In this document: positions 1 through 64,000 of the stretch, one piece after another
How positions within the stretch are numbered: the stretch's first letter is position 1
Layout of the letters: each line of letters begins with the position of its first letter
Assembly (NCBI GenBank): GCA_041395165.1
Contig: JAWLBA010000001.1
Location: 328,068 to 392,067, forward strand
Length of the DNA: 64,000 nt
Source: Verrucomicrobiia bacterium
GTDB lineage: Bacteria > Verrucomicrobiota > Verrucomicrobiia > JADLBR01 > JAIBCM01
Reading direction: 5' to 3'
Notes under the pieces: generated by a model
Databases searched by the model: none
Seen by the model: the letters and a program-made list of their open reading frames with translations, nothing else
Told to the model about the DNA's origin: nothing
Translations under genes and position numbers: made by a program

Positions 1-2051
1 CTTTCATAAAACACTGGCAATAGAATCAAACCAGTTATTACGGCAGCTAAAATTCCGAGATCCATGACCATGCCAAAATTTTGCAGGACGGGTTGACTAC
101 TTAAGAGCGGGGCAGAAAAACCGATGAGTGACGATAAGCCGGTGAGAGTGACAGGAACCGCTAAATGTAGATAGGTCATGGTAAAACTACCTTGATATTG
201 TTCTAAGGCGAGCAAAATGTGTAAACTGTAATCTATTGTTAAACCGATTAATAATGGAATAGTAAGTAAAGAAACCAAGGTCATAGAAATTTGAGTCACA
301 AACAAAAAAACTGCCAATAACAAAAGTGCGGTGACTAAAGTAAAAAGATTTAAAAAAACTAGTTTAACCTTTCGATGTGCGATAGCGCAAAGTGTTACCA
401 AAATGGCAAACATGGCTAGTGATAATCGTTTGAAATCTTGAACCGCGACATGGTTTAAATCACGTTGTAATTGGGGCCATGCGGTCGCGCTACGAATCAG
501 AGCAGAAAGTTGAGGATCGCCGGCATGCCATTGATTGAGTTGTTTAATGACTTGCCATGTTAATTCTCCCCAGGAACGATCCAGACCATTTTCTTCAAGG
601 GTGGTAAAAAAGGAGGTTTCAGTGATGGGAATCCAATGACCGCGATTTTGTTCTAAGGAAATCATAGACGAAGTTTGAGTGGGCAGAGTGGGTAATTGGG
701 AGGATAAGAGTTGTTGTCCACGATAAGCTTCTAAGTGAGTAGATTGCAATTGCGTCAGATCACTTTGATAAAAGGGATAGTGTCGCAACCATAAAAAACT
801 GATGCCGCATAGTAATAGAAACAGATAAAATGCGATACGAATGGACTGTGTATGTTGTTTTAAAATGTGAGAGCTTTTTTTGCTCGTTCGGGTTAACCAG
901 TCAGGCGCATTAAAATGTTTTTTTTCTAACCAAACACTCAAAAATTCTGTTGCGAAACCGGCAGTGGTAATTAATCCAATGGCGACCAATACTGCTAATT
1001 GTTGTAAACCAGGAAAATGAGAGGCGTAAAGCACAGCAAAAGCACCAGCCGTGGTTAGAGCGCTTAACCAAATTCCGTGTCGCAGCAATTTCCAAGAAAA
1101 AGAATCGCGAGAATGGCCTGTGGCAAAATGGTGATAAACTAAAATACAATAATCCATGCCTACCCCGAGTAAGATAGAGGCAAAACCTAGGCTGAGGACA
1201 TTCAACTCGCCAAAGATGAATCGACCGGCAATAAAACCGCATAATAACGCCAGTGCCTGTAAAAGCAGGATCCAAGCTAAAGGTTTTATGGAGCGATAAA
1301 AAACGAGAAAAGCCAGGGATACTAAAACTAAAGTGAACGTTAACATAATGATCATATCGCGTTGCATGGCTTGAGAAATTTCAGCCACAAAAGCGGGGCG
1401 GCCCGTAAGAAATGCGTGCGAGGAAAACTCGGGAAGGTTTTGTTGTAATGCAGATTTGATTTCATTACGAAATTGGCGTGCAGCGCCAAAATTTTTTAAA
1501 TTTTTTTGAGCGATGACTTTTAACAACAGAGGTCGATTTTCTTGAAATTGATATTGTTTTTCAAAAAAATCGCTTAAACGAAGAGGATCGAAACGTAGTC
1601 GGGCTAACTCACTTTCTTCCAAGCCTCCGGAGAATTGTTCTAACGTTTCGGCCAAACGCTGTGAACGATGAGAAGGTTGTAAAGCTTGGACCAGTTCGTG
1701 AAATGATGAATAGGGTAGTAAAACCGTGGCTAAAGCGAGTTGGGTGCTAATGGGAAGTGGACCTTCGAACGATTCCTCGGCCGATTTGATAGAGTGTGAT
1801 TGTTGTAAGAATTCCAGAAGGCTGGGGATTTTTTTTTCTAAGGCTTTTTTATCGATTGCGGTATCGAAAACTATCCATAACACATTGTCGGATTCCAGAC
1901 TTTCTTGAACTTCTTGCAATTGTTGCACGGAAGCCAGGTGGGGCGGAAATAGAGGAAGTAATTCCGTTTGGAACCGTAGCGTGCTGATAGCCCACGATCC
2001 CAATCCCAAAATAAGAAAAATGATGCCCCAACGAATTTTCCAAGATTTCAT
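1..2051 (-). CDS. MMPL/RND-superfamily membrane exporter; the 3' end runs off the left edge of the window
   Basis: Absent from the ORF track because there is no stop codon in the window. Hand translation of the minus strand from the ATG at 2051 gives MKSWKIRWGIIFLILGLGSW... It continues with many hydrophobic segments and the MMPL-type motif ...SILLGVGMDYCILVYHH... The track ORF 910..1275 is the wrong frame of this gene. Confidence 0.75.
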   Translation of the reverse strand, partial: MKSWKIRWGIIFLILGLGSWAISTLRFQTELLPLFPPHLASVQQLQEVQESLESDNVLWIVFDTAIDKKALEKKIPSLLEFLQQSHSIKSAEESFEGPLPISTQLALATVLLPYSSFHELVQALQPSHRSQRLAETLEQFSGGLEESELARLRFDPLRLSDFFEKQYQFQENRPLLLKVIAQKNLKNFGAARQFRNEIKSALQQNLPEFSSHAFLTGRPAFVAEISQAMQRDMIIMLTFTLVLVSLAFLVFYRSIKPLAWILLLQALALLCGFIAGRFIFGELNVLSLGFASILLGVGMDYCILVYHHFATGHSRDSFSWKLLRHGIWLSALTTAGAFAVLYASHFPGLQQLAVLVAIGLITTAGFATEFLSVWLEKKHFNAPDWLTRTSKKSSHILKQHTQSIRIAFYLFLLLCGISFLWLRHYPFYQSDLTQLQSTHLEAYRGQQLLSSQLPTLPTQTSSMISLEQNRGHWIPITETSFFTTLEENGLDRSWGELTWQVIKQLNQWHAGDPQLSALIRSATAWPQLQRDLNHVAVQDFKRLSLAMFAILVTLCAIAHRKVKLVFLNLFTLVTALLLLAVFLFVTQISMTLVSLLTIPLLIGLTIDYSLHILLALEQYQGSFTMTYLHLAVPVTLTGLSSLIGFSAPLLSSQPVLQNFGMVMDLGILAAVITGLILLPVFYE

Positions 2052-2060
2052 GAATGAAAA

Positions 2061-3341
2061 TCAAGGGTTAGTTGTCCTAGAAAAATTCAAACGAGGAACC
2101 AGTGGGAACAAACGTTGCAAACGACCTAGAAAATAAAAAATTTTCAAACGCCACCAAAAGCCAAACGAAAAATCGGTGCGACCGCCTAATACGGCCAAAA
2201 CTGCTTGAGGGATTTGCAGTCGTGAAGTGGGATGCATGAAAACCTCGAAGGCGTCTTGATCGTAGAAAGCATTAATCATGTCGATGTAAATTTCCATCAT
2301 TTGACATACTTGATGAGTGTATTTTTGTTGGGTTGCGGTCGAGAGAGCACATTTTTTGCTTTCTGCTTTTAAAAGGGTTTTTACGGCTAATTGAGCTGAT
2401 TTCAAAGCGATCATAACGCCAGAAGAAAAAATCGGATCTACAAATCCCGCGGCATCGCCGATCATCAAAGCGCGGGGCTGCGCAAGCGAGGTAAAACGAT
2501 AACTGTAATCGCTTGTGACATAAAATTCGCTCACACGTTTAGCGTGTCGAAGTCGCATGTTTAACTCTTTTTCTTTTTGAATGATTTGTTGAAAGCTTTC
2601 CTCGGGTTTTAGGCGACTTTCTTTGAAATCGTTCAAAGCTTGGATGTAGCCCACCGACGTTTTGGTTTCGGTAAGAGGAATAAACCAAAACCAACCGTTA
2701 GCGAGTCGAACAATCGTGATATGGCCTGAGGCTTTTCCTTCATTTCGGAAGACATTTTCAAAATGGGCAAAAATAGCGATGCGTTTGGAAGATTGTGTTT
2801 CTTGTTTGGGAAGTTGAAGTTGTTTTCCTAGAAAACTTTCGCGACCGGAAGCGTCAATGAGCCAACGGGCAGTAATATGATGCGAGCTTTTTTCATCGTT
2901 GTAGTCCAGATCGACTTGATCATTGTGACATTGCACGTGGGTTGCTTGGGCTTTTTGTTGGATTTCGCATCCAAAACTTTGCGCATGTTCCAAAAGAATT
3001 TTATCAAACTGGCTTCGATCGACTTGAAAAGTTTTAGAATAACGCTCACCTAAACTGTTGCCGAACCAAAATTGTTGAAATTTGGAGCTGTTTCCTAAGC
3101 AAAATTCTGCGCCCCATTTGGGCATAAAACCTGCTTTTTCAATTTTTTCCCACACTCCTAATTCTTTTAAAATATCGTTACCGTAAGGAATTAAAGATTC
3201 GCCGACATGAAATCGTGGAAATGTTTCTTTTTCTAAAATCAGAACTTTTTTGCCGGCTTGGGAAAGCAAGGTTCCAGCGCAACTGCCGCCCGGGCCACCA
3301 CCGATGATTACGACATCATAATGATTGGAAGCATGAGTCAT
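2061..3341 (-). CDS. FAD-dependent oxidoreductase of the flavin-dependent halogenase / geranylgeranyl-reductase type
   Basis: N-terminal dinucleotide-binding motif VVIIGGGPGGS. It also has GWFWFIPL, which matches the WxWxIP signature of flavin halogenases, and a DAAGFVDPIFSSG motif. Confidence 0.7.
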   Translation of the reverse strand: MTHASNHYDVVIIGGGPGGSCAGTLLSQAGKKVLILEKETFPRFHVGESLIPYGNDILKELGVWEKIEKAGFMPKWGAEFCLGNSSKFQQFWFGNSLGERYSKTFQVDRSQFDKILLEHAQSFGCEIQQKAQATHVQCHNDQVDLDYNDEKSSHHITARWLIDASGRESFLGKQLQLPKQETQSSKRIAIFAHFENVFRNEGKASGHITIVRLANGWFWFIPLTETKTSVGYIQALNDFKESRLKPEESFQQIIQKEKELNMRLRHAKRVSEFYVTSDYSYRFTSLAQPRALMIGDAAGFVDPIFSSGVMIALKSAQLAVKTLLKAESKKCALSTATQQKYTHQVCQMMEIYIDMINAFYDQDAFEVFMHPTSRLQIPQAVLAVLGGRTDFSFGFWWRLKIFYFLGRLQRLFPLVPRLNFSRTTNP

Positions 3342-3345
3342 ATCT

Positions 3346-3615
3346 TTAAACTTGTCGTCTTAACCAGTCGCGCAAAGTGCCAAGGGTTTGAAAAATTTCA
3401 CGCGCAAGATTGGGATCTTGTATGGATATGCCATATTTTTTTTCAAGTGCTACGGTTAATTGCAAAGCGTCAATGGAATCGAGTCCAAGACTTTCTGGGC
3501 CAAACAAAGGTGTTTCCTCTTGGACCGTGGCAAGATCGTTTTTTAGCATGCAATTTTCTGCCAAAAGCTGTTTTAATTCATCGAGACTGACTTGAAGCAT
3601 TTTCCAATCTATCAC
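3346..3615 (-). CDS. acyl carrier protein
   Basis: The 89-aa ORF carries GLDSIDALQL, the DS(L/I)D phosphopantetheine attachment motif. It lies directly downstream of the KS genes. The true start may be the internal Met MLQVSL. Confidence 0.75.
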   Translation of the reverse strand: MIDWKMLQVSLDELKQLLAENCMLKNDLATVQEETPLFGPESLGLDSIDALQLTVALEKKYGISIQDPNLAREIFQTLGTLRDWLRRQV

Positions 3616-4636
3616 AACTCAGAGCAAATTCCAAAGCCGAAATCTGTTGATTTAATCCCCAGATAGGCTGAAAAAGTGAAGGGGTTTTGGGGGTGAGATG
3701 GGTGATGGCTCGTAAACTATGCCAGGCTGCGGAAGCGGTAAATCCTTCTCCGCAATAGGCATGAGATGGAGTTAAGATTTGTGAGCTTTTGCAGGAAGCC
3801 GTTTCGATAGAATGAAACCAGTTGCGTTGTGCGCTGGTTAAAATTTTGTGATGTGGCCAACATTTTTCTAAAAGAGCTTGAGCTTGTTGCTTGGCTTGCT
3901 GGCGATTTCGGTAGGGATAACCTTCATGAATTTGGGTGATGCAAATTTTATCAGAAACAGAAGCCCGTTTTAATAACAGTGCCCCGGCGCCTTCTGCAGG
4001 AACCCATCCTTTTTTAAACCAGCCTGCTAAATGATAAGCTTCACAAGCGATGGGATCCAGTTCTTCAGCGCCTAAGACGAGAACTTTCTCCATTTTTTCT
4101 TTATCATAGGATTGGAGCCAAGTTTTTGCGATCTGTATAGCGGTGGCCCAGGCTGTATGATCGCCAACAATGGAATAGCAAGCGCCTTTTACCCCGAGCA
4201 CAGCGGCTACATGACTTAAGGGCGAATTAAACACCGTTTCAGGAAAAAGTGCTGGACTGGCAAAACGTTGGCCTTGTTCTAAAATTCCTTGAAAAAATCG
4301 GCGACTATAATAAATACAACCTGTGTTCAAAGCAGCCACCAAACCTATTTTTTTGCGAGAGATATCGTTTTCATGAGAAAGTGCTTGATGAGCGGCTTCC
4401 ATCATAAAAAAAGATAAAGGACTTGCGCGTCGCAAACGCGGCTCTTGTTGCCATGGTTTCCAATGTTCTTCTTTCAAATTGACTGAGTAAACCGGAAATG
4501 TTTTGTCAGGGTTGGTAAGAGAAACTATTTTTTGCAAAGGCCAAGGATCCGATTGAAGAAGTGAAGACACACCTAGACCATTCGGGGTAACTGCGCCTTG
4601 GCCACAAACGGCTAGAGAAAAAGAGTTAGTTAACAT
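3578..4636 (-). CDS. beta-ketoacyl-synthase-like protein lacking an obvious Cys-His-His triad (chain-length-factor-like partner)
   Basis: It has a thiolase-fold-like sequence, but I could not find the ACxSG or HGTGT motifs. The likely start MLTNSF at 4636 overlaps the stop of the upstream KS by 11 nt (ATGTTAACTAA), as in coupled KS/CLF pairs. Confidence 0.55.
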   Translation of the reverse strand: MLTNSFSLAVCGQGAVTPNGLGVSSLLQSDPWPLQKIVSLTNPDKTFPVYSVNLKEEHWKPWQQEPRLRRASPLSFFMMEAAHQALSHENDISRKKIGLVAALNTGCIYYSRRFFQGILEQGQRFASPALFPETVFNSPLSHVAAVLGVKGACYSIVGDHTAWATAIQIAKTWLQSYDKEKMEKVLVLGAEELDPIACEAYHLAGWFKKGWVPAEGAGALLLKRASVSDKICITQIHEGYPYRNRQQAKQQAQALLEKCWPHHKILTSAQRNWFHSIETASCKSSQILTPSHAYCGEGFTASAAWHSLRAITHLTPKTPSLFQPIWGLNQQISALEFALSCDRLENASSQSR

Positions 4637-5828
4637 AACTTCGAAAAATGAGTGCAGCATTCGAGCCGCCAAATCCTAAATTAACGCTCATGGTAGTATG
4701 AACGGTTTGTGAGCAGCGAGAAGATGTTGCTAAACTCGAGGCAATTTCTGGAATGGGATTTTTTAAATTAATTTGGGTCGGAAGCTGTTGATGCATTAAA
4801 GTTTTTGTAGCAAAAATAGCTTCTATGGCGCCCGCAGCACCTAAGGTGTGACCGATTTGAGCTTTGGTAGAGCTGATTTTTGTTTGAGCCAATGTTTGAC
4901 CGAAAAAATTTGTGAAAGAAGCGGTTTCTGCAGCGTCATTTAAAGGTGTGCCTGTGCCATGAGCATTGATGTAATGAATTTCTTGTGGATTAATTTTGGC
5001 AGATTCACAAGCGCTTTGCATGGCTTGAACCAGAGCATGTCCTTGAGGCGCGGGCTGGGTTAGGTGATGAACGTCAGTGCTGTGACCGTAACCGATTATT
5101 TCTGCTAAAATTTTAGCGCCTCTTTTTTGTGCATAAGCTTCGGATTCCAAAACTAAAAAGGCTGCGGCTTCTCCCAGGATGAGGCCGGAACGATTTTTGT
5201 CGAATGGACGACAGGCTTCGGTTGAGGCGGCCTGTAAACAATCAAAACCCACAAAAATTAGTTCTGTTAACGCCTCGGCACCGCCAGTTAAAACATAGTC
5301 TGTTTGACCGGTTTGAATCATGTCATAAGCATGGCCTATGGCATTGGCGCCACTGGCACAAGCATTGGCTACGATCATGGAAGGACCCGAGACACGAAGT
5401 TGTTCCTGAAGATCGAGTAATTGTTGTTGAGGTTGGTAGCGAGCCACTAGCCCTAAAAGATTTCCTTTTTTATGGGTTAAAACTTTTTTCAGAAAAGTTT
5501 CTCCAAGCGTCATCCCACCACCTGTGGTGCTTAAGCTAATAGGCAAAAATGAGACAGAAGAAAGACCGGCTTGTGCGAGAGCTTCTTGCGCGGCTGGAAT
5601 GGTTAAGCGAGAGGCGCGAGAAAGTCGGGACATTGTTTTGCTGTTAACCGGGAGCGAGGGGAGTTGAGCTTCGCAAGCGCTTTGGCAACGACATTGTGAA
5701 ACGTCAAAAAGCGTAACGGGTCGCTGTGAGCTTTTCCCATGAATTAACTCTGTCCAAGTGGTGGATAAATCGTTTCCTAACGGGGTAACTGCTCCCATGC
5801 CAGTGATTACAACTTTTATTTTGGACAT
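4626..5828 (-). CDS. beta-ketoacyl-ACP synthase II-like (FabF family)
   Basis: The active-site motifs are present: ANACASGANAIG, NAHGTGTPLND and GHTLGAAG. Confidence 0.85.
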   Translation of the reverse strand: MSKIKVVITGMGAVTPLGNDLSTTWTELIHGKSSQRPVTLFDVSQCRCQSACEAQLPSLPVNSKTMSRLSRASRLTIPAAQEALAQAGLSSVSFLPISLSTTGGGMTLGETFLKKVLTHKKGNLLGLVARYQPQQQLLDLQEQLRVSGPSMIVANACASGANAIGHAYDMIQTGQTDYVLTGGAEALTELIFVGFDCLQAASTEACRPFDKNRSGLILGEAAAFLVLESEAYAQKRGAKILAEIIGYGHSTDVHHLTQPAPQGHALVQAMQSACESAKINPQEIHYINAHGTGTPLNDAAETASFTNFFGQTLAQTKISSTKAQIGHTLGAAGAIEAIFATKTLMHQQLPTQINLKNPIPEIASSLATSSRCSQTVHTTMSVNLGFGGSNAALIFRSYVN

Positions 5829-5833
5829 AGCAT

Positions 5834-6610
5834 TTATTGGAACGGACTCAAGTAAACAGGTCGAGCTTGAACTTTGCCACCTCGAAAATAAAAAGTTTTT
5901 TCAAAATTAAATTGATGCACATCAGGATGGTAAGAAAGTGTTAAGGGTCGCTGCGGTGTGTTAGGATCGTAAACTAAGTAATCATATTGGGTTTGTTGGG
6001 TTGTGACATGGAAAACAACAACGGCGTGATTGATGCTTAGAGAAGGAAAATTAATCAGCCAAACGATTACAGGTTGATTTTTCTGTAATGAGGTTTGAAG
6101 GAAGTTGTGGAGTTTAGCTTGTTGAAAATGGCTTGGGGGCAAAACAATGGGAAAATTTCCTGGTCGAAAATAAGTGGGCCAACCCAGGCCAATATTCTGT
6201 TGAAAGATGACGGGTTCTTTTTGGCTGGCTTCGTTTAAATTGGCATAGCCTGGGATTTCAATTTTTTCTGAAATGGGGAAGGCCGATTTCCAAACGGGAG
6301 TGCGCGTAATTTGGCGAATGCGTTCGACTAATTTATCTTGAGTGAGCTTGGGTTTTTGTGGTGTAAATTTTGCAAATTTCCAGAATTGTAATGCTGCGCG
6401 CGCCACAACAAAACAACGTCGTGTATAATGTTTTTCATTTTTCTTTCTAAGCGATGGTTTTCCTGATTCGTAGTTCCAAACCGTTTCGTTTGCGAATGCG
6501 AAGTGATCTTTTTCAAAATCAAAGGGGTTCGACATTTTTTCTGTTTGAGCAAGATGCGAACAGCCGAAAAACGTTAAACTAAGGAGCAAGAGCGTAAGGC
6601 GAGTAAACAT
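5834..6610 (-). CDS. predicted lipoprotein, function unknown
   Basis: Signal peptide with a lipobox, MFTRLTLLLLSLTFFGC. A Cys...His...Asp spacing (RRCFVV, INHAVVVF, YDPN) hints at a papain- or transglutaminase-like fold, but this is speculative. Confidence 0.45.
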   Translation of the reverse strand: MFTRLTLLLLSLTFFGCSHLAQTEKMSNPFDFEKDHFAFANETVWNYESGKPSLRKKNEKHYTRRCFVVARAALQFWKFAKFTPQKPKLTQDKLVERIRQITRTPVWKSAFPISEKIEIPGYANLNEASQKEPVIFQQNIGLGWPTYFRPGNFPIVLPPSHFQQAKLHNFLQTSLQKNQPVIVWLINFPSLSINHAVVVFHVTTQQTQYDYLVYDPNTPQRPLTLSYHPDVHQFNFEKTFYFRGGKVQARPVYLSPFQ

Positions 6611-7290
6611 TCGGTGTCTAAATCATTACGGATTTTACGAGGATGAAAAATAAATTCGTGCAATCCATCGCCGAGACTAACAATGGTTTGACGAATTTCA
6701 TCAGGATTCATGCAAAAAGTGCGATCCACACCCCACAAAGTATTGGTCATACGAAAAGAATGAAATTTTTTATAGAGTCGAAAAAAATGGTTCATTAGGA
6801 TTGTGGGGAGATTCGTTTTATTTTTAAAGGTTTGAGTTTTTCCCAGACGAATCCAGCCTTGAAATTGATAGGATATCGTTTGCAGCAAGGTGTAATAAAC
6901 GTAGGGATGGGCATGAATGTGATGATGAGCATTGATAAAAGCACAGGGCAGATCAGTTGCTTGAAAAGCTTGCCATTGCTGTTGGATTTCGCGACGAGCC
7001 AGTTCGCGAGCTTGTGAAGAAAAGCCGATGGCAAATCCTGCTTGGGTTGGTGATTGGTCCCATGGCCAACGTTGCATGGTTAAGGGTTGAGAGTCGTTAA
7101 GATGAAGATGAAGGCCGATTTGTAGTGAAGGGGTTTTGCGAGCGAGAGTGATGGCTTCTTCTGTTGCGGGTTGGCCCATCATGAGGGCGGCTCCGTGAAG
7201 TTTACCATGGTGATGAGCATGGATAATGGCAGCGTTGACTTCAGAAGTTAATCCAAAATCGTCCGCTGTAAAAAAGATTTCTCTCGCCAT
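6574..7290 (-). CDS. YdjC/ChbG-family carbohydrate deacetylase (HpnK-like)
   Basis: The N-terminus FFTADDFGLTSEVNAAIIHAHHHG... is typical of the YdjC family. Confidence 0.7.
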   Translation of the reverse strand: MAREIFFTADDFGLTSEVNAAIIHAHHHGKLHGAALMMGQPATEEAITLARKTPSLQIGLHLHLNDSQPLTMQRWPWDQSPTQAGFAIGFSSQARELARREIQQQWQAFQATDLPCAFINAHHHIHAHPYVYYTLLQTISYQFQGWIRLGKTQTFKNKTNLPTILMNHFFRLYKKFHSFRMTNTLWGVDRTFCMNPDEIRQTIVSLGDGLHEFIFHPRKIRNDLDTECLLALRSCSLV

Positions 7291-7318
7291 AAAGGTAATC
7301 TAAGATGCCAAATCATTT

Positions 7319-8350
7319 ATGGCAGAGCAAGTTCTCGTAACCGGTGGCACAGGCTTTATTGGTCGGCATTTAGTGCGTCGATTGATAGAGAAGGGTTTTG
7401 CGGTGCGTATTTTTGTGCGTTCTTCTCAAAAGGCGGCTTCTCTTTTTGATGGGGAGGTTGATGTGGTGGAGGGTAATTTGGAGTCGGGCGTGGGGATGGA
7501 TCGAGCTTGTAAAGATGTGGCTACGATTTTTCATGTGGGTGGTATTTATCGATTTGGGTTGGGAGGTCGCAAAGAAGTTTTAGCCGTGAATGTGGGGGGA
7601 ACGGAGCATGTGATGGGTGCGGCTTGGCGAGCGCGTGTGAATCAAGTGGTTTATTTAAGTTCGGCAAGTATTTTAAGTGGCCCTGCACGCGCGTTAACGG
7701 AAAAAGATTATCCTTATCAAGTTTCGAAATGGTCAGTGTATAAATTTTCAAAATGGCAAGCGGAACAAATGGCGCTGACATGGGCGAAGCGCGGGCTTCC
7801 GGTGACCATTGCTAGCTCGACTTCTTTGTTAGGTGCTGAAGATGAAAGGCCGACGCCGACGGGTCAAATCATTCGCGATTTTTTGTTGCGTCGTTTTCCT
7901 TGTTCCTGTCGTGTGGGGCTGAATTTTTTGGATGTTGAAGATTTAGCAGATGGCATGATTGCAGTTGGTAAGAAGGGTAGAAGCGGCGAACGCTATGTTT
8001 TGGCAGGGGAAAATTTGTGGTTGCAAGAGTTTTTGGAGTTGTTGGCGAAAATGACGGGCTTAGCAGCGCCAAGATGGGTTTTGCCGTGGAGTTTGATTAT
8101 GTTGGGAGGTGTCGTGGGAGAGGCAGCAGGTTTAGTTACGAAAAAGGGTTTGCGACTGAATTTGGAAACGGCGTGGCAGGCAAAAAACATTCAATTTTTT
8201 AAAACGCGAAAAGCGTATGATGAGTTGGGATGGAAACCTCAAATAACTATAGAAGAAAGTGTCAAAAGAACGGTTGCTTGGTTTCAACAACGTTTAGCGG
8301 AAGAATTTTCAAGTCCGAGCAACTGGGTGGTGGATCGTCATGCTAGTTGA
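7319..8350 (+). CDS. NAD-dependent epimerase/dehydratase (SDR; HpnA / dihydroflavonol-reductase-like)
   Basis: Rossmann motif VTGGTGFIGRHL and an extended-SDR YxxxK motif (YKFSKW). Confidence 0.75.
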   Translation: MAEQVLVTGGTGFIGRHLVRRLIEKGFAVRIFVRSSQKAASLFDGEVDVVEGNLESGVGMDRACKDVATIFHVGGIYRFGLGGRKEVLAVNVGGTEHVMGAAWRARVNQVVYLSSASILSGPARALTEKDYPYQVSKWSVYKFSKWQAEQMALTWAKRGLPVTIASSTSLLGAEDERPTPTGQIIRDFLLRRFPCSCRVGLNFLDVEDLADGMIAVGKKGRSGERYVLAGENLWLQEFLELLAKMTGLAAPRWVLPWSLIMLGGVVGEAAGLVTKKGLRLNLETAWQAKNIQFFKTRKAYDELGWKPQITIEESVKRTVAWFQQRLAEEFSSPSNWVVDRHAS

Positions 8351-9485
8351 GGGATGGTTTTGGGGGTGGACTTTGCTGGCATTTGTCTGGTGGTGTATGG
8401 CACTTGGGCTCGTGAAACGAAAAAAAATGGAATTACCCGAAAGTGGTAAAGGTAAAAAGATTGCGTTTTTAACCATTTTTAAACCTGTGCCTTTGACTTC
8501 TGATTGTCAAAATATAGCCAGAATTGAAAAAGCGTTAGAATCTTTTTTATCTCAATTGGATGAAGGATGCGAGGTGTTGCTTGGGTTTTGGGAAGGTGAA
8601 CGCAAATTGTGGCAACCTATTTTGGATAAGTGGACATTAAGTTTTTCTCATGTCTGGAAACAAGTTAAAATCGTTTGGCGAACGGAACCGGATCGATTTC
8701 CTAATCCTAAAATTTCGTGGCAACGGATTTTGTCCCGTTATGCTCAAGGAGAATGGTGGTTATGGAGTGATGTGGATATTGTCGCGCCACCAGGTTTTAT
8801 ACGAAGAGCGCGAGAAGAATTTGCTCAAGGGAATGGGCGGCTTTTAACGCATGCTTATGTGATTAGACATTTTGATTCGGTTCCGGCGATGTTGGAAACG
8901 CTTTTTGTGAATGTGGAACTTTTTCCTGGCATTATGGCGTTGACGCAAAAAAAAAGGAAGGATTTGGGTTTTGGCGCGAGTTTGCTTTTTCATGCTGATG
9001 AGGTAAAAAATTCTATTTTTTGGGAAACGCTAGGATGTTCCTTGGCGGACGATTTTGTGTTGGGGAAAAGGTTGGGAAATTCACAAGTTGGTGAAGATAT
9101 TTTGGAAACTACCGCAGAGGAAAAGGGGTGGGGAAAGGCGCTTTTACACTATTTGCGTTGGCAAAAGACGATTCGATGGTGTCAGCCCGTGGGTTTTGCG
9201 GCACAAGTTATTCTTTTTCCATTGTTGGGTTGGTTTCTTTTTTTGGGTTTGGATCATAGGTGGGGGGTGGGGTTATTGGGGATATTAATAACATTGCTGA
9301 TGGAGCTTATTTTTGCCAAAACGTTATGTAGGAAAGTAAATTGTATTATGCTATGGCGCCATTCTTGGGGTATAGTAGCGTGGAGTTTGATTCGAGTTAT
9401 GGGTTGGCTGATTTGTTGGTTGCCCTGGCCGGTCAAATGGGGCCGAAAAAAATGGTGGAAAGATAAAATGACACACGCTGTATGA
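8340..9485 (+). CDS. integral-membrane glycosyltransferase (GT2/GT21, ceramide-glucosyltransferase / HpnI-like)
   Basis: One N-terminal and several C-terminal TM segments. It has a DxD-like motif WSDVDIV and an (R/Q)xxRW-like motif LRWQKTIRW. Its start overlaps the epimerase stop. Confidence 0.6.
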   Translation: MLVEGWFWGWTLLAFVWWCMALGLVKRKKMELPESGKGKKIAFLTIFKPVPLTSDCQNIARIEKALESFLSQLDEGCEVLLGFWEGERKLWQPILDKWTLSFSHVWKQVKIVWRTEPDRFPNPKISWQRILSRYAQGEWWLWSDVDIVAPPGFIRRAREEFAQGNGRLLTHAYVIRHFDSVPAMLETLFVNVELFPGIMALTQKKRKDLGFGASLLFHADEVKNSIFWETLGCSLADDFVLGKRLGNSQVGEDILETTAEEKGWGKALLHYLRWQKTIRWCQPVGFAAQVILFPLLGWFLFLGLDHRWGVGLLGILITLLMELIFAKTLCRKVNCIMLWRHSWGIVAWSLIRVMGWLICWLPWPVKWGRKKWWKDKMTHAV

Positions 9486-10573
9486 AGGAAAGAAAAGTTT
9501 TGAGAGATCGAAATGCTCATTTCGAAAATAATGCTTTCGAAGTGCAATCTATTGCTCAGGGAGGAGCCTTACGCAATGAGATTTTCGGGAATAAAGTTTT
9601 TGTGCGTGGCGTGATAGAGGTTTCTAATTTTTGCCGGCAAAATTGTTGTTATTGTGGTATGCGACGCGAAAATCAGGGATTAAGTCGTTATCGTCTTTCT
9701 TTGGAACAATTAAAAGAGGTTATTCTTGAGCAACTTCCGGCAAGTGTTACTGATATTAATTTGCAAGCAGGCGAAGATCCAGTTGCGGTTCGCGAAATTG
9801 TTCTTCCGTTGATTCATGCGATCAAACGAGAAACTTCTTTAGGGATTAGCGTTTGTTTGGGTACTTTGGATAAGAGTCTTTACGCCGCATTAAAAGAAGC
9901 GGGAGCAAGTTATTATATTTTAAAATTGGAAACGGGCAATGCTTGGCATTATCAACAAGTGCAAGCGCCGGGCAATTTTCAACGACGTTTGGAAACAATT
10001 CGATTTTTGGCGGAAACAGGCTGGTTTGTTTCTTCTGGCTTTATTTTGGGGTTGCCTCAACAAACACAAGCCCATGTCGAGGAAACGCTTCATTTACTTT
10101 CTGATTGCTGGTGGGAGGTAGTGTCAGCCCTTTTATTCCAGGTGATCAAACACCTTATCGCGAAGAGCCTATAGCAAGTTTAGAATCAGTTTTGAAATGT
10201 TTGGTTTGGATGCGATTAAAAAATCCGCATTGGATTATTCCTGCAGTCAGTGCCATGAACCTCGTTGGGGATCGAGGTTATCCCGACTTTGGAAGCAGGC
10301 GCGAATTTGGTGACTATTAATTTAACGCCGGAAACGCAAAGGAATGATTATCTGCTTTATAAACGCAATCGCTTTATCATGAGTGAAGCCCGTGTGTTGA
10401 AAACAATCGAACAGGCGCAATGTGAACCAAAAATACGAAAGCTTAACTCAATTTTTAAAAACAAAATCCAGTTTTCGAAGTTGTCGCTGCTTGATTTTGA
10501 ACTTTGCTTAAGGACCTTTAGCACCTTTTTTCTTTATCATTTTTTGGGTGAGCACGCGATTGACTGCATTTAA
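9482..10573 (+). pseudogene. radical SAM enzyme (HydE/BioB-like) disrupted by at least two frameshifts
   Basis: CxxxCxxC cluster motif NFCRQNCCYCGMRR. The reading frame jumps at about 10105 (frame 2 reads LVGGSVSPFIPGDQTPY) and again at about 10265 (frame 3 reads EVIPTLEAGANLVTINLTPE...Y.LY). Both continuations match HydE-type C-terminal motifs. The true 3' end is uncertain. Confidence 0.6.
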
Positions 10574-12048
10574 ATAGCGCGAACACTAGCTTCAATAACG
10601 TCCGTGCTGGCTCCTTTGCCTGTGACAAGTTCGTTATTGCCAAAATCAATTTTTATTGTGACTTCGCCAACAGCGTCCTTGCCTCCAGTAACTGCATGCA
10701 ACTGGTAATCTTTTAATGCCCCACGTTTACCCGTGATGCGATCGATTGTTTTTAAAGCGGCATCAACGGGACCATCACCGTGCTTGCATCCTGTTTAATT
10801 TCGTTGCCTGTTTTTAATCGGACGGTAGCAGTGGCGATAGTTTTATTTCCTGTGGTGACGTTCAAATAGTCTAAAGTATAAGTTTCGTGTGTTTCTAAAA
10901 CTTGATCGTCGATCAATGCTGCCAAATCATCGTCGTAAACAAATTTTTGCGATCGCCGATTTCTTTAAATCATACAAACACCGCATCCATTTCTTTTTCT
11001 GTGAGTTGATAGCCCAAATGTTTTAATCGTATTGCCATAGTGACGACCGCTGTGTTTAGTTAATGGCAATTCTGTGTCGCCCCATCCTACATCGTGCGGG
11101 TCCATAATTTCATACGTTTCTCGCTTTTCAAAATACCGTCTTGATGAATGCCAGAGCTGTGAGCAAAAGCGTTTTCGCCTACGATCGCTTTATTGCGTTG
11201 CACTAAAAAGCTGCATGCGCGAAACTAAGCGAGACAATTTTACAATTTCTCGTGTGCGAATGTTGGTTTTGATGCCTTGATAAATATCCGGGCGCGTTTG
11301 GATTGCCATGACCACCTTCTTCCAAAGCGGCATTGCCTGCGCGTTCACCAATTCAGTCAATAGTGCATTCCACCTGACGCGCTCCCGCCTGCACGGCGGC
11401 TAAAGAATTGGCTACCGCCAATCCTAAATCGTTATGACAGTGTGTGCTGAAAATAGCATTTTTTGCGCCTTTAGCATTTTCTATCACGTAACGAAACATG
11501 TGCGCGTAAGCTTCCGGAGTGGAATAACCCACGGTGTCTGGCATGTTAATTGTCGTAGCGCCTGCAGAAATGGCCGCCTCCACAATTTTCACGAGAAAAT
11601 CTAATTCTGTTCGAGAAGCGTCTTCCGGTGAAAATTCAATATCTTTGACATGAGTGCGCGCGCGTTTCACGCCTTCCACGGCCAAACGTAAAATTTCGTT
11701 TTGTGCTTTGCCAAATTTAAATTCGCGATGAATCTTGGAAGTGCCGAGAAAGACATGAATGCGCCCGCGTTTTCCGGCTGCTTTCAAAGCGGCGCCCGCA
11801 GCATCGATATCTTTGGGAACGCAACGTGCTAATCCCGTAATAATGGGAGTTCGAATTTCTTTAGCAATTTGAGAAACGGACGCGAAATCTCCGTCACTAA
11901 TGACTGGAAAACCTGCTTCGATAATGTCTACGCCTAAGCGCTCGAGTTGTCGCGCTACTTCCATTTTTTCACGGTTATTCATGCTTGCGCCCGGGCATTG
12001 CTCGCCATCGCGCAAGGTGGTATCAAAAATTCTAACTTTTTCGCTCAT
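10508..12048 (-). pseudogene. leuA: 2-isopropylmalate synthase; the 5' 231 codons are intact and the 3' half is heavily degraded
   Basis: The N-terminus reads IFDTTLRDGEQ...HCHNDLGLAVANSLAAV...ECTI. An in-frame TGA follows at 11353-11355, where the Gly of GIGERAGN is expected. Hand translation of the remainder recovers [91 protein letters not shown] and GDGPVDAALKTIDRITG. Recovering these pieces requires about 7 frame changes and passing a second in-frame TGA. Confidence 0.8.
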
Positions 12049-12071
12049 AACTTTTCTTTCTCATTTTTTCC

Positions 12072-12102
12072 ATAAAAAAACCCCACTTACCAGTGGGGTT
12101 AA
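12072..12102 (-). terminator. intrinsic terminator of a leuA leader (attenuator)
   Basis: The minus strand reads AACCCCAC-TGGTAA-GTGGGGTT followed by TTTTTTT. It ends about 25 nt before the leuA ATG. Confidence 0.6.
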
Positions 12103-12124
12103 ACCAAAAATTCTTCTTTTCAGG

Positions 12125-12196
12125 TTAACACCCCGCCATCACGTTGCTCAATAGTAGCAGCGCTTTTTCACTTAAGATGGCAGGAAAATTAACCAT
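12125..12196 (-). CDS. candidate leu leader peptide (23 aa) with four consecutive Leu codons
   Basis: Hand translation gives ATG GTT AAT TTT CCT GCC ATC TTA AGT GAA AAA GCG CTG CTA CTA TTG AGC AAC GTG ATG GCG GGG TGT TAA, that is MVNFPAILSEKALLLLSNVMAGC. The stop region GGGGUGUUAACC can pair with the 5' arm of the terminator (GGUUUAACCCC). A possible promoter is TTGACG (12228-12233), a 17-nt spacer, then TAAATT (12205-12210). Confidence 0.5.
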   Translation of the reverse strand: MVNFPAILSEKALLLLSNVMAGC

Positions 12197-12373
12197 AATA
12201 TAATAATTTAACAGGCTTAATTTTGTCCGTCAATTTTATTATTTTTTTGTTCTTTCTTAAGTAACTCTCGAAGAAAAACTAGATCCATTTCATCTTTGGC
12301 GCGGTGGGTTTTTCTCTTATTTCTTCGTCCAAGTTAGCATTTCTAGTCACCGTTGATCACTTTTCTTCAAAGT

Positions 12374-12934
12374 TTAAGCTCGACTCATATAGGAGCCGGT
12401 GCGCGTGTCGATCTTGAGTGATTCGCCTTCCTTGATGAAAAGAGGCACTTGCACTTGAAGGCCGGTTTCCATAGTGGCTGTTTTCATGACGTTATTGGCA
12501 GAATCGCCTCGAATGCCTTCTGGTGATTCAGTCACTTTTAAAACAACGCTTGAGGGTAATTCTAAAGAGACGGCTTTGTCTTCAATAAAAAGCACTTCAA
12601 CACTCAAATTTTCCACCAGGTAATCTTTGGCCTCGCTGATTAAATCTTCCTGTAACGTGTAAGTATCATAGGATTGCGGATCGATAAAATGATAGCCATT
12701 TTGATCTTTGTAACTGAATTCTAATTTGCTTCGGTTCAACATAACTTCTTCGACTTTTTCTGTGCTGCCGAAAAGTTGCACTAAAGATTTTCCCGTATTG
12801 ACACTGCGAAGCGTGGCTTGCACAAAAGCGCGAAGATTGCCGGGAGTGCGATAGGAAACTTCCAACACCACACAAGTATCATTATTATGTTTGATTGCCA
12901 TACCTTTACGAAGGTCGTTTGCGTTAACTGCCAT
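12374..12934 (-). CDS. efp: elongation factor P
   Basis: A full-length 186-aa ORF with typical EF-P sequence (NDLRKGMAI..., ...VQVPLFI.EGE.I.IDTRTG.Y..R). Confidence 0.95.
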   Translation of the reverse strand: MAVNANDLRKGMAIKHNNDTCVVLEVSYRTPGNLRAFVQATLRSVNTGKSLVQLFGSTEKVEEVMLNRSKLEFSYKDQNGYHFIDPQSYDTYTLQEDLISEAKDYLVENLSVEVLFIEDKAVSLELPSSVVLKVTESPEGIRGDSANNVMKTATMETGLQVQVPLFIKEGESLKIDTRTGSYMSRA

Positions 12935-12956
12935 AGGATTTCTTTCTTCTTTTCGA

Positions 12957-13921
12957 TTATACTAATTTATGTTTAGCCAAATCTTGCGCATCCACAAGAC
13001 CGACAGGGTTACTTTTGTGGTCGATAACAACTAAATCGTCAATATTATGTTTTTCAAAAAATTTTTAAAGCTACCGCCAGCTTGTCTTTACCGACAGTGA
13101 TGGTGTGATGTCATAACTTTTTTAATTTTTTCCTGACCAATTTGTGAATTGGTTTGATAGTAACGGGCAAAATCGCCTGAGTAAAAATACCGGCCAGTTT
13201 ACCTCGAGAATCGACGACGATCGCAGCTCCCGCGCGAGCTTTTGTTGTGGCTGCCAAGGCTTGCATGACCGTTGCAGTTTCTGAAACCAGTGCCATTTGG
13301 TCGGGTGGACGCATGACATCGGAGACACGGAGTAGTAAATTTTTTCCAATGGTTCCACCAGGATGGAATTTCGCGAAATCTTCTTTTTAAATCCCGTGCT
13401 TCTAATAAAACCATCGCTGAGGGCGTCGCCTAGAGCTAGCATGGCGGTTGTGCTAGAGGTAGGAGCTAAATTCAGCGGACAAGCTTCGCGTTTCACTTTC
13501 ACATCTAAATGAATGTGCGCGCTGCGGGCTAATGTGATTTGGCATTGCCTGTCATGGCAATCATTTGAATGCGATGTCGAGCAAGTGCTGGCAGAGCTTG
13601 TAGCACCTCCTGAGTTTCGCCGCTATAACTGAAAATGAGAAGTGTGTCTCCTTCTGAAAGAATCCCTAAGTCGCCATGCAAAGCATTCACACAATTCAAA
13701 TAAATACAAGGTGCTCCCGTGCTGGTTAACGTGGCGGCAATTTTTTCTGCGATATGTCCTGATTTGCCAATGCCGGTAGCAATGATTTTATTGCCCTTTT
13801 GCAAGCTTTGCAGCATTTGCTTAACCGTATTGGTAAAGGAAATGCCCAAACGCTTTTTTAAATCGTTCAATGCGGAAATTTCTAAATCAATTACCGCGCG
13901 CGCTTTTTTAAGGTAGTCCAT
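12957..13921 (-). pseudogene. kpsF: arabinose-5-phosphate isomerase (KpsF/GutQ, SIS plus CBS domains) with about five frameshifts
   Basis: The N-terminal 130 codons are intact and contain the SIS motif (ATGIGKSGHIAEKIAATL). The remainder is spread over three frames: EACPLNLAPTSSTTAMLALGDAL, EDFAKFHPGGTIGKNLL, AIVVDSRGKLAGIFT, PITVGKDKLAV and NIDDLVVIDHKSNPVGLVDAQDL. Track ORFs 13111..13314 and 13122..13502 are fragments of this gene. Confidence 0.8.
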
Positions 13922-13962
13922 GAAATAAGAAAAATAGCTTATCGAATTGTGCTAAGGCGTCA

Positions 13963-14865
13963 ATGGATGTAATACAAATATCAATTATGCCAAAAATAGT
14001 GGGGTATACCAAAATTATTTCCAGTTTAGGTGCTCATGTTTCTATCGCGGGCGGCTTTGATTTGTCAATTGATCGGGCTTTATCCGTGGGATGTGGCGTG
14101 ATGCAGATTTTTGTAAAAAGCAATCGTCAATGGTTTGCGCCTCCTTTGAGGCAAGAAATGTGTCGTCCTTTTCTGGAGCATCCTCGTCGAAAAGAGTTAC
14201 AATGTGTTTTTGCGCATAGCGGTTATCTTATTAATCCTGCAGCTCCTGAGGGGGATGTGAGAAAGAAATCGATTCATGCTCTCGTTGAAGAATTGCAGCG
14301 GGCGGATCAATTACAGCTGCCCTTTTTGGTATTGCATCCTGGCGCTCATTTGGGTGTGGGTGTGGAAGCGGGAATACGTCGGGTTGTTAAAGCGTTGAAC
14401 GAGGTGATTGAGAAGACCTCGCATTTAAAAACGTGCATTGCTTTGGAAACCACTGCGGGTCAGGGAACCTCAATTGGGCATGAGTTGGAGCATTTGGCTT
14501 CTATTTTAGGAAAGGTGAAAAAGCCAAAACGATTTTGTGTTTGTGTTGATACTGCGCATCTTTTTGCTGCGGGTTATGAGATTCATATAGAAAAGGGTTA
14601 TGAAAAAACGGTTTCGCGATTGGATGAATTAATCGGTCTAAGGCAAATTGCGGCTTTTCATTTGAACGATTCCAAGACAGCTTTGGGATCGCGAGTGGAT
14701 CGACACGAGCATATTGGCAAAGGGAAGATTGGGTTGTCGACGTTTCGATGGTTGCTGAATGATAAGCGTTTTTTTGCTGTTCCCAAAGTTTTAGAAACTC
14801 CGAAGAGTGAGGATATGCATGAAGATCGTGAAAATCTTCAGAGACTTTATCAGTTGTTGAAGTAA
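13963..14865 (+). CDS. nfo: endonuclease IV (AP endonuclease)
   Basis: GAHVSIAGG near the N-terminus and the conserved metal-ligand His/Asp/Glu pattern of the Nfo TIM barrel. The true start may be the Met at 13987. Confidence 0.9.
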   Translation: MDVIQISIMPKIVGYTKIISSLGAHVSIAGGFDLSIDRALSVGCGVMQIFVKSNRQWFAPPLRQEMCRPFLEHPRRKELQCVFAHSGYLINPAAPEGDVRKKSIHALVEELQRADQLQLPFLVLHPGAHLGVGVEAGIRRVVKALNEVIEKTSHLKTCIALETTAGQGTSIGHELEHLASILGKVKKPKRFCVCVDTAHLFAAGYEIHIEKGYEKTVSRLDELIGLRQIAAFHLNDSKTALGSRVDRHEHIGKGKIGLSTFRWLLNDKRFFAVPKVLETPKSEDMHEDRENLQRLYQLLK

Positions 14866-15863
14866 GACAGTTTTTTACTAAGGATGGATGCAATAGAGTC
14901 AGAGGATAATGCGTGAAAACATTTGCCGCTCACACCTTCAGGACACAGTTTTTGCTTTGTCTTTAAACAGTCACAAGAGGAAATTATGATATCGGCCTGA
15001 GGATTTAAAGGGTGCCACTGAGGAGCATTCGAAGGGCCGTAATGAACGAGCATGGGTTTTTGTAAGTCAGAGGCAAGATGAGTGGGAGCGGTGTCAACAC
15101 CCCAATAAACATCACTTTTTGAGACGAGGGCAATCAGCTCACCCCAACTGAGTGCGGGCATCATTTTGAGATGGGCTGTTGGAAAATTTTGGATGCATTA
15201 GGTTACATAATCTTTTTCTTGCAGTGCTGTGCCGTGTGTAAAAATGATCGCGCAATTTTGTTTTATTAAATGGGCTATCACTTCGCGAACTAGAGAAATG
15301 GGTAGGCTTTTTGCATGTCGCGCGAGGTCAGATGGGCTAGCAATATTTTTTATCAGAATAAAGTGCTGAAGAGTGATGAGATAGAAAGTCTTGAGCTTTT
15401 TGGCTTGCTTTGAGTTCTAGAGAAATGCCTTGGAATGAAACATCGCAAGTTTCGAGGAGTTTTTGATGTTGATATAAGATGTGCGGTTTCTTTTTTCGTG
15501 AGAGATGCGGATGTTGTAAGTTGACTGCGCCATCGTTGCTGCGCGGCTTTTTCTTTTCGTAACTGATTCGATGTTTGGCATGCGAAAGTAGGGTTAAAAA
15601 TGCGGTGCGATCGTTGCCGCAAGATCAATTGTCCAATCGTAATGTTGGTTAAAAATGTGAAAAAGTATAGGAAGCGTCGCAGATTGAGAGCGAGCCATTT
15701 TAAAATATGGAATGAATAAGGAAAGTGTTCTAAAAGCAACTTCGGTTCCTTGAGGAATGAGAATGTCGATTTGGGCTTGAGGGAACCGTTTGGCTAGTGC
15801 GTAAAACGGGTCGAGTTAAAAGTGTGTCCCCTAAATAGCGGAGGCATAACACTAAAATTTTTT
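14850..15863 (-). pseudogene. GT9 ADP-heptose:LPS heptosyltransferase (RfaF/RfaC-like), fragmented
   Basis: The intact C-terminal 104 codons read WGELIALVSKSDVYWGVDTAPTHLA. The N-terminal KILVLCLRYLGDTLLTRPVLR and the following YDWTIDL and ...IIFTHGT... pieces sit in different frames with stops between them. Confidence 0.7.
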
Positions 15864-15876
15864 TAGGTTTCACGCG

Positions 15877-16826
15877 CTAACGTCGGGTTGAATGGTCGAT
15901 TTGGTAGACGGTTTTATTTTGGCTTTCGTAATAAATGCGCACGAGCAATTCGCTAATTAATCCTAGCATAATGAGTTGTAAGCCAACGATGATCAGGAGA
16001 ATACCTAAAAATAAAAGTGGGCGTTGGCCAATGTTTTCATGAGCGAAAAATTTTAGGCCTGTGAGGTAAAGACTAATGGCCACTCCCAGGCCGGTGAAAC
16101 AAAAGCCGGCTGTGCCAAAGACGCGCATGGGTTTGGTAGAATATTCCAAAAGAAATTTTACAGTGAGCAGGTCAAGCAGAACGCGAAAAGTGCGATTCAA
16201 ACCATATTTGGAAACGCCTTGCGTGCGCGGCCGATGATTGACTGGAATTTCAGCGACTTTGGCTCCTCGCCATGTGCAAAGCGCTGGTAAAAAACGGTGC
16301 ATTTCGCCGTATAATCGAAAACTGGAAATAGTTTCTCGGGTGTAGACTTTTAAGGAGCAGCCGTAATCGTGTAATGGCACGCCAGTAAAAAAGGAAATTA
16401 ATTTATTGGCTATGCGAGAAGGTAAAGTGCGAGTTAAAAAGTGGTCTTGACGCGCTTTTCGCCATCCGCTTACGACATCGTAGCCTTCCGCCATTTTGTT
16501 GAGTAATGCCATGATGTCGGCAGGATCAGTTTGGCGATCGGCATCCATCGTGACAATGACTTCTCCAGTGCTGATATCAATGCCGGCGGAAAGGGCAGCA
16601 GTCTGGCCAAAATTACGTTTTAAAAATAGCGGTTTGAGACGCGGTGAAGCTTTAGTAATGTTTGTATTTTTCGCGATTCATCGGTGCTGCCATCGTCGAC
16701 TAAAATGATTTCCCATGTGGCAGAATAACTTTGTAGTGCAGTTTCGATTTCTTGGATCAAAGGCGCGAGATTGCCGCTTTCATTATAAATCGGCGCTACG
16801 ATGCTCAAAGTAGGAAAATGAGTCAT
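15877..16826 (-). pseudogene. GT2 polyprenol-phosphate glycosyltransferase (DPM1/ArnC-like) with one frameshift near 16670-16690
   Basis: The 68-aa N-terminal ORF reads SIVAPIYNESGNL...ILVDDGSTDES. The 223-aa ORF reads MDADRQTDP... with two C-terminal TM helices. The bridging segment LKRNFGQTAALSAGIDISTGEVIVTMDAD reads in the downstream frame. The two ORFs are out of frame. Confidence 0.7.
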
Positions 16827-16885
16827 GAAGGTGATATGTTACTGAACTACGGGTTGGCATCCAGCAAATTTAATGGATCAAAAAA

Positions 16886-17503
16886 TTAATAAGCCCGCAG
16901 TGAAGTGAGATAGTCGCGTGTATGAAAGAGATGACGTTTTAAGCGACCCACGTCTTGAGTGGTTTTCATTAAGAGAAGAGCTCCTTGCAAGTCGCCAACT
17001 AAAAAATCAGCAAGTGCTTTGCAATCCACAGCTTCGTAAAGCTCACCTATCGCCTTGGCTTCTTCTAAAAGTTTTTGCCAAAGGCCGCTAGACTCGTCGA
17101 AAATTTCAGCTAATCTCAAACGAAATCCGGGATGTCTTTCACTTAGTTCCTGAGCTAACATCCCGAATGGACAACCGGTGGGACATTCATGTTGACTGAA
17201 ATCGTTAATGAGATTTTCGAAGTGTAAATTGAGCCGTTCCATAGGCGATTTATTAACCTGACCTAGAGACAAACTAGTGAAATTCATAAGACGTTCGCGA
17301 AAACGTTCAATCACTGCGTAGCCTAAAGCTTCTTTAGATTTAAAATAATAGAAAAAAGAGCCTTTGCTCATGCCTAATTCTTTTAAAATATCGTCCAAAG
17401 TGGTTGCATGAAACCCTTTTTTACGCATCAAAGTGCAAGCAATCTCGACGATTTTTTCTCGCGTGGGATAATGCTTGCCTATAATTAAATTCGACATTAC
17501 CAA
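16886..17503 (-). CDS. TetR/AcrR-family transcriptional regulator
   Basis: N-terminal HTH REKIVEIACTLMRKKGFHATTLDDILKELGMSKGSFFYYFKSKE. Confidence 0.85.
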   Translation of the reverse strand: MVMSNLIIGKHYPTREKIVEIACTLMRKKGFHATTLDDILKELGMSKGSFFYYFKSKEALGYAVIERFRERLMNFTSLSLGQVNKSPMERLNLHFENLINDFSQHECPTGCPFGMLAQELSERHPGFRLRLAEIFDESSGLWQKLLEEAKAIGELYEAVDCKALADFLVGDLQGALLLMKTTQDVGRLKRHLFHTRDYLTSLRAY

Positions 17504-17548
17504 TAGTTTAGCAAAATTTTAGACAATGGTCAAATCAAAGCAAACGAT

Positions 17549-17565
17549 GGTAGTGTCCTAATTTG
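17549..17565. repeat. left terminal inverted repeat
   Basis: GGTAGTGTCCTAATTTG. It begins GGT, as IS1 ends do. Confidence 0.8.
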
Positions 17566-17643
17566 GATTTAGTTTTTAATAGCCATTTGAGTGTTCCTGT
17601 ATAAACCTCTACAAGGTATAACAGTCCTTTCAAAGAACATAAG

Positions 17644-18948
17644 ATGAATGAAATGAAAAATATACAGCTAATTTTAATAGATAGAATTTTTCTTGATCTC
17701 GAAAATCCAAGACATGAACCTTATGAAAACCAGGCTGAGGTAATTGAATATTTGTGTAAAGAGGAATACGTTTATCAACTTGCCAAGGATATAGTAAAAC
17801 AAGAACAGCTAAATCCATTAGAAGTTTTTGCCTTAATTCCTACAGAAGGAAATAAAAGAGGAAAAAAGGAAAATTTGTCATATACAGTTGTAGAGGGCAA
17901 TCGCCGAATGTGTGCAATCATGTTGCTTAATGACCCAGATTTGGCGCCCCCAAATCAACGTAAAGATTTTAAGAAGCTTTCTGAAGAGAATCCAAAAATA
18001 TCAGAAGTGCCTGCTGTTATATTTGATAATAAACAATCGGTCGCTACATGGCTTGAAAGAATACATGGTGGACTTCAAGGTGGTATCGGGAGGAAGCAGT
18101 GGAGTTCTGAACAAAAAACACGTCATATTGGGGATAAAAAAAATATACTTGCTCAGTCTGTTTTAGATTACGCTGAAAAAAATAAGTTTATCTCAGCAAA
18201 TGCTCGCAAAGGTAAGTTGACAACAGTTCAAAGATACCTTGGCAACCCTATGTTGCGTGAAGTGCTTGGCATCGATAATAGTAATATAGAAGATATTTCT
18301 AGGAACCGACCAAAATCTGATTTTGACCAATTATTAAAACAATTCATTGAAGATTTGCTTAATGGGGCTGTTAGCTCAAGAGCTAATGCCCCTAAAATTA
18401 TAGATTACTCCCGTTCGCTTGGAACCTTAGAAGGTATTACGGGTAAGCGAATTGTTCCAGAATCGCTTTCACAAGAACAATATATAGGAGAAAAGAAAAA
18501 ACGAAAAATACCACCGAAAAATCCTGTCAAACCTAAATACATTACCTATGAATCAGATGTTCGTGACAAATTAAAAGCTATACCCAGTTTTAAACTGGAA
18601 CAAATATACTGGTCGCTCTGTTCAATAGAGTTAGAAAAACATACTCCTCTTATTTCTGTGGGAACATGGGTATTTTTTGAATCTTTAACCGCGAAGGTTG
18701 GGCGGCCCTCTGGTACAGATTTTTATAGTTTTCTGAGCAAGAATCACCTTCAATCCATGGGATTTAATAATAAAGATGATAATTACTCAATAAGGCAAGC
18801 TTTGGAACGCATCTCTCATTATGGCAATACAACGAAACACCATAAAAAATCTGCCAACTTTAATGGAGTTCAGCTTCATAATGATATGGATACGTTGAAA
18901 GAATTAATTTGTAAATTAGCTGAGGAAGCCCAAAAAACAAACCTGTAA
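17644..18948 (+). CDS. ParB/Srx-like N-terminal domain protein with about 300 aa of unrecognised C-terminal sequence
   Basis: The motifs IDRIFLDLENPRH and VVEGNRRMCAIMLL match the ParB N-terminal (nuclease/CTPase-fold) boxes. I recognise nothing in the rest of the protein. Confidence 0.55.
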   Translation: MNEMKNIQLILIDRIFLDLENPRHEPYENQAEVIEYLCKEEYVYQLAKDIVKQEQLNPLEVFALIPTEGNKRGKKENLSYTVVEGNRRMCAIMLLNDPDLAPPNQRKDFKKLSEENPKISEVPAVIFDNKQSVATWLERIHGGLQGGIGRKQWSSEQKTRHIGDKKNILAQSVLDYAEKNKFISANARKGKLTTVQRYLGNPMLREVLGIDNSNIEDISRNRPKSDFDQLLKQFIEDLLNGAVSSRANAPKIIDYSRSLGTLEGITGKRIVPESLSQEQYIGEKKKRKIPPKNPVKPKYITYESDVRDKLKAIPSFKLEQIYWSLCSIELEKHTPLISVGTWVFFESLTAKVGRPSGTDFYSFLSKNHLQSMGFNNKDDNYSIRQALERISHYGNTTKHHKKSANFNGVQLHNDMDTLKELICKLAEEAQKTNL

Positions 18949-19010
18949 AAAGTTCTGGCCGGATGAATTAATGAATGATATTTTACTTTGAAAGTTAAAG
19001 CATTCAAAGT

Positions 19011-19895
19011 ATGGCAAAAACAATATCTCCTCTTAGGTATCCCGGCGGTAAATCTTGTTTATACGATCTTGTTTCAACCATTCTTCGTAAAAATCGTTTA
19101 GAGAGAGGTCATTATGTTGAACCTTATGCAGGTGGAGCTGGATTAGCATTATCATTACTTTATGAAGGACACGTAAGCGATATACATATTAATGACTTAG
19201 ATATTTCCATATGGTCATTTTGGGAATGTGTATTAAATCGGACAGAAGAACTAGTTGAATTAGTAGAAAAAACACCGATTACAATAAAAGAATGGCACAG
19301 ACAAAAACAAATTCATGCCACACCAAGCAAAAGCAATATTCTTCAATTGGCATTTGCAACGTTTTTTTTAAATAGAACAAACCGTTCTGGAATTATTAAA
19401 GGTGCTGGTGTTATAGGAGGAAAATCACAAACGGGTAATTATAAGCTCGATTGTCGCTTTAATCGCCAAAATCTGGTGCAACGCATTAGACGAATAGCCA
19501 AGTATCGTAATCGAATCCATCTTACCAATCTTGATGCAATCAATTTTATGCAGAAAAAGCAAAAAATTCTTACTGAAAAAACCTTTTTTTGTATTGATCC
19601 TCCTTATTTTAATAAAGGTTCATATTTATATACAAATTACTACAGTCGTGATGAACACAAGGATGTTGCTAAGGCTGTTTTGAATTTGCGACAACCTTGG
19701 ATAGTAACATATGATTATACAAAAGAAATTAAAGCTCTTTATCTACAGCGTCGCCAATTTTTATTTGACATAAATTATTCTATTCAAACAAAACGAGTTG
19801 GAACTGAAATATTGATAGCATCTAAAGGCTTGCTTTTACCTGAAGTAATAAAACATCGAAAGGCAACTCATCCTCCTTTAGTTTTAGCAGCTTGA
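19011..19895 (+). CDS. DNA N6-adenine methyltransferase, Dam/D12 class
   Basis: LRYPGGKS, EPYAGGAG (the SAM-binding motif) and the catalytic DPPY. Confidence 0.85.
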   Translation: MAKTISPLRYPGGKSCLYDLVSTILRKNRLERGHYVEPYAGGAGLALSLLYEGHVSDIHINDLDISIWSFWECVLNRTEELVELVEKTPITIKEWHRQKQIHATPSKSNILQLAFATFFLNRTNRSGIIKGAGVIGGKSQTGNYKLDCRFNRQNLVQRIRRIAKYRNRIHLTNLDAINFMQKKQKILTEKTFFCIDPPYFNKGSYLYTNYYSRDEHKDVAKAVLNLRQPWIVTYDYTKEIKALYLQRRQFLFDINYSIQTKRVGTEILIASKGLLLPEVIKHRKATHPPLVLAA

Positions 19896-20050
19896 ATTAG
19901 CACATTTCTCGCCCATTTACTTGGTTTTTCCCTATTAGTTTTTGCAGCTATTTCAATTATACGTCTTTCCTCATCGGATAAGCGTATAGGAAAAACTTTT
20001 TTTATTTTGGATTTCGGTTTTTTAGGTCTTCCAACTTTTTTCTTAGACAT
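19868..20050 (-). CDS. small basic DNA-binding protein, probably ribbon-helix-helix (MobC/CopG-like)
   Basis: A 60-aa protein with a Lys/Arg-rich N-terminus followed by FPIRLSDEERRIIEIAAKTNREKPSKWARNVLI. It converges on the methyltransferase 3' end and overlaps it by 28 bp. Confidence 0.4.
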   Translation of the reverse strand: MSKKKVGRPKKPKSKIKKVFPIRLSDEERRIIEIAAKTNREKPSKWARNVLIQAAKTKGG

Positions 20051-20100
20051 ATTTTCGTATTACAAAAATTATGTTGACAATATTTAATTTTCGTATTACA
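20051..20100. promoter_or_regulatory. divergent promoter region with two 14-bp direct repeats (candidate operator)
   Basis: ATTTTCGTATTACA occurs at 20051-20064 and at 20087-20100. Between them lies TTGACA (20074-20079). The second repeat overlaps a possible -10 box, TACATT. Confidence 0.4.
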
Positions 20101-20119
20101 TTAATTCATATTTAAGAAT

Positions 20120-20947
20120 ATGGCAAACATTTTACAAAAAGAAAAACGGGTTTTAGCAATTAACGCTTTGGCAGAGGGTAACAGCATCCGATCTATTGAA
20201 CGAATTACAGGCGTTCATCGTGACACAATTATGCGTTTAGGCGTTCGGGTTGGACAAGCTTGTGAAAATTTACTCGATGAAAAAATGCGTAATCTTAATT
20301 CTACGAACGTTCAGGTTGATGAATTGTGGGGATTCATTGGAAAAAAACAAAAAAACGCTTCTCAAGAAGATTATAAAGAAGGATTAGGCGATGTTTGGAC
20401 GTTTGTTGGGATTGATGCGGAAACTAAAATCGTTCCTTGTTACATGGTGGGTAAACGTGATTCTTATCATGCTAAAGCATTTTTATCTGATTTGGCCTCT
20501 CGCCTCACTAATCGCATTCAACTTAGCTCTGATTCATTGCGGGCTTATATTGAAGCCGTGGAAGTGGGTTTCGGCTCAGATGTTGATTATGGACAGATAG
20601 TAAAAACCTACTCAGTCACAGACCTTACAAATCAAGGTAGGTATAGCCCTGCGGAAGTGGTCAAAACCGAGCGTTCTTGTATCGTTGGAAAACCACAATA
20701 TGACAAAATCTCAACATCAATTGTTGAACGTCAAAATCTGACCATGCGAATGCACTGCCGACGCTTAACCCGTTTAACAAATGCTTTCAGTAAAAAGCTA
20801 GAGAATTTTAAAGCGGCGATTGGTCTGCATTTTGCCTATTATAATTTCGTTAAAATTCATGGTTCTTTACGCACTACACCAGCAATGGCAGCAGGCGTCA
20901 CTGATCGTTTATGGACTGTTGAGGATTTAATTGGTATGAGTGAATAG
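20120..20947 (+). CDS. IS1-family transposase (single-ORF type)
   Basis: An N-terminal HTH (GNSIRSIERITGVHRDTIMR), then DELWGFIGKK and WTFVGIDAETK, then ERQNLTMRMHCRRLTRLTNAFSKK...HFAYYNFVKIH. This is typical of IS1-like DDE transposases. Confidence 0.75.
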   Translation: MANILQKEKRVLAINALAEGNSIRSIERITGVHRDTIMRLGVRVGQACENLLDEKMRNLNSTNVQVDELWGFIGKKQKNASQEDYKEGLGDVWTFVGIDAETKIVPCYMVGKRDSYHAKAFLSDLASRLTNRIQLSSDSLRAYIEAVEVGFGSDVDYGQIVKTYSVTDLTNQGRYSPAEVVKTERSCIVGKPQYDKISTSIVERQNLTMRMHCRRLTRLTNAFSKKLENFKAAIGLHFAYYNFVKIHGSLRTTPAMAAGVTDRLWTVEDLIGMSE

Positions 20948-21227
20948 AATGCAGCCACAAGAAATTGAAAAAGCCATAGCCTCTAAAGAAGGCTGTGTTT
21001 GCTCGTTTTCTCATGCCGTAAATGTCACTGAAAAATTTAAAGGTCAAACGGTATGGGATGGTAGTGTCTTAGTTTATAATTTGTCCGGCCATAAGGCTAA
21101 ACATTGCTACGCTTGGGTTGATCCGTCCAATAACCAACTTGTAACCGTGCTTGAATTTTATCCTGTACAATCACCCGAAACGGCAGTCAGGGCTTATATT
21201 GCTTCTCGTGCTAAACCTAAACTTTAA
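20940..21227 (+). CDS. hypothetical protein (transposon passenger)
   Basis: A 95-aa ORF whose start overlaps the transposase stop. No recognisable motif. Confidence 0.35.
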   Translation: MNRMQPQEIEKAIASKEGCVCSFSHAVNVTEKFKGQTVWDGSVLVYNLSGHKAKHCYAWVDPSNNQLVTVLEFYPVQSPETAVRAYIASRAKPKL

Positions 21228-21236
21228 AATTCGTGA

Positions 21237-21884
21237 TCAAATTAGGACACTACCCAAACGATAAAGCGCTTCAAAAAGATCGGGTCGTTGCGAGAAAAAA
21301 ATGGGGTCTTTATCTTTTTGACAAAGCGCAAACCCTGTTCCGAAAAGAGGTCCATTAACCACGCAAGCATCTGTAGAAGCAGTAAGAATTTGCTCGCGGC
21401 CTTTGGCTAGAGCTGATTCTTGATCGCCTTCCACTTCGTATTTCCAACCGACTAGCAAAGCTTTAGGAAACCATTCGCGCAACGAGCGAATAATTTTTGT
21501 CGTTGGTTTAAGGTGCATAATAATTTCACCTTCGGATGTGGTAATTTTTTTGGTTGCAATGGATTGACCTGCAGAAGAGTAAACGCCAACGACTTGGTAA
21601 TCACTCACTCCAGCTGCATGAAAGACTGCGTTGATTTCGTTGTCTTTAGCAATTCTTTGGAGTTGATGAGCCAGATTGTCTGAGGTGGAGAAAGAAATGA
21701 GTTGAGTGGCAGCATTGTTCCCGAAATAAGTGCTACCCAAACCTTTTAAACAAATGACATCATCTCCTTTTGCTCGTAAAAAATTGGTCAGTTCAGTGCC
21801 GAGTTGTGAAGTAGAAAAATTCGTGATTAACCGCACTTCATCAATAGGCTCATAACTTGGGCCGCAGGTAACAATAAATTTCAT
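21237..21884 (-). CDS. phosphopantothenate-cysteine ligase-like protein (stand-alone CoaB domain); its C-terminus is rewritten by the transposon end
   Basis: IVTCGPSYEPIDEVRLITNFSTSQLG and HAAGVSDY resemble the CoaB domain. The last codons (GSVLI, then stop) lie inside the right inverted repeat. Confidence 0.55.
   Translation of the reverse strand: MKFIVTCGPSYEPIDEVRLITNFSTSQLGTELTNFLRAKGDDVICLKGLGSTYFGNNAATQLISFSTSDNLAHQLQRIAKDNEINAVFHAAGVSDYQVVGVYSSAGQSIATKKITTSEGEIIMHLKPTTKIIRSLREWFPKALLVGWKYEVEGDQESALAKGREQILTASTDACVVNGPLFGTGFALCQKDKDPIFFSQRPDLFEALYRLGSVLI
21238..21254. repeat. right terminal inverted repeat
   Basis: CAAATTAGGACACTACC is the exact reverse complement of the left repeat. 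Confidence 0.8.
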
Positions 21885-21958
21885 GGGAGTTAATTTTGCT
21901 AAAATTAAAAAGTGTCATTGCACATGAGAAAAAATAAGGTAATTTCCGACTTTGTCAT

Positions 21959-23005
21959 ATGGCTTTGGAAGAAATCATTCAAGCAAAACTTAAACAGGTG
22001 AAATATCCGGGTTTTAGCCGGGATATTGTTTCTTTTGGGTTAGTTCAATCGGTTCAAATTGAAAAAGGGGTGGCTGTCATTACTTTATCCCTCTCAACGA
22101 ACGAAGAAGCGGTAGTGGACAAGTTGCGAAACGACATTCAGGTTGCTTTAGAAGATATTCAAGAGATTGAACGTTTTGATATTCATATTCTTCGTCAGGC
22201 AGTTGCGACTCCAGCAAAAACATCGCCGAGCGATTCTCAATTTTCCATTCCTGGCGTGAAACATATTATTGCCGTTGCCAGCGGTAAAGGTGGGGTGGGT
22301 AAATCCACAGTTGCTGCCAACTTAGCATGCGCCTTTGAACAAATGAATTTGAAAACGGGCCTTTGCGATTGCGATATGTATGGTCCGAGCATGGCATTGA
22401 TGTTTGGCACGACAGAAAATCCGCAAGCAACTGAAGATGAAAAAATCGTTCCCATTGAGCGTTACGGGCTAAAATTAATGAGCATGGGTTTTTTGGTCGA
22501 TGCTGCTGCCCCGGCAGTTTTACGCGGCCCTATGGTAACACGTTTTACTCAACAATTTTTACGTGGCGTTGTCTGGGGTGATTTGGATGTTTTGATTTTG
22601 GATTTGCCACCAGGCACAGGCGATATTCAACTGACGGTTGTGCAAAATGTAGTGTTAACAGGCGCTGTCATTGTCACCACACCACAAGAAGTAGCACTCA
22701 TTGATGCGCGAAAAGCGGTTGGCATGTTTGGCAAAGTGAATGTCAAAATCCTCGGCTTGATCGAAAACATGAGTTATTTTTTGTGTCCCAGCGATGGCAA
22801 GCGTTACGATATTTTTGGGAGTGGAGGAGGTAAGGCGGAAGCAGAAAAATTGGAGGTTCCCTTGCTGGCGCAGATTCCTATTGATATGGCAACGCGAGAA
22901 GCGGGCGATCAAGGAAAACCTGTCGTTTTACGCTATCCGGATATGCCAGTTAGCCGGGCATTTCGAGAGGCGGCTGAGAAGATTTGGACAGACTTTAAAA
23001 ATTAG
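21959..23005 (+). CDS. Mrp/ApbC/NBP35-family Fe-S cluster carrier ATPase
   Basis: An N-terminal DUF59-like region and the deviant Walker A motif VASGKGGVGKSTVAANLA. The CPxxG-type motif reads FLCPSDGK. Confidence 0.9.
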   Translation: MALEEIIQAKLKQVKYPGFSRDIVSFGLVQSVQIEKGVAVITLSLSTNEEAVVDKLRNDIQVALEDIQEIERFDIHILRQAVATPAKTSPSDSQFSIPGVKHIIAVASGKGGVGKSTVAANLACAFEQMNLKTGLCDCDMYGPSMALMFGTTENPQATEDEKIVPIERYGLKLMSMGFLVDAAAPAVLRGPMVTRFTQQFLRGVVWGDLDVLILDLPPGTGDIQLTVVQNVVLTGAVIVTTPQEVALIDARKAVGMFGKVNVKILGLIENMSYFLCPSDGKRYDIFGSGGGKAEAEKLEVPLLAQIPIDMATREAGDQGKPVVLRYPDMPVSRAFREAAEKIWTDFKN

Positions 23006-23131
23006 GTTTGAGTTGTTTGTTTCTTGTGAAGCACTCGAACGCTTATTGAAAACTGTGTCTGATCGCGAACTGATAGAAAATTTAGTAATCATTGATGCTC
23101 AAAAAATACGGATAAGGAAAAAGGCTTAATT

Positions 23132-24505
23132 TTATACAAACTTGCCTGGGTTTAATAAATCATAAGGATCCAATACTTTTTTAATTTTAGCATGGAGTGC
23201 GCGCAATTCACGAGAGGCTGCTTTGGGCCACCACCGTTTTTTGGCAAGGCCGATGCCGTGTTCACCTGTGATAACGCCATCCCACGCGAGAACTTGATGG
23301 AACAGTTCATCCAGTGCTTGATTCATTTTTTTAGAAATACCACGGGTTGATAAATCAACCATGAGATTAACATGAATATTGCCATCACCAGCGTGACCAA
23401 AACAGGCGACTGGGATTTGGTAGCGACGATGCAATTTCTCGGCAAAAGCAAATAAATCGATCAAACGACTTCGTGGAATGGCAATATCTTCGTTTAGTTT
23501 GGTGAGACCGGTCGCTTTGAGTGACTGTGAAAATTGTCGACGCAATTCCCAAAGTTTTTCGCATTCTTGTTCGGTTTCTGCCGTAATAATCTGTAGTGCT
23601 TGGCATTGTTTTACTATTTGTGTTAATCGTTTTAAATCATTTTGCACACTGGCTCGATTGCCGTCCACTTCGATGAGAAGATGTGCTTTGCCAGGAGGAA
23701 TGAGTTTATTTTTTCCTAAATGGCTGCGTGCAGCTTCCAAAGTAAAACGATCAGCAATTTCCAATGCGGAAGGTAAAATGCCTTTTTGCAAAATCGTTTG
23801 CACAGCTTTGGCGGCATGTTGTGCCGTGGTAAAGCTTGCGGAAAGTGCGCCGCGATGCGTGGGGAGTGGCAAGAGTCGGACAGTTATTTCCGAAACAATT
23901 CCTAACATTCCTTCACTTCCCACAAAAAGGCCAACGAGGTCGAAGCCGCTTTTATTTTTCATTGTGCGACTGCCCACTTTTACAACCGAACCATCAGCTA
24001 AAACGATGGTTAGGCCTAATATGTAATGTCGAGTGACACCATATTTTAAACAGCGCGGACCACCCGCATTGGTTGCGAGATTTCCGCCCAGGGTGCATTC
24101 TTTTAAACTGGCGGGGTCGGGTGGATAAAAGAGACCTTTCTTTTTTGCGGCTTCTTGCAAATCGCCCGTAATGACGCCCGGTTCTACCACAGCAATGCCA
24201 TCTTCAACGTGTAGTTCTTTAATGCGGTTCATGCGCGCTAAGGAAAGCACGATGCCGCCTCGTTGAGGCACGCAACCGCCCACATAACCGCGTCCCGCGC
24301 CACGTGCGGTGACAGGAATTTTGTGTCGGTTCGCAAATTGTAATGTTTTACTAATGGTGGCTGTGGAATCGGCAAATACGACGGCCTCGGGTCGATGTGA
24401 AGCGAACCAGGCGTCTTTTGCGTGAATTTCAAGAATTTTCGGATCAATCGAAACGCGCGATTTTCCCAATTTTTGAATTAATATTTTCAACCACGTCGCC
24501 ATCAT
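23132..24505 (-). CDS. FAD-linked oxidase (GlcD / D-lactate dehydrogenase family)
   Basis: An FAD_binding_4-type N-terminal half (VTARGAGRGYVGG) and a C-terminal GEHGIGLAKK motif. Confidence 0.8.
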   Translation of the reverse strand: MMATWLKILIQKLGKSRVSIDPKILEIHAKDAWFASHRPEAVVFADSTATISKTLQFANRHKIPVTARGAGRGYVGGCVPQRGGIVLSLARMNRIKELHVEDGIAVVEPGVITGDLQEAAKKKGLFYPPDPASLKECTLGGNLATNAGGPRCLKYGVTRHYILGLTIVLADGSVVKVGSRTMKNKSGFDLVGLFVGSEGMLGIVSEITVRLLPLPTHRGALSASFTTAQHAAKAVQTILQKGILPSALEIADRFTLEAARSHLGKNKLIPPGKAHLLIEVDGNRASVQNDLKRLTQIVKQCQALQIITAETEQECEKLWELRRQFSQSLKATGLTKLNEDIAIPRSRLIDLFAFAEKLHRRYQIPVACFGHAGDGNIHVNLMVDLSTRGISKKMNQALDELFHQVLAWDGVITGEHGIGLAKKRWWPKAASRELRALHAKIKKVLDPYDLLNPGKFV

Positions 24506-24527
24506 GGACCTAGCGTAAGCGGTTTTA

Positions 24528-25751
24528 TTATTTTGCGCGATGAATTTGAGAAGCCACTTTTAAACGCAATCCATTTAATCGAATGAAGCCGGTGGCGTCA
24601 TCTTGATTGTAAGCTTGTGTGGGATCTTCTTCCATCGTGGCAATATGCGGATTATAAAGCGAAAAAGGCGATTTGCGTCCGGCGGTGATTAAGTTTCCTT
24701 TATAAAGTTTGAGGCGCACGGTGCCGGTCACATTTTTTTGAGATTCGGTGACGGCCGCTTGTAAAAAGTTTCGTTCTGGGGAAAACCAGAAACCGTAATA
24801 AACCAGTTCACTATATTTAGGAATCAAGCTATCGCGCAAATGCATGACTTCGCGATCCATGGTTAATGTTTCGAGTTGTCGATGCGCAAAATGGAGAATA
24901 GCGCCGCCTGGAGTTTCATAAATGCCGCGCGATTTCATGCCGACAAATCGATTTTCGACTAGATCAACGCGACCGATGCCATGTTTGCCGCCGAGTTGGT
25001 TCAGAGTTTTCATAACCTGGAGGGGTGATAATTTTTTTCCATTTACGGCAATGCAATTGCCTCGCTCGAATTCCAACTCAACATATTCCGGTTGATCAGG
25101 CGCTTCTTCGGGTGAAACGGAAAGTTTATACATGGCGCGATGGTCGGGTGTGGAGGCGTCGAGCCATGGATCCTCTAAGATTCCGGCTTCATAAGAGATA
25201 TGAAGCAGGTTACGATCCATGGAGTAAGGTTTTTTAGCGCTGGCCTCTACGTTAATTTTATGTTTTGCCGCATAAGCAATCATTTCGGTTCGACCTGGAA
25301 AAGTTTCACGAAAAGTTTGATCGCGCCAAGGAGCGATAACTTCAAGTTCAGGCGCTAGTGCTGCTACAGTTAATTCAAAGCGGACTTGATCGTTGCCCTT
25401 GCCTGTAGCGCCGTGAGCAATGTGGCTGGCGCCTTCTTTTCTGGCAATTTCGATCATTTTTTTTGCAATGAGCGGTCGTGCAATGCTGGTGCCTAAGAAA
25501 TATTGATTCTCATAAATCGCGCTAGCTTGAAGCATGGGAAAAATAAAATCTTGCGCGAACTCTTCTTGTAAATCGCTGATATAACATTTTGAGGCGCCGG
25601 TTTGAAGGGCTTTTGCTTCCAGGCCGTCGAGTTCTTCTTCTTGTCCAATATTGGCACAAAAGGCGATGATTTCGGCGTGATATTTTTCTTTGAGCCAGGT
25701 TAAAATGACCGAGGTGTCAAGCCCCCCGGAATAAGCTAAAACAATTTTCAT
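24528..25751 (-). CDS. argG: argininosuccinate synthase
   Basis: [22 protein letters not shown] and full-length similarity to the ArgG pattern. Confidence 0.95.
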
Positions 25752-25755
25752 GAAT

Positions 25756-27243
25756 TTAAGTAGTCGATTCGCGATTCGAAAAGGTCAAAAATTGGAAGTG
25801 GCGATGTTGGAAAAGGGAAAGTAAAGCCACGTACAGAAAACCAAAAAAGAAAAGTGAAGGCATGCAAGCACCCAAGTAAGCACCATTCTTTATCGCGCGC
25901 ACGATAAATTGACCAAAATATAGCGCCATCAAAATTTCGACTAAGGGTAAGAAGTTTTTGAAAGCGAGATATTTTTTCTTTTGCCATTGTTCTCTAGGTT
26001 TTTGGATGCCGTATTTAGGAGTGCGCGCAAAACCGGTTTGATAATTGAAAATGGCTTCCAAAACGGCCTTAGCGTTATTCACGGACATGCCGATACCAGT
26101 AGCGATGAGAAAAGGGACGCACCACAACTCGCGCCACCAATCTTTATGAAGTTCTTTGAGAGCGCAAAGATAAAAGATAATAACGGAAAGCGAAGCAAAA
26201 GAGAAAATGGGGATATGCATATAAAGCATTTCGCTCCAGTTCAAAGCTTTGGTGGGAGCGAGTGAAGGGTTAATGAGAAGACACATAGCAAAAAGTAACA
26301 GGTAAGCGAAATTACTGGTTAAGTGAAGGGTGGCTTCGAGTTTGATGCGAAAAGGGAAGTTGCCGCGCCAAATTTTGGGTAAAAGTTTTTTGCAGGTTTG
26401 CACGCTGCCTTTGGCCCAGCGATGTTGCTGGCTTTTGAAAGCGTTCATTTCTACTGGCAACTCAGCGGGAGTGATGAGGTGGGGAAGAAAAATGAATTTC
26501 CATCCTTTCATTTGCGCGCGATAACTCAAATCTAAATCTTCAGTAAGCGTGTCGTGCTGCCAACCGCCGGCGGCTTCAATGCAGCTTTTGCGCCAGATGC
26601 CAGCGGTTCCGTTAAAATTAAAAAAGCGTCCGGACATGTTGCGGGCGGTTTGTTCGATGAGTAAATGACCATCGAGAAACAGGGCTTGGATACGCGTGAG
26701 TAAGGAATAATGGCGATTGAGATGTCCCCAACGCGTTTGGATCATGCCAATGTTAGGATTAGTAAAGAAGTGGATGGTTTCCTGAAGCAGGTTGGGAGTC
26801 GGCATGAAATCAGCATCAAAAATGGCGAGAAATTCGCCACGCGCTTGTTGTAAACCCAGAGCGAGAGCGCCTGCCTTGAACCCTTTGCGATTGGTTCGGA
26901 CGATATGTTTGATGTCAAACCCTTCTGCTTGAATTAATTTAATCTGTTCAGCAGCAATATCCCGACTTTCGACGGTGGAATCGTCTAAAACCTGAATTTC
27001 GAGTTTTTCCTTGGGATAATTAAGTTTAGCAACAGATTGAATGAGTCGTTCCACCACATACATTTCATTGTAAACGGGAATTTGAACAGTTACGATAGGT
27101 AGGTCGTCGAAATGAGACAGGGGGTTTTGGGCTTTATGACGATTTTTATAATATAAAAAAAGCATGAAATAGCGGTGAAGCCCAAAAAGTGCTAGGCCAA
27201 CGGTAACAATTAAATAGCTGACGAGCCAGAAAAGATCGATCAT
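25756..27243 (-). CDS. processive family-2 beta-glycosyltransferase (cellulose-synthase / CslA-like)
   Basis: An N-terminal TM segment, [17 protein letters not shown] and QQHRWAKG (the QxxRW motif), followed by multiple C-terminal TM helices. Confidence 0.8.
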
Positions 27244-27267
27244 ACTTAAAATGAATTTTTAAAAAAG

Positions 27268-27795
27268 TTGATGTTGCGAGTTAAGTTAAAATGGTCAAGA
27301 GTAAAACCAATGCAAGCGAGAAACCTAAAATTAGTGCCTTTTGAAGAAATTGAGTTATTCAGAAACCAGTGCCGAGCGAAAAAGCAGCGGGTTGTCATGA
27401 CCAATGGCTGTTTTGATTTGCTGCATGTTGGTCATGTTCGTTACTTGCAGCAAGCCAAGGCCTTAGGTGATATATTGTGGATAGGTCTCAATAGCGACAG
27501 TTCCGTCAAAGCCTTGAAAGGCGAAAAAAGACCCCTTAACAGTCAGGAAGATCGCGCGGAAGTTTTATCGGCTTTGGCGTGTGTTGATGGGGTGACTATT
27601 TTTGAAGAAGTGCGCTGCGATCGACTTATTCGAGCGATTGCGCCTGATATTTATGCTAAGGGCGGCGACTACAAGCCGGACACCCTCGATCCGGAAGAAT
27701 TGAAAGCGTTGCAGCAAGTTGGAGCGGAAATTAAGATTTTACCCTTAGTGCCCGGGCGTTCTACGACAACACTCATTCAGCAAATGGGCGCATGA
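27268..27795 (+). CDS. cytidylyltransferase-fold adenylyltransferase (RfaE domain II-like, D-beta-D-heptose-1-phosphate adenylyltransferase)
   Basis: TNGCFDLLHVGHVRYL. The likely true start is the Met at 27310. Confidence 0.7.
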   Translation: MMLRVKLKWSRVKPMQARNLKLVPFEEIELFRNQCRAKKQRVVMTNGCFDLLHVGHVRYLQQAKALGDILWIGLNSDSSVKALKGEKRPLNSQEDRAEVLSALACVDGVTIFEEVRCDRLIRAIAPDIYAKGGDYKPDTLDPEELKALQQVGAEIKILPLVPGRSTTTLIQQMGA

Positions 27796-28364
27796 GGCGA
27801 CCTTTTTTAGGAATTTTGGGTTCAGGCAAGGGATCGAATTTTGAAGCGATTTATCACGCCATTCAACAAAACCAATTAAAAGCGGAAATTAAACTTGTCA
27901 TTAGCGACATCGCAGAAGCGGGCGTTTTGCAAAAAGCGAAGCAGTTTCAAGTGCCCCATTTTTTTATTAATCGCGAAAAGTTTGAGACCGAGACGATTGC
28001 TTTGCTGAAACAGCATCAAGTGGATCTGGTAATTTTGGCCGGTTTTATGCGAATTTTAAGCGCTGATTTTGTGAATACATTTCCTAATCACATTTTAAAC
28101 ATTCATCCTTCTTTATTGCCTAAATTTCGGGGTAAAAAAGCTTGGGAGCAAGCCTGGCAAAGTGGCGAGAAAGAAACCGGTTGCACCGTGCATATTGTCA
28201 CAAAAGAACTCGATAGCGGCACAATTTTAGCTCAAAGACGCGTGACCATTTTACCTCAAGATAGTGTGGAAACTTTATACGAACGCATTCGACAACAGGA
28301 GCATCAACTTTATCCAGTGGCTATACAGACTTATTGGGAGCAAATCAATTGCTTGCGCCGGTAA
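27792..28364 (+). CDS. purN: phosphoribosylglycinamide formyltransferase
   Basis: SGKGSNFEAI, LAGFMRIL and NIHPSLLP. Its start overlaps the upstream stop by 4 nt. Confidence 0.9.
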   Translation: MRRPFLGILGSGKGSNFEAIYHAIQQNQLKAEIKLVISDIAEAGVLQKAKQFQVPHFFINREKFETETIALLKQHQVDLVILAGFMRILSADFVNTFPNHILNIHPSLLPKFRGKKAWEQAWQSGEKETGCTVHIVTKELDSGTILAQRRVTILPQDSVETLYERIRQQEHQLYPVAIQTYWEQINCLRR

Positions 28365-28438
28365 ATTATTCAAACTCATAAAATATTAAACCTTTTTAAG
28401 CATTATTGTTTGACGGGTTTATGTGGGAAAGTTAATTT

Positions 28439-28696
28439 TTGCGAATTATGAACCTAAACGACGCAATTACCCGAAAAAAGTTCATAGGATTAACAAGTTT
28501 AGCGTTATTAGGAGTAAGCGCGAGTAGTGTTAAGTTTTTGAATCGCGGCAAAATTTGTATCAAGCCAATACCCGGAAAAAAATATAGCCCTTCTTTTTTG
28601 AAATTATGTGAAAGAGCGCGATTTCACACAGTTCAGGAAGCTATTAAAAGTGTGAGAGATCAAGTGACCGAATTTGAAGTGGTATCGGAGGCATGA
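28439..28696 (+). CDS. hypothetical small protein with an N-terminal hydrophobic segment
   Basis: Support is the ORF alone. TRKKFIGLTSLALLGVSASS looks signal-like, but it is not a true twin-arginine motif. Confidence 0.3.
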   Translation: MRIMNLNDAITRKKFIGLTSLALLGVSASSVKFLNRGKICIKPIPGKKYSPSFLKLCERARFHTVQEAIKSVRDQVTEFEVVSEA

Positions 28697-28800
28697 CTGG
28701 GTAAAAAGTCATGAAACTATTTTCGAGTGAACTCAAAACAAATAATAATCACGAACGAACCCGAAAGGGTTCATTCGTAGTTTTGCTCACTCTGCAACAT

Positions 28801-28840
28801 GGGCTGGTGTCTGATAAGCAAGACACCAGCCCTTTTTATT
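28801..28840 (+). terminator. rho-independent terminator
   Basis: A perfect 11-bp stem, GGGCTGGTGTC, a 10-nt loop, GACACCAGCCC, then TTTTTATTT. Confidence 0.7.
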
Positions 28841-28866
28841 TCTGTGAACTCTGTGGTTAAGAAATT

Positions 28867-31110
28867 ATGAGCAATCGAAAACGAAAACGAAATCATCAAG
28901 AAGTCAAAGATGGAATGAGCGGCGTTTTAAAAGGAGCCTCTCAACGAATCGGAAAAAAGAAATTTGCTGAAGCCCTAGCCTTGATGGATAAAACCGCTGC
29001 GCACGAAGAACTTTCCAGTAGTCGACAATGTCAACTAGCCGCTTTAGCGGGTGATATTGAGTTTAAGCAGGGAAAATTTGCCAGTGCTTTTGAGATTTAT
29101 AACAGGGCAGAAGTCCTTGCGGACGGCAACTTTGCAGGGCACAACAATCAGCGCATTTGGTTTCGAGCTGTTATAGGGCAAATAAGAAGTTTGCTCAAAG
29201 AAGTCAGGGTGCCGGAAGCTTATGATGTTGCTGTGAAGGCTTGGGCAAACGCCGTGGAAAAGTATGAAGCGCATCAACAGGAAATTAAAGAAGCGCAAAT
29301 AAAAATCCAACAAGGCGGAGTTTTGACGGTAAAAGAACGTCCGCATCGACCGAGTGTGGTGGGTGGACGTTTGGGGCAGCTCTTTTTGCAAGAAGGCGAA
29401 CTCGAAAGCGCTAAGGAGTTCTTTCTAAAAGCCATTGATTATAATCCCAATGGCGGTTGTCGGGCGCGAATTGGTCTAGCGCAAATCGCTTTGCGAGAAA
29501 ATAATTTCATCGAAGCTTTGCTTCGTGCCAATCAGGCGTTGGTTATGGGCAAGCTTAGCGCAAAAACTTTAGCTGCTTGGCCGCTTTATCTGACTGCTCG
29601 GCAACGCTTGGACCAAAAGAGTATAGAAATTGATCTGCTTAACACGCTCAATAAAAGTAAGCTCAAAGGGGTGAGAGCGCGGGCGATTCTTTCGATCGCC
29701 AGGACTTTGCGCAGTTATCATGATGAGAGTTGGAAAGCGATTGCAAAAAATTGGTCAGATGAAGAAGGAAAAACTCAGCCCATTATTGCGGCGGAGTTGA
29801 GAAAACTTTTTTTGAGCGAAGCAAAATTAAACAATCAAAATCAACAACCTGCTGCGGAAGCTTTATTGAAGACGGAGAAATTGAGTGCGAATGAGTATTT
29901 ATCTGCAGTCAAAGCTCGGTTGAAAGCACAACTGCAACAAGGCGAAGTTTCCGAAGTTAACGAATGGATCGATCAAGGCACAAAACTTTATGGGAACTAT
30001 TTTGCTGGTAAATTGCGTCATGGATTGGCTTTAATTTTTTGGCGCGCGCATAAAGAAGAGTTCGCTAGCACTTTACTGGAACAAAATATCGCCACATTGC
30101 AAAAGACAAATTCGCAGTGGGGAAAATCGGTCTGGGCATTGGCGCAACTCAAGCAGGATGAAAAGGATTATATCAAAGCATCCGAATATTTTGATGCGAT
30201 TACAAAAGAAGAAAGTGTGCCATTGCGATTTCGTCTGCAGGCAAAAATCAATTGGGTGAGTTGCTTGGTGGCTTCAGGGCAAACCGAGGTGATCGTGCAA
30301 GCGAAAGAAGAAATTTTGGCCGCCATTAATCAAGTGCAAGATTGGGAATTGCTCCTTAATTTTGCCCGACAACTTTTGAAAATTTCGCATGATGCAAAAA
30401 TCTTTTCACTGCGTCGCGAGATTGTGAAGCAAGGTGAAGCACTGGCTTGGAAAGCCTTCAATGACGCAACCCATCCCAGTTTGGCTTTAGACATTCTATT
30501 CAAATTGACCCGACGACAAGTTATCGATCTGCAACGTGTCGTGCACGCTGTCGAGCAATGGGAAAGTCTGCCCGAAAATAAACGAAACTGGCTTTGGAGC
30601 GAGAAAGCGATCTATTGGGAATATCTTTCCCTAATTTATCGTGCACTGGTGCGTTTGAAACGCGACGCAGAAGCTGAAAAATTGGCTTTGAACTATTTGC
30701 AAGATCCCGCAATACCAAGCGTAGGAGTGGTTATACTCGGCATCGCTCATGCAAAAACGTTGATCAAAAAAGAAGGCAGGCAAAAAGAAGCGCTTACTTG
30801 GTTTACCCAAATTAGTCAGGAAGCGCCGACCCATTGGCAATGCGCGCATGCCTATTACTGGCTCGCTTTGGTTGCTTGGAAAAAGGGTGATATCGTGCAA
30901 GCGCAAACCCAAGCCAAACGCATCCAACAAGCCTTGGGCACACATCAGCTTGGATTGGCTGAAGAATGGAACCTTTTTTGCCGTGCGGAATTGGTGTTAA
31001 GCGGCTTGGATATTGAAAAGGTGTTTCAAAAGCAAAGCTTATCTTATCGCAAAGAATTTGTCGAATGGGCGGCAAAATCGATTCAAGAGGATTTGGAGGT
31101 GTTGCCATGA
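28867..31110 (+). CDS. large alpha-helical TPR-like repeat protein, function unknown
   Basis: A 747-aa ORF with repeated A/L/Y-rich helical-pair segments (for example GKFASAFEIYNRAEVLADG and GELESAKEFFLKAIDYNPNG). No signal peptide. Confidence 0.55.
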   Translation: MSNRKRKRNHQEVKDGMSGVLKGASQRIGKKKFAEALALMDKTAAHEELSSSRQCQLAALAGDIEFKQGKFASAFEIYNRAEVLADGNFAGHNNQRIWFRAVIGQIRSLLKEVRVPEAYDVAVKAWANAVEKYEAHQQEIKEAQIKIQQGGVLTVKERPHRPSVVGGRLGQLFLQEGELESAKEFFLKAIDYNPNGGCRARIGLAQIALRENNFIEALLRANQALVMGKLSAKTLAAWPLYLTARQRLDQKSIEIDLLNTLNKSKLKGVRARAILSIARTLRSYHDESWKAIAKNWSDEEGKTQPIIAAELRKLFLSEAKLNNQNQQPAAEALLKTEKLSANEYLSAVKARLKAQLQQGEVSEVNEWIDQGTKLYGNYFAGKLRHGLALIFWRAHKEEFASTLLEQNIATLQKTNSQWGKSVWALAQLKQDEKDYIKASEYFDAITKEESVPLRFRLQAKINWVSCLVASGQTEVIVQAKEEILAAINQVQDWELLLNFARQLLKISHDAKIFSLRREIVKQGEALAWKAFNDATHPSLALDILFKLTRRQVIDLQRVVHAVEQWESLPENKRNWLWSEKAIYWEYLSLIYRALVRLKRDAEAEKLALNYLQDPAIPSVGVVILGIAHAKTLIKKEGRQKEALTWFTQISQEAPTHWQCAHAYYWLALVAWKKGDIVQAQTQAKRIQQALGTHQLGLAEEWNLFCRAELVLSGLDIEKVFQKQSLSYRKEFVEWAAKSIQEDLEVLP

Positions 31111-33077
31111 AAAAAACTATTTTAATTTTAAGCGTTTTGTCTTTCTTTGTTGCCCAAGCGGAAGAACCAGGCGGTCATTTTATTTGTGATGGTATTATAG
31201 AACCCGGTTTAAGTGTGAATGTGGACGGAAACATTACCCTTTGTCCTGGTGAGAGTGTTACTATTATTCCGCAAGTTACCACTTCAGATGGCACGAAATA
31301 TGGTCATTATGAGGATACCGATGAACAAGATAGCTTTGCTTTAAATTTTGATGATGTGGATGTGATTCCAGAGGAACTCACTTTTACCGCACCACAAAAT
31401 AATACGCTTTTTTGGATTAAGTCGGCTACTTTTAATGCTTATGGGCATTATGAGGATTGTAATGGTGGGATGCAAACGATTAAAGCTTATGACATGACAC
31501 AGATAACTTGCAAACCCTGTAAACCTGGAAAGTCAAAAGGCTCTGCTGGAAGTAATGGAGGCGGTGGAGGTGGGGGTGGCGGCGGAGGGGGAAATGGTGG
31601 GGGTGGAGGAAATGGTGGGTTAGGTGGTGGAGAGGAAAAGAAAGAAGAGGATTGTGATGCCCCTTCTCAACCTGATGAAGGCGTGGCAGAATTTATGGGT
31701 GGTGATGAGGGATGGATTGTTTGGCCAGCGCCTAACGGAGCCTGGAGCGAAGAAGAGAAAAATTCATCGACCTGGTTTTTGGCGACTCATCGTATTGTGA
31801 CGATTAACACACCGAAAGCACGCGATCTAACGGGAATCATCGCACTCAATAAAATTTCTGGTGACGAAAGTTGTATCAAACTGCTTTCGGTAAAAGATGA
31901 TGTGGAGTCGCCTTACAATTTAGGTAAACTGCTTCCGATTGTAGAGCCGGAACATAGCGGCTGTGGTATTCACGACTGGCATGCTGGAGGACAAACTTTT
32001 GGTTTTATTCCGGTGAAAGCGGGTCAGGTGGTTTTGGAGGCGGTAGTGGATCCCGATGAAGGATCACCCAAGAAAAATGCAAAATTGACGATTACGATTG
32101 CGGAAGTAGACAAGATTATTGTTAACTCGGAAAAATCGGGCAATGGAACGCAAGAGTTTGAAGGAAATAAAAAATGGGGGTTTGTGCCCGAGAAAAATCC
32201 TGACCCCGGCAAGCATTTGGTAGTTTTTTATAAGGATGTGATTAATGGTAATTTTGAAGTTCAAGATTTTGATGTCAACTTAGAGGCAAAGATAAATCCA
32301 CCCAATTTATCTGAAGACCAAGTGAATGAGAGTTGGTCTAAAATTTCAGGAGATTCTGGCCAACTTGATAAAAACGAAACCTTTAAGGTAAAATTGCAAA
32401 ATCTTCAAAAGGGAGGTGTTTACAAAGTTCAATTTGATTTGGGTATGGTTACGCTCCTCCCGAAGAGTGAAGCTAATATTGTGCTGCCTTTGGCCGGGGC
32501 AGAAGTAAAGGATATCGTGGAGGCTGATTTGGTAAAAGCGGATGCTTTTGCTGAGAAAGTGCTGGCAAATTATACTCCTGTTCAAATAAATAATCCTTTT
32601 AATGGCCTTAAATGGTTTAATAATAATGGTGCGGGAGATTATTTGGGGAGACCTGATAACAACTCCAATCCAACTGTGTGGCTTTATAATCAAGTGGATA
32701 ATAATGGGATGGGTTGTGTAGCGACTTGGTTTGAGGTTCCGGTTAGGACGGCTAAAATGAGCAATTTTATGGTGGCTTATGGGGCTCATAAGATTGGTGT
32801 AAATCCCGTATTGGCTTGGATGGCACAGGTAATTGGAACGTTTAATGACTCAGCTGCCTCGAAAAGTTGGGACGCAGGATGGGAAGTAGCCGAAGGCGCT
32901 AATTATGCGACTACTGCCCAGGCTTTGGTAAAGGATATTTTTGATGAAGCTGATATAAAAAATCAAAAAATATGGCCAAATCTGAGTCCTGTTTCGAATT
33001 ATGTGCTACACAATGCGGTATCAAATGTTAACAAAGAATTCTGTTCACCAGGCTTTACCGAAATGGAGAATCCTTAA
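31107..33077 (+). CDS. secreted protein with a Cys-rich N-terminal domain, a poly-Gly linker and a large unknown C-terminal region
   Basis: The start MKKTILILSVLSFFVAQAEE overlaps the upstream stop as ATGA. It contains GSNGGGGGGGGGGGGNGGGGGNGGLGGGEEKKEED. The track start at 31065 is probably too far upstream. Confidence 0.6.
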   Translation: MKKTILILSVLSFFVAQAEEPGGHFICDGIIEPGLSVNVDGNITLCPGESVTIIPQVTTSDGTKYGHYEDTDEQDSFALNFDDVDVIPEELTFTAPQNNTLFWIKSATFNAYGHYEDCNGGMQTIKAYDMTQITCKPCKPGKSKGSAGSNGGGGGGGGGGGGNGGGGGNGGLGGGEEKKEEDCDAPSQPDEGVAEFMGGDEGWIVWPAPNGAWSEEEKNSSTWFLATHRIVTINTPKARDLTGIIALNKISGDESCIKLLSVKDDVESPYNLGKLLPIVEPEHSGCGIHDWHAGGQTFGFIPVKAGQVVLEAVVDPDEGSPKKNAKLTITIAEVDKIIVNSEKSGNGTQEFEGNKKWGFVPEKNPDPGKHLVVFYKDVINGNFEVQDFDVNLEAKINPPNLSEDQVNESWSKISGDSGQLDKNETFKVKLQNLQKGGVYKVQFDLGMVTLLPKSEANIVLPLAGAEVKDIVEADLVKADAFAEKVLANYTPVQINNPFNGLKWFNNNGAGDYLGRPDNNSNPTVWLYNQVDNNGMGCVATWFEVPVRTAKMSNFMVAYGAHKIGVNPVLAWMAQVIGTFNDSAASKSWDAGWEVAEGANYATTAQALVKDIFDEADIKNQKIWPNLSPVSNYVLHNAVSNVNKEFCSPGFTEMENP

Positions 33078-33841
33078 TGAAAAAGTGGATGATTTTACAT
33101 TATTTTTTTATTTTTTGGTGCCCTGTAGCCAAATTAAATGCTCAGGATAAAAAATTTTCTGAGTATATTTCTGAGTTATGGCTTACAGGTAAGAAGCAAG
33201 AGGCTTTGTATATTGCTAACCAAAGGCTGCATAAAAATTCAAATGATCTAAGTGCTTGGCTTGTTAAACTAGATTATGAAATGGAGTTTTCTAAACTAGG
33301 CACACTTCCAGAAACGTTAGATAGATCAGCTAATTTGGCGGGGGCTACAACAACAACTAATTTTATAAAATATCAATCAATTATTGAATCAATGCCGGAA
33401 GTTATTAAGCCTTTAATTAAAACAATGCGGGAAATGAGCCCAGAAGACTTTGTGAAAGAACAAACAAAAGGTTTTATCACGAATAAGTCGCTATCTACTT
33501 TAATGGCTATTGAGGCCCTAGAAGCTGATGGGTTAGTAGCGCCGATTAGTAAAGAGGAAATGAAATTGCCAGATTTTCCAGAGCAAGAGGCGAGGGTAAG
33601 AGAAGTTAACGAAGTTCGAACGCAGACAAAAAAGAATAAGGCAACAAGTTTTGAGACAAATAAGGTCAGTTCACTCCCGTCAACTAATTTAATTCAATCG
33701 AAAACTAATCAAGCTATTAAAGAAAATAGCGCCACTGAAGAACTTAAGGAGAAAGTGAATTGGCTAAAATGGCCTCTAATTGTCATAGGATTAGGCTTGA
33801 TAGGATTTTTGTTGTTTCGTTTGGTTAAAAAATCAAAATAA
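33077..33841 (+). CDS. signal-peptide protein with a C-terminal TM anchor, function unknown
   Basis: The N-terminus reads MKKWMILHYFFIFWCPVAKLNA. The C-terminus reads WPLIVIGLGLIGFLLFRLVKKSK. Confidence 0.5.
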   Translation: MKKWMILHYFFIFWCPVAKLNAQDKKFSEYISELWLTGKKQEALYIANQRLHKNSNDLSAWLVKLDYEMEFSKLGTLPETLDRSANLAGATTTTNFIKYQSIIESMPEVIKPLIKTMREMSPEDFVKEQTKGFITNKSLSTLMAIEALEADGLVAPISKEEMKLPDFPEQEARVREVNEVRTQTKKNKATSFETNKVSSLPSTNLIQSKTNQAIKENSATEELKEKVNWLKWPLIVIGLGLIGFLLFRLVKKSK

Positions 33842-33852
33842 AGGAAGATAAA

Positions 33853-34377
33853 ATGAAAAAGTGGAAAATAATGTTTTTAAGTTGGATGGTGGGAAATTTA
33901 TTTTTGATTGCTACATGGGCGCAATCGATTGAGTTTGAAAAATGGGTAAAGTCGTTACCCGAAGATTCTAAAACTTTGATTGGAAAGGAGGAAACGGGCA
34001 CGCATTATTTTGCTTTTTTTCGTTTGCCAGACAATATTTTTGCCATTTATTCCTGCGATGATAAGCGAGCTAAAGAGCGTCTTCGAATGGGAAAGAGTAT
34101 AGTAAAAGACGAGCTTGGTTATAATGGTAAATTGATTGATAAAAGGGGCAATCCTGTCGTAGACGAAGAAGCGAGTATGACGGATGGCTATCACGTTTTG
34201 AAAGATAAGATGCTTAAATTGATGAGGGAAAATAATTCTTGGTATGTGAATTATATTCCCATTCAAAAAAACTTTCATGGGGTTATGAAATATTTTTATC
34301 AGGAAGAATTGAAATACCAAGGAGAGGTTGAACCCATTTCTTTAGAGTGGCAAACAAATCTGAAATGGGCTCGTTAG
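33853..34377 (+). CDS. secreted hypothetical protein
   Basis: Signal-like N-terminus MKKWKIMFLSWMVGNLFLIATWA. Confidence 0.5.
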   Translation: MKKWKIMFLSWMVGNLFLIATWAQSIEFEKWVKSLPEDSKTLIGKEETGTHYFAFFRLPDNIFAIYSCDDKRAKERLRMGKSIVKDELGYNGKLIDKRGNPVVDEEASMTDGYHVLKDKMLKLMRENNSWYVNYIPIQKNFHGVMKYFYQEELKYQGEVEPISLEWQTNLKWAR

Positions 34378-34395
34378 ATTTTACTCATTAAATGT

Positions 34396-34851
34396 TCAAA
34401 GCATCTCGCGTTTTTTTTGTTTGTTCAGTGCGGTTTCGTAAGCTTCGGTGAGAAGAGGTTTGATGGTTTGATCGAATGTGGTTGGGCTGGGGTTGAGGAT
34501 GCAAACCCAAAAAAGATGGCCGTAGATAGGGTGGGGTAAGAGTTGATCGAGAACGGTGAAGTCGTGTTCTGTAGTCGTGACATCGTCCGAGCTGGGAGGA
34601 GCAGGAGGTTGGCCGAGTAAGGAGTGATAGGTGGTTTTACTGATTCCGATGTTTAAACGGAAAACGTCAGGCCGATTTAGAAGGGAAACTTTGTCATAAT
34701 CGTCATTGGTGACCAGTGTAGCAAAAGGCATAGCGTGTTCGGGCAATGTGCCGTCTGGACTGTAGAAAAAGAAGTGGTTGCCATTTGAAGTGACAATGTG
34801 AATGTTTTCAAAGGTGTTTTTGAGAAATTGAAGAATCGAAGTTTCGTCCAT
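34396..34851 (-). CDS. hypothetical protein
   Basis: A 151-aa ORF with no motif I can name. Confidence 0.4.
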   Translation of the reverse strand: MDETSILQFLKNTFENIHIVTSNGNHFFFYSPDGTLPEHAMPFATLVTNDDYDKVSLLNRPDVFRLNIGISKTTYHSLLGQPPAPPSSDDVTTTEHDFTVLDQLLPHPIYGHLFWVCILNPSPTTFDQTIKPLLTEAYETALNKQKKREML

Positions 34852-34906
34852 GTTATTGAAAATAAAGGGATATGATTCTAAGTCAAAAGGGATATTGGGA
34901 TGTTCT

Positions 34907-35992
34907 TCATCGACATTGCGCTTTCCAGCGGAGCCAGTGGTCGATGAGGATGAGATTTGTCATGGCTTCGACAATAGGAACGGCGCGCGGAAGGACGCAG
35001 GGATCGTGGCGACCGCGTGCTTTGAGGATAGCATTTTTGTGTTGGGTGCTGACGGTTTTTTGTGCGGATGCGATGGTGGCAGTGGGTTTGAAAGCGATGC
35101 GAAAAATAATCGGTTCGCCGTTGGTGATGCCGCCTTGCACGCCGCCGCTGCGATTGGTGGCGGTGTGAACGTTGCCCTGGCGCATGAGAAAAGCGTCGTT
35201 GTGTTGGGAGCCGCGAAGTAGAACGCTCGAAAAGCCGGAGCCAATTTCGAATCCTTTTGTTGCGGGCAGACTCAGCATGGCTTTAGCGAGGTCAGCTTCG
35301 AAGCGATCAAACACGGGTTCACCCAAACCGGCGGGCGCATTTTTGATGACGCATTCGATAATGCCGCCAACGGAATCGCCTTGTTTGCGAACGGTTTCGA
35401 TGAGGCGAATCATTTTTTTTGCCAGCGTTTCGTTGGGGCAACGCACGGGATTGGCTTCGATTTGGCGAAAGGTAATTTTTAGTGGATCAAATTCGCCACG
35501 AAGAGTGTGAATTTGTTTTACATAAGCTAGCACTTCCAGTTTGGGAAATTCTTTTTTGAGCGCAATTTTTGCTACGGCAGCTGCAGCGACGCGTCCAATG
35601 GTTTCGCGCGCGGAGGAGCGTCCGCCGCCTTCCCAGTTGCGAAGGCCGTATTTAGTTTGATAAGTGTAATCGGCATGGGAAGGGCGAAAGAGGGTTTCCA
35701 TTTCGCGATAGGCTTCGGGTCGGGCATCGGTATTTTTGACCCAGACAGAAATGGGTGTGCCGAGAGTTTTATTACGAAAAACTCCGGAAAGAATTTCGCA
35801 GGTGTCGGGCTCTTTGCGTGGGGTGACAATGCTGCTTTGGCCGGGGCGTCGACGGTCGAGATCTTTTTGGATGTCGGCAGGAGTTAAGGAAAGTTTTGGT
35901 GGGCAACCGTCAATGACAACGCCTACACCCCCGCCATGGGATTCGCCCCATGTGGTGATGCGAAAGAGATGACCAAAACTATTGCCAGGCAT
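34907..35992 (-). CDS. aroC: chorismate synthase
   Basis: [28 protein letters not shown] and GRHDPCV. Confidence 0.95.
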
Positions 35993-36208
35993 GAAGGCAT
36001 GTTACTTATTTTAAGGGGAAGAAGAAGAAAAAACATTAATGATAGATGGCAAGCGAAGCGCTTGCCCTACAATAATTGAAATGAATCGAATGGTTGTATT
36101 TGCGCAATTATTATAGTTTAGCTGAAAATGCTTATGAATAAAAAATTACGTTTTTAGGGATTTTTATTATTGCTGTGGGTTTTGCGGGAGTCACAAGCGC
36201 TTTGATTT

Positions 36209-37639
36209 TTGGTCGAAATTGAAGCAGCCGTCAGCAGCAGCGAGCAATCCCAAACCACGATTCAAGTCGATGATGGTGAAATCAATCGAGGTCAAGGAAT
36301 GGTGACCAGTTATGCGCCGATTGTGAAAAAAGTGTCGCAAAGTGTGGTGAATATTTTTACGACAACAACGATTCATGAAACGGATCAGGGGTCTCCATTT
36401 AGCGATCCTTTTTTTCAACAATTTTTTGGTTTTGATCCGTTTGGAGGGCAGCCACGAGAGCGGATTCGTAAGGAACAAAATCTAGGTTCCGGAGTGATTG
36501 TTTCAAAAGATGGATATATTTTGACGAATAATCATGTGGTGGATCGCGCGGATGAGATTCAAGTGGCCTTGCCCAATGTGAAAAAAACTGTGGACGCGAA
36601 ATTGGTAGGAAAAGATCCCAAGACGGATATTGCGGTTTTAAAGGTGGATGCACCGGATTTAGTGCCGATTCATTTAGGGAATAGTGATAAAATTGAAGTG
36701 GGCGATGTGGTGTTGGCGATTGGTAATCCGTTTAACATTGGTCAAACGGTAACGATGGGAATTGTGAGCGCTTTGGGAAGGCGAAATGTGTTGGATATGA
36801 ATACTTATGAAGATTTTATTCAGACGGATGCTGCCATTAATCCGGGTAATTCGGGTGGGGCTTTGGTGGATGCCGCAGGAAGGTTGATTGGTATTAATAG
36901 TGCGATTTTAAGTCGCACGGGAGGGAATCAAGGCATTGGATTTGCCGTGCCGATTAATTTGGCGCAAAATGTGATGAGTCAAATTTTGAAGGAGGGTCGT
37001 GTTATACGCGGTTTCTTGGGAGTGGGTATTCAAGAAATTGCTACTGATTTGGCGCAGGCTTTAAATCTTCCTTCAGAAGAAGGTGTGGTGATTACAAGTG
37101 TGGAGCCGCAAAGCGCTGCTGCGGAAGCAGGCTTGAAAGAGGGTGATGTGATTTTAAAAATGGATGGAAAGCCGATAGAAGACACGCAACAATTTCGTTT
37201 TACTGTTGGTCAGAAGGCGCCCAATGCGAAGATCAATCTTACGGTTTTTAGTAATGGAAAAGAAAAAAATGTGGATGTGATTTTGAAAGAGTTAAAAGAA
37301 GGTCCTGCGATCGCCAATGTACCAGCAAGAGTTCCAGAGAAAAGTTTTCTAGAGGGTGTGGTGATTGGCGATTTAAATGATGAGATAAGACGTAAATTGC
37401 AAGTGCCCCTGAATTTACAGGGTGCGGTGGTGATGAGTATCGATGAAGATGCTATTGCGGCGCAAGGAGGGAATGGATTACATAGAGGTGATGTGATTTT
37501 GGAGTTAAATCAACAATCGGTTAGTAGTGCGAATGATTTGGTTAAGCTGAGTTCCGATTTGGAAAAAAGGAAGCTGGTGCTGTTGCGAGTGTGGCGTCAA
37601 GGAGCGACACTCTTTATTACGGTTAATCTTGAATCCTAA
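36209..37639 (+). CDS. htrA: periplasmic serine protease DegP/HtrA with two PDZ domains; the signal peptide is apparently out of frame
   Basis: The catalytic triad context is present (TNNHVV, D in KTDIAVLK, GNSGGALV), followed by PDZ-like repeats. The ORF as given starts at a TTG and has no signal peptide. See the finding at 36134-36210. Confidence 0.9.
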   Translation: MVEIEAAVSSSEQSQTTIQVDDGEINRGQGMVTSYAPIVKKVSQSVVNIFTTTTIHETDQGSPFSDPFFQQFFGFDPFGGQPRERIRKEQNLGSGVIVSKDGYILTNNHVVDRADEIQVALPNVKKTVDAKLVGKDPKTDIAVLKVDAPDLVPIHLGNSDKIEVGDVVLAIGNPFNIGQTVTMGIVSALGRRNVLDMNTYEDFIQTDAAINPGNSGGALVDAAGRLIGINSAILSRTGGNQGIGFAVPINLAQNVMSQILKEGRVIRGFLGVGIQEIATDLAQALNLPSEEGVVITSVEPQSAAAEAGLKEGDVILKMDGKPIEDTQQFRFTVGQKAPNAKINLTVFSNGKEKNVDVILKELKEGPAIANVPARVPEKSFLEGVVIGDLNDEIRRKLQVPLNLQGAVVMSIDEDAIAAQGGNGLHRGDVILELNQQSVSSANDLVKLSSDLEKRKLVLLRVWRQGATLFITVNLES

Positions 37640-37651
37640 TCTTGAAGTTAT

Positions 37652-38041
37652 ATGGCGACTTATTTTTTGATAGGCTTGGGAAGCGCTTTGGGAGGAATGA
37701 GTCGGCATTTGGTTTCGGTTTGGTCGGTGAAACATTGGGGCATGGCTTTTCCTTGGGGTACTTTAATGGTTAATGTGTTGGGATCATTTTTGATCGGTCT
37801 GGTTTCAGTTTGGGTCACGAACGAAAAACGATTGTGGTTAGGTATCGAAATGCAACAGTTTTTGATGATTGGATTTTTCGGAGGGTTTACCACATTTTCT
37901 TCGTTCAGTTTGCAAAATTTAAATCTTTTGCAAGCCGGCCAATGGCAGCGTGCGTTAGTTAATATTTTTTTGAGTTTAACGTTATGTTTGTTGAGTGTGT
38001 GGCTGGGTTGGGGCTTGGGAAAATTAATTGGGTTTCGTTAG
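37652..38041 (+). CDS. crcB: fluoride ion channel CrcB/FluC
   Basis: A 129-aa, four-TM protein with GGMSRH and GFFGGFTTFSSF motifs. Confidence 0.9.
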   Translation: MATYFLIGLGSALGGMSRHLVSVWSVKHWGMAFPWGTLMVNVLGSFLIGLVSVWVTNEKRLWLGIEMQQFLMIGFFGGFTTFSSFSLQNLNLLQAGQWQRALVNIFLSLTLCLLSVWLGWGLGKLIGFR

Positions 38042-38212
38042 AGGGTTTCGTCACAAAAAACTTTTGTGCATTGTTCTAAACTATTGACAGCGCGGTGGAG
38101 GCATCGATCTTCGTCTGCCACGGCGAGTCGAGGATGACATTGGAGGTGAGCCATATTTCAGAAGAACATTTGGCAATTTTATGCCAGCGTTAAATCATTA
38201 AAAGAAATGATA

Positions 38213-38704
38213 TTAGTGCTTGTTAATAGAGTTTGATTCTTTTTGTATCCATTTTCCTTCACCGTTTTGGATCCATTCTCCAGGAAAGGAGGAGGCCTGA
38301 AAACGTTGTGCGGATTCTTTTTCTACTGTAGCAAGCAACTGGCTTGTGCGCCGACTTTCCATGGTGTTAATGAATTGGCGATCGGTGTTTTCAGCTTTCA
38401 CGAGCGATTGAATGTAGTCTTCTTGATCTTGCCAAGTGGGTGGAACATTGAGCACGGTTAAGTAGCCATTTTGATTTTCGCCGACAATGCGATTGTCTTT
38501 GAGATTTTGAATTTGAGCCATGCGATTGCGACGCGTAGTCGCGACAGGCGGGAGATTGGTTTCGCTGGCGGTGCTGGGTTTTTGGACGACTTCCACCTTC
38601 ATATTAACATCAATTTTTACGGGTTCTGGAGTGGAAAGACGCACGTTGGGCGTGCAACCGATAAGGAAAAAAATGGAAGGAATAAGGAGAAAAAACAGTG
38701 GCAT
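38213..38704 (-). CDS. fusion of a YnbE-like lipoprotein with a YdbL-like (DUF1318) domain
   Basis: The likely start MPLFFLLIPSIFFLIGCTPNVRLSTPEPVKIDVNMKVEV carries a lipobox and a YnbE-type motif. It is followed by IVGENQNGYLTV...VKAENTDRQ...GEWIQNGEGKWIQK, which is YdbL/DUF1318-type. The track ORF extends to 38857, which would overlap the upstream gene. Confidence 0.65.
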   Translation of the reverse strand: MPLFFLLIPSIFFLIGCTPNVRLSTPEPVKIDVNMKVEVVQKPSTASETNLPPVATTRRNRMAQIQNLKDNRIVGENQNGYLTVLNVPPTWQDQEDYIQSLVKAENTDRQFINTMESRRTSQLLATVEKESAQRFQASSFPGEWIQNGEGKWIQKESNSINKH

Positions 38705-38711
38705 AATCTTG

Positions 38712-40397
38712 TTACGGTTTAGTTGGGGTGTCAGGGAGGTGGTGGTAGCGGAGATTAAAATTGCGTTGGCCTTCTTGTCCATCGAAATTGATTTGAATTG
38801 AGCTGAGTGGTAGTTCATAGGCAAATGTGGCTTGTCCTTTAGAATAATGATAATCACGAAAAGCTTGGAGTAAAATCTTTGTTAAATCCTGTTTGGTGTC
38901 ATTCCAGGAAGAAGGCAGTTTTTTGATGAGTTCGTCGATAGAAATGATTTCGAATTTGCCAGCTGCTTCCATACTAAAAACTCCTTCTGTTTTTTGAACG
39001 ATTTTATTTTGGCCGTGTGCCACAACTTTACCATTAGCCTTGCCTCGAATGAGAATCTGGTCAGGAGAAAGGGTTTGGGTGATGGGCAAAAGATTGATGT
39101 GCGTGGCGGCTAGAGATAATGTCCATTGAAAATTATTGGTGAAAAATAAAGAGGCTTGGCCATTGAGATAGCCGTTGTAAGTGTTGCCACCGAATCCGCC
39201 GTAGATTCCGTTTTCATCGAAGGTAACGGAGAGCCAGAGATCGTTAGCCTTTAAATCTTTCCAGGTAATTTCTCGAATGGTGAGTTGATTAACGATGTTG
39301 TTGGCGTCGAGAACATTTCGAGGTAACGCGAAATCCAATTCGCCTTCCAAGTCTTTGATAAAAACTCCATATTGTTGTCGATAGTCTAAAGTAACTTTAG
39401 GAACGTGAATGCTACTTTTTAAGTGCAGATCAGAAAGGGCGGTGAGAATCATATTAGTTTGTTCGGCTTCGAAGACTAAGGGTAAACGAAAATTGGGTTG
39501 GCCGAGACTGGCAACGGTAACGGCGCCTCCGCGGATTTCGAAGTTGCCGAGAGTCCAAGGAGCGCTCGCTTCTTTTTCTTTTGGTAAACGTTGAAATTGG
39601 TCTCCTAAATATTTGGTGACCCAGAAAAGGTCTTGGCCAATGAAAATTTCGGGCGCGAGAAAGGAGAGTTCTTCTACGCGTTGATTGAGGAGGCCGGAAG
39701 GGGTGAAAGCAACGCGAAGTAGTTCGAAAGAAAAAATGCGCGCTTGAGGATCGAAAGGGGAATACAAAGAGAAATTAGGAATTTCTACAACTTGCAAGCT
39801 TTCTTGGGTCGAGTTGAGGTTGAAATTTTTTAGGTTGATGTTGAGCGGAATAAGGAGAGGGGGAATGCCAGGGCCCAGATCATCAATTTGGATAAGTCCA
39901 TGTTGGATAGTGAGATTTTTAAAAGCGATGGGGAAAGTATTTTTTTTCCGTTTCGAAAGGGTAGGCGAGTTAGGGGTTTTAGACGATTTTAGAGAGCGGC
40001 GAAATTCATGTCGCGCTTTTTTAGCTTTGTGCTTTTGATCTTCTACGATTTGTTCCCAGGAAATGTGCCAGGTAGGGTTGGTAAGAGTTAGTGAATCAAT
40101 AGATCCTCGTGAGATTTTATTGAGATCACCTTTGATGATAGCGGTTTTAATCGTGAGATCTTTATCGATTTTGAGATCGTGAATTTCTAATGTTTTCCGG
40201 TCTTGCCAACGGGCTGAGCCGATTTCTATTTTGATGGGCAAAAATTTTCCTGCCCATAGCAACCAGCTTTTAGGAAAAAGAGCAAGAGAGCCAACACCCA
40301 AAATGCATGCTAGTAAAGAAATACTTAAGACTAAAATGATTCCATATTTTAATTTTTTCAAGTGGCGCGATTTTTTTGGAGTAATAGGTGAAGTCAT
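38712..40397 (-). CDS. YdbH-like (AsmA-like superfamily) membrane-anchored protein
   Basis: An N-terminal TM segment (GIILVLSISLLACILGVGSLALF) followed by a long beta-rich sequence. The assignment rests mainly on position immediately upstream of ynbE/ydbL homologues, as in the E. coli ydbH-ynbE-ydbL operon. Confidence 0.5.
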   Translation of the reverse strand: MTSPITPKKSRHLKKLKYGIILVLSISLLACILGVGSLALFPKSWLLWAGKFLPIKIEIGSARWQDRKTLEIHDLKIDKDLTIKTAIIKGDLNKISRGSIDSLTLTNPTWHISWEQIVEDQKHKAKKARHEFRRSLKSSKTPNSPTLSKRKKNTFPIAFKNLTIQHGLIQIDDLGPGIPPLLIPLNINLKNFNLNSTQESLQVVEIPNFSLYSPFDPQARIFSFELLRVAFTPSGLLNQRVEELSFLAPEIFIGQDLFWVTKYLGDQFQRLPKEKEASAPWTLGNFEIRGGAVTVASLGQPNFRLPLVFEAEQTNMILTALSDLHLKSSIHVPKVTLDYRQQYGVFIKDLEGELDFALPRNVLDANNIVNQLTIREITWKDLKANDLWLSVTFDENGIYGGFGGNTYNGYLNGQASLFFTNNFQWTLSLAATHINLLPITQTLSPDQILIRGKANGKVVAHGQNKIVQKTEGVFSMEAAGKFEIISIDELIKKLPSSWNDTKQDLTKILLQAFRDYHYSKGQATFAYELPLSSIQINFDGQEGQRNFNLRYHHLPDTPTKP

Positions 40398-41008
40398 GGG
40401 GTGGCAGGAAGGAGCGAGCTTTTTTCCAGAGCATAGCGAGCGATTTGGGCAGGGATTTCGCTAAAGTGATGGAGATGATAAAAATAATGAGGTTGATCAT
40501 CGAGCGGATAAGTGACGGGTTGGGGATTGGAAGATTGACTGTAATCGTAATAAATAATCTTTGGTAAGAAGAATTCAACGGTTTGGATGTCGATAAAACT
40601 TTTGGAAAAGGAGGAGGAAGGGAGAGTGGCGAGTCGTGTGACATTAATACCTGATGAAGGAGTTTTGGTGATAACGAGTTCTTCGAGGGTTATGGATATT
40701 TTAGCGATTTGAAGTTGGTTTTGTTCCCAGACTTTTTCTGCTGTCACTAAGTCGAGTTGGGAAATGGTAGCTGCTTCGGGTCGAGGGAAGTCGATGGGGT
40801 TGGTAAGAAAAAGTTTTTGAGCGGTGAGTTGAATGGGAAGTTGAGCCGGCATTTTGACTTGGTCGATTTGTAAAGCAAATGAGGTAAAGTGTCGGATGCT
40901 CCATTCTAAAAGGTATTTGCCTAGCGATTCGCGAAAGAAATAGAGACCAAAAAGTAACAGGACAAGAAATCCAATTACATTGCACAGGCTGCGAAAGAGT
41001 CGAAACAT
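40394..41008 (-). CDS. membrane-anchored hypothetical protein; possibly an N-terminal module of the YdbH-like system
   Basis: N-terminal TM segment NVIGFLVLLLFGLYFF. Its stop overlaps the next gene's start by 4 nt (ATGA). Confidence 0.4.
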   Translation of the reverse strand: MFRLFRSLCNVIGFLVLLLFGLYFFRESLGKYLLEWSIRHFTSFALQIDQVKMPAQLPIQLTAQKLFLTNPIDFPRPEAATISQLDLVTAEKVWEQNQLQIAKISITLEELVITKTPSSGINVTRLATLPSSSFSKSFIDIQTVEFFLPKIIYYDYSQSSNPQPVTYPLDDQPHYFYHLHHFSEIPAQIARYALEKSSLLPATP

Positions 41009-41098
41009 GATAGAATTAGTTTAGAACGAGTCGGGGAATTGGAAAGGAGGAATGTAAAATCGCTTGTGCTTTTTCTTTTTCTCTTTTGAAATAGGATA

Positions 41099-41467
41099 AT
41101 GAAACATTCTCAAGAGTTTTTACAGTTGGTAGAACGGGTGAAACCTCAAATTAAAGAATTGACGATGGCTGAGGTAAGAGTTCATTTGGAAAGAAATCCG
41201 CAAGCTCGATTAATTGATGTGCGAGAAGATCACGAATGGAAAGAGAGTCATGCTGAGAGGGCCATGCACTTGGGAAGAGGTATTATTGAACGCGATATTG
41301 TAGCGCAGGTGCCAGATAAAACTATGGAGTTAATTTTGTATTGCGGTGGAGGTTATCGCTCCGCTTTAGTGGCAGCGAATTTGCAAATGATGGGTTATCA
41401 GAAAGTTTTTTCGTTGGTGGGAGGTTTTCGCGCGATTCAGGAATCGGGTTATCCGGTTGTGGTTTAG
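41099..41467 (+). CDS. rhodanese-domain sulfurtransferase
   Basis: Active-site loop YCGGGYRS within a typical single-domain rhodanese. Confidence 0.85.
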   Translation: MKHSQEFLQLVERVKPQIKELTMAEVRVHLERNPQARLIDVREDHEWKESHAERAMHLGRGIIERDIVAQVPDKTMELILYCGGGYRSALVAANLQMMGYQKVFSLVGGFRAIQESGYPVVV

Positions 41468-42654
41468 TTTTCTTCAATAAGAAAAGCGGCGCAAGCGGTG
41501 TAACCGTGAGTGTAGATGCGATTGCCGATGGGGCCAATTTCACCATTGCAAAAAAAGCCGACTAAAGGCAAAGGGCCCAATTCTTTTTCCAGGTATCGGA
41601 TGTCGTTGTGAGGTTTTCCATAGAGGGTTTTGCCGCGACCATTACACAGGCAGAGAAGGGCGGCTTTAATTTGAGAAGGGTGAATTTGGGATTTGAGTTG
41701 GTTCAGAGAAAAGTCCAGTTGTTGTATGGCTACATTCGGATCGCGCATATGAAATTGCACCATTTGATTGTTTCGAGGACGCATTCCGATTACTAATGAT
41801 CCAATCTCTTCATTAATCCCGATAATGTTGTGGATTAAAAAATCTCCCAGTTGAAAATTTTTTCGGTAATCATGAATAGCGAGTCCGAGGTAGAGATTGT
41901 TTCGGATTTGTTTTCGAGTGGTATCATCAATCTGGGTAAAAAGTTGAGTCAAGGCGATTAGCGCGCTATTATCGTCCAAGCGGTGAATGACATTTTCTGT
42001 AGCTTGAGTAATAGCGTAGGGTTTGCCAATCGGTTTGCATCCTTGCGAGACTAAGGTTCGGACTTGGTAAGGCCCCTCTAAAAACACGACTAAAGCGCCT
42101 GTTGTTAAGATGTCTTGATTGTGGAAAAGAAAGGTTTGATATTCCCCACTACCACTAGTAGCCATGCCGCCAATCATGGGAACGTCTGGATAGGCATTGC
42201 TTAATTGTTCGGTTAATTGTTGAACACGCATGGTGAAGGGATCGGCAAAAATAAAAACTCCTTGGACAGATTCTGGTGAGCATTCGGTTTCGTAATGCCA
42301 AAATCCTGGACCAGAAGATTCATCTAAAAAATTTTGTGTAACAGTCTGAATAGTAGCCTTGAGTTTGGGAAAGGGTAATAATAAAACACTGATGGCCGTC
42401 TCATCTTCGTATTCTTTATGATTTCCGATAACGCCACTACTGGAACAGCCTACGAATTGCTGCGGGTGAAAAATTTCATCAATTAACGTTAAAATTTCTC
42501 TGTAGGCTTTTTGATGTTTTCCAGAAATAAAAACTAAAGCGAGCGAAATAGGCTGAGAAACCAGCTTGTTATTTTTTTGAAAATCATAACGAATGTCTTC
42601 CAATGAAAGAGATTTTGTTATAAATGCAATAGCCTCATCCATACCATGACCCAT
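41464..42654 (-). CDS. FIST-domain (FIST_N plus FIST_C) sensory protein
   Basis: The C-terminal GFFCNGEIGP motif and overall length are typical of FIST proteins. Confidence 0.65.
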   Translation of the reverse strand: MGHGMDEAIAFITKSLSLEDIRYDFQKNNKLVSQPISLALVFISGKHQKAYREILTLIDEIFHPQQFVGCSSSGVIGNHKEYEDETAISVLLLPFPKLKATIQTVTQNFLDESSGPGFWHYETECSPESVQGVFIFADPFTMRVQQLTEQLSNAYPDVPMIGGMATSGSGEYQTFLFHNQDILTTGALVVFLEGPYQVRTLVSQGCKPIGKPYAITQATENVIHRLDDNSALIALTQLFTQIDDTTRKQIRNNLYLGLAIHDYRKNFQLGDFLIHNIIGINEEIGSLVIGMRPRNNQMVQFHMRDPNVAIQQLDFSLNQLKSQIHPSQIKAALLCLCNGRGKTLYGKPHNDIRYLEKELGPLPLVGFFCNGEIGPIGNRIYTHGYTACAAFLIEEN

Positions 42655-42782
42655 TATTTTAACATATTTTATATGATTCTTGGCCGAAGCAATCCTCTAT
42701 TTTATTATTTTTATGATGTAGATTATTATTCATTCCTTAAAAAGTCTTTTTATCGGGTCTTTTAATATTACACTGAAATCTT

Positions 42783-43886
42783 ATGTTACAAGTAGGAATT
42801 GTAGGATTACCGAATGTTGGAAAAAGTACACTCTTTAATGCGGTGACTAAAACGCGCAATGCACAAGCGGCTAATTACCCTTTTTGCACCATTGATCCCA
42901 ACACGGGCATGGTTACTGTGCCCGATGTGCGATTGGAGCGGTTGAGCCAACTTTCGCATTCTCAAAAAGTGATTCCGGCGGCCATTGAGTTTATCGATAT
43001 TGCAGGTTTGGTGAAAGGTGCTAGCCAAGGTGAAGGATTAGGTAATCAGTTTTTGGCTCATATTCGACAAGGCGATGCCATAGTTCAGGTTGTGCGCTGT
43101 TTTGAGGATGAAAATATTCATCACGTGAGCGGTAGAATTGATCCTTTAAGCGATATTGAAGTGATTAACACGGAGTTAGTGCTAGCTGATTTAGCGACCC
43201 TTCAAAAACGGAGTGAACGTTTACAGAAACAGGTGCGTGCGGGGGATCGGGAGGCTAAAAAGGAATTGGATTTGCTGCAGAAACTAGAGCCTCACTTGAA
43301 TCAAAATCTTCCAGCTCGGACGTTTTCTTTTACTGACGATGAGAAAAAAATAGCGGCCTCGCTTCATTTTTTGAGCATGAAACCCACACTATTTGCCTGT
43401 AATGTAGCAGAAAAAGATTTGGCTGTAGCTTCTCAGAATGCTTTTGTTAAACAAGTTCAGGATTATGTCGCAAAACATTTAGATGCTGAAGTGGTAGTCA
43501 TTTCAGCTCAAATTGAAGCGGATTTAGTTGATCTATCGGCTGAAGATGCTGGCGCCTATCTCAAAGAGCTTGGAGTGGAAGAATCAGGAGTGGGTGCATT
43601 AATTCGCGGGGCTTACCATCTTTTAGGTTTGCAGACCTATTTTACTACCGGCGAGAAAGAGACGCGCGCTTGGACCATTCACAAAGGAGACACGGCACCT
43701 CGCGCAGCAGGAGTGATTCATACCGATTTTGAACGAGGTTTTATTGCAGCCGAAACTGTAGCTTACGATGATTTGATGACTCTAGGTTCTTTTGCAAAGG
43801 CAAGAGAAATGGGTAAACTTCGTCTTGAAGGCAAAGAATATATTGTCAAAGATGGTGATGTGATGGAATTTCGTTTTAATGTATAA
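42783..43886 (+). CDS. ychF: ribosome-binding ATPase YchF
   Basis: GIVGLPNVGKSTLFNA, the DIAGLVKGAS motif and the C-terminal TGS-like DGDVMEFRFNV. Confidence 0.95.
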   Translation: MLQVGIVGLPNVGKSTLFNAVTKTRNAQAANYPFCTIDPNTGMVTVPDVRLERLSQLSHSQKVIPAAIEFIDIAGLVKGASQGEGLGNQFLAHIRQGDAIVQVVRCFEDENIHHVSGRIDPLSDIEVINTELVLADLATLQKRSERLQKQVRAGDREAKKELDLLQKLEPHLNQNLPARTFSFTDDEKKIAASLHFLSMKPTLFACNVAEKDLAVASQNAFVKQVQDYVAKHLDAEVVVISAQIEADLVDLSAEDAGAYLKELGVEESGVGALIRGAYHLLGLQTYFTTGEKETRAWTIHKGDTAPRAAGVIHTDFERGFIAAETVAYDDLMTLGSFAKAREMGKLRLEGKEYIVKDGDVMEFRFNV

Positions 43887-43993
43887 AATTGCGTCATTTT
43901 GACACATTCTTGATTTAAGCTTTTTGTAATCAAAGAGAGGGTGGTTCTTTATTTATCCTCTGATTTGCTAGGGGATTGGATTTGGAAAAAGAT

Positions 43994-44009
43994 TGGCATA
44001 AAATTTGTT
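43994..44009 (+). promoter_or_regulatory. sigma54-like motif upstream of clpB (TGGCAT-N5-TTGT)
   Basis: TGGCATAAAATTTGTT starts exactly 27 nt before the clpB ATG. The -12 element is GT rather than GC. Confidence 0.3.
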
Positions 44010-44020
44010 AGTAAAGAATT

Positions 44021-46642
44021 ATGGACTTTAGCAAATTTACTGAAAAAGCGTCGGGCGCTTTAATGGAAGCCCAAACCGTTGCAACTCAATTGGGCCATCA
44101 AGCGGTTGACGTAGAACATCTCCTAAAAGCATTGCTTCAACAACCTGAAGGTTTGGCGCCGCGTTTATTGGAGCGTGTGCCGGTTTCGCTCGACTTATTG
44201 AAAAGCCAGTTAGACGAAGCTTTGGCAAAACAACCCTCTGTTAAAAGCGGCAGCACACAACCGATGGGTGGAGTTTATGTCACGCAGCGTTTGAATCAGT
44301 TATTAGCGAGTGCCCAAGAAGAAGCCAAACGGCTCAAAGATGACTACACGAGTGTAGAGCATTTATTATTAGCCATGTTGAGCGAGTCGGAAACTACTAC
44401 GATTCAAAAAATTTTCAAAAAGATAGGGCTTAATAAAAATAATTTTCTTGCAGCCATGACCGCTGTGCGCGGAAATCAACGTGTGACAACTCAAAATCCT
44501 GAAGGAACATATGAAGCGCTAGAAAAATATGGTCGCGATCTCACGCGGGCAGCGCAGCAAAACAAACTTGATCCCGTGATAGGTCGCGACACAGAAATTC
44601 GTCGCGCCATCCAAGTGCTTTCGCGTCGCACCAAGAATAATCCCGTGCTCATTGGCGAGCCAGGTGTGGGTAAAACTGCGATTGTGGAAGGCCTTGCGCG
44701 TCGAATTGTTTCTGGCGATGTGCCCGAGAGTTTAAAAAATAAAAAGATTATTGCTTTGGATATGGGCGCTTTGATTGCAGGGGCCAAATATCGCGGTGAA
44801 TTCGAAGAACGTTTGAAAGCAGTATTGCAAGAGGTAACCAAAGCGGAGGGAGAAATTATTCTTTTTATTGACGAAATTCATACCGTAGTGGGAGCGGGAA
44901 AAACCGAAGGCTCCATGGATGCGGGCAATATGTTAAAACCCATGTTGGCACGTGGCGAATTGCATTGTATTGGAGCGACCACTTTGGACGAATATCGTCA
45001 ATACATTGAAAAAGATGCTGCTTTAGAACGACGTTTTCAGCCTGTTATGGTGGATGAGCCAAACGTCGAAGACACCATTTCTATTTTGCGCGGGTTGCGT
45101 CAGCGTTACGAAGTGCATCACGGTGTTCGCATTCAGGACAGTGCTCTAGTTGCTGCTGCGACACTTTCGCATCGTTATATTTCAGACCGATTTTTACCAG
45201 ATAAGGCGATTGATCTCATGGACGAAGCGGCTGCCAAACTTCGCACCGAAATTGAAAGTATGCCGGAAGAGTTGGAAACCTTGGAACGGCGACTCATGCA
45301 GCTGGAAATCGAGCGGGAGGCGTTGCGACGCGAAAAAGATTCCGCTTCGCAAGAGCGTTTGACTAATTTAGAAAAAGAAATTGCCAATCAAAAATCCAAA
45401 CGCGACACCCTAAAAGCTCAGTGGGAAAATGAAAAACAATCGGTTGAGAAAGTTCGAGCTTTGCGTCGTGATATTGAACAAATTCGCAACCAAATAGAAA
45501 TAGCGCAACGTCAACAAGATTATAATAAAGCGGCCGAGCTGCAATATGGTAAACTTCCTACCTTGGAAAAGGAGCTTCAAGAGAAAGAAAAAGCCATTCT
45601 CTCAACAAAAGAAAATAAGCCTTTAATCCAAGAAGAAGTCACTGCGGAAGAAATTGCCGAAGTCGTTTCGCGTTGGAGCGGCATTCCCGTTTCGCGATTG
45701 ATGGAAGGAGAAAAAGCTAAGCTTTTAGTTTTGGATGAGATTTTGCATGAACGTGTCATTGGCCAGGACGAAGCGGTGCAAGCCGTTTCCGATGCGGTCA
45801 TTCGCGCGCGCAGTGGATTGAAGGATCCGAAGCGTCCGATCGGTTCTTTCATTTTTTTGGGACCGACAGGTGTAGGTAAAACAGAGTTGGCCCGCGCTTT
45901 GGCGGAAAGTCTTTTTGATAGTGAAGAAAATATGATTCGTATCGACATGAGCGAATATATGGAAAAGCACACGGTGGCTCGGTTGATTGGTGCGCCTCCG
46001 GGGTATATTGGTTACGAAGAAGGAGGGCAACTAACCGAAGCCGTGCGACGCAAACCGTATTGCGTGATTCTTTTTGATGAGATCGAAAAAGCGCATCACG
46101 ACGTTTTTAATGTTTTCTTGCAAATTCTGGACGATGGTCGTTTGACCGATAGCCAAGGTCGCACAGTAGATTTTAAAAACACCCTGATCATTATGACTTC
46201 TAATATTGGTAGCCCGATTTTGATGGAAGGTGTTACGGAAAAAGGAGAAATTGCCGAATCGGCTCGCAAGCAAATCATGGACGAAATGCGTCGCCATTTT
46301 CGTCCTGAATTTTTGAATCGTGTGGATGAAATTGTTTTATTTAAACCGCTTACTTTGCAGGAGATTAAACGCATTGTGGATTTGCAACTGGATTTGTTGC
46401 GAAAACGTTTAGCGGATCGTTTTATTCAGCTTGAACTTACTGAAGCAGCGAAAGAGTTTATTGCGCGCGAAGGGTATGATCCCGTTTATGGCGCACGCCC
46501 TTTAAAACGCTTTTTACAGCGCGAAGTGGAAACGGCACTTTCTCGAAAAATGTTGCAGGGCGAAATTCCAGAACATTCGGGTGTGAAAGTGGATTTTCGA
46601 ACTGGTAAATTAGAGTTTATGGTAAAACCTTTGAAGTATTGA
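44021..46642 (+). CDS. clpB: ATP-dependent chaperone ClpB
   Basis: A Clp_N domain, two AAA+ modules ([10 protein letters not shown] and [11 protein letters not shown]) and the long coiled-coil middle domain. Confidence 0.97.
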
Positions 46643-46782
46643 TAAGATTGTGAAATGTTTTAAAAAGAATTTATATTTAGCCCGGAAAATTTTAAGGATG
46701 TTATTAAAAGAAAAAATTAGTAATCGAAACAGTAGCTTTGCCAGATTAAATCATTGTCAAATTTAGTAAACTTGACAAAAAT

Positions 46783-47277
46783 ATGCCTATAAAAAAACAA
46801 AATAACGATATTTTTAAAATTGATGAACCAGCTTTAAATCAACTTAAGCCCGAGGGGATTATTAAAGTTAAAGATCTAGTTAAAATGCTTGGAGTAGATG
46901 AAAAAGAATTCGAGCGTCTCAATCCTAAACTTGCCAATACAGATATTCAAATAAAATGTGTAGGCAATAAAACTATCGGCACTTTTCCAATTTCTGAGGG
47001 AGAGAAGCTTGAAGTAGGAGATATTTCTATTCCTGCTAACACAACTGGAACCATTACTGTGGATGATAAGGGAATTAAAATAGAAACTTCCAATAAAATC
47101 TCTTATGATGCTCCAGGACCTATTAATCCTAAAATATCACAAGTCACGTTTGACAAAAAAGGAGTTTTTCAAGACTCTGATATTAATATTGGAGAAGGCA
47201 AATTAGAAAAATTGCTTAATGAGCATTCCAATAAAATTGCTGATGTTCCTAAAATCATGCAAAAAAATTGTTTATAG
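46783..47277 (+). CDS. hypothetical protein in an AT-rich insert
   Basis: Support is the ORF alone. VKDLVKMLGVDEKEFERLNP is vaguely LysM-like. Confidence 0.35.
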   Translation: MPIKKQNNDIFKIDEPALNQLKPEGIIKVKDLVKMLGVDEKEFERLNPKLANTDIQIKCVGNKTIGTFPISEGEKLEVGDISIPANTTGTITVDDKGIKIETSNKISYDAPGPINPKISQVTFDKKGVFQDSDINIGEGKLEKLLNEHSNKIADVPKIMQKNCL

Positions 47278-47368
47278 TTGATCCTTTATAAAAATTCTTT
47301 TTGTTAAGATTAGTTTTTCGTCATTGGCTCGATAAGGTTAATGCTGTTTATAAATTATAGCACTTGAT

Positions 47369-47505
47369 CCTTAAAGTGTTTTTTGCAGCGCGAAGTGCAA
47401 GCAGCTTTGTCTTGAAAAATGTTGCAGGGCGAAATTCCGGAGCATTCTGGCGTCAAAGTTGACTTTCGAGCGGGCAAGCTTGAGTTTGATATTAAAAATC
47501 TTTAA
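47369..47505 (+). pseudogene. diverged duplicate of the clpB 3' end (last ~45 codons) with an internal stop
   Basis: Hand translation gives [40 protein letters not shown]. The intact clpB reads [43 protein letters not shown]. By hand count, 87 of 108 aligned nt are identical (46511-46618 against 47380-47487). Confidence 0.75.
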
Positions 47506-47514
47506 TCCTTAATA

Positions 47515-48057
47515 ATGGTAAAATTAGTTGCTATATTATCTATATTGGGCGTCACAAGATTTATCATTCACTCCCAGAACTTAGTTGAAAACGGCGGTTT
47601 TGATCAGGGATTGCGTGGTTGGAAGATTAAAGGCGGAAACATTAAATTGGCCAATGAAATTAATGGTTCTAAAAAGAACCCCATTTTAATGGTTGAACTT
47701 AATAAAAAGAAACAAAGCTTTTATCGAGAGTATGAATTCAAAGAGGGAATGGAATTTGTTAAAATCACATTTAAAGTAAAAACGAGCGAAGATTTTGCGA
47801 TATGCGAAGGAACTCAAAATTTTTTAGAGCTAGAGTTTTTAAATAAATTAACTTGTGATGAATATGCTTATTGGTCTCCTGAAATAAAACGTTCCATGAA
47901 TTGGGTTGAAAAAAGTGATATTTTTAAGATTAATAAACTCTATTTTGAGTCGGAATCTCAGACAAAACCACAGTTTGGAATTATCCTTCATGCAGGAGTA
48001 GGAAAAATTTATTTTGATGATTTTAGAGTGGAGCCAGCGAGTCGTGGCCCTTATTGA
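47515..48057 (+). CDS. small secreted protein with a CBM4/9-like (galactose-binding-like) flavour; paralogue 1
   Basis: A signal-like N-terminus, then NLVENGGFDQGLRGWKIKGG near the N-terminus and GKIYFDDFRVE near the C-terminus. Confidence 0.45.
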   Translation: MVKLVAILSILGVTRFIIHSQNLVENGGFDQGLRGWKIKGGNIKLANEINGSKKNPILMVELNKKKQSFYREYEFKEGMEFVKITFKVKTSEDFAICEGTQNFLELEFLNKLTCDEYAYWSPEIKRSMNWVEKSDIFKINKLYFESESQTKPQFGIILHAGVGKIYFDDFRVEPASRGPY

Positions 48058-48087
48058 CAGGGTTAAAAAAAACTTTAAAACTCATTT

Positions 48088-48606
48088 ATGAATAAAATTT
48101 ATTTCAGCCTTTTTCTCTTTTTAATTTTGTCTCAACTTCAGGGACAAGTTTTAAGCCCCAACGTTTTAGCGAATGGTGATTTTACTAAGGGTAAAGCAGG
48201 TTGGCAAGGCGAGGGAAGAATAGTCAAAATAAAAGAGGGCAAAGAAAATACAGAAGGCAATCCTGCTCTGGTTATTAATTTAGACAAAAAGAAAGAACAA
48301 AGTTTTCATTGTTTGGCGGAGATTCCTAAAGGCACAAAATCAGTTAAACTTAGTTTTAAAATATTAACGAGTGAAGATTATGAAGTTCAAGAATCGCAGC
48401 CACTCATTACTATTCTCCGAGCAGGCACAGCCCAATATGATGCTTTGATTCGCCGGCAAGCTTTGGAAAAGCAAGTAGAATGGCAGGAAAAACGCGCTTC
48501 TATTTCGCCTATTGCAACTGAGCGCATGGGAATTGTAGTCACCATTCGTCCGGGTAAAGGCAAGGTTTACTTCGATGATTTAGTGGCAGAAGCCAGGGCA
48601 GATTAA
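48088..48606 (+). CDS. small secreted protein; paralogue 2 of the 47515 gene
   Basis: MNKIYFSLFLFLILSQLQG, then NVLANGDFTKGKAGWQGEG and GKVYFDDLVAE. The architecture matches the upstream gene. Confidence 0.45.
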   Translation: MNKIYFSLFLFLILSQLQGQVLSPNVLANGDFTKGKAGWQGEGRIVKIKEGKENTEGNPALVINLDKKKEQSFHCLAEIPKGTKSVKLSFKILTSEDYEVQESQPLITILRAGTAQYDALIRRQALEKQVEWQEKRASISPIATERMGIVVTIRPGKGKVYFDDLVAEARAD

Positions 48607-49673
48607 TCGCCACGACAAATTTCCAGTGCGCGTTGACAATCGGGAAGCGTGACTTGATCCGAGACAAAAGCGGAACCTAACCCCGAAGTTAAAACAAATC
48701 GAATTTTGCCCTCCTTGAATTTTTTATCGCGTTGTAAAAGTTCTATCGTTTCAGTAACATCCAGATCGGGGTGTCGAATCGGTAGTTGATATTGTGCGAG
48801 AAGTTGAGTGATGCGATTGGCTTCTTCCGATAAAAGATCGGCGTGTTTCATGCTGAGATAACTTGCACCGACCATGCCTAAGCTAATGGCTTCGCCATGT
48901 AACAGTCCGCCAAAACCGGCTTGCGCTTCAATCGCGTGACCTAGTGTGTGACCAAAGTTTAACAAGGCTCGCACGTCTTTGGTTTCGAATTCGTCTTCTT
49001 CCACAATGCGCGCTTTGATTTCGCAACAACGTTTAATGATAGGTGTCCAATCTTGGGGCATGCCTTTTTCTAACTTTTCAAAAAGCGCCGCATTCCGAAT
49101 AATGCCATATTTAATAATTTCCGCTGTTGAGGCGTAGAGTTGTCGAAGTGGCAGGGTCTTTAAAACGTTCGGATCGATCAAAACGAGAGAGGGTTGATGA
49201 AACGTGCCTACGAGATTTTTGCCTTCTGGCAGGTTGATCCCAGTTTTCCCACCAACCGAGCTATCGACCATGGCCAAGAGAGTCGTGGGAATTTGCACGA
49301 GCGGAATACCGCGCATGTAAAGACTCGCGATGAGTCCCGCCGCATCGCCAATCGCGCCTCCGCCTAGAGCAACAATAAAAGAATGACGATCCAAATTTAA
49401 TTTGGCGAGTTCCGATAAAACGCGACCCACTTCTGACCAGCTTTTGGAAAGTTCGCCATCGCTCATGGTGATGAGATGGCTCGAAATATTTTGAGAGCTG
49501 AGCGATTGCAAAAGCGGTTCCGCATAGTATTGCGCGACTTCTGCTGAGGACAAAATTGCAGCTTTTTTTCCACCAATTCGAGAAGCAATCATTTCACCTG
49601 CTCGCGACAAAAGTCCTGCTTCGATCTGAATCGAATAACTTCGCGAATCTAAAGCGACTTCTACGTTTTCCAT
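48603..49673 (-). CDS. aroB: 3-dehydroquinate synthase
   Basis: GGGAIGDAAG, the VDSSVGGKTGIN motif and the metal-binding motifs HTLGHAIE and HGEAISLGM. Confidence 0.92.
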   Translation of the reverse strand: MENVEVALDSRSYSIQIEAGLLSRAGEMIASRIGGKKAAILSSAEVAQYYAEPLLQSLSSQNISSHLITMSDGELSKSWSEVGRVLSELAKLNLDRHSFIVALGGGAIGDAAGLIASLYMRGIPLVQIPTTLLAMVDSSVGGKTGINLPEGKNLVGTFHQPSLVLIDPNVLKTLPLRQLYASTAEIIKYGIIRNAALFEKLEKGMPQDWTPIIKRCCEIKARIVEEDEFETKDVRALLNFGHTLGHAIEAQAGFGGLLHGEAISLGMVGASYLSMKHADLLSEEANRITQLLAQYQLPIRHPDLDVTETIELLQRDKKFKEGKIRFVLTSGLGSAFVSDQVTLPDCQRALEICRGD

Positions 49674-49684
49674 TTTTAATGATG

Positions 49685-50002
49685 TTAAAGATTAAGTCTT
49701 AGCTTTAGCTTTTGACGCACTAAAGAAAATTCCATTTCGTTTAATTGGCCAAGCTTTTTTAGAAAAACGCTTCGTGACAAGGTTTGAATTTGTTGCAAGT
49801 GAAATGCGCCTTCTTTTAAAAAAGGTTTTTGGATTTTTAATTCCCAAGGATTATTGCGGAGGCTTGTGGTGTGGGCGAGGACTGTATAAAGATCCAACTC
49901 TTGATCCGAGGGACATGATGTTAAAACCAAAACCGGCCGCACTTTGCCGGTCATGCCCAAATCCACACGCCAAACTTCAGCGATTTGAGGTTTTTCCAGC
50001 AT
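49685..50002 (-). CDS. PemK/MazF-family type II toxin
   Basis: AEVWRVDLGMTGKVRPVLVLT matches the MazF N-terminal pattern. A small upstream partner gene overlaps it. Confidence 0.65.
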   Translation of the reverse strand: MLEKPQIAEVWRVDLGMTGKVRPVLVLTSCPSDQELDLYTVLAHTTSLRNNPWELKIQKPFLKEGAFHLQQIQTLSRSVFLKKLGQLNEMEFSLVRQKLKLRLNL

Positions 50003-50162
50003 CCTGTGCTTCTAAATGATCTAAAAGAGAAAAACTTTGTCGTGCCGCTTCATGACAAAAGGCAATATCTTCACTATCCCATTCTAAAGCTAAAATGGCT
50101 AATTTTTGCCTTTCCTCAGGCGATAACTTCGGTAATTCAGCAACCATTTCGTTGAAACTCAT
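49977..50162 (-). CDS. putative antitoxin (addiction-module-component-like)
   Basis: A 61-aa protein with LPKLSPEERQKLAILALEW. Its stop overlaps the toxin start by 26 nt. Confidence 0.5.
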   Translation of the reverse strand: MSFNEMVAELPKLSPEERQKLAILALEWDSEDIAFCHEAARQSFSLLDHLEAQDAGKTSNR

Positions 50163-50304
50163 ACTTTAATATAGAAGACATATTATTTTTCTACAAGATT
50201 TAATACTGCATTCGAATAACCTCTCGAACCTCCACTGGTTCCATCGCTCACTAGCCAACATACAACATCAAACATCACGAAGTAGAAAGCCAGAAGTAGA
50301 TGAG

Positions 50305-51558
50305 TTAGGGAGTGGGAGCAGGAGTTTGTTGAATAGTTTGAGTGGGTTGTGGAAGATCTTGAAGAATGGGATTAGCTAAAATGGCGTCGATTTGGTCTTG
50401 AGTTAGCGAGATGACATGATTGCCTACAGAGTGAGGGCTTTTCCCGTCAGAGTTATCTTCCATTAAATTCTGAACAACAGAATCTTTGGGGGAAGTGACG
50501 TGGCCCTGATTATCGTGATTGGTAGGGGATCTTCCGGTTTGTTTATTATATGTGAGATGATGAACCACTTCATGAGTGATGGTGTGCTTATTAGCGTTGT
50601 GTACAATGAAAGAGGTATTACTGTTATTATTAACAAAGGCTCTTCCCACTGCTGTTTCTTCAAGGTCGACAGTATAATCTCCAACAGGAACAAAGCGAAG
50701 CCCTTGAAAATCGGGATCATTATTAGCTGTGATTCCAGTTAAGAGTGTCTGTTGTGCGAGGGTTAATTTTTTGCTAGTATCAATATGAAGCGGATGATCC
50801 AAAATAACGGTGGGTTCAGCTTTCACTAAAATTCCGTAAGGAGCTAAGTCTTTTTGAAGTTGTGTTATTTGTTTGTCCGCCCATTTTTGATCGGTAACGG
50901 GTTGGCCGTTATTATCTTTGTAAACATAAAATTTGACTGGCAATACTTTTTTAATGGGAACTTCTGCTGAAACTGTTTTTTTGCCGTAAGAAATCGAAAC
51001 TCGATCACCAGGCATAGCGAGAACAGTTGGATCACCTGGTTTTTTATCGGCAATGCCATGGGCAGCATATTGATCGACTTCAGGATAAGAAGTCAGCATA
51101 AGAGAGGCTGAACGATAAAGACCGGGTTGACCTTCAACCGGATAAAGAAACACGGTAGTGGAGTCTTTGGTTTGATTGGAATTAGCACTTTGAGTCTTGA
51201 GTTTAGCTCGAACAGGTTTATCTGTGCTTAAAGAAGGGTCATAAATTTGAACGTGAAACCGATCAGAAGAAAGAGCGGGGTCAACATTTTCGGCAACATA
51301 ATTTTTAGGAATAAAACTAATACGCTGCCCATCAATTTTTATATTTAAATTCTCAAACTTTTCAATTCTAAGTGTTTGGGAACGATATCGGTAAGGATTT
51401 TTAGGGTCTTGTGTCAAAGTGAGAGTAAAGGGCTTGCCATGAACCTTAGGATCATAAGAATCGACTTCTATTGTTCTGATTAGCTTGCCTTGTCTTAAAC
51501 TTGCCATGTTCTGGGCTTCTTCCGAGTCGTGTTCTTTTAAAAATTTCTTTTCTTGCAC
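50305..51558 (-). CDS. HExxH-motif protein (putative zinc metallopeptidase domain); possibly the C-terminal part of a longer interrupted gene
   Basis: ITHEVVHHLTY near the C-terminus. The ORF begins at a GTG that is in the same frame as the upstream 138-aa ORF. Confidence 0.45.
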   Translation of the reverse strand: MQEKKFLKEHDSEEAQNMASLRQGKLIRTIEVDSYDPKVHGKPFTLTLTQDPKNPYRYRSQTLRIEKFENLNIKIDGQRISFIPKNYVAENVDPALSSDRFHVQIYDPSLSTDKPVRAKLKTQSANSNQTKDSTTVFLYPVEGQPGLYRSASLMLTSYPEVDQYAAHGIADKKPGDPTVLAMPGDRVSISYGKKTVSAEVPIKKVLPVKFYVYKDNNGQPVTDQKWADKQITQLQKDLAPYGILVKAEPTVILDHPLHIDTSKKLTLAQQTLLTGITANNDPDFQGLRFVPVGDYTVDLEETAVGRAFVNNNSNTSFIVHNANKHTITHEVVHHLTYNKQTGRSPTNHDNQGHVTSPKDSVVQNLMEDNSDGKSPHSVGNHVISLTQDQIDAILANPILQDLPQPTQTIQQTPAPTP

Positions 51559-51618
51559 GGGTGAGCTCGAGGCAAATTCTAGAGATTGATGGTTCTTTAT
51601 TTTGGGAACAAAATTGAA

Positions 51619-52035
51619 TTAGAGTTCGATTTTTTTATGGTTTGTTATGGTGTCTAAAATGAAGCTGGGAGAAAGGGAATGCAAATTTACTGACTCATCG
51701 GTCACAGTATCTCGAAAAGCGATTTCCGCATACAAAGGAAGTTTAGGATTTTCTGATGCTTGAATATCCTGAGGTATTAGTCTACCGAGTTCAAAATGTA
51801 AGCTAAGAGTAGTTAGAGTGTTGTAACCGTCGTAAACCCAAGCAATCTCTTGAGCTTCTGGACTTAAATATCCTGATTCTGGAACTAAACTGGAATCCCC
51901 TGGGGAAATATTTATCGTGTTAATGGGATTAAAATTTTTATCGACAAATTCAACTCTAAGCTGATTTGCAGCTTGTTGATCAAAAGCTGTCTTTAATCGT
52001 CCGCCCCGCTTTTTTGCTAAATCATCTTTGCCCAT
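51619..52035 (-). CDS. hypothetical protein, in frame with the downstream HExxH ORF
   Basis: A 138-aa ORF ending in TAA. Twenty sense codons (FNFVPKIKNHQSLEFASSSP) link it in frame to the GTG of the next ORF. Confidence 0.4.
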   Translation of the reverse strand: MGKDDLAKKRGGRLKTAFDQQAANQLRVEFVDKNFNPINTINISPGDSSLVPESGYLSPEAQEIAWVYDGYNTLTTLSLHFELGRLIPQDIQASENPKLPLYAEIAFRDTVTDESVNLHSLSPSFILDTITNHKKIEL

Positions 52036-52163
52036 ATCAATAATTTAATACTAAAATCGAGAAATTAGCTTTTGTCAAATGCTTGTTAGGCGTTATTAAC
52101 TAAGGGGTTTTCGTTTGTCACCTGACAGATTGACTTGGGGGGATCTATGCTCTTTTTCATGTC

Positions 52164-52193
52164 ATCCTCGTCCCGCCTAGGCGGGACGAGGAT
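52164..52193. repeat. perfect 30-bp palindrome (REP-like element)
   Basis: ATCCTCGTCCCGCC-TA-GGCGGGACGAGGAT. A nearby hairpin, ATTCCCGA-TCGAG-TCGGGAAT, lies at 52216-52236. The 10-mer GTCATCCTCG (52161-52170) recurs inverted as CGAGGATGAC (52311-52320). Confidence 0.7.
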
Positions 52194-52526
52194 CCAGAGC
52201 AATAAAGAAATGCGGATTCCCGATCGAGTCGGGAATGACAAGAGGTGTAGTTGGTGTTGTATGATAGCACTTAGCGTTCTTTGGCACTTCGGACAATTAT
52301 GGGTCAAGCCCGAGGATGACAGCGTTCAGTGGTGTGTGTTTAGTATTTCAGGGGTATAGTTGACATTTTTCTGTAAGCTCGATGATGATAAAAACGGGTA
52401 TTGGCCTCCTGTGTTTTAGAAAAATGGTTATGACTGCGTCAAAATGTCTCGATTTGTGTGTCATGTCATCTCGCTATGGCAGTTTTTTGCTAAAAATAAG
52501 GGCAATAAGCCTAGGTGAATTTGATT

Positions 52527-52542
52527 TGGCATGGAAATTGCT
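52527..52542 (+). promoter_or_regulatory. sigma54-like -24/-12 motif upstream of dnaK
   Basis: TGGCATGGAAATTGCT has GG and GC separated by the canonical 10 nt. It starts exactly 27 nt before the dnaK ATG. Confidence 0.35.
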
Positions 52543-52544
52543 AA

Positions 52545-54488
<1,944 letters not shown>

Positions 54489-54530
54489 TTTTTCAAAAAA
54501 ATCAAAAACACTTAACGAAAGGAAGATACT

Positions 54531-54827
54531 ATGGCAAAACCAAACATTAAACCAATCGGAGATCGGGTGCTAGTGCAGCCGGTTGAAGAAAAGGAAACTA
54601 AAAAAGGCGGAATTATTATTCCCGATTCTGCTAAAGAAAAACCAACCGAAGGCAAAATTGTTGCTCTCGGAACCGGGAAACTTGATGAAAGCGGAAAGAA
54701 AATTCCATTTGAAGTCAAAGTTGGCGACACTGTGTTAATCAGCAAATATGGTGGCACAGAAGTGAAATTTGATGATGTGAATTATCTCATCATGCGTGAA
54801 GATGATATTTTAGGCATCGTGGCGTAA
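54531..54827 (+). CDS. groES: co-chaperonin GroES
   Basis: The 98-aa sequence [33 protein letters not shown] is a typical GroES. Confidence 0.97.
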
Positions 54828-54849
54828 GTAAAGTTAAACAAAGGAGTAA

Positions 54850-56490
<1,641 letters not shown>

Positions 56491-56520
56491 GAAAATTTTA
56501 CCTTTAGGTAAAAAGGAGAA

Positions 56521-56552
56521 AGAGCGGATTTTTCAAATCCGCTCTTTTCTTT
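56521..56552 (+). terminator. rho-independent terminator after groEL
   Basis: AGAGCGGATT-tttca-AATCCGCTCT followed by a T-rich tail. Confidence 0.7.
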
Positions 56553-56600
56553 AATACAATTAGTAAGATTTTTTAGGGAAATCTAGAAGTCAATAAATGT

Positions 56601-57557
56601 TTAAAAATGTTTGACAACGCCGACACCAACCGAAGGTTCTAATTTTTCTGTGGTGCCATTCCTAATGTAGCCTCCTTTGATAAAGGTTTCCATGTCTTTT
56701 ATTTTATAATCGAGTTTTCCCGTGATTTCATTGGTTCGACCTTTGTTAATATCGTAGATATGTTCAATAGCCATATTAAAACTTTTGTTAGGATTTTTTA
56801 TGAAATTTACATTAGCAGTCTGAGTTGTATTCCAAGAATCTCCAGGGCCTGGTGGATTGGAATATTTAAGTTTTCCGGCAAAATCCCAAACATCATTTGG
56901 TTTATATTTGCCTTCAATAGTATTTTCAATGGTATTGCCTTTTTCTTCGTTAGTTTTAAATCCTGTTGAGTTTTTTACTGTCCATTCATCAGAAAATTTG
57001 CGTTCACCATCCAATTTGAAATCAGCTTCTTTCCCTATAAAACTATAACCTGCCGAACCGCTAATTTTTGTTTCTTTATCGATTTGCCAACTTGCATTAA
57101 CATTCGTGTTATCAGTAACAGTGCCTTTGGCTTGATCAAAGGCTAATTTTTCTCCAACGCCAATTTTGACATCGGGAGAAGCGGCATAAGTAGCCTGTCC
57201 ATCTAGCTTAACTTGTTGCTTTCCTGAATCAAAGGCCGCGGAACCAATAACTTCAGCTTTAGGAGTTATTTTATCCGTGGCTTTAATGGAACCATACCCT
57301 GAAATTTCAGCATCCTTGCTGTAGTTAAGCTTTTTGCCTCCTTCAACTTCTACTTTGGTATCGCCAGAGGTCGAAACGCTTTTCCAGCCGGTTTTAATTT
57401 CTTTGTCTTTAGGATTAACATCAACCGAGGGAGTTGTTGTGGGTTTATCTGATTGAGGCGGTTTTGGAATATCTTGTGATTTTGTTTCTTCTGCTTTTGC
57501 TTGTTTATCTTTATCTTCTTCCATACTTACCTCGTTTGCTAAGATTGGTGTAAACAA
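56601..57557 (-). CDS. beta-strand-rich hypothetical protein with an OMP-like C-terminal Phe
   Basis: Alternating hydrophilic and hydrophobic short strands ending ...VGVGVVKHF. The N-terminus is acidic and Lys-rich with no visible signal peptide. Confidence 0.4.
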   Translation of the reverse strand: MFTPILANEVSMEEDKDKQAKAEETKSQDIPKPPQSDKPTTTPSVDVNPKDKEIKTGWKSVSTSGDTKVEVEGGKKLNYSKDAEISGYGSIKATDKITPKAEVIGSAAFDSGKQQVKLDGQATYAASPDVKIGVGEKLAFDQAKGTVTDNTNVNASWQIDKETKISGSAGYSFIGKEADFKLDGERKFSDEWTVKNSTGFKTNEEKGNTIENTIEGKYKPNDVWDFAGKLKYSNPPGPGDSWNTTQTANVNFIKNPNKSFNMAIEHIYDINKGRTNEITGKLDYKIKDMETFIKGGYIRNGTTEKLEPSVGVGVVKHF

Positions 57558-57711
57558 CTTTATAAAAAAATATTAACGAAGATATCGAGAAATTCAATAC
57601 ATTTTGATCTATGTTGAACGGAATTTGATAAAAAGATGAATATTTAAAATTTTTATGATGATTTTAATATTTAAAAGGTGTGATTTTGTGCTTTAATTTT
57701 TATTTAACTTA

Positions 57712-59598
57712 ATGAAAGAAAGTGATTTAGCCTACGAAGAGCTAAGAAAGCGTTATTTGGAGAAAATTTCAAAGCTACGCAAAATTCAGAATCGCTATGA
57801 AGCTGTTGTAAAGAGTCCCGCATATAAATTGGGACTCTTTTTATTAAAGCCATTTTATTTTATTCAAAGGACTTATCAACGATTGGTTAACTCTTTCCTC
57901 AAAAGAATCTATTCCAAATTTCAAAGACCGTTTACTCGCGTTAGTGCTACATCCGGAACCTATCATCGTTGGTGGCTGAAACATCAACCCACTTTGTTGG
58001 AACTGGCACGTTACGAAAAAGAGTCGCGGCACTTTTCTTATCGGCCGAAAATAAGCATTCTTTTGCCAGTTTATCGGACGCCTATCCAGGATTTGAGAGC
58101 GGCTTTAAATTCGGTGCATCATCAAATCTATGATAATTGGGAATTGGTCATTGTGGATGATGCTTCGGAGGATGAAAAATTGTCTCAGGAGTTAAAGTTA
58201 TGGCTAGAGAAAGAGTCACGGTTCCGTTTAGAAAACTTGGAAAAAAATGCAGGAATTGCACAAGCCTCGCAACAGGCGCTTAATTTGGCAACGGGAGAAT
58301 TTATTGGATTATTGGATCATGATGATGTGCTCGAGCCACATGCATTGTATGAAGTTGTGAAATTGCTTAATCGCGAGTCGAGGGCGGATATCATTTATTC
58401 GGACGAAGATAAAATTAATGAACAAAATGAATTAGAAAAACCGCATTGGAAACCCGATTGGTCACCGGACACTTTGCTTTCCTGTAATTATCTTTGTCAT
58501 TTTACGGTGTTGCGAAAAAGTTTACTAAACGAAATAGAAGGATTTCGTAGCGGCTTTGATGGCGCACAAGATTACGATCTTTTTTTAAGGGCCACGGAAA
58601 AAACTTCTCAAATTTTTCATATTCCAAAAATTCTTTATCATTGGCGCATTAGCCCTAATTCAACTGCGAGTGACGCCGAATCTAAACCTTATGCTGCGTT
58701 GGCAGGCCAACGCGCTTTAACTGAAGCTTGTGCGAGAAGACAAATTGCGTGCAACGTGGAAATTGATTTTGGAACGGTTTATCGCGTGCGTCGAGAGGTG
58801 AGTCCTTTAAAAAAAATCGTGATCATTATTCCTATGCGAGATGGTGTGGCGTTAACGCGCCGATGCGTGGAAAGTTTAACGCAAAAAACCAATTATCCGA
58901 ATTACGAAATTGTGATTGTAGATAATGGAAGTGAAACAACCGAAGCGAAGCAGTGGTTAAAGGGCGTTCCTCATCGTGTCTTGCACTATGAAAAGCCGTT
59001 TAATTATTCAGCCATTAATAACTATGCAGTGGAACAAACTGATGGTGAGTGGTTGCTTTTTCTAAATAATGACACGGAAATTATCGATCCCGATTGGTTA
59101 ATGGCGATGGCGGAACAAGTTCAACGACCAGAAATCGGTGCAGTGGGGGCGCAACTTTTATTTCCTAATGGCACGATTCAGCATGCGGGAATTGTATTAG
59201 GTTTGGCGGGTGCGGCGAATCATCCCTTTGCTCAGGAAAAACCAAACTATGCTCGAGAAATTCGTATGATTCGTAATTGGAGTGCTGTGACGGGAGCTTG
59301 TTTGATGATGCGTCGTGAAGTATTTCAAAAGGTGGGAGGATTTGATGCGCAGAATTTTCCCATTCATTATAGTGATGTCGATTTGTGTTTGCGTATCAGG
59401 CAAGCGGGCTATTGGATTGTCTACACGCCTTATGCAAGATTAATGCATCATGAATCGGCCTCACGCGGTTATGGTGCTTTAAAAAATATTTCGCAGGGAT
59501 TTATTCAAAAATGGCAAGCGCTAGTTGAAAATGATCCTTTTTATAATCCCAATTTATCCCGACAAAAACTGGATTGGAGTTTAAAAGAGAACGAGTAG
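57712..59598 (+). CDS. glycosyltransferase with two tandem GT2 domains
   Basis: ISILLPVYRT...ELVIVDDASED and IVIIIPMRDG...EIVIVDNGSE, each followed by a DxD-type motif (LDHDD and LNNDT). Confidence 0.8.
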   Translation: MKESDLAYEELRKRYLEKISKLRKIQNRYEAVVKSPAYKLGLFLLKPFYFIQRTYQRLVNSFLKRIYSKFQRPFTRVSATSGTYHRWWLKHQPTLLELARYEKESRHFSYRPKISILLPVYRTPIQDLRAALNSVHHQIYDNWELVIVDDASEDEKLSQELKLWLEKESRFRLENLEKNAGIAQASQQALNLATGEFIGLLDHDDVLEPHALYEVVKLLNRESRADIIYSDEDKINEQNELEKPHWKPDWSPDTLLSCNYLCHFTVLRKSLLNEIEGFRSGFDGAQDYDLFLRATEKTSQIFHIPKILYHWRISPNSTASDAESKPYAALAGQRALTEACARRQIACNVEIDFGTVYRVRREVSPLKKIVIIIPMRDGVALTRRCVESLTQKTNYPNYEIVIVDNGSETTEAKQWLKGVPHRVLHYEKPFNYSAINNYAVEQTDGEWLLFLNNDTEIIDPDWLMAMAEQVQRPEIGAVGAQLLFPNGTIQHAGIVLGLAGAANHPFAQEKPNYAREIRMIRNWSAVTGACLMMRREVFQKVGGFDAQNFPIHYSDVDLCLRIRQAGYWIVYTPYARLMHHESASRGYGALKNISQGFIQKWQALVENDPFYNPNLSRQKLDWSLKENE

Positions 59599-59610
59599 GA
59601 TATATTTTTC

Positions 59611-61889
59611 ATGAAATTTCAGTTTTTTATTACTCGTTCCGGCAATCATTTCATGCAGGAAATTGCCGAGTTTTATGTGCGTGGATTGCAGATAGCGGGC
59701 TATGATGCGGAGTTGATTTGGGATCAATTACCGCAGGATAATTCGGAGATAACTTCTATTGTCGTAGCGCCGCATGAATTTTTTCCGCTCTTTTTAGAAA
59801 AGCAAATGGATGAAGCCGGAGTGAAAGCGATTGCGAGTCGAGTCATTCTACTCAACACGGAACAGCCGAGCACTTCGTGGTTTAAAAAAGCAGTGCAAAT
59901 TGCGGCACAATCGCGAGGGGTTATTGATTTTAATCGACTGGGCATAGAGGCATTTCAAGATTATGGGATGTCTGCCTTACATTGGCCGATTCCTTATACG
60001 GATTTATTGGAATGCTCGGAGAATTGCGCCAAAGAGATCGATTTTGTGTTTTTGGGATATGCTTCTTCGCGCAGGAATAAATTTTTTGCAAGACACGCAG
60101 AATTTTTTTCGCAGTTTGAAAATCGCTTTATTTTTTCAACATTGCAAGAGGTTCGTACTCAAACGACGCCGGGATGTTGTTTTGGTGAAGCGAGAAATCG
60201 GCTTTTGCGGCAAAGTAAAATTTTAATTAATATTCATAGTTCAGAGAACCGTTATTTTGAGTGGCACCGCGCTTTGGTTGCGATAGCGAATGGATGTGTT
60301 TTTGTGACGGACGAATCGGAGCGTTATGAGCCTTTAATAAATGGTGAGCATTTATTGGTTGCGCCTTATGATCGCTTGCAGGAAGTTTGCTCTGAATTGA
60401 TTGCTAATGATAAAAAACGCGAAGCTATTGCACAAGCCGCCTTGGCGAAAGTGAGGGAAGTTTTCTCGCCGAAAATGATATTTAATTCTGTAGCGTTGCA
60501 GATTAAGGATTTGATGGCGAAACATTATCAGCAACGAAAAAAATTTATTTTATCAAAACCCGTTAAAAAAAGTATTTTCCCTCAAAAAAAGATTGTTGAA
60601 GAAATAAAACTGCTTCCCAAGCGTGATATCAAAACGACAGAGAAAACTTTTTTGAGTGTGGGTGAGGATCCGCAGTTTCGTTTGCAAAAAAGTGAAGGAA
60701 AATGGGAGGAAGGATGGCATGTTTTATCGTTTCAGATGAAGGCTCTCGAAGGGCGCGTTTCTCCAGAGGTTTATGTAACAGCGCGGGGAGATTTTCGCGA
60801 TAGCACACCTATTGCGGTTCGGGAAATTGCTAAGGGTAAATTTCGTCAGTTGATTCGTTTAACTTCTAAAACGAAAGAGGTGCGTTTGGATCCGATGTCG
60901 GAGGAGGGAGAGTTTGAGTTGTCTCGGGTTGATTTAGAGCCTTTAGAAAAAAATGAGAAGGCAGCTTCGTTATTATTAGATTATTGCGAGCATGAATTTA
61001 CGCAATCGTTGCAATCGCACGATCAATTGCAGGCGCAACGTTTCCATTTTTTGTTGCAGCAGAAATTAAGTCGCATGGCCGCCTTGCAGGGATTGCAAGG
61101 GTGGGAAATTGAAAAGAATGCTGCATTTGATTCAGTGAATCCGGTTTTATCGGTGGTGGTGACGCTTTATAACTATGAGGCTTATATTGAAACATGTTTA
61201 ACCAGTGTGGATCGATCAGCTTGGGAGGGCTTGGAAGTTATTGTGGTAGATGACGCTTCTCAAGATGGGGGTGCGGGGCGAGTGGTTGAGTGCATGAAAC
61301 AGGTAAAAGTAGCGTGCGCGTTAGTAAGAAAAAATTTTAATACCGGTTTGGCGGAGAGTCGAAATTTGGGAATTGAGTTAAGTCGCGCTCCTTATGTTTT
61401 TATTTTGGATGCGGATAATTATGTTTTTCCGAAAGGATTAGAAAACCTTTATCGTTGGGTGAAGGGAAAGAATTGGGATTTTGGATTTGGTATTTTGCAG
61501 CGTTTTGATTCGGAAAAGAAGCAGGGAATTGGTTTGTTGTCGAATTATGAATGGAATGAAAAACATCTTTTGCAAGAGCCTTATATTGACGCGATGGCTT
61601 TATTTAAAAAGGAAGCGCTTTTAGCGTGTGAGGGTTATCAAATTCATTTAGCTTCGCAAGCGGTGATGGGTTGGGAGGATTATGATTTGTGGCTTCGTCT
61701 TTTGGAAAAAGGTTTCAGGGCGGACTTTATCCTAATTTTGTGGGAGGATATCGCGTGCATGCAGCTTCGATGATTCGCAAGGCTTCTGTTCATGTGTCTG
61801 AGATCGGAAACTATTTTCAAAAGCGTTACGCAACATTGGTTGAACGTTGTGGTTTGGAAGGAAAGGCGTTTGGTTGGATAATGGGTTAA
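59611..61889 (+). CDS. bifunctional glycosyltransferase (GT1-like N-terminal domain plus C-terminal GT2) with an apparent frameshift near 61711-61720
   Basis: The GT1-like part reads ILINIHSSENRYFEWHRALVAIANGCVFVTDES. The GT2 part reads LSVVVTLYNYE...VIVVDDASQDGG and ILDADN. The track ORF ends at 61773. The conserved tail GGLYPNFVGGYRVHAASM continues in another frame to a stop at 61889, 2 nt before the next gene. Confidence 0.7.
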
Positions 61890-61891
61890 CT

Positions 61892-62977
61892 ATGCAAGTG
61901 ATGGTTTTAGGCATGCATCGGTCGGGCACTTCGGTGTTGGGCGCTATTTTAGAGTTATTGGGATTGCGTTGGGGGCGATCTGAAGATGGATTGCCTGCTG
62001 ATGAAGATAATCCCCGCGGTTACTGGGAGCGTCAGGACATTGTTGCTTTGAATGATTTTTTACTAGAGAGCTGTGAGGCGCGTTGGGATAAGGTTTCTCG
62101 TTTTTCTCTTGAGAGATTAAATGAAAAAGATCGTGAGGTTTTTCGTCAACGTGCTGAAACTATTCTTAAGCAATTTCAGACTAGTCCTGCTTATTTTATT
62201 AAAGATCCGCGTTTGTGTTTAACGTGGCCAGAGTGGCTGCCTTTGCTGTCTAAACCGGTGGGAGTGTTGGTTTATCGTGATCCTTTGCAGGTAGCGCAAT
62301 CTTTAGCAAAGCGCAATGGCATGCCTTTGCCTGTGGGACTGGCGCTCTGGCAATTTTACTGGCTGCAAATGGTGTCGGCTTTATCTCATATGCCTTGTTT
62401 TTTGGTGTATCATGATGAGCTGATGAGCAAACCAGTTGAGGTGGTGCATCAACTTTTTCATTTTTTTCAAAACAAAGGCTTTTCAGAGTTAAAGTTGCCC
62501 GAAAAAGAAATGATATTGAAATTGATTGATCCCTCGCTTTTTCGTCATCGCGAGAGCAATGAATCGCAAACGCGACTTCTCAATAGTCAGCAGATTCACT
62601 TGAGACAAGATTTTGAGCAGAGAAAAAGTATAACAGATATTTCTATCCCAAGTTTGTCCGAATGCTCTTGCGAGTGGCTAAAATTTTATGAAGAAACGAG
62701 TGGAATTCGAGAAAATTTGGAGAGTCAATTGTGTCAATTGAAAGAGGAAAATAGTGGTGCAAAGAAAAAGTTGGCACGTGTTTTAAGAAAGAATGAAGCA
62801 TGGCTTGAGTCGTTATACGAGGAAGCGGATCGACTTTTGGATTCTTTGGAGTATCGACTGGGGAGTGCGATGCTGCTGAAAAGATTGCGTTTAAAAAAGA
62901 GAAAAAAAGGTCATTCCATAGATCAGGTCATGGCTAAATTTCAGGCTTTGAAGCGAGAATTTGAGAAAAGGGATTAA
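61892..62977 (+). CDS. sulfotransferase-family protein with a coiled-coil C-terminus
   Basis: The N-terminus MQVMVLGMHRSGTSVLG matches a 5'-PSB-type PAPS-binding loop. The track start at 61847 is probably too early. Confidence 0.6.
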   Translation: MQVMVLGMHRSGTSVLGAILELLGLRWGRSEDGLPADEDNPRGYWERQDIVALNDFLLESCEARWDKVSRFSLERLNEKDREVFRQRAETILKQFQTSPAYFIKDPRLCLTWPEWLPLLSKPVGVLVYRDPLQVAQSLAKRNGMPLPVGLALWQFYWLQMVSALSHMPCFLVYHDELMSKPVEVVHQLFHFFQNKGFSELKLPEKEMILKLIDPSLFRHRESNESQTRLLNSQQIHLRQDFEQRKSITDISIPSLSECSCEWLKFYEETSGIRENLESQLCQLKEENSGAKKKLARVLRKNEAWLESLYEEADRLLDSLEYRLGSAMLLKRLRLKKRKKGHSIDQVMAKFQALKREFEKRD

Positions 62978-63720
62978 AGATTTTGGTAGTAAGCAATTTC
63001 TTTTTTAAAAATAAATTGCAGTATTTTTTTAAAACAAGGATTGATAGAAATTTCTTGATCGTGGGAAAAAATAATTTCTGATTTTGGGATGAAAGAGTCA
63101 TCTTTCACTGCTAAAAAATGGTAGATTTTTTTTAAAATAATATCGTGATGATTTAGTAAATCTTCATTTTTTAAGATTAAAATTTGCGAATCGGGAAAAA
63201 GGCGGCGAAATTGCTCAACTTGTTTGCGATAAAAACCTCGATGCAAATAAGAATGGCGTCGAAGCGAAGAAGTTTCTGAAAGATTGTTGCGATCTTGAAA
63301 AAGTCGAAATGGTTCAGTGAAACAAGCTTGGCCGAACGATAGGGTTTCGTTGCCGCGTTGGGATTCCATGCGATAATGTGAAATGGCGCGCTCGATGGGG
63401 TTTCGTAGTAGAAAAATAAGTTTCATGTTGGAATTATAACGATGAATGCGTTGTGCGATTTGAGGCCAATACATGTAGATGGGTGTGGCTTCACCGATTA
63501 AGGTCTGATTTTGATAATTGGGGAATGCTTGACTATAGTTCTTTTGCCATTCTTCCACAGTCGTAGAATCTTGGAATTGTGGTGAGTCAAAAAAATGAAC
63601 TTCTTTTTGAGGCGCGAAACAGATTTCAGGATGTTGAGAAAGAAAATTGGCCAGTGCGGTAGTGCCTCCTTTTTGTGTGCCCACAATTAAAAAATTAACG
63701 CGGGTGGTGAGCAATGACAT
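62974..63720 (-). CDS. sulfotransferase-domain protein
   Basis: FLIVGTQKGGTTALANFLSQHPEI is a PAPS 5'-phosphosulfate-binding loop of the kind seen in heparan-sulfate-type sulfotransferases. A RNPIERAISHY motif (3'-PB-like) follows. Confidence 0.8.
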   Translation of the reverse strand: MSLLTTRVNFLIVGTQKGGTTALANFLSQHPEICFAPQKEVHFFDSPQFQDSTTVEEWQKNYSQAFPNYQNQTLIGEATPIYMYWPQIAQRIHRYNSNMKLIFLLRNPIERAISHYRMESQRGNETLSFGQACFTEPFRLFQDRNNLSETSSLRRHSYLHRGFYRKQVEQFRRLFPDSQILILKNEDLLNHHDIILKKIYHFLAVKDDSFIPKSEIIFSHDQEISINPCFKKILQFIFKKEIAYYQNL

Positions 63721-63730
63721 AGATTGTAAA

Positions 63731-64000
63731 TCAATATTGTTTCAGTAAGGTTTCGACACTTTCTTTGGAGTAGAAATCCCAATAAGCTCCAGGCGTAGCC
63801 AGTAAGCGTTTTGCGATATTTTGCATAGTGTCTGAGTCGTAGAGAGGATTTTTATTTTTACTTTGTAGAGGCTCACTGAGATTTTTAGCTTCGGGCACTA
63901 TTTTTTTTAAAGATTTTCCTTGTGAGGAAACGGTTTCTTCATAACGCAGGATGGCTTCTTGTGGTAGATGGGTTGCATATTGTTCATAAAACCAGGAGAG
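63731..64000 (-). CDS. partial CDS (C-terminal 89 codons), possibly another sulfotransferase-family protein
   Basis: Hand translation of the minus strand gives ...LSWFYEQYATHLPQEAILRYEETVSSQGKSLKKIVPEAKNL...LLKQY*. The ILRYEE...L..I pattern resembles sulfotransferase C-termini. The 5' end is off the window. Confidence 0.4.
   Translation of the reverse strand, partial: LSWFYEQYATHLPQEAILRYEETVSSQGKSLKKIVPEAKNLSEPLQSKNKNPLYDSDTMQNIAKRLLATPGAYWDFYSKESVETLLKQY

Follow-up and report, generated by a model that had tools for sequence, protein, structure and literature searches.

A putative Leu-codon leader-peptide attenuator upstream of leuA in a Verrucomicrobiia bacterium and its recurrence among PVC relatives

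The leuA locus and its leader open reading frame

The window, i.e., the whole stretch of 64,000 nt that was analysed, belongs to a genome assembly of 1.78 Mb in 26 contigs (42.5% G+C, completeness score 83%). On its minus strand it carries efp and, further downstream, leuA, the gene for 2-isopropylmalate synthase, the frame of which is open for 231 codons in the assembly (12048-11353) and is frameshifted beyond. The region between the two genes harbours a short open reading frame preceded by a predicted promoter, and together the following features were assigned:

12934-12374, minus strand: efp, the upstream neighbour of the leuA leader, its end lying 274 nt upstream of the hairpin described below
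12233-12205, minus strand: predicted sigma-70-type promoter from a consensus scan, consisting of -35 TTGACG (12233-12228), a 17-nt spacer and -10 TAAATT (12210-12205)
12204-12197, minus strand: spacer of 8 nt between the -10 element and the leader ATG
12196-12125, minus strand: leader peptide ORF, 23 codons plus TAA (12127-12125), encoding MVNFPAILSEKALLLLSNVMAGC
12160-12149, minus strand: run of four consecutive Leu codons, CTG CTA CTA TTG, read from the sequence
12048-10500, minus strand: leuA (Pfam HMGL-like, E = 4e-79), the candidate regulated gene

The preliminary description of this DNA had proposed a 23-codon minus-strand ORF with four consecutive Leu codons in front of leuA, and this ORF is present both in the sequence and in the list of open reading frames. 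Leucine codon usage in this genome amounts to 6.9% for CTG, 5.9% for CTA, 31.9% for TTG and 28.6% for TTA, and CTG and CTA, which are its two rarest Leu codons, thus account for three of the four codons in the control run. In a same-genus genome (G001) the corresponding run reads CUG CUA CUA CUG, i.e., all four codons are rare ones.

The predicted promoter, the -10 element of which is preceded by TG, leaves no room for a Shine-Dalgarno sequence between itself and the leader start codon, and transcription is predicted to start at the start codon or 1-2 nt upstream of it. Of 41 related leaders, at least 21 show the same arrangement: a promoter, accepted from 8 of 12 consensus matches upwards and followed by an in-frame start codon, ends 5-10 nt upstream of that codon; in the histogram of promoter-to-start distances the peak lies at 6-10 nt, with 24 matches falling into 5 of about 100 bins. 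Because the promoter ends this close to the start codon in so many leaders, translation of the mini-ORF probably takes place on an mRNA that is leaderless or nearly so. The metatranscriptome runs that were searched, which are tiny, gave no match to the leader sequence.

Terminator, antiterminator and predicted folds

A terminator scan and a series of RNA folds identified an intrinsic terminator directly in front of leuA, next to two pairing regions located within or at the end of the leader ORF:

12194-12176, minus strand: region 1, the 5' strand of a protective helix (anti-antiterminator), on which the MFE and centroid folds agree
12140-12123, minus strand: region 2, GAUGGCGGGGUGUUAACC, comprising the final codons of the leader ORF together with its stop, from constrained folds
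12137-12092, minus strand: predicted antiterminator helix (regions 2:3), from nascent-RNA folds with a ribosome mask
12100-12074, minus strand: whole intrinsic terminator (regions 3:4), -15.3 kcal/mol, with a stem of 8-9 bp
12100-12093, minus strand: terminator 5' arm (region 3), AACCCCAC, from terminator scan and fold
12092-12087, minus strand: terminator loop TGGTAA, from terminator scan and fold
12086-12079, minus strand: terminator 3' arm (region 4), GTGGGGTT, as RNA GUGGGGUU, from terminator scan and fold

A hairpin followed by a U-run 25 nt before leuA had been described beforehand and was indeed found, the T run ending at 12074 and thus 25 nt ahead of the leuA ATG (12048); the length that this description implied for the T run was not, as the run comprises seven T in total, two of which are located inside the 8-bp stem, instead of nine. 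Folding of the 201-nt leader region yielded a z-score of -3.9 against dinucleotide shuffles.

Region 2 has two alternative partners, namely region 1 and the 5' arm of the terminator (region 3). The latter pairing, suggested earlier for the leader stop-codon region (GGGGUGUUAACC), was recovered in constrained folds and joins GG.GGGGU...AACC.UGAAA with UUUUU.GGUU..ACCCC.CC. For a closer view of the alternative structures, the transcript 12198-12066 was folded with a ribosome mask, whereby the nascent version ends before the terminator 3' arm, and the three states expected of an attenuator were obtained. When no ribosome is placed, the 1:2 helix and the terminator form together (-46.7 kcal/mol in total). 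Irrespective of which of the four Leu codons occupies the ribosomal A site, the nascent RNA forms the antiterminator, the energy of which (-14.8 to -16.1 kcal/mol) is to be compared with the -15.3 kcal/mol of the terminator, and with the ribosome at UAA, region 2 is covered and the terminator alone forms. The geometry of the leader matches these states, with 13 nt separating the last Leu codon from region 2, which itself contains the stop codon. In the full-length RNA at equilibrium the terminator is preferred even under the ribosome mask, and antitermination would therefore rest on the order of co-transcriptional folding, as it does in other attenuators.

Based on these folds, a working model was derived, in which the transcription start, the translation of the ORF and the response of the leuA leader to leucine are inferred from the sequence. 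RNA synthesis would start from the sigma-70-type promoter at, or within 1-2 nt of, the leader AUG, making leaderless translation probable. When Leu-tRNA is plentiful, the ribosome would reach UAA and mask region 2 (GGCGGGGUGUUAACC), so that the AACCCCAC/GUGGGGUU terminator with its U-run could form and transcription would end 25 nt before leuA. When Leu-tRNA is scarce, the ribosome would stall at CUG CUA CUA UUG, which are mostly the genome's rarest Leu codons, and the free region 2 would capture the 5' arm of the terminator while the 3' arm is still to be made, allowing for read-through into leuA. If no ribosome is loaded, region 1, at the start of the ORF, would sequester region 2, making termination the default.

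Distribution upstream of leuA

The leuA upstream regions of 20 class-level relatives, of 40 more genomes across the GTDB phylum and of at least 80 named genomes of many phyla were compared, the closest among the listed named-genome matches being that of an Akkermansia MAG (74% identity). In most class-level relatives and in most families of the Verrucomicrobiae a Leu-rich mini-ORF is found before leuA, followed 20-50 nt downstream by a hairpin and U-run, and the leader peptides encoded there are exemplified by MKSVHFTMQFLLLRLRRDKVGC, MKILDLLLALEALLLGGRPGSGS, MNRNLNLSLALLGLLLERQAVG, MNALQLTGLGLLLLRRRSVGCVSA and MIRSGLLRRLLLLLLLEG. Mini-ORF and terminator also precede leuA in many other families across the phylum, and the leader was found in MAGs of Kiritimatiellia and Lentisphaerae (e.g., ...QALNLLALRGDTRATAGDGCCAG) as well as of Planctomycetota (e.g., MASLNLLRLLLLALSGRQP and MNMSFLLRLNLRLPLVLRGET). 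The element is not universal, being absent from the Akkermansia-like genus and from several other families.

A strict detector requiring both a Leu-rich mini-ORF and a terminator scored at least 30 of 61 Verrucomicrobiota leuA loci (at least 49%), a lower bound, as several loci judged positive by eye fall outside the detector's length limits. Among the matches listed, it scored 6 of 22 other named loci (PVC, Planctomycetota or Omnitrophota) and 4 of 46 named loci outside the PVC group; among 500 control upstream regions, taken from long ORFs of this genome, three were scored (0.6%).

These data bear on the idea that the hairpin and U-run are simply the terminator of efp, with the Leu-run mini-ORF being a chance ORF without a regulatory role. 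Efp does end on the same strand 274 nt upstream, the hairpin would stop read-through from it, and no further terminator is predicted between the two. However, among the fetched loci efp lies upstream of leuA in two same-genus genomes only, whereas mini-ORF and terminator recur phylum-wide with other neighbours, and the hairpin is therefore not merely the efp terminator: across relatives the element stays with leuA and not with efp. Next to this, a good promoter with conserved spacing separates efp from the ORF, mini-ORF and terminator in combination give false positives at only the 0.6% stated above, and the entire 162-nt leader, not the hairpin alone, is near-invariant between species (see below). 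Taken together, a pure efp terminator is considered very improbable. Two outcomes had been named in advance as speaking against the attenuator proposal, namely missing conservation of mini-ORF and hairpin among relatives and a hairpin that is simply the efp terminator; neither was borne out, as mini-ORF and hairpin turned out to be conserved and to stay with leuA.

Within the genome itself a search for a second copy of the leader returned none, so the element is single-copy. A genome-wide scan for mini-ORFs with amino-acid runs followed by a hairpin and T-run gave a noisy set of 315 matches, most of them intragenic, and beyond the leuA leader none of them was convincing as a leader of trp, his, thr or ilv genes.

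Conservation of the switch in relatives

In order to follow the switch itself, 30 leaders were searched for the most favourable duplex of upstream region and terminator 5' arm, which was compared with 200 dinucleotide shuffles. In nearly all 30 leaders the segment that pairs with this arm overlaps the stop codon of the leader or directly adjoins it, and in most it starts 5-32 nt past the final Leu codon of the window densest in such codons; the terminator begins 22-51 nt downstream of the stop. In 19 of the 30 loci the antiterminator complementarity is better than that of the shuffles (p <= 0.06); at the locus described here, with the terminator arm narrowly defined, the result is marginal (p = 0.055). 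In a swap test using homologous leaders as decoys, the pairing of a terminator arm with its own leader beats that with other leaders (mean rank 10.4 of 38 vs 18.5 expected, z = -4.6), the leuA locus of this genome on its own ranking 7 of 38. A coordinated change is seen in one relative (L015), where the terminator core CCCC/GGGG is altered to CCUC/GAGG and the upstream strand is changed to match. RNAalifold, run on a rough MAFFT alignment, recovered the base of the terminator with compensatory changes in five of six consensus pairs. As this alignment brought the terminator into register but failed to align the antiterminator strand, covariation of the antiterminator was assessed with the per-locus shuffle and swap tests.

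The hydrophobic nature of the peptide, and the fact that promoter and terminator delimit a discrete RNA of about 125 nt, are likewise what one would expect if the mini-ORF encoded a small functional (e.g., membrane) peptide, or if the region were a trans-acting small RNA and not a cis sensor. A precedent exists in Sinorhizobium, where leader peptides or leader RNAs with functions in trans are known (PMC7298713). Yet all that relatives have retained is the run of Leu codons, the spacing between this run and the stop codon, and the RNA complementarities, whereas peptide sequence and length vary freely, and the element is always found directly upstream of leuA and, in this genome, in a single copy. 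A function in trans is thus regarded as highly unlikely, to the same degree as the efp terminator discussed above.

By contrast with these two alternatives, the proposal of a classical Leu-codon attenuator in front of leuA, with which the analysis had started, is strongly supported by structure, geometry, sequence conservation and comparative genomics. The leader is very probably a ribosome-mediated transcription attenuator of the leader-peptide type, making transcription of leuA depend on charged tRNA-Leu.

Comparison with a same-genus genome and the state of leuA

Genome G001, belonging to the same genus, shows the same order of efp, leader and leuA, and there leuA is intact (519 aa). The first 230 residues of leuA are 98% identical between the two genomes. 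From promoter to U-run, 2 of 162 nt of the leader differ (1.2%): one difference is a synonymous exchange of a Leu codon (TTG -> CTG) at 12151, within the Leu run, and the other is located one base past the stop codon, so that the leader peptide is identical in both genomes. Third codon positions differ by 14% in efp and by 27% in the 5' part of leuA. Since 1.2% change in the leader is set against 14-27% at these flanking third positions, the leader, as judged from this pairwise alignment, is under strong purifying selection, about that acting on first and second codon positions.

Relative to G001, leuA carries eight indel lesions in the assembly (at 11316, 11215, 11128, 11040, 10946, 10779, 10576 and 10471-5), all of which are confined to the 3' 850 nt of the gene. 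Nearby, kpsF, a radical-SAM gene and glycosyltransferases are also broken in the assembly. Both observations would fit an intact attenuator in front of a true, strain-specific leuA pseudogene, the regulator being left over from a recent loss of the gene or retained for some other purpose, and so would the small size of the genome (1.78 Mb at 83% completeness) and the outcome of a search for leuB, which was not found in the 83%-complete assembly, where only an isocitrate-dehydrogenase-like gene, truncated by the end of contig C17, was identified. On the other side, both leuC and leuD are found undamaged on contig C9 of this genome.

To weigh these possibilities, the assembly was compared with contigs from public wastewater and activated-sludge short-read runs, among which the source sample of the assembly may not be included. 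Contigs of this genome's type were found in studies P1, P2, P3, P4 and P6. Outside the lesion patches nearly all of them are identical to the assembly over more than 3 kb, and in the leader (12067-12250) there are no differences; two contigs crossing the edge of the leuA patch near 11355 show two substitutions each. Within the lesion patches about 21 indel columns are counted against about nine substitutions. The contigs cover six of the eight leuA lesions, those at 11040 and 10946 lying outside contig cover, and all six covered lesions (11316, 11215, 11128, 10779, 10576 and 10471-5) are absent from the short-read contigs of three independent studies (P1, P3 and P4). At every covered lesion, including those in kpsF and in a glycosyltransferase, the contigs show the G001-like, frame-preserving state, and no contig covering the lesions carries the frameshifted one.

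Patches dominated by indels alternate here with clean stretches, a pattern pointing to error-prone sequence that was joined to accurate contigs and not to decay, and for this reason the leuA frameshifts in this assembly are most likely a local assembly error. A genuine pseudogene is accordingly rated as improbable, though less remote than either an efp terminator or a function in trans: the exact or nearly exact match of the contigs outside the patches and the predominance of indels inside them, which fits sequencing error, both argue against it, as does the absence of the covered lesions from the three studies. The preliminary description had combined an intact regulator with a dead leuA; the lesions it listed do exist in the assembly, but the dead gene itself is not borne out, six of the eight lesions being missing from the short-read contigs. 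In the living organism the leader most probably controls a working leuA. As the cluster of decayed genes is probably an assembly artefact, it should not be taken as a basis for conclusions on gene loss or reductive evolution in this genome.

Significance for the PVC superphylum

To our knowledge, almost no cis-regulatory RNA has been characterised in the PVC superphylum, and gene regulation in Verrucomicrobia and the PVC group as a whole is nearly unstudied. With the leuA leader a specific cis-regulatory switch becomes available for this group, one that is widely conserved and amenable to experiments, and it suggests that PVC bacteria sense amino-acid supply via ribosome stalling in a manner resembling that of enterobacteria, but with a leaderless mini-ORF. 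The about 40 leaders collected here, none of which fits a current family, could serve as a starting set for an RNA family model and thereby help annotation.

A more far-reaching and tentative idea, to which we give somewhat less than even weight, is that the leuA leaders constitute a single ancient RNA family that has been inherited vertically within the PVC superphylum, is translated in a leaderless fashion and spans Verrucomicrobiota (including Kiritimatiellia/Lentisphaeria) and Planctomycetota. Such a family may be marked by a peptide core of the LNLL...ALRL type together with a three-strand switch composed of GGGGUG, AACCCCAC and GUGGGGUU. If this holds true, the superphylum would possess leader-peptide attenuation of the leaderless kind as a basal means of regulation.

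Comparison with known systems

A permissive Rfam search of 11900-12500 (E <= 10) returned no Leu_leader (RF00512), riboswitch or other known leader, nor did it return a T-box; the best leader-type scores were sub-threshold, with 22 bits for Phe_leader (gathering score 55) and 15 bits for Trp_leader. Using hmmscan, the leader peptide gave no match in Pfam, including leuL (PF08054), or in NCBIfam. In the open-access literature no report of leader-peptide attenuation was found for Verrucomicrobia, Planctomycetes, Akkermansia or Rhodopirellula. The literature and Rfam searches are consistent with the initial statement that the mechanism is undescribed for PVC bacteria, and the leuA leader appears to represent a known type of regulator in a phylum where it is apparently undescribed.

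In Actinobacteria leader ORFs are often leaderless, as is predicted for the one in this genome, and leaderless short-ORF attenuators occur in mycobacteria. The locus described here resembles the actinobacterial situation in that a Leu-codon upstream ORF precedes a monocistronic leuA in a non-proteobacterial phylum. A leuA leader peptide of C. glutamicum is mentioned in one article (PMC3890552), and for the actinobacterial LEU element, found before leuA and ilvB, a pseudoknot was described in which the Leu codons base-pair with the Shine-Dalgarno sequence of leuA, amounting to translational control, often without a clear terminator (PMC1262725). A passage of the same article, citing earlier experiments, states that Leu leaders before leuA of some Actinobacteria, when mutated, did not act as strict attenuators (PMC1262725). 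Unlike the LEU element, the leader of this genome possesses a canonical hairpin and U-run terminator with a terminator/antiterminator alternative.

Attenuators of the leader-peptide type have been predicted for both Proteobacteria and Firmicutes (PMC1262725, citing Vitreschak et al. 2004; PMC2965389; PMC5794164). Naville and Gautheret (2010) described leader peptides as known only in Proteobacteria and Actinobacteria, to which cases in Firmicutes were added (PMC2965389), and a Leu-rich attenuator peptide is on record for ilv-leu of S. aureus (PMC5794164). The attenuators of Proteobacteria and Firmicutes share with the leuA leader the architecture, the inferred mechanism and the type of comparative evidence, while PVC phyla were not reported in those surveys.

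Enterobacterial leuL is a close counterpart with the same regulatory logic as predicted here, from which the leader differs in lacking detectable sequence or structure homology and in its host phylum, Verrucomicrobiota. Enterobacterial leuL is translated from a conventional 5' leader, whereas the leader ORF of this genome, with the -10 element ending 8 nt before the AUG, is apparently leaderless; likewise, leuA is monocistronic here but part of leuABCD in enterobacteria. What both have in common is a short ORF in the leader that carries four Leu codons in a row, mostly rare and of the CUN type, an intrinsic terminator just before leuA, an antiterminator making use of the terminator 5' arm and a protective upstream helix.

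Assembly of the region around leuA

Within window 9400-16900, several genes appear decayed, namely those for a radical SAM protein, the 3' part of leuA, kpsF and glycosyltransferases. Comparison of this region with contigs from public wastewater and activated-sludge short-read runs, coming from several independent studies and otherwise identical to it, located lesions to the following patches, in which indels make up most of the differences:

window about 10100-11330, lesion patch
window about 12950-13430, lesion patch
window about 16620-16800, lesion patch

Between these patches, clean stretches match the short-read contigs exactly or near-exactly. As mostly-indel differences thus alternate with clean matching stretches, the cluster of decayed genes looks like the product of a patchwork assembly containing error-prone sequence, rather than of gene loss.

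Elsewhere in the genome (G000), a search for the other leu genes gave:

contig C9:47635-49700, leuC (475 aa) and leuD, both intact and adjoining
contig C17:22200-22999, isocitrate-dehydrogenase-like gene, cut by the contig end

The latter was the sole match to the leuB model, and leuB itself was not found in G000 by this search.

Conservation and distribution of the leader

The 140 nt from the efp stop codon to the predicted leader promoter (window 12234-12373) differ from the sister species by 6 substitutions (4.3%), so this stretch, too, is well conserved; no efp terminator was predicted within it.

Among Verrucomicrobiae, a Leu mini-ORF or terminator is absent upstream of leuA in the Akkermansia-like genus g7 (L019, L021, L102, L108) and in family f9 (L104, L105, L109). 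Since leuA itself is present at these loci, some lineages have lost the attenuator or replaced it. In several g7 genomes there is, in addition, a shorter leuA-like paralogue some 20 kb from leuA.

An LNLL...ALRL-like core recurs in leader peptides from lineages as far apart as Verrucomicrobiae, Kiritimatiellia and Planctomycetota (L017, L023, L101, L103, L032, L034, L117, L070, L074, L050), and the RNA of many such leaders has in common a small hairpin whose 5' arm consists of the Leu codons (e.g., CUGCUGCUUAGCAGCAG). Common core and hairpin hint at common ancestry or at constraint from a shared pause-hairpin.

Outside PVC, no Leu-rich leader ORF with terminator was seen at the sampled leuA loci of Alphaproteobacteria and Leptospira. 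A Gemmatimonadales MAG (L072) and Opacimonas viscosa (L081), both non-PVC, possess a Leu-rich leader ORF (MQLVLLVVLLSVLLTVLIGELGARDVLGRAT and MKIYDMTFNLLGLLLLPANKHG, respectively) and a terminator upstream of leuA.

Follow-up and report, generated by a model that had tools for sequence, protein, structure and literature searches.

A probable PD-λ-5-type anti-phage defence operon as passenger of an IS1-family transposon in a Verrucomicrobiia genome

At the present locus a ParB-like protein and an adenine methyltransferase (A and B) are encoded side by side on an AT-rich element in a Verrucomicrobiia genome, and it must be asked what module they form, how it arrived there, and what its ParB-like component does. 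The two genes are co-oriented, lie 62 nt apart in the open reading frame list of the window (the whole analysed stretch of 64,000 nucleotides), and occupy 2,252 of the 3,706 bp of the element. We consider it very probable that A and B constitute a PD-λ-5-type anti-phage defence operon, travelling as passenger of an IS1-family transporter IS (tIS) that was recently inserted in this genome.

Identity and linkage of the gene pair

Both proteins are matched by the PD-λ-5 profiles of PADLOC. Protein A matches PDLC04000 (PD-Lambda-5_A) with E 3.8e-174, aa 6-431 aligning on model positions 4-426 of 428, and 23 further PD-Lambda-5_A models likewise match it. Protein B matches PDLC04018 (PD-Lambda-5_B) with E 1.5e-125, aa 1-284 aligning on model positions 1-283 of 291. 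PADLOC needs 25 models to cover A and only 2 for B, and it is through these profiles alone that the likeness to the tested ECOR7 proteins is known. PD-λ-5 is already known as a defence system, is included in PADLOC and DefenseFinder, and has been counted in many genome censuses. The prototype, annotated as 'ParB/HEPN, methyltransferase', was selected directly for phage protection, protected E. coli broadly, from 9 of 10 phages, and required an mrr-deleted host (Vassallo 2022, Nat Microbiol; PMC9519451), a requirement in keeping with an active adenine methylase. Literature searches returned no mechanistic study of PD-λ-5. The first-pass annotation had recognised two co-oriented genes making up most of the cargo and had proposed a modification-linked, R-M-like defence module, and both descriptions are supported. 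It had also called the module undescribed, while naming a database match to a described defence type as the result that would speak against this; the PADLOC search that it proposed returned such a match at full length for both proteins, and the term is withdrawn.

The D12-class assignment of B was likewise borne out. Its translation contains YPGGKS, EPYAGGAG and DPPY, with the catalytic motifs intact, and it matches Pfam PF02086 (D12 methyltransferase; E 1.9e-14, 54.4 bits, gathering cut-off 22) and the adenine methyltransferase of PDB 7m6b (E 1.6e-12). The NCBI name is 'DNA adenine methylase' (MEZ5404931.1). Against Dam proper (NCBIfam TIGR00571) B reaches 55.2 bits, under the cut-off of 114.85; judged from its sequence, B is Dam-like and not a Dam orthologue.

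The survey of homologues, another check proposed at the outset, covered 77 genome loci that extend far enough to contain B; in 76 of them B lies directly downstream of A in the same orientation, and the term orphan, used for it at first, is wrong. The gaps between the genes are mostly about 45-120 nt, and the linkage from A to B is near-obligate across phyla. Across 2,080 locus pairs the divergence of A tracks that of B (r = 0.69). In each of 65 loci compared, B is the better conserved of the two, and the superfamily of A comprises 4,045 clusters at 50% identity. The pair adjoins a Shedu gene in one genome, and is also found in Paracoccus phage Pkon1 and on a conjugative Kosakonia plasmid. Two apparent relatives were set aside: the E. 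coli blastn match to the Kosakonia plasmid pair is a different P2-hotspot cargo (Dam-like methylase and AAA ATPase), and the matches in phages P2 and Wphi belong to another trio (ParB-like gp98, gp96 and an m5C methylase). A blastn search with a B gene from Pseudomonadales found no match among 5,426 E. coli genomes.

The carrier element and its insertion

Table 1. Features of the element, its passengers and its target site, in window positions
Feature	Position	Strand	Remarks
IS1-family transporter IS (tIS), whole element	17549..21254	+	3,706 bp; IRs, TSD, empty site
Left target-site duplication (TSD), 8 bp, CAAACGAT	17541..17548	.	direct repeat
Right target-site duplication, 8 bp, CAAACGAT	21255..21262	.	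direct repeat
Left terminal inverted repeat (IR), 17 bp, GGTAGTGTCCTAATTTG	17549..17565	+	0.09 matches expected by chance
Right terminal inverted repeat, 17 bp	21238..21254	-	perfect complement of left IR
PD-λ-5 component A (very probable)	17644..18948	+	434 aa; PADLOC PDLC04000
PD-λ-5 component B (very probable)	19011..19895	+	294-aa D12-class (Dam-like) N6-adenine DNA methyltransferase; PADLOC PDLC04018
60-aa basic protein	19868..20050	-	weak Pfam DUF6290 match, E 0.0018
Divergent promoter/operator-like region	20051..20119	.	20-nt direct repeat in two copies 36 nt apart, core ATTTTCGTATTACA
IS1-family DDE transposase, 275 aa	20120..20947	+	Pfam DDE_Tnp_IS1; NCBI 'IS1 family transposase', MEZ5404933.1
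orf95, accessory gene of this IS family	20940..21227	+	conserved in sister loci
Target gene (DFP/CoaB-like)	21237..21884	-	Pfam DFP

The hallmarks of the IS1 family (ISfinder) are ends beginning GGnnnTG and a TSD of 8 bp. The present element is an IS1-family transposable element by its Pfam IS1 domain, its IRs and its TSD, which at 8 bp lies within the 8-9 bp expected of the family (Table 1). The transposase passes the Pfam DDE_Tnp_IS1 cut-off of 24.1 with 33.7 bits (E 5.6e-8), and reaches 59 bits against the NCBIfam IS1 equivalog, under its cut-off of 100, so that it belongs to a divergent subgroup of the family. The 60-aa gene converges on B, with a 28-bp overlap, and is divergent from the transposase gene; its product is possibly a ribbon-helix-helix-type regulator, a function that we infer. 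Sigma-70-like sites, as consensus matches only, lie at 20074-20102 (+) and 20080-20051 (-). No family match was obtained for orf95 in Pfam, NCBIfam, PADLOC or PHROGs. An IR-like site at 21060-21076, considered as a functional third end, was rejected, being missing in 36 of 36 sister elements.

The insertion itself can be reconstructed. A syntenic, related metagenome-assembled genome (MAG), GCA_019694135.1, has the target uninterrupted, with a single CAGACGAT there, and both flanks of the window align to it with an overlap of exactly 8 bp. The last codons of the DFP/CoaB-like gene were replaced, so that it now reads ...EALYRLGSVLI* (215 aa), with its stop inside the IR, and the restored sequence, ...EALYRLL* (211 aa), is exactly as long as the orthologue encoded by that MAG. 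Additionally, an independent read-level Logan contig, SRR28338157_566007, is 3,706 bp long and 100% identical to exactly 17549-21254. For the flank assembly, no DFP-like or TetR proteins were on record in read-level assemblies. The GC content is 0.34-0.38 within the element and about 0.43-0.45 in the flanks. Together with the IRs, the TSD and the empty site, this confirms the original view of an AT-rich element that has transposed.

The ParB-like protein and a possible mechanism

Protein A consists of a ParB/Srx-like N-terminal domain (aa ~1-128), a helical domain (aa ~130-260), a low-confidence linker (aa ~262-300) and an all-helical C-terminal domain (aa ~301-434). Its translation contains LDLENPRH (aa 17-24) and VVEGNRRMCAIMLL. 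The residues that are invariant in the family are NPRH21-24, EGNRR84-88, H141/G143/G147/G149/R150/W153 and, as polar residues of the C-terminal domain, K398/H399/D414, and all are intact in this copy. EGNRR corresponds to the GxRR-type motif with which the ParB/Srx superfamily binds nucleotides. An AlphaFold (AF2) model reached pLDDT 90.5, and its best PDB fold matches by Foldseek were Noc (7ol9; E 1.6e-3, prob 1.0), pNOB8 ParB-N and the GmrSD enzyme BrxU. These matches, together with the motifs that had first pointed to a ParB/Srx-type domain, support the predicted N-terminal fold weakly but consistently. At the sequence level the protein is elusive: Pfam and NCBIfam gave no match, Pfam ParB_N included, and neither did a profile search against PDB sequences at E≤1. 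Among 80 aligned homologues Pfam recovered no consistent family at E≤1, and hhalign against a small GmrSD (GmrSD_N) profile was not significant (prob 0.2%).

The ParB-like motifs and fold could also indicate a ParB that serves the partition or segregation of a plasmid or phage, next to which the methylase would be unrelated cargo. The methylase linkage in 76 of 77 loci effectively refutes this; additionally, the element has neither a ParA partner nor a centromere-like repeat array, the site is chromosomal and inside a 3.7-kb transposon, and Pfam ParB_N does not match A. We regard a partition protein as practically negligible in probability.

The C-terminal domain is harder to name. In isolation it is modelled with pLDDT 93.5, and Foldseek against PDB and BFVD returned only generic helical bundles, while the HEPN entries 4nqf and 7bxo were non-significant (E≈1-2, TM 0.35-0.39). 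The canonical HEPN Rx4-6H motif, catalytic in a four-helix bundle, is missing from the conserved site, which in A reads R389-x9-H399 (GNTTKH). Two C-terminal variants exist in the family; A carries 'type 1' (GNTTKHH), and the 'type 2' of an enterobacterial plasmid differs from it in sequence. Their alignment, which pairs Glu, Arg and His (hhalign prob 84%, E 7.7e-6), indicates that the two are probably homologous. Ten family members whose C-termini diverge also gave no Pfam match, and the sequence of A does not allow a nuclease or RNase activity to be assigned. Likewise, PD-(D/E)xK, HNH, GIY-YIG and PLD domains were all missing from the five ORFs of the element in Pfam, NCBIfam, PADLOC and PHROGs, in keeping with the first impression that no classical restriction nuclease is present.

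With no nuclease domain detected, A may be seen instead as regulating the methylase in a ParB/DndB-like, nucleotide-dependent manner; the cargo would then be epigenetic or anti-restriction in purpose and would shield the element's DNA on entry into a new host. There is a precedent in DndB, a ParB-superfamily protein described as negatively regulating a DNA-modification system (PMC10853773), and B is the more conserved partner. However, the prototype pair gives phage defence, which is not expected of a methylase and its regulator. The family of A is very large and fast-diversifying, with swappable C-terminal domains, as is typical of effectors or sensors; its C-terminal domain has invariant polar residues, and one locus has a defence-island neighbour. 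A purely regulatory A is thus very unlikely, and anti-restriction cargo, like partition cargo, both raised as alternatives in the first-pass annotation, gained no support.

If A is the effector of a PD-λ-5 system, the following mechanism may be proposed. B would place N6-methyladenine on host DNA at a short motif, and its strong conservation suggests that the motif is conserved too. A would bind DNA through its ParB-like, nucleotide-gated N-domain (NPRH, EGNRR) and the helical, Noc/ParB-like DNA-binding region, and DNA without the methyl mark would be its target. The damage could be done by the ParB/Srx domain (nicking or NTPase activity, by analogy with conflict proteins elsewhere in the ParB superfamily) or by the helical, HEPN-like C-terminal domain, in which a Lys-His pair is invariant. 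Failure of restriction may lead to an abortive outcome. A host that lost B would be left open to A, and for this reason the pair probably contributes to the stability of its carrier transposon as well.

Sister elements and comparison with known systems

The 17-mer of the left end, GGTAGTGTCCTAATTTG, terminates 36 sister elements, of which 31 have a perfect 8-bp TSD, and the transposase has at least 527 metagenomic relatives. Of 80 sister loci, 62 have a homologue of orf95, in most cases right behind the transposase gene, and 25 have one of the 60-aa protein. Between the same ends, the sister elements carry GmrSD, DndB-like proteins and methylase-nuclease fusions (a methylase-Mrr fusion with NYN), as well as toxin-antitoxin-type cargo (PIN, Zeta toxin, SocA/Panacea).

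Such cargo suggests a further reading, in which the pair is mainly an addiction (post-segregational killing) module for the transposon or host replicon and phage defence is incidental. R-M systems can act as addiction modules, the pair sits inside a small transposon, and toxin-antitoxin-type cargo is frequent among its sisters. Nevertheless, 76 surveyed loci carry the pair without the transposase of the present element, so that its persistence does not rest on this element, and the prototype was obtained by direct selection for protection from phages. Addiction and defence are, moreover, not mutually exclusive. A mainly addictive role is highly improbable, and the defence operon remains our preferred reading.

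Viewed as a defence system, the locus adds little beyond the known PD-λ-5, other than extending it to Verrucomicrobiota. It does offer a mobilisation event that is clean and can be dated, the occupied and the empty site both being available in sister genomes, and comparative data that constrain the PD-λ-5 mechanism: the linkage from A to B, the conserved methylase, the invariant ParB-like core and the two exchangeable C-terminal variants. These constraints point to EGNRR, H141-R150 and K398/H399 as residues of interest. The most interesting part is the mobile context. The carrier reveals a transposon family of very small size whose members each move a single immune or toxin module, a finding relevant to the spread of defence genes by routes other than phages, plasmids and large islands. 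Literature searches found no description of the present tIS subfamily, and nothing on 'ISMhu11'. Two tentative proposals, which we consider possible rather than probable, are that the carrier belongs to an uncatalogued IS1-type tIS subfamily and that the 'type 1' C-domain of A is a non-HEPN effector. The subfamily would then be widespread, with one compact defence or toxin module per cargo slot, and would be a minimal dedicated shuttle for the immune genes of environmental bacteria. The 'type 1' domain (R-x9-H, invariant Lys-His) would be an effector with new chemistry.

Among known elements, the closest parallel is the tIS of the IS1 family; the tIS concept is set out in PMC9330008. Like IS1-family tIS, the present element has only one transposase, of the DDE type and with an IS1 domain in Pfam, passenger genes inside its IRs, and GGnnnTG ends with an 8-bp TSD. 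It differs in belonging to a subfamily whose 17-nt end is nearly invariant across transposases that are only 55-69% identical, with the conserved extra gene orf95, and with a cargo dominated by defence and toxin-type genes.

Among known defence systems, GmrSD/BrxU and SspE are fusions of a ParB-like NTPase domain (DUF262) with an HNH nuclease (DUF1524). They share with A the defence role, the ParB/Srx-superfamily N-domain and its acid-Gly-amide-x-Arg motif (EGNRR in A, DGQQR in theirs), and BrxU is among the best fold matches of A. Unlike the present system, they attack modified DNA or sense phosphorothioated DNA without a partner methylase, and A lacks their HNH/DUF1524 domain. Type II R-M systems of the DpnII/MboI type resemble the pair in the tight linkage of a D12 adenine methylase to a gene whose presumed target is unmodified DNA, in forming a mobile module, and in a possible addiction role. 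However, A has no recognised restriction-endonuclease fold, and whereas specificity co-varies between the partners of type II systems, here the methylase is much more conserved than A. PD-λ-5 itself (ECOR7 RCQ13837.1, RCQ13838.1) agrees with the present pair in being a two-gene operon in the order A to B, with A ParB-like N-terminally and bearing a helical C-terminal domain, and with B a D12 adenine methylase. This copy differs from it in its host phylum, Verrucomicrobiota, and in its carrier, which is an IS1-type transposon and not a prophage.

Identity and distribution of the gene pair

The two passenger genes of the element, 62 nt apart, match exactly the open reading frames placed by the first-pass annotation, and the motifs that it quoted are found in both translations. 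Its assignment of component B to the D12-class adenine methyltransferases is borne out by a Pfam match that exceeds the cut-off (PF02086, E 1.9e-14). With 55 bits against a cut-off of 115, B falls short of the NCBIfam Dam subfamily and is therefore considered Dam-like rather than Dam; among solved structures its closest relative is 7m6b, an adenine methylase. Component A has no match in Pfam or NCBIfam, and no consistent family was found when 80 of its homologues were scanned one by one. It is the PADLOC models that settle the identity of the pair, at the level of sequence, as PD-λ-5: A matches PD-Lambda-5_A (PDLC04000, E 3.8e-174, aa 6-431) and 23 more PD-Lambda-5_A models, and B matches PD-Lambda-5_B (PDLC04018, E 1.5e-125) over its whole length. 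The proposal of an undescribed module is refuted by these matches to an already described defence type, and we regard it as secure that the pair is a PD-λ-5 member carried on a transporter IS (tIS).

PD-λ-5 came out of a functional selection on E. coli ECOR7 (RCQ13837.1 and RCQ13838.1); it protects most strongly against T-even phages, and its cloning required an mrr-deleted host (PMC9519451). The prototype is annotated as 'ParB/HEPN, methyltransferase'. Our literature search found no mechanistic study of PD-λ-5, with later papers giving only census counts or restating the prototype paper.

The A family proved large and widely distributed in sequence searches: word-indexed search gave 652 proteins at E≤1e-5, all lacking a functional name, and exhaustive profile search gave 4,045 clusters at 50% identity for E≤1e-3 and 619 for E≤1e-30. 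Linkage was surveyed at 80 loci of species-representative genomes, including Alpha- and Gammaproteobacteria, Acidobacteriota and Zixibacteria, and a B homologue lies directly downstream of A, on the same strand, in 76 of them. A contig edge ends three of the remaining loci. At the sole exception (L053, 6359-9266) there is no methylase, and two A paralogues stand in tandem ahead of pentapeptide-repeat genes; the loss of the invariant Lys from one of them (NTTEHH) points to decay or neofunctionalisation. The divergence of A correlates with that of B across 2,080 locus pairs (r = 0.69). In 65/65 loci B is better conserved than A, with a mean identity to the window proteins of 60% versus 46% for A, in agreement with the numbers of PADLOC models needed (two for B, 25 for A). 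The pair also occurs in mobile contexts, namely Paracoccus phage Pkon1 and a conjugative Kosakonia plasmid, and in a defence context, an Acidobacteriota genome where its neighbour is a Shedu gene.

Architecture of component A

The AlphaFold model of A, from an 80-sequence alignment, is confident (pLDDT 90.5). Its top PDB matches are ParB-family, led by DNA-bound Noc (7ol9, prob 1.0, E 1.6e-3), with pNOB8 ParB-N and the GmrSD enzyme BrxU among the others. The match scores are modest, yet consistent with the invariant motifs NPRH (21-24) and EGNRR (84-88), whose counterparts in ParB are box I and the nucleotide-binding box GERR. The acid-Gly-amide-x-Arg pattern of A is akin to DGQQR/DGQHR of GmrSD and DndB; since no significant similarity emerged when the A profile was compared with three GmrSD proteins, A is not assigned to a GmrSD/DndB-type subfamily. 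Another group of invariant residues (H141, G143, G147, G149, R150, W153) lies in a loop of lower model confidence. The glycine-rich loop H-G-G-x-Q-G-G-x-G-R-K-x-W, likewise modelled with lower confidence, is the most conserved stretch outside the ParB motifs.

Modelled alone, the C-domain (pLDDT 93.5, pTM 0.89) retrieved only generic helical bundles in a fold search, with the HEPN structures 4nqf and 7bxo at E≈1-2 and TM 0.35-0.39, and had no match in a viral structure library. Its conserved site, R389-x9-H399 (…RISxYGNTTKHH…), does not match the canonical Rx4-6H of HEPN. Within the family the C-terminus comes in two variants, one seen in the window and one on the Kosakonia plasmid; their profiles align (hhalign prob 84%, E 7.7e-6) and have Glu, Arg and His in common. 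On these comparisons, the prototype's 'HEPN' label may or may not apply to the window protein.

Features of the element, of component A and of the wider window
Feature	Position	Strand	Detail
IS1-family tIS element	17549-21254		3,706 bp
Inverted repeats, bounding AT-rich segment	17549-17565 and 21238-21254		perfect, 17 nt, GGTAGTGTCCTAATTTG
Duplication	both flanks of element		8 bp, CAAACGAT
Component A	17644-18948	+	434 aa
A, α/β N-domain (AlphaFold)	aa ~1-128		
A, helical region (AlphaFold)	aa ~130-260		
A, glycine-rich loop	18064-18123		aa 141-160
A, disordered basic linker (AlphaFold)	aa ~262-300		
A, C-domain (AlphaFold)	after linker		all-helical
Component B	19011-19895	+	294 aa
Basic protein	19868-20119 region	other strand	60 aa
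orf95	20940-21227		95 aa
Third repeat copy, inside orf95	21060-21076		direct, 3 mismatches
AT-rich patches	33077-34377, 46783-48606, 56601-57557		GC 0.33-0.36

The transposon and its relatives

The element has a GC content of 0.34-0.38, versus ~0.43-0.45 outside, and holds A, B, the 60-aa gene, an IS1-family transposase and orf95. Its host is a Verrucomicrobiia MAG, and that it was mobilised as one piece is shown in three independent ways. A 3,706-bp Logan contig (SRR28338157_566007, 1-3706; run SRR28338157), from an independent short-read assembly, equals the interval between the repeats base for base, so that sample has either several copies of the element or a polymorphic insertion; a look-up of the host flank proteins in Logan gave no match. 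GCA_019694135.1, a related Verrucomicrobiae MAG that is collinear and shows 88-94% nucleotide identity, has TetR adjoining a 211-aa DFP gene, and the alignments of the two window flanks to it overlap by exactly 8 bp. Removal of the element in silico returns the DFP protein to 211 aa.

The 60-aa protein has a weak DUF6290 match; its gene is convergent with B (28-bp overlap) and divergent from the transposase gene. The 69-nt intergenic region upstream of the latter contains a pair of 20-nt direct repeats as well as sigma-70-like sites placed back to back, and gene and region together look like an autoregulated switch. The third repeat copy does not occur in any of the 36 sister elements described below and is thus probably chance or a remnant.

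At least 527 transposase relatives occur in metagenome contigs. Among the best 80, 36 loci have the same 17-mer at both ends (≤3 mismatches), with transposases just 55-69% identical to that of the window; these sister elements measure 2.1-5.8 kb between repeats, and 31/36 have a perfect 8-bp duplication. Orf95, present in 62/80 loci (the 60-aa gene in 25/80), is a conserved accessory gene that in most cases overlaps the transposase gene at its 3' end; searches of Pfam, NCBIfam, PHROGs and PADLOC gave no match to it. In six loci (L134, L135, L140, L144, L159, L160) the transposase frame reaches 550-630 aa, apparently fused to an upstream N-terminal region.

A and B were found in none of the 80 sampled loci. 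When 52 cargo ORFs of ≥110 aa were screened with Pfam and PADLOC, nearly all matches were conflict-system domains: GmrSD_N plus GmrSD_C (three proteins), SocA/Panacea, PIN and Rap1a (two each), a fusion of an N6_N4 methylase with an Mrr-type nuclease, beside NYN and GmrSD genes (one element, L117), a DndB-like protein (L158), and Zeta toxin, Schlafen AlbA_2, P63C and DUF3800. The transporter IS is an established concept (PMC9330008); our search found no description of this IS1-type subfamily or of its defence-biased cargo. We offer as a lead that a tIS subfamily with near-invariant ends carries mostly defence or toxin genes, the most novel result here, though outside the PD-λ-5 finding.

Elsewhere in the window, the AT-rich patches contain six ORFs of 164-318 aa, none matching Pfam, which could be additional genes of foreign or lineage-specific origin. 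No tRNA gene or Rfam family exceeds threshold in 1-64000, where GC skew is positive nearly throughout.

Proposed mode of action and related systems

The best-supported reading of the pair is self/non-self discrimination of restriction-modification type, and the functional intuition of the first-pass annotation is right; for the individual steps we would put the chances at even or somewhat lower. B would write an m6A mark, and A, as a ParB-type and probably nucleotide-gated DNA-binding protein, would act on unmarked DNA through a putative effector activity, which may be nicking of the ParB/Srx type or may lie in the Lys-His helical C-domain. Also conceivable are an abortive branch and an addiction side-effect benefiting the transposon.

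A Kosakonia A+B query gave a weak DNA match (~65% identity, ~390 nt) in 96/5,426 E. coli genomes, where the gene hit bears the annotation 'DNA adenine methylase'. The single locus inspected (RM14723, 4725-7285) is the hotspot of a P2-like prophage, in which a Dam-like methylase precedes an AAA-family ATPase; by gene content it is another methylase-plus-unknown pair. In a P2 variant (OU784549.1, 228-3266) and phage Wphi (gp98-gp96-Mth), the hotspot beside the genome end holds a ParB-like protein, a second protein without known function and a cytosine-C5 methylase. The first has only the ParB-like N-domain in common with A (30% identity over aa 10-162), and on sequence comparison this trio is related to PD-λ-5 but different from it.
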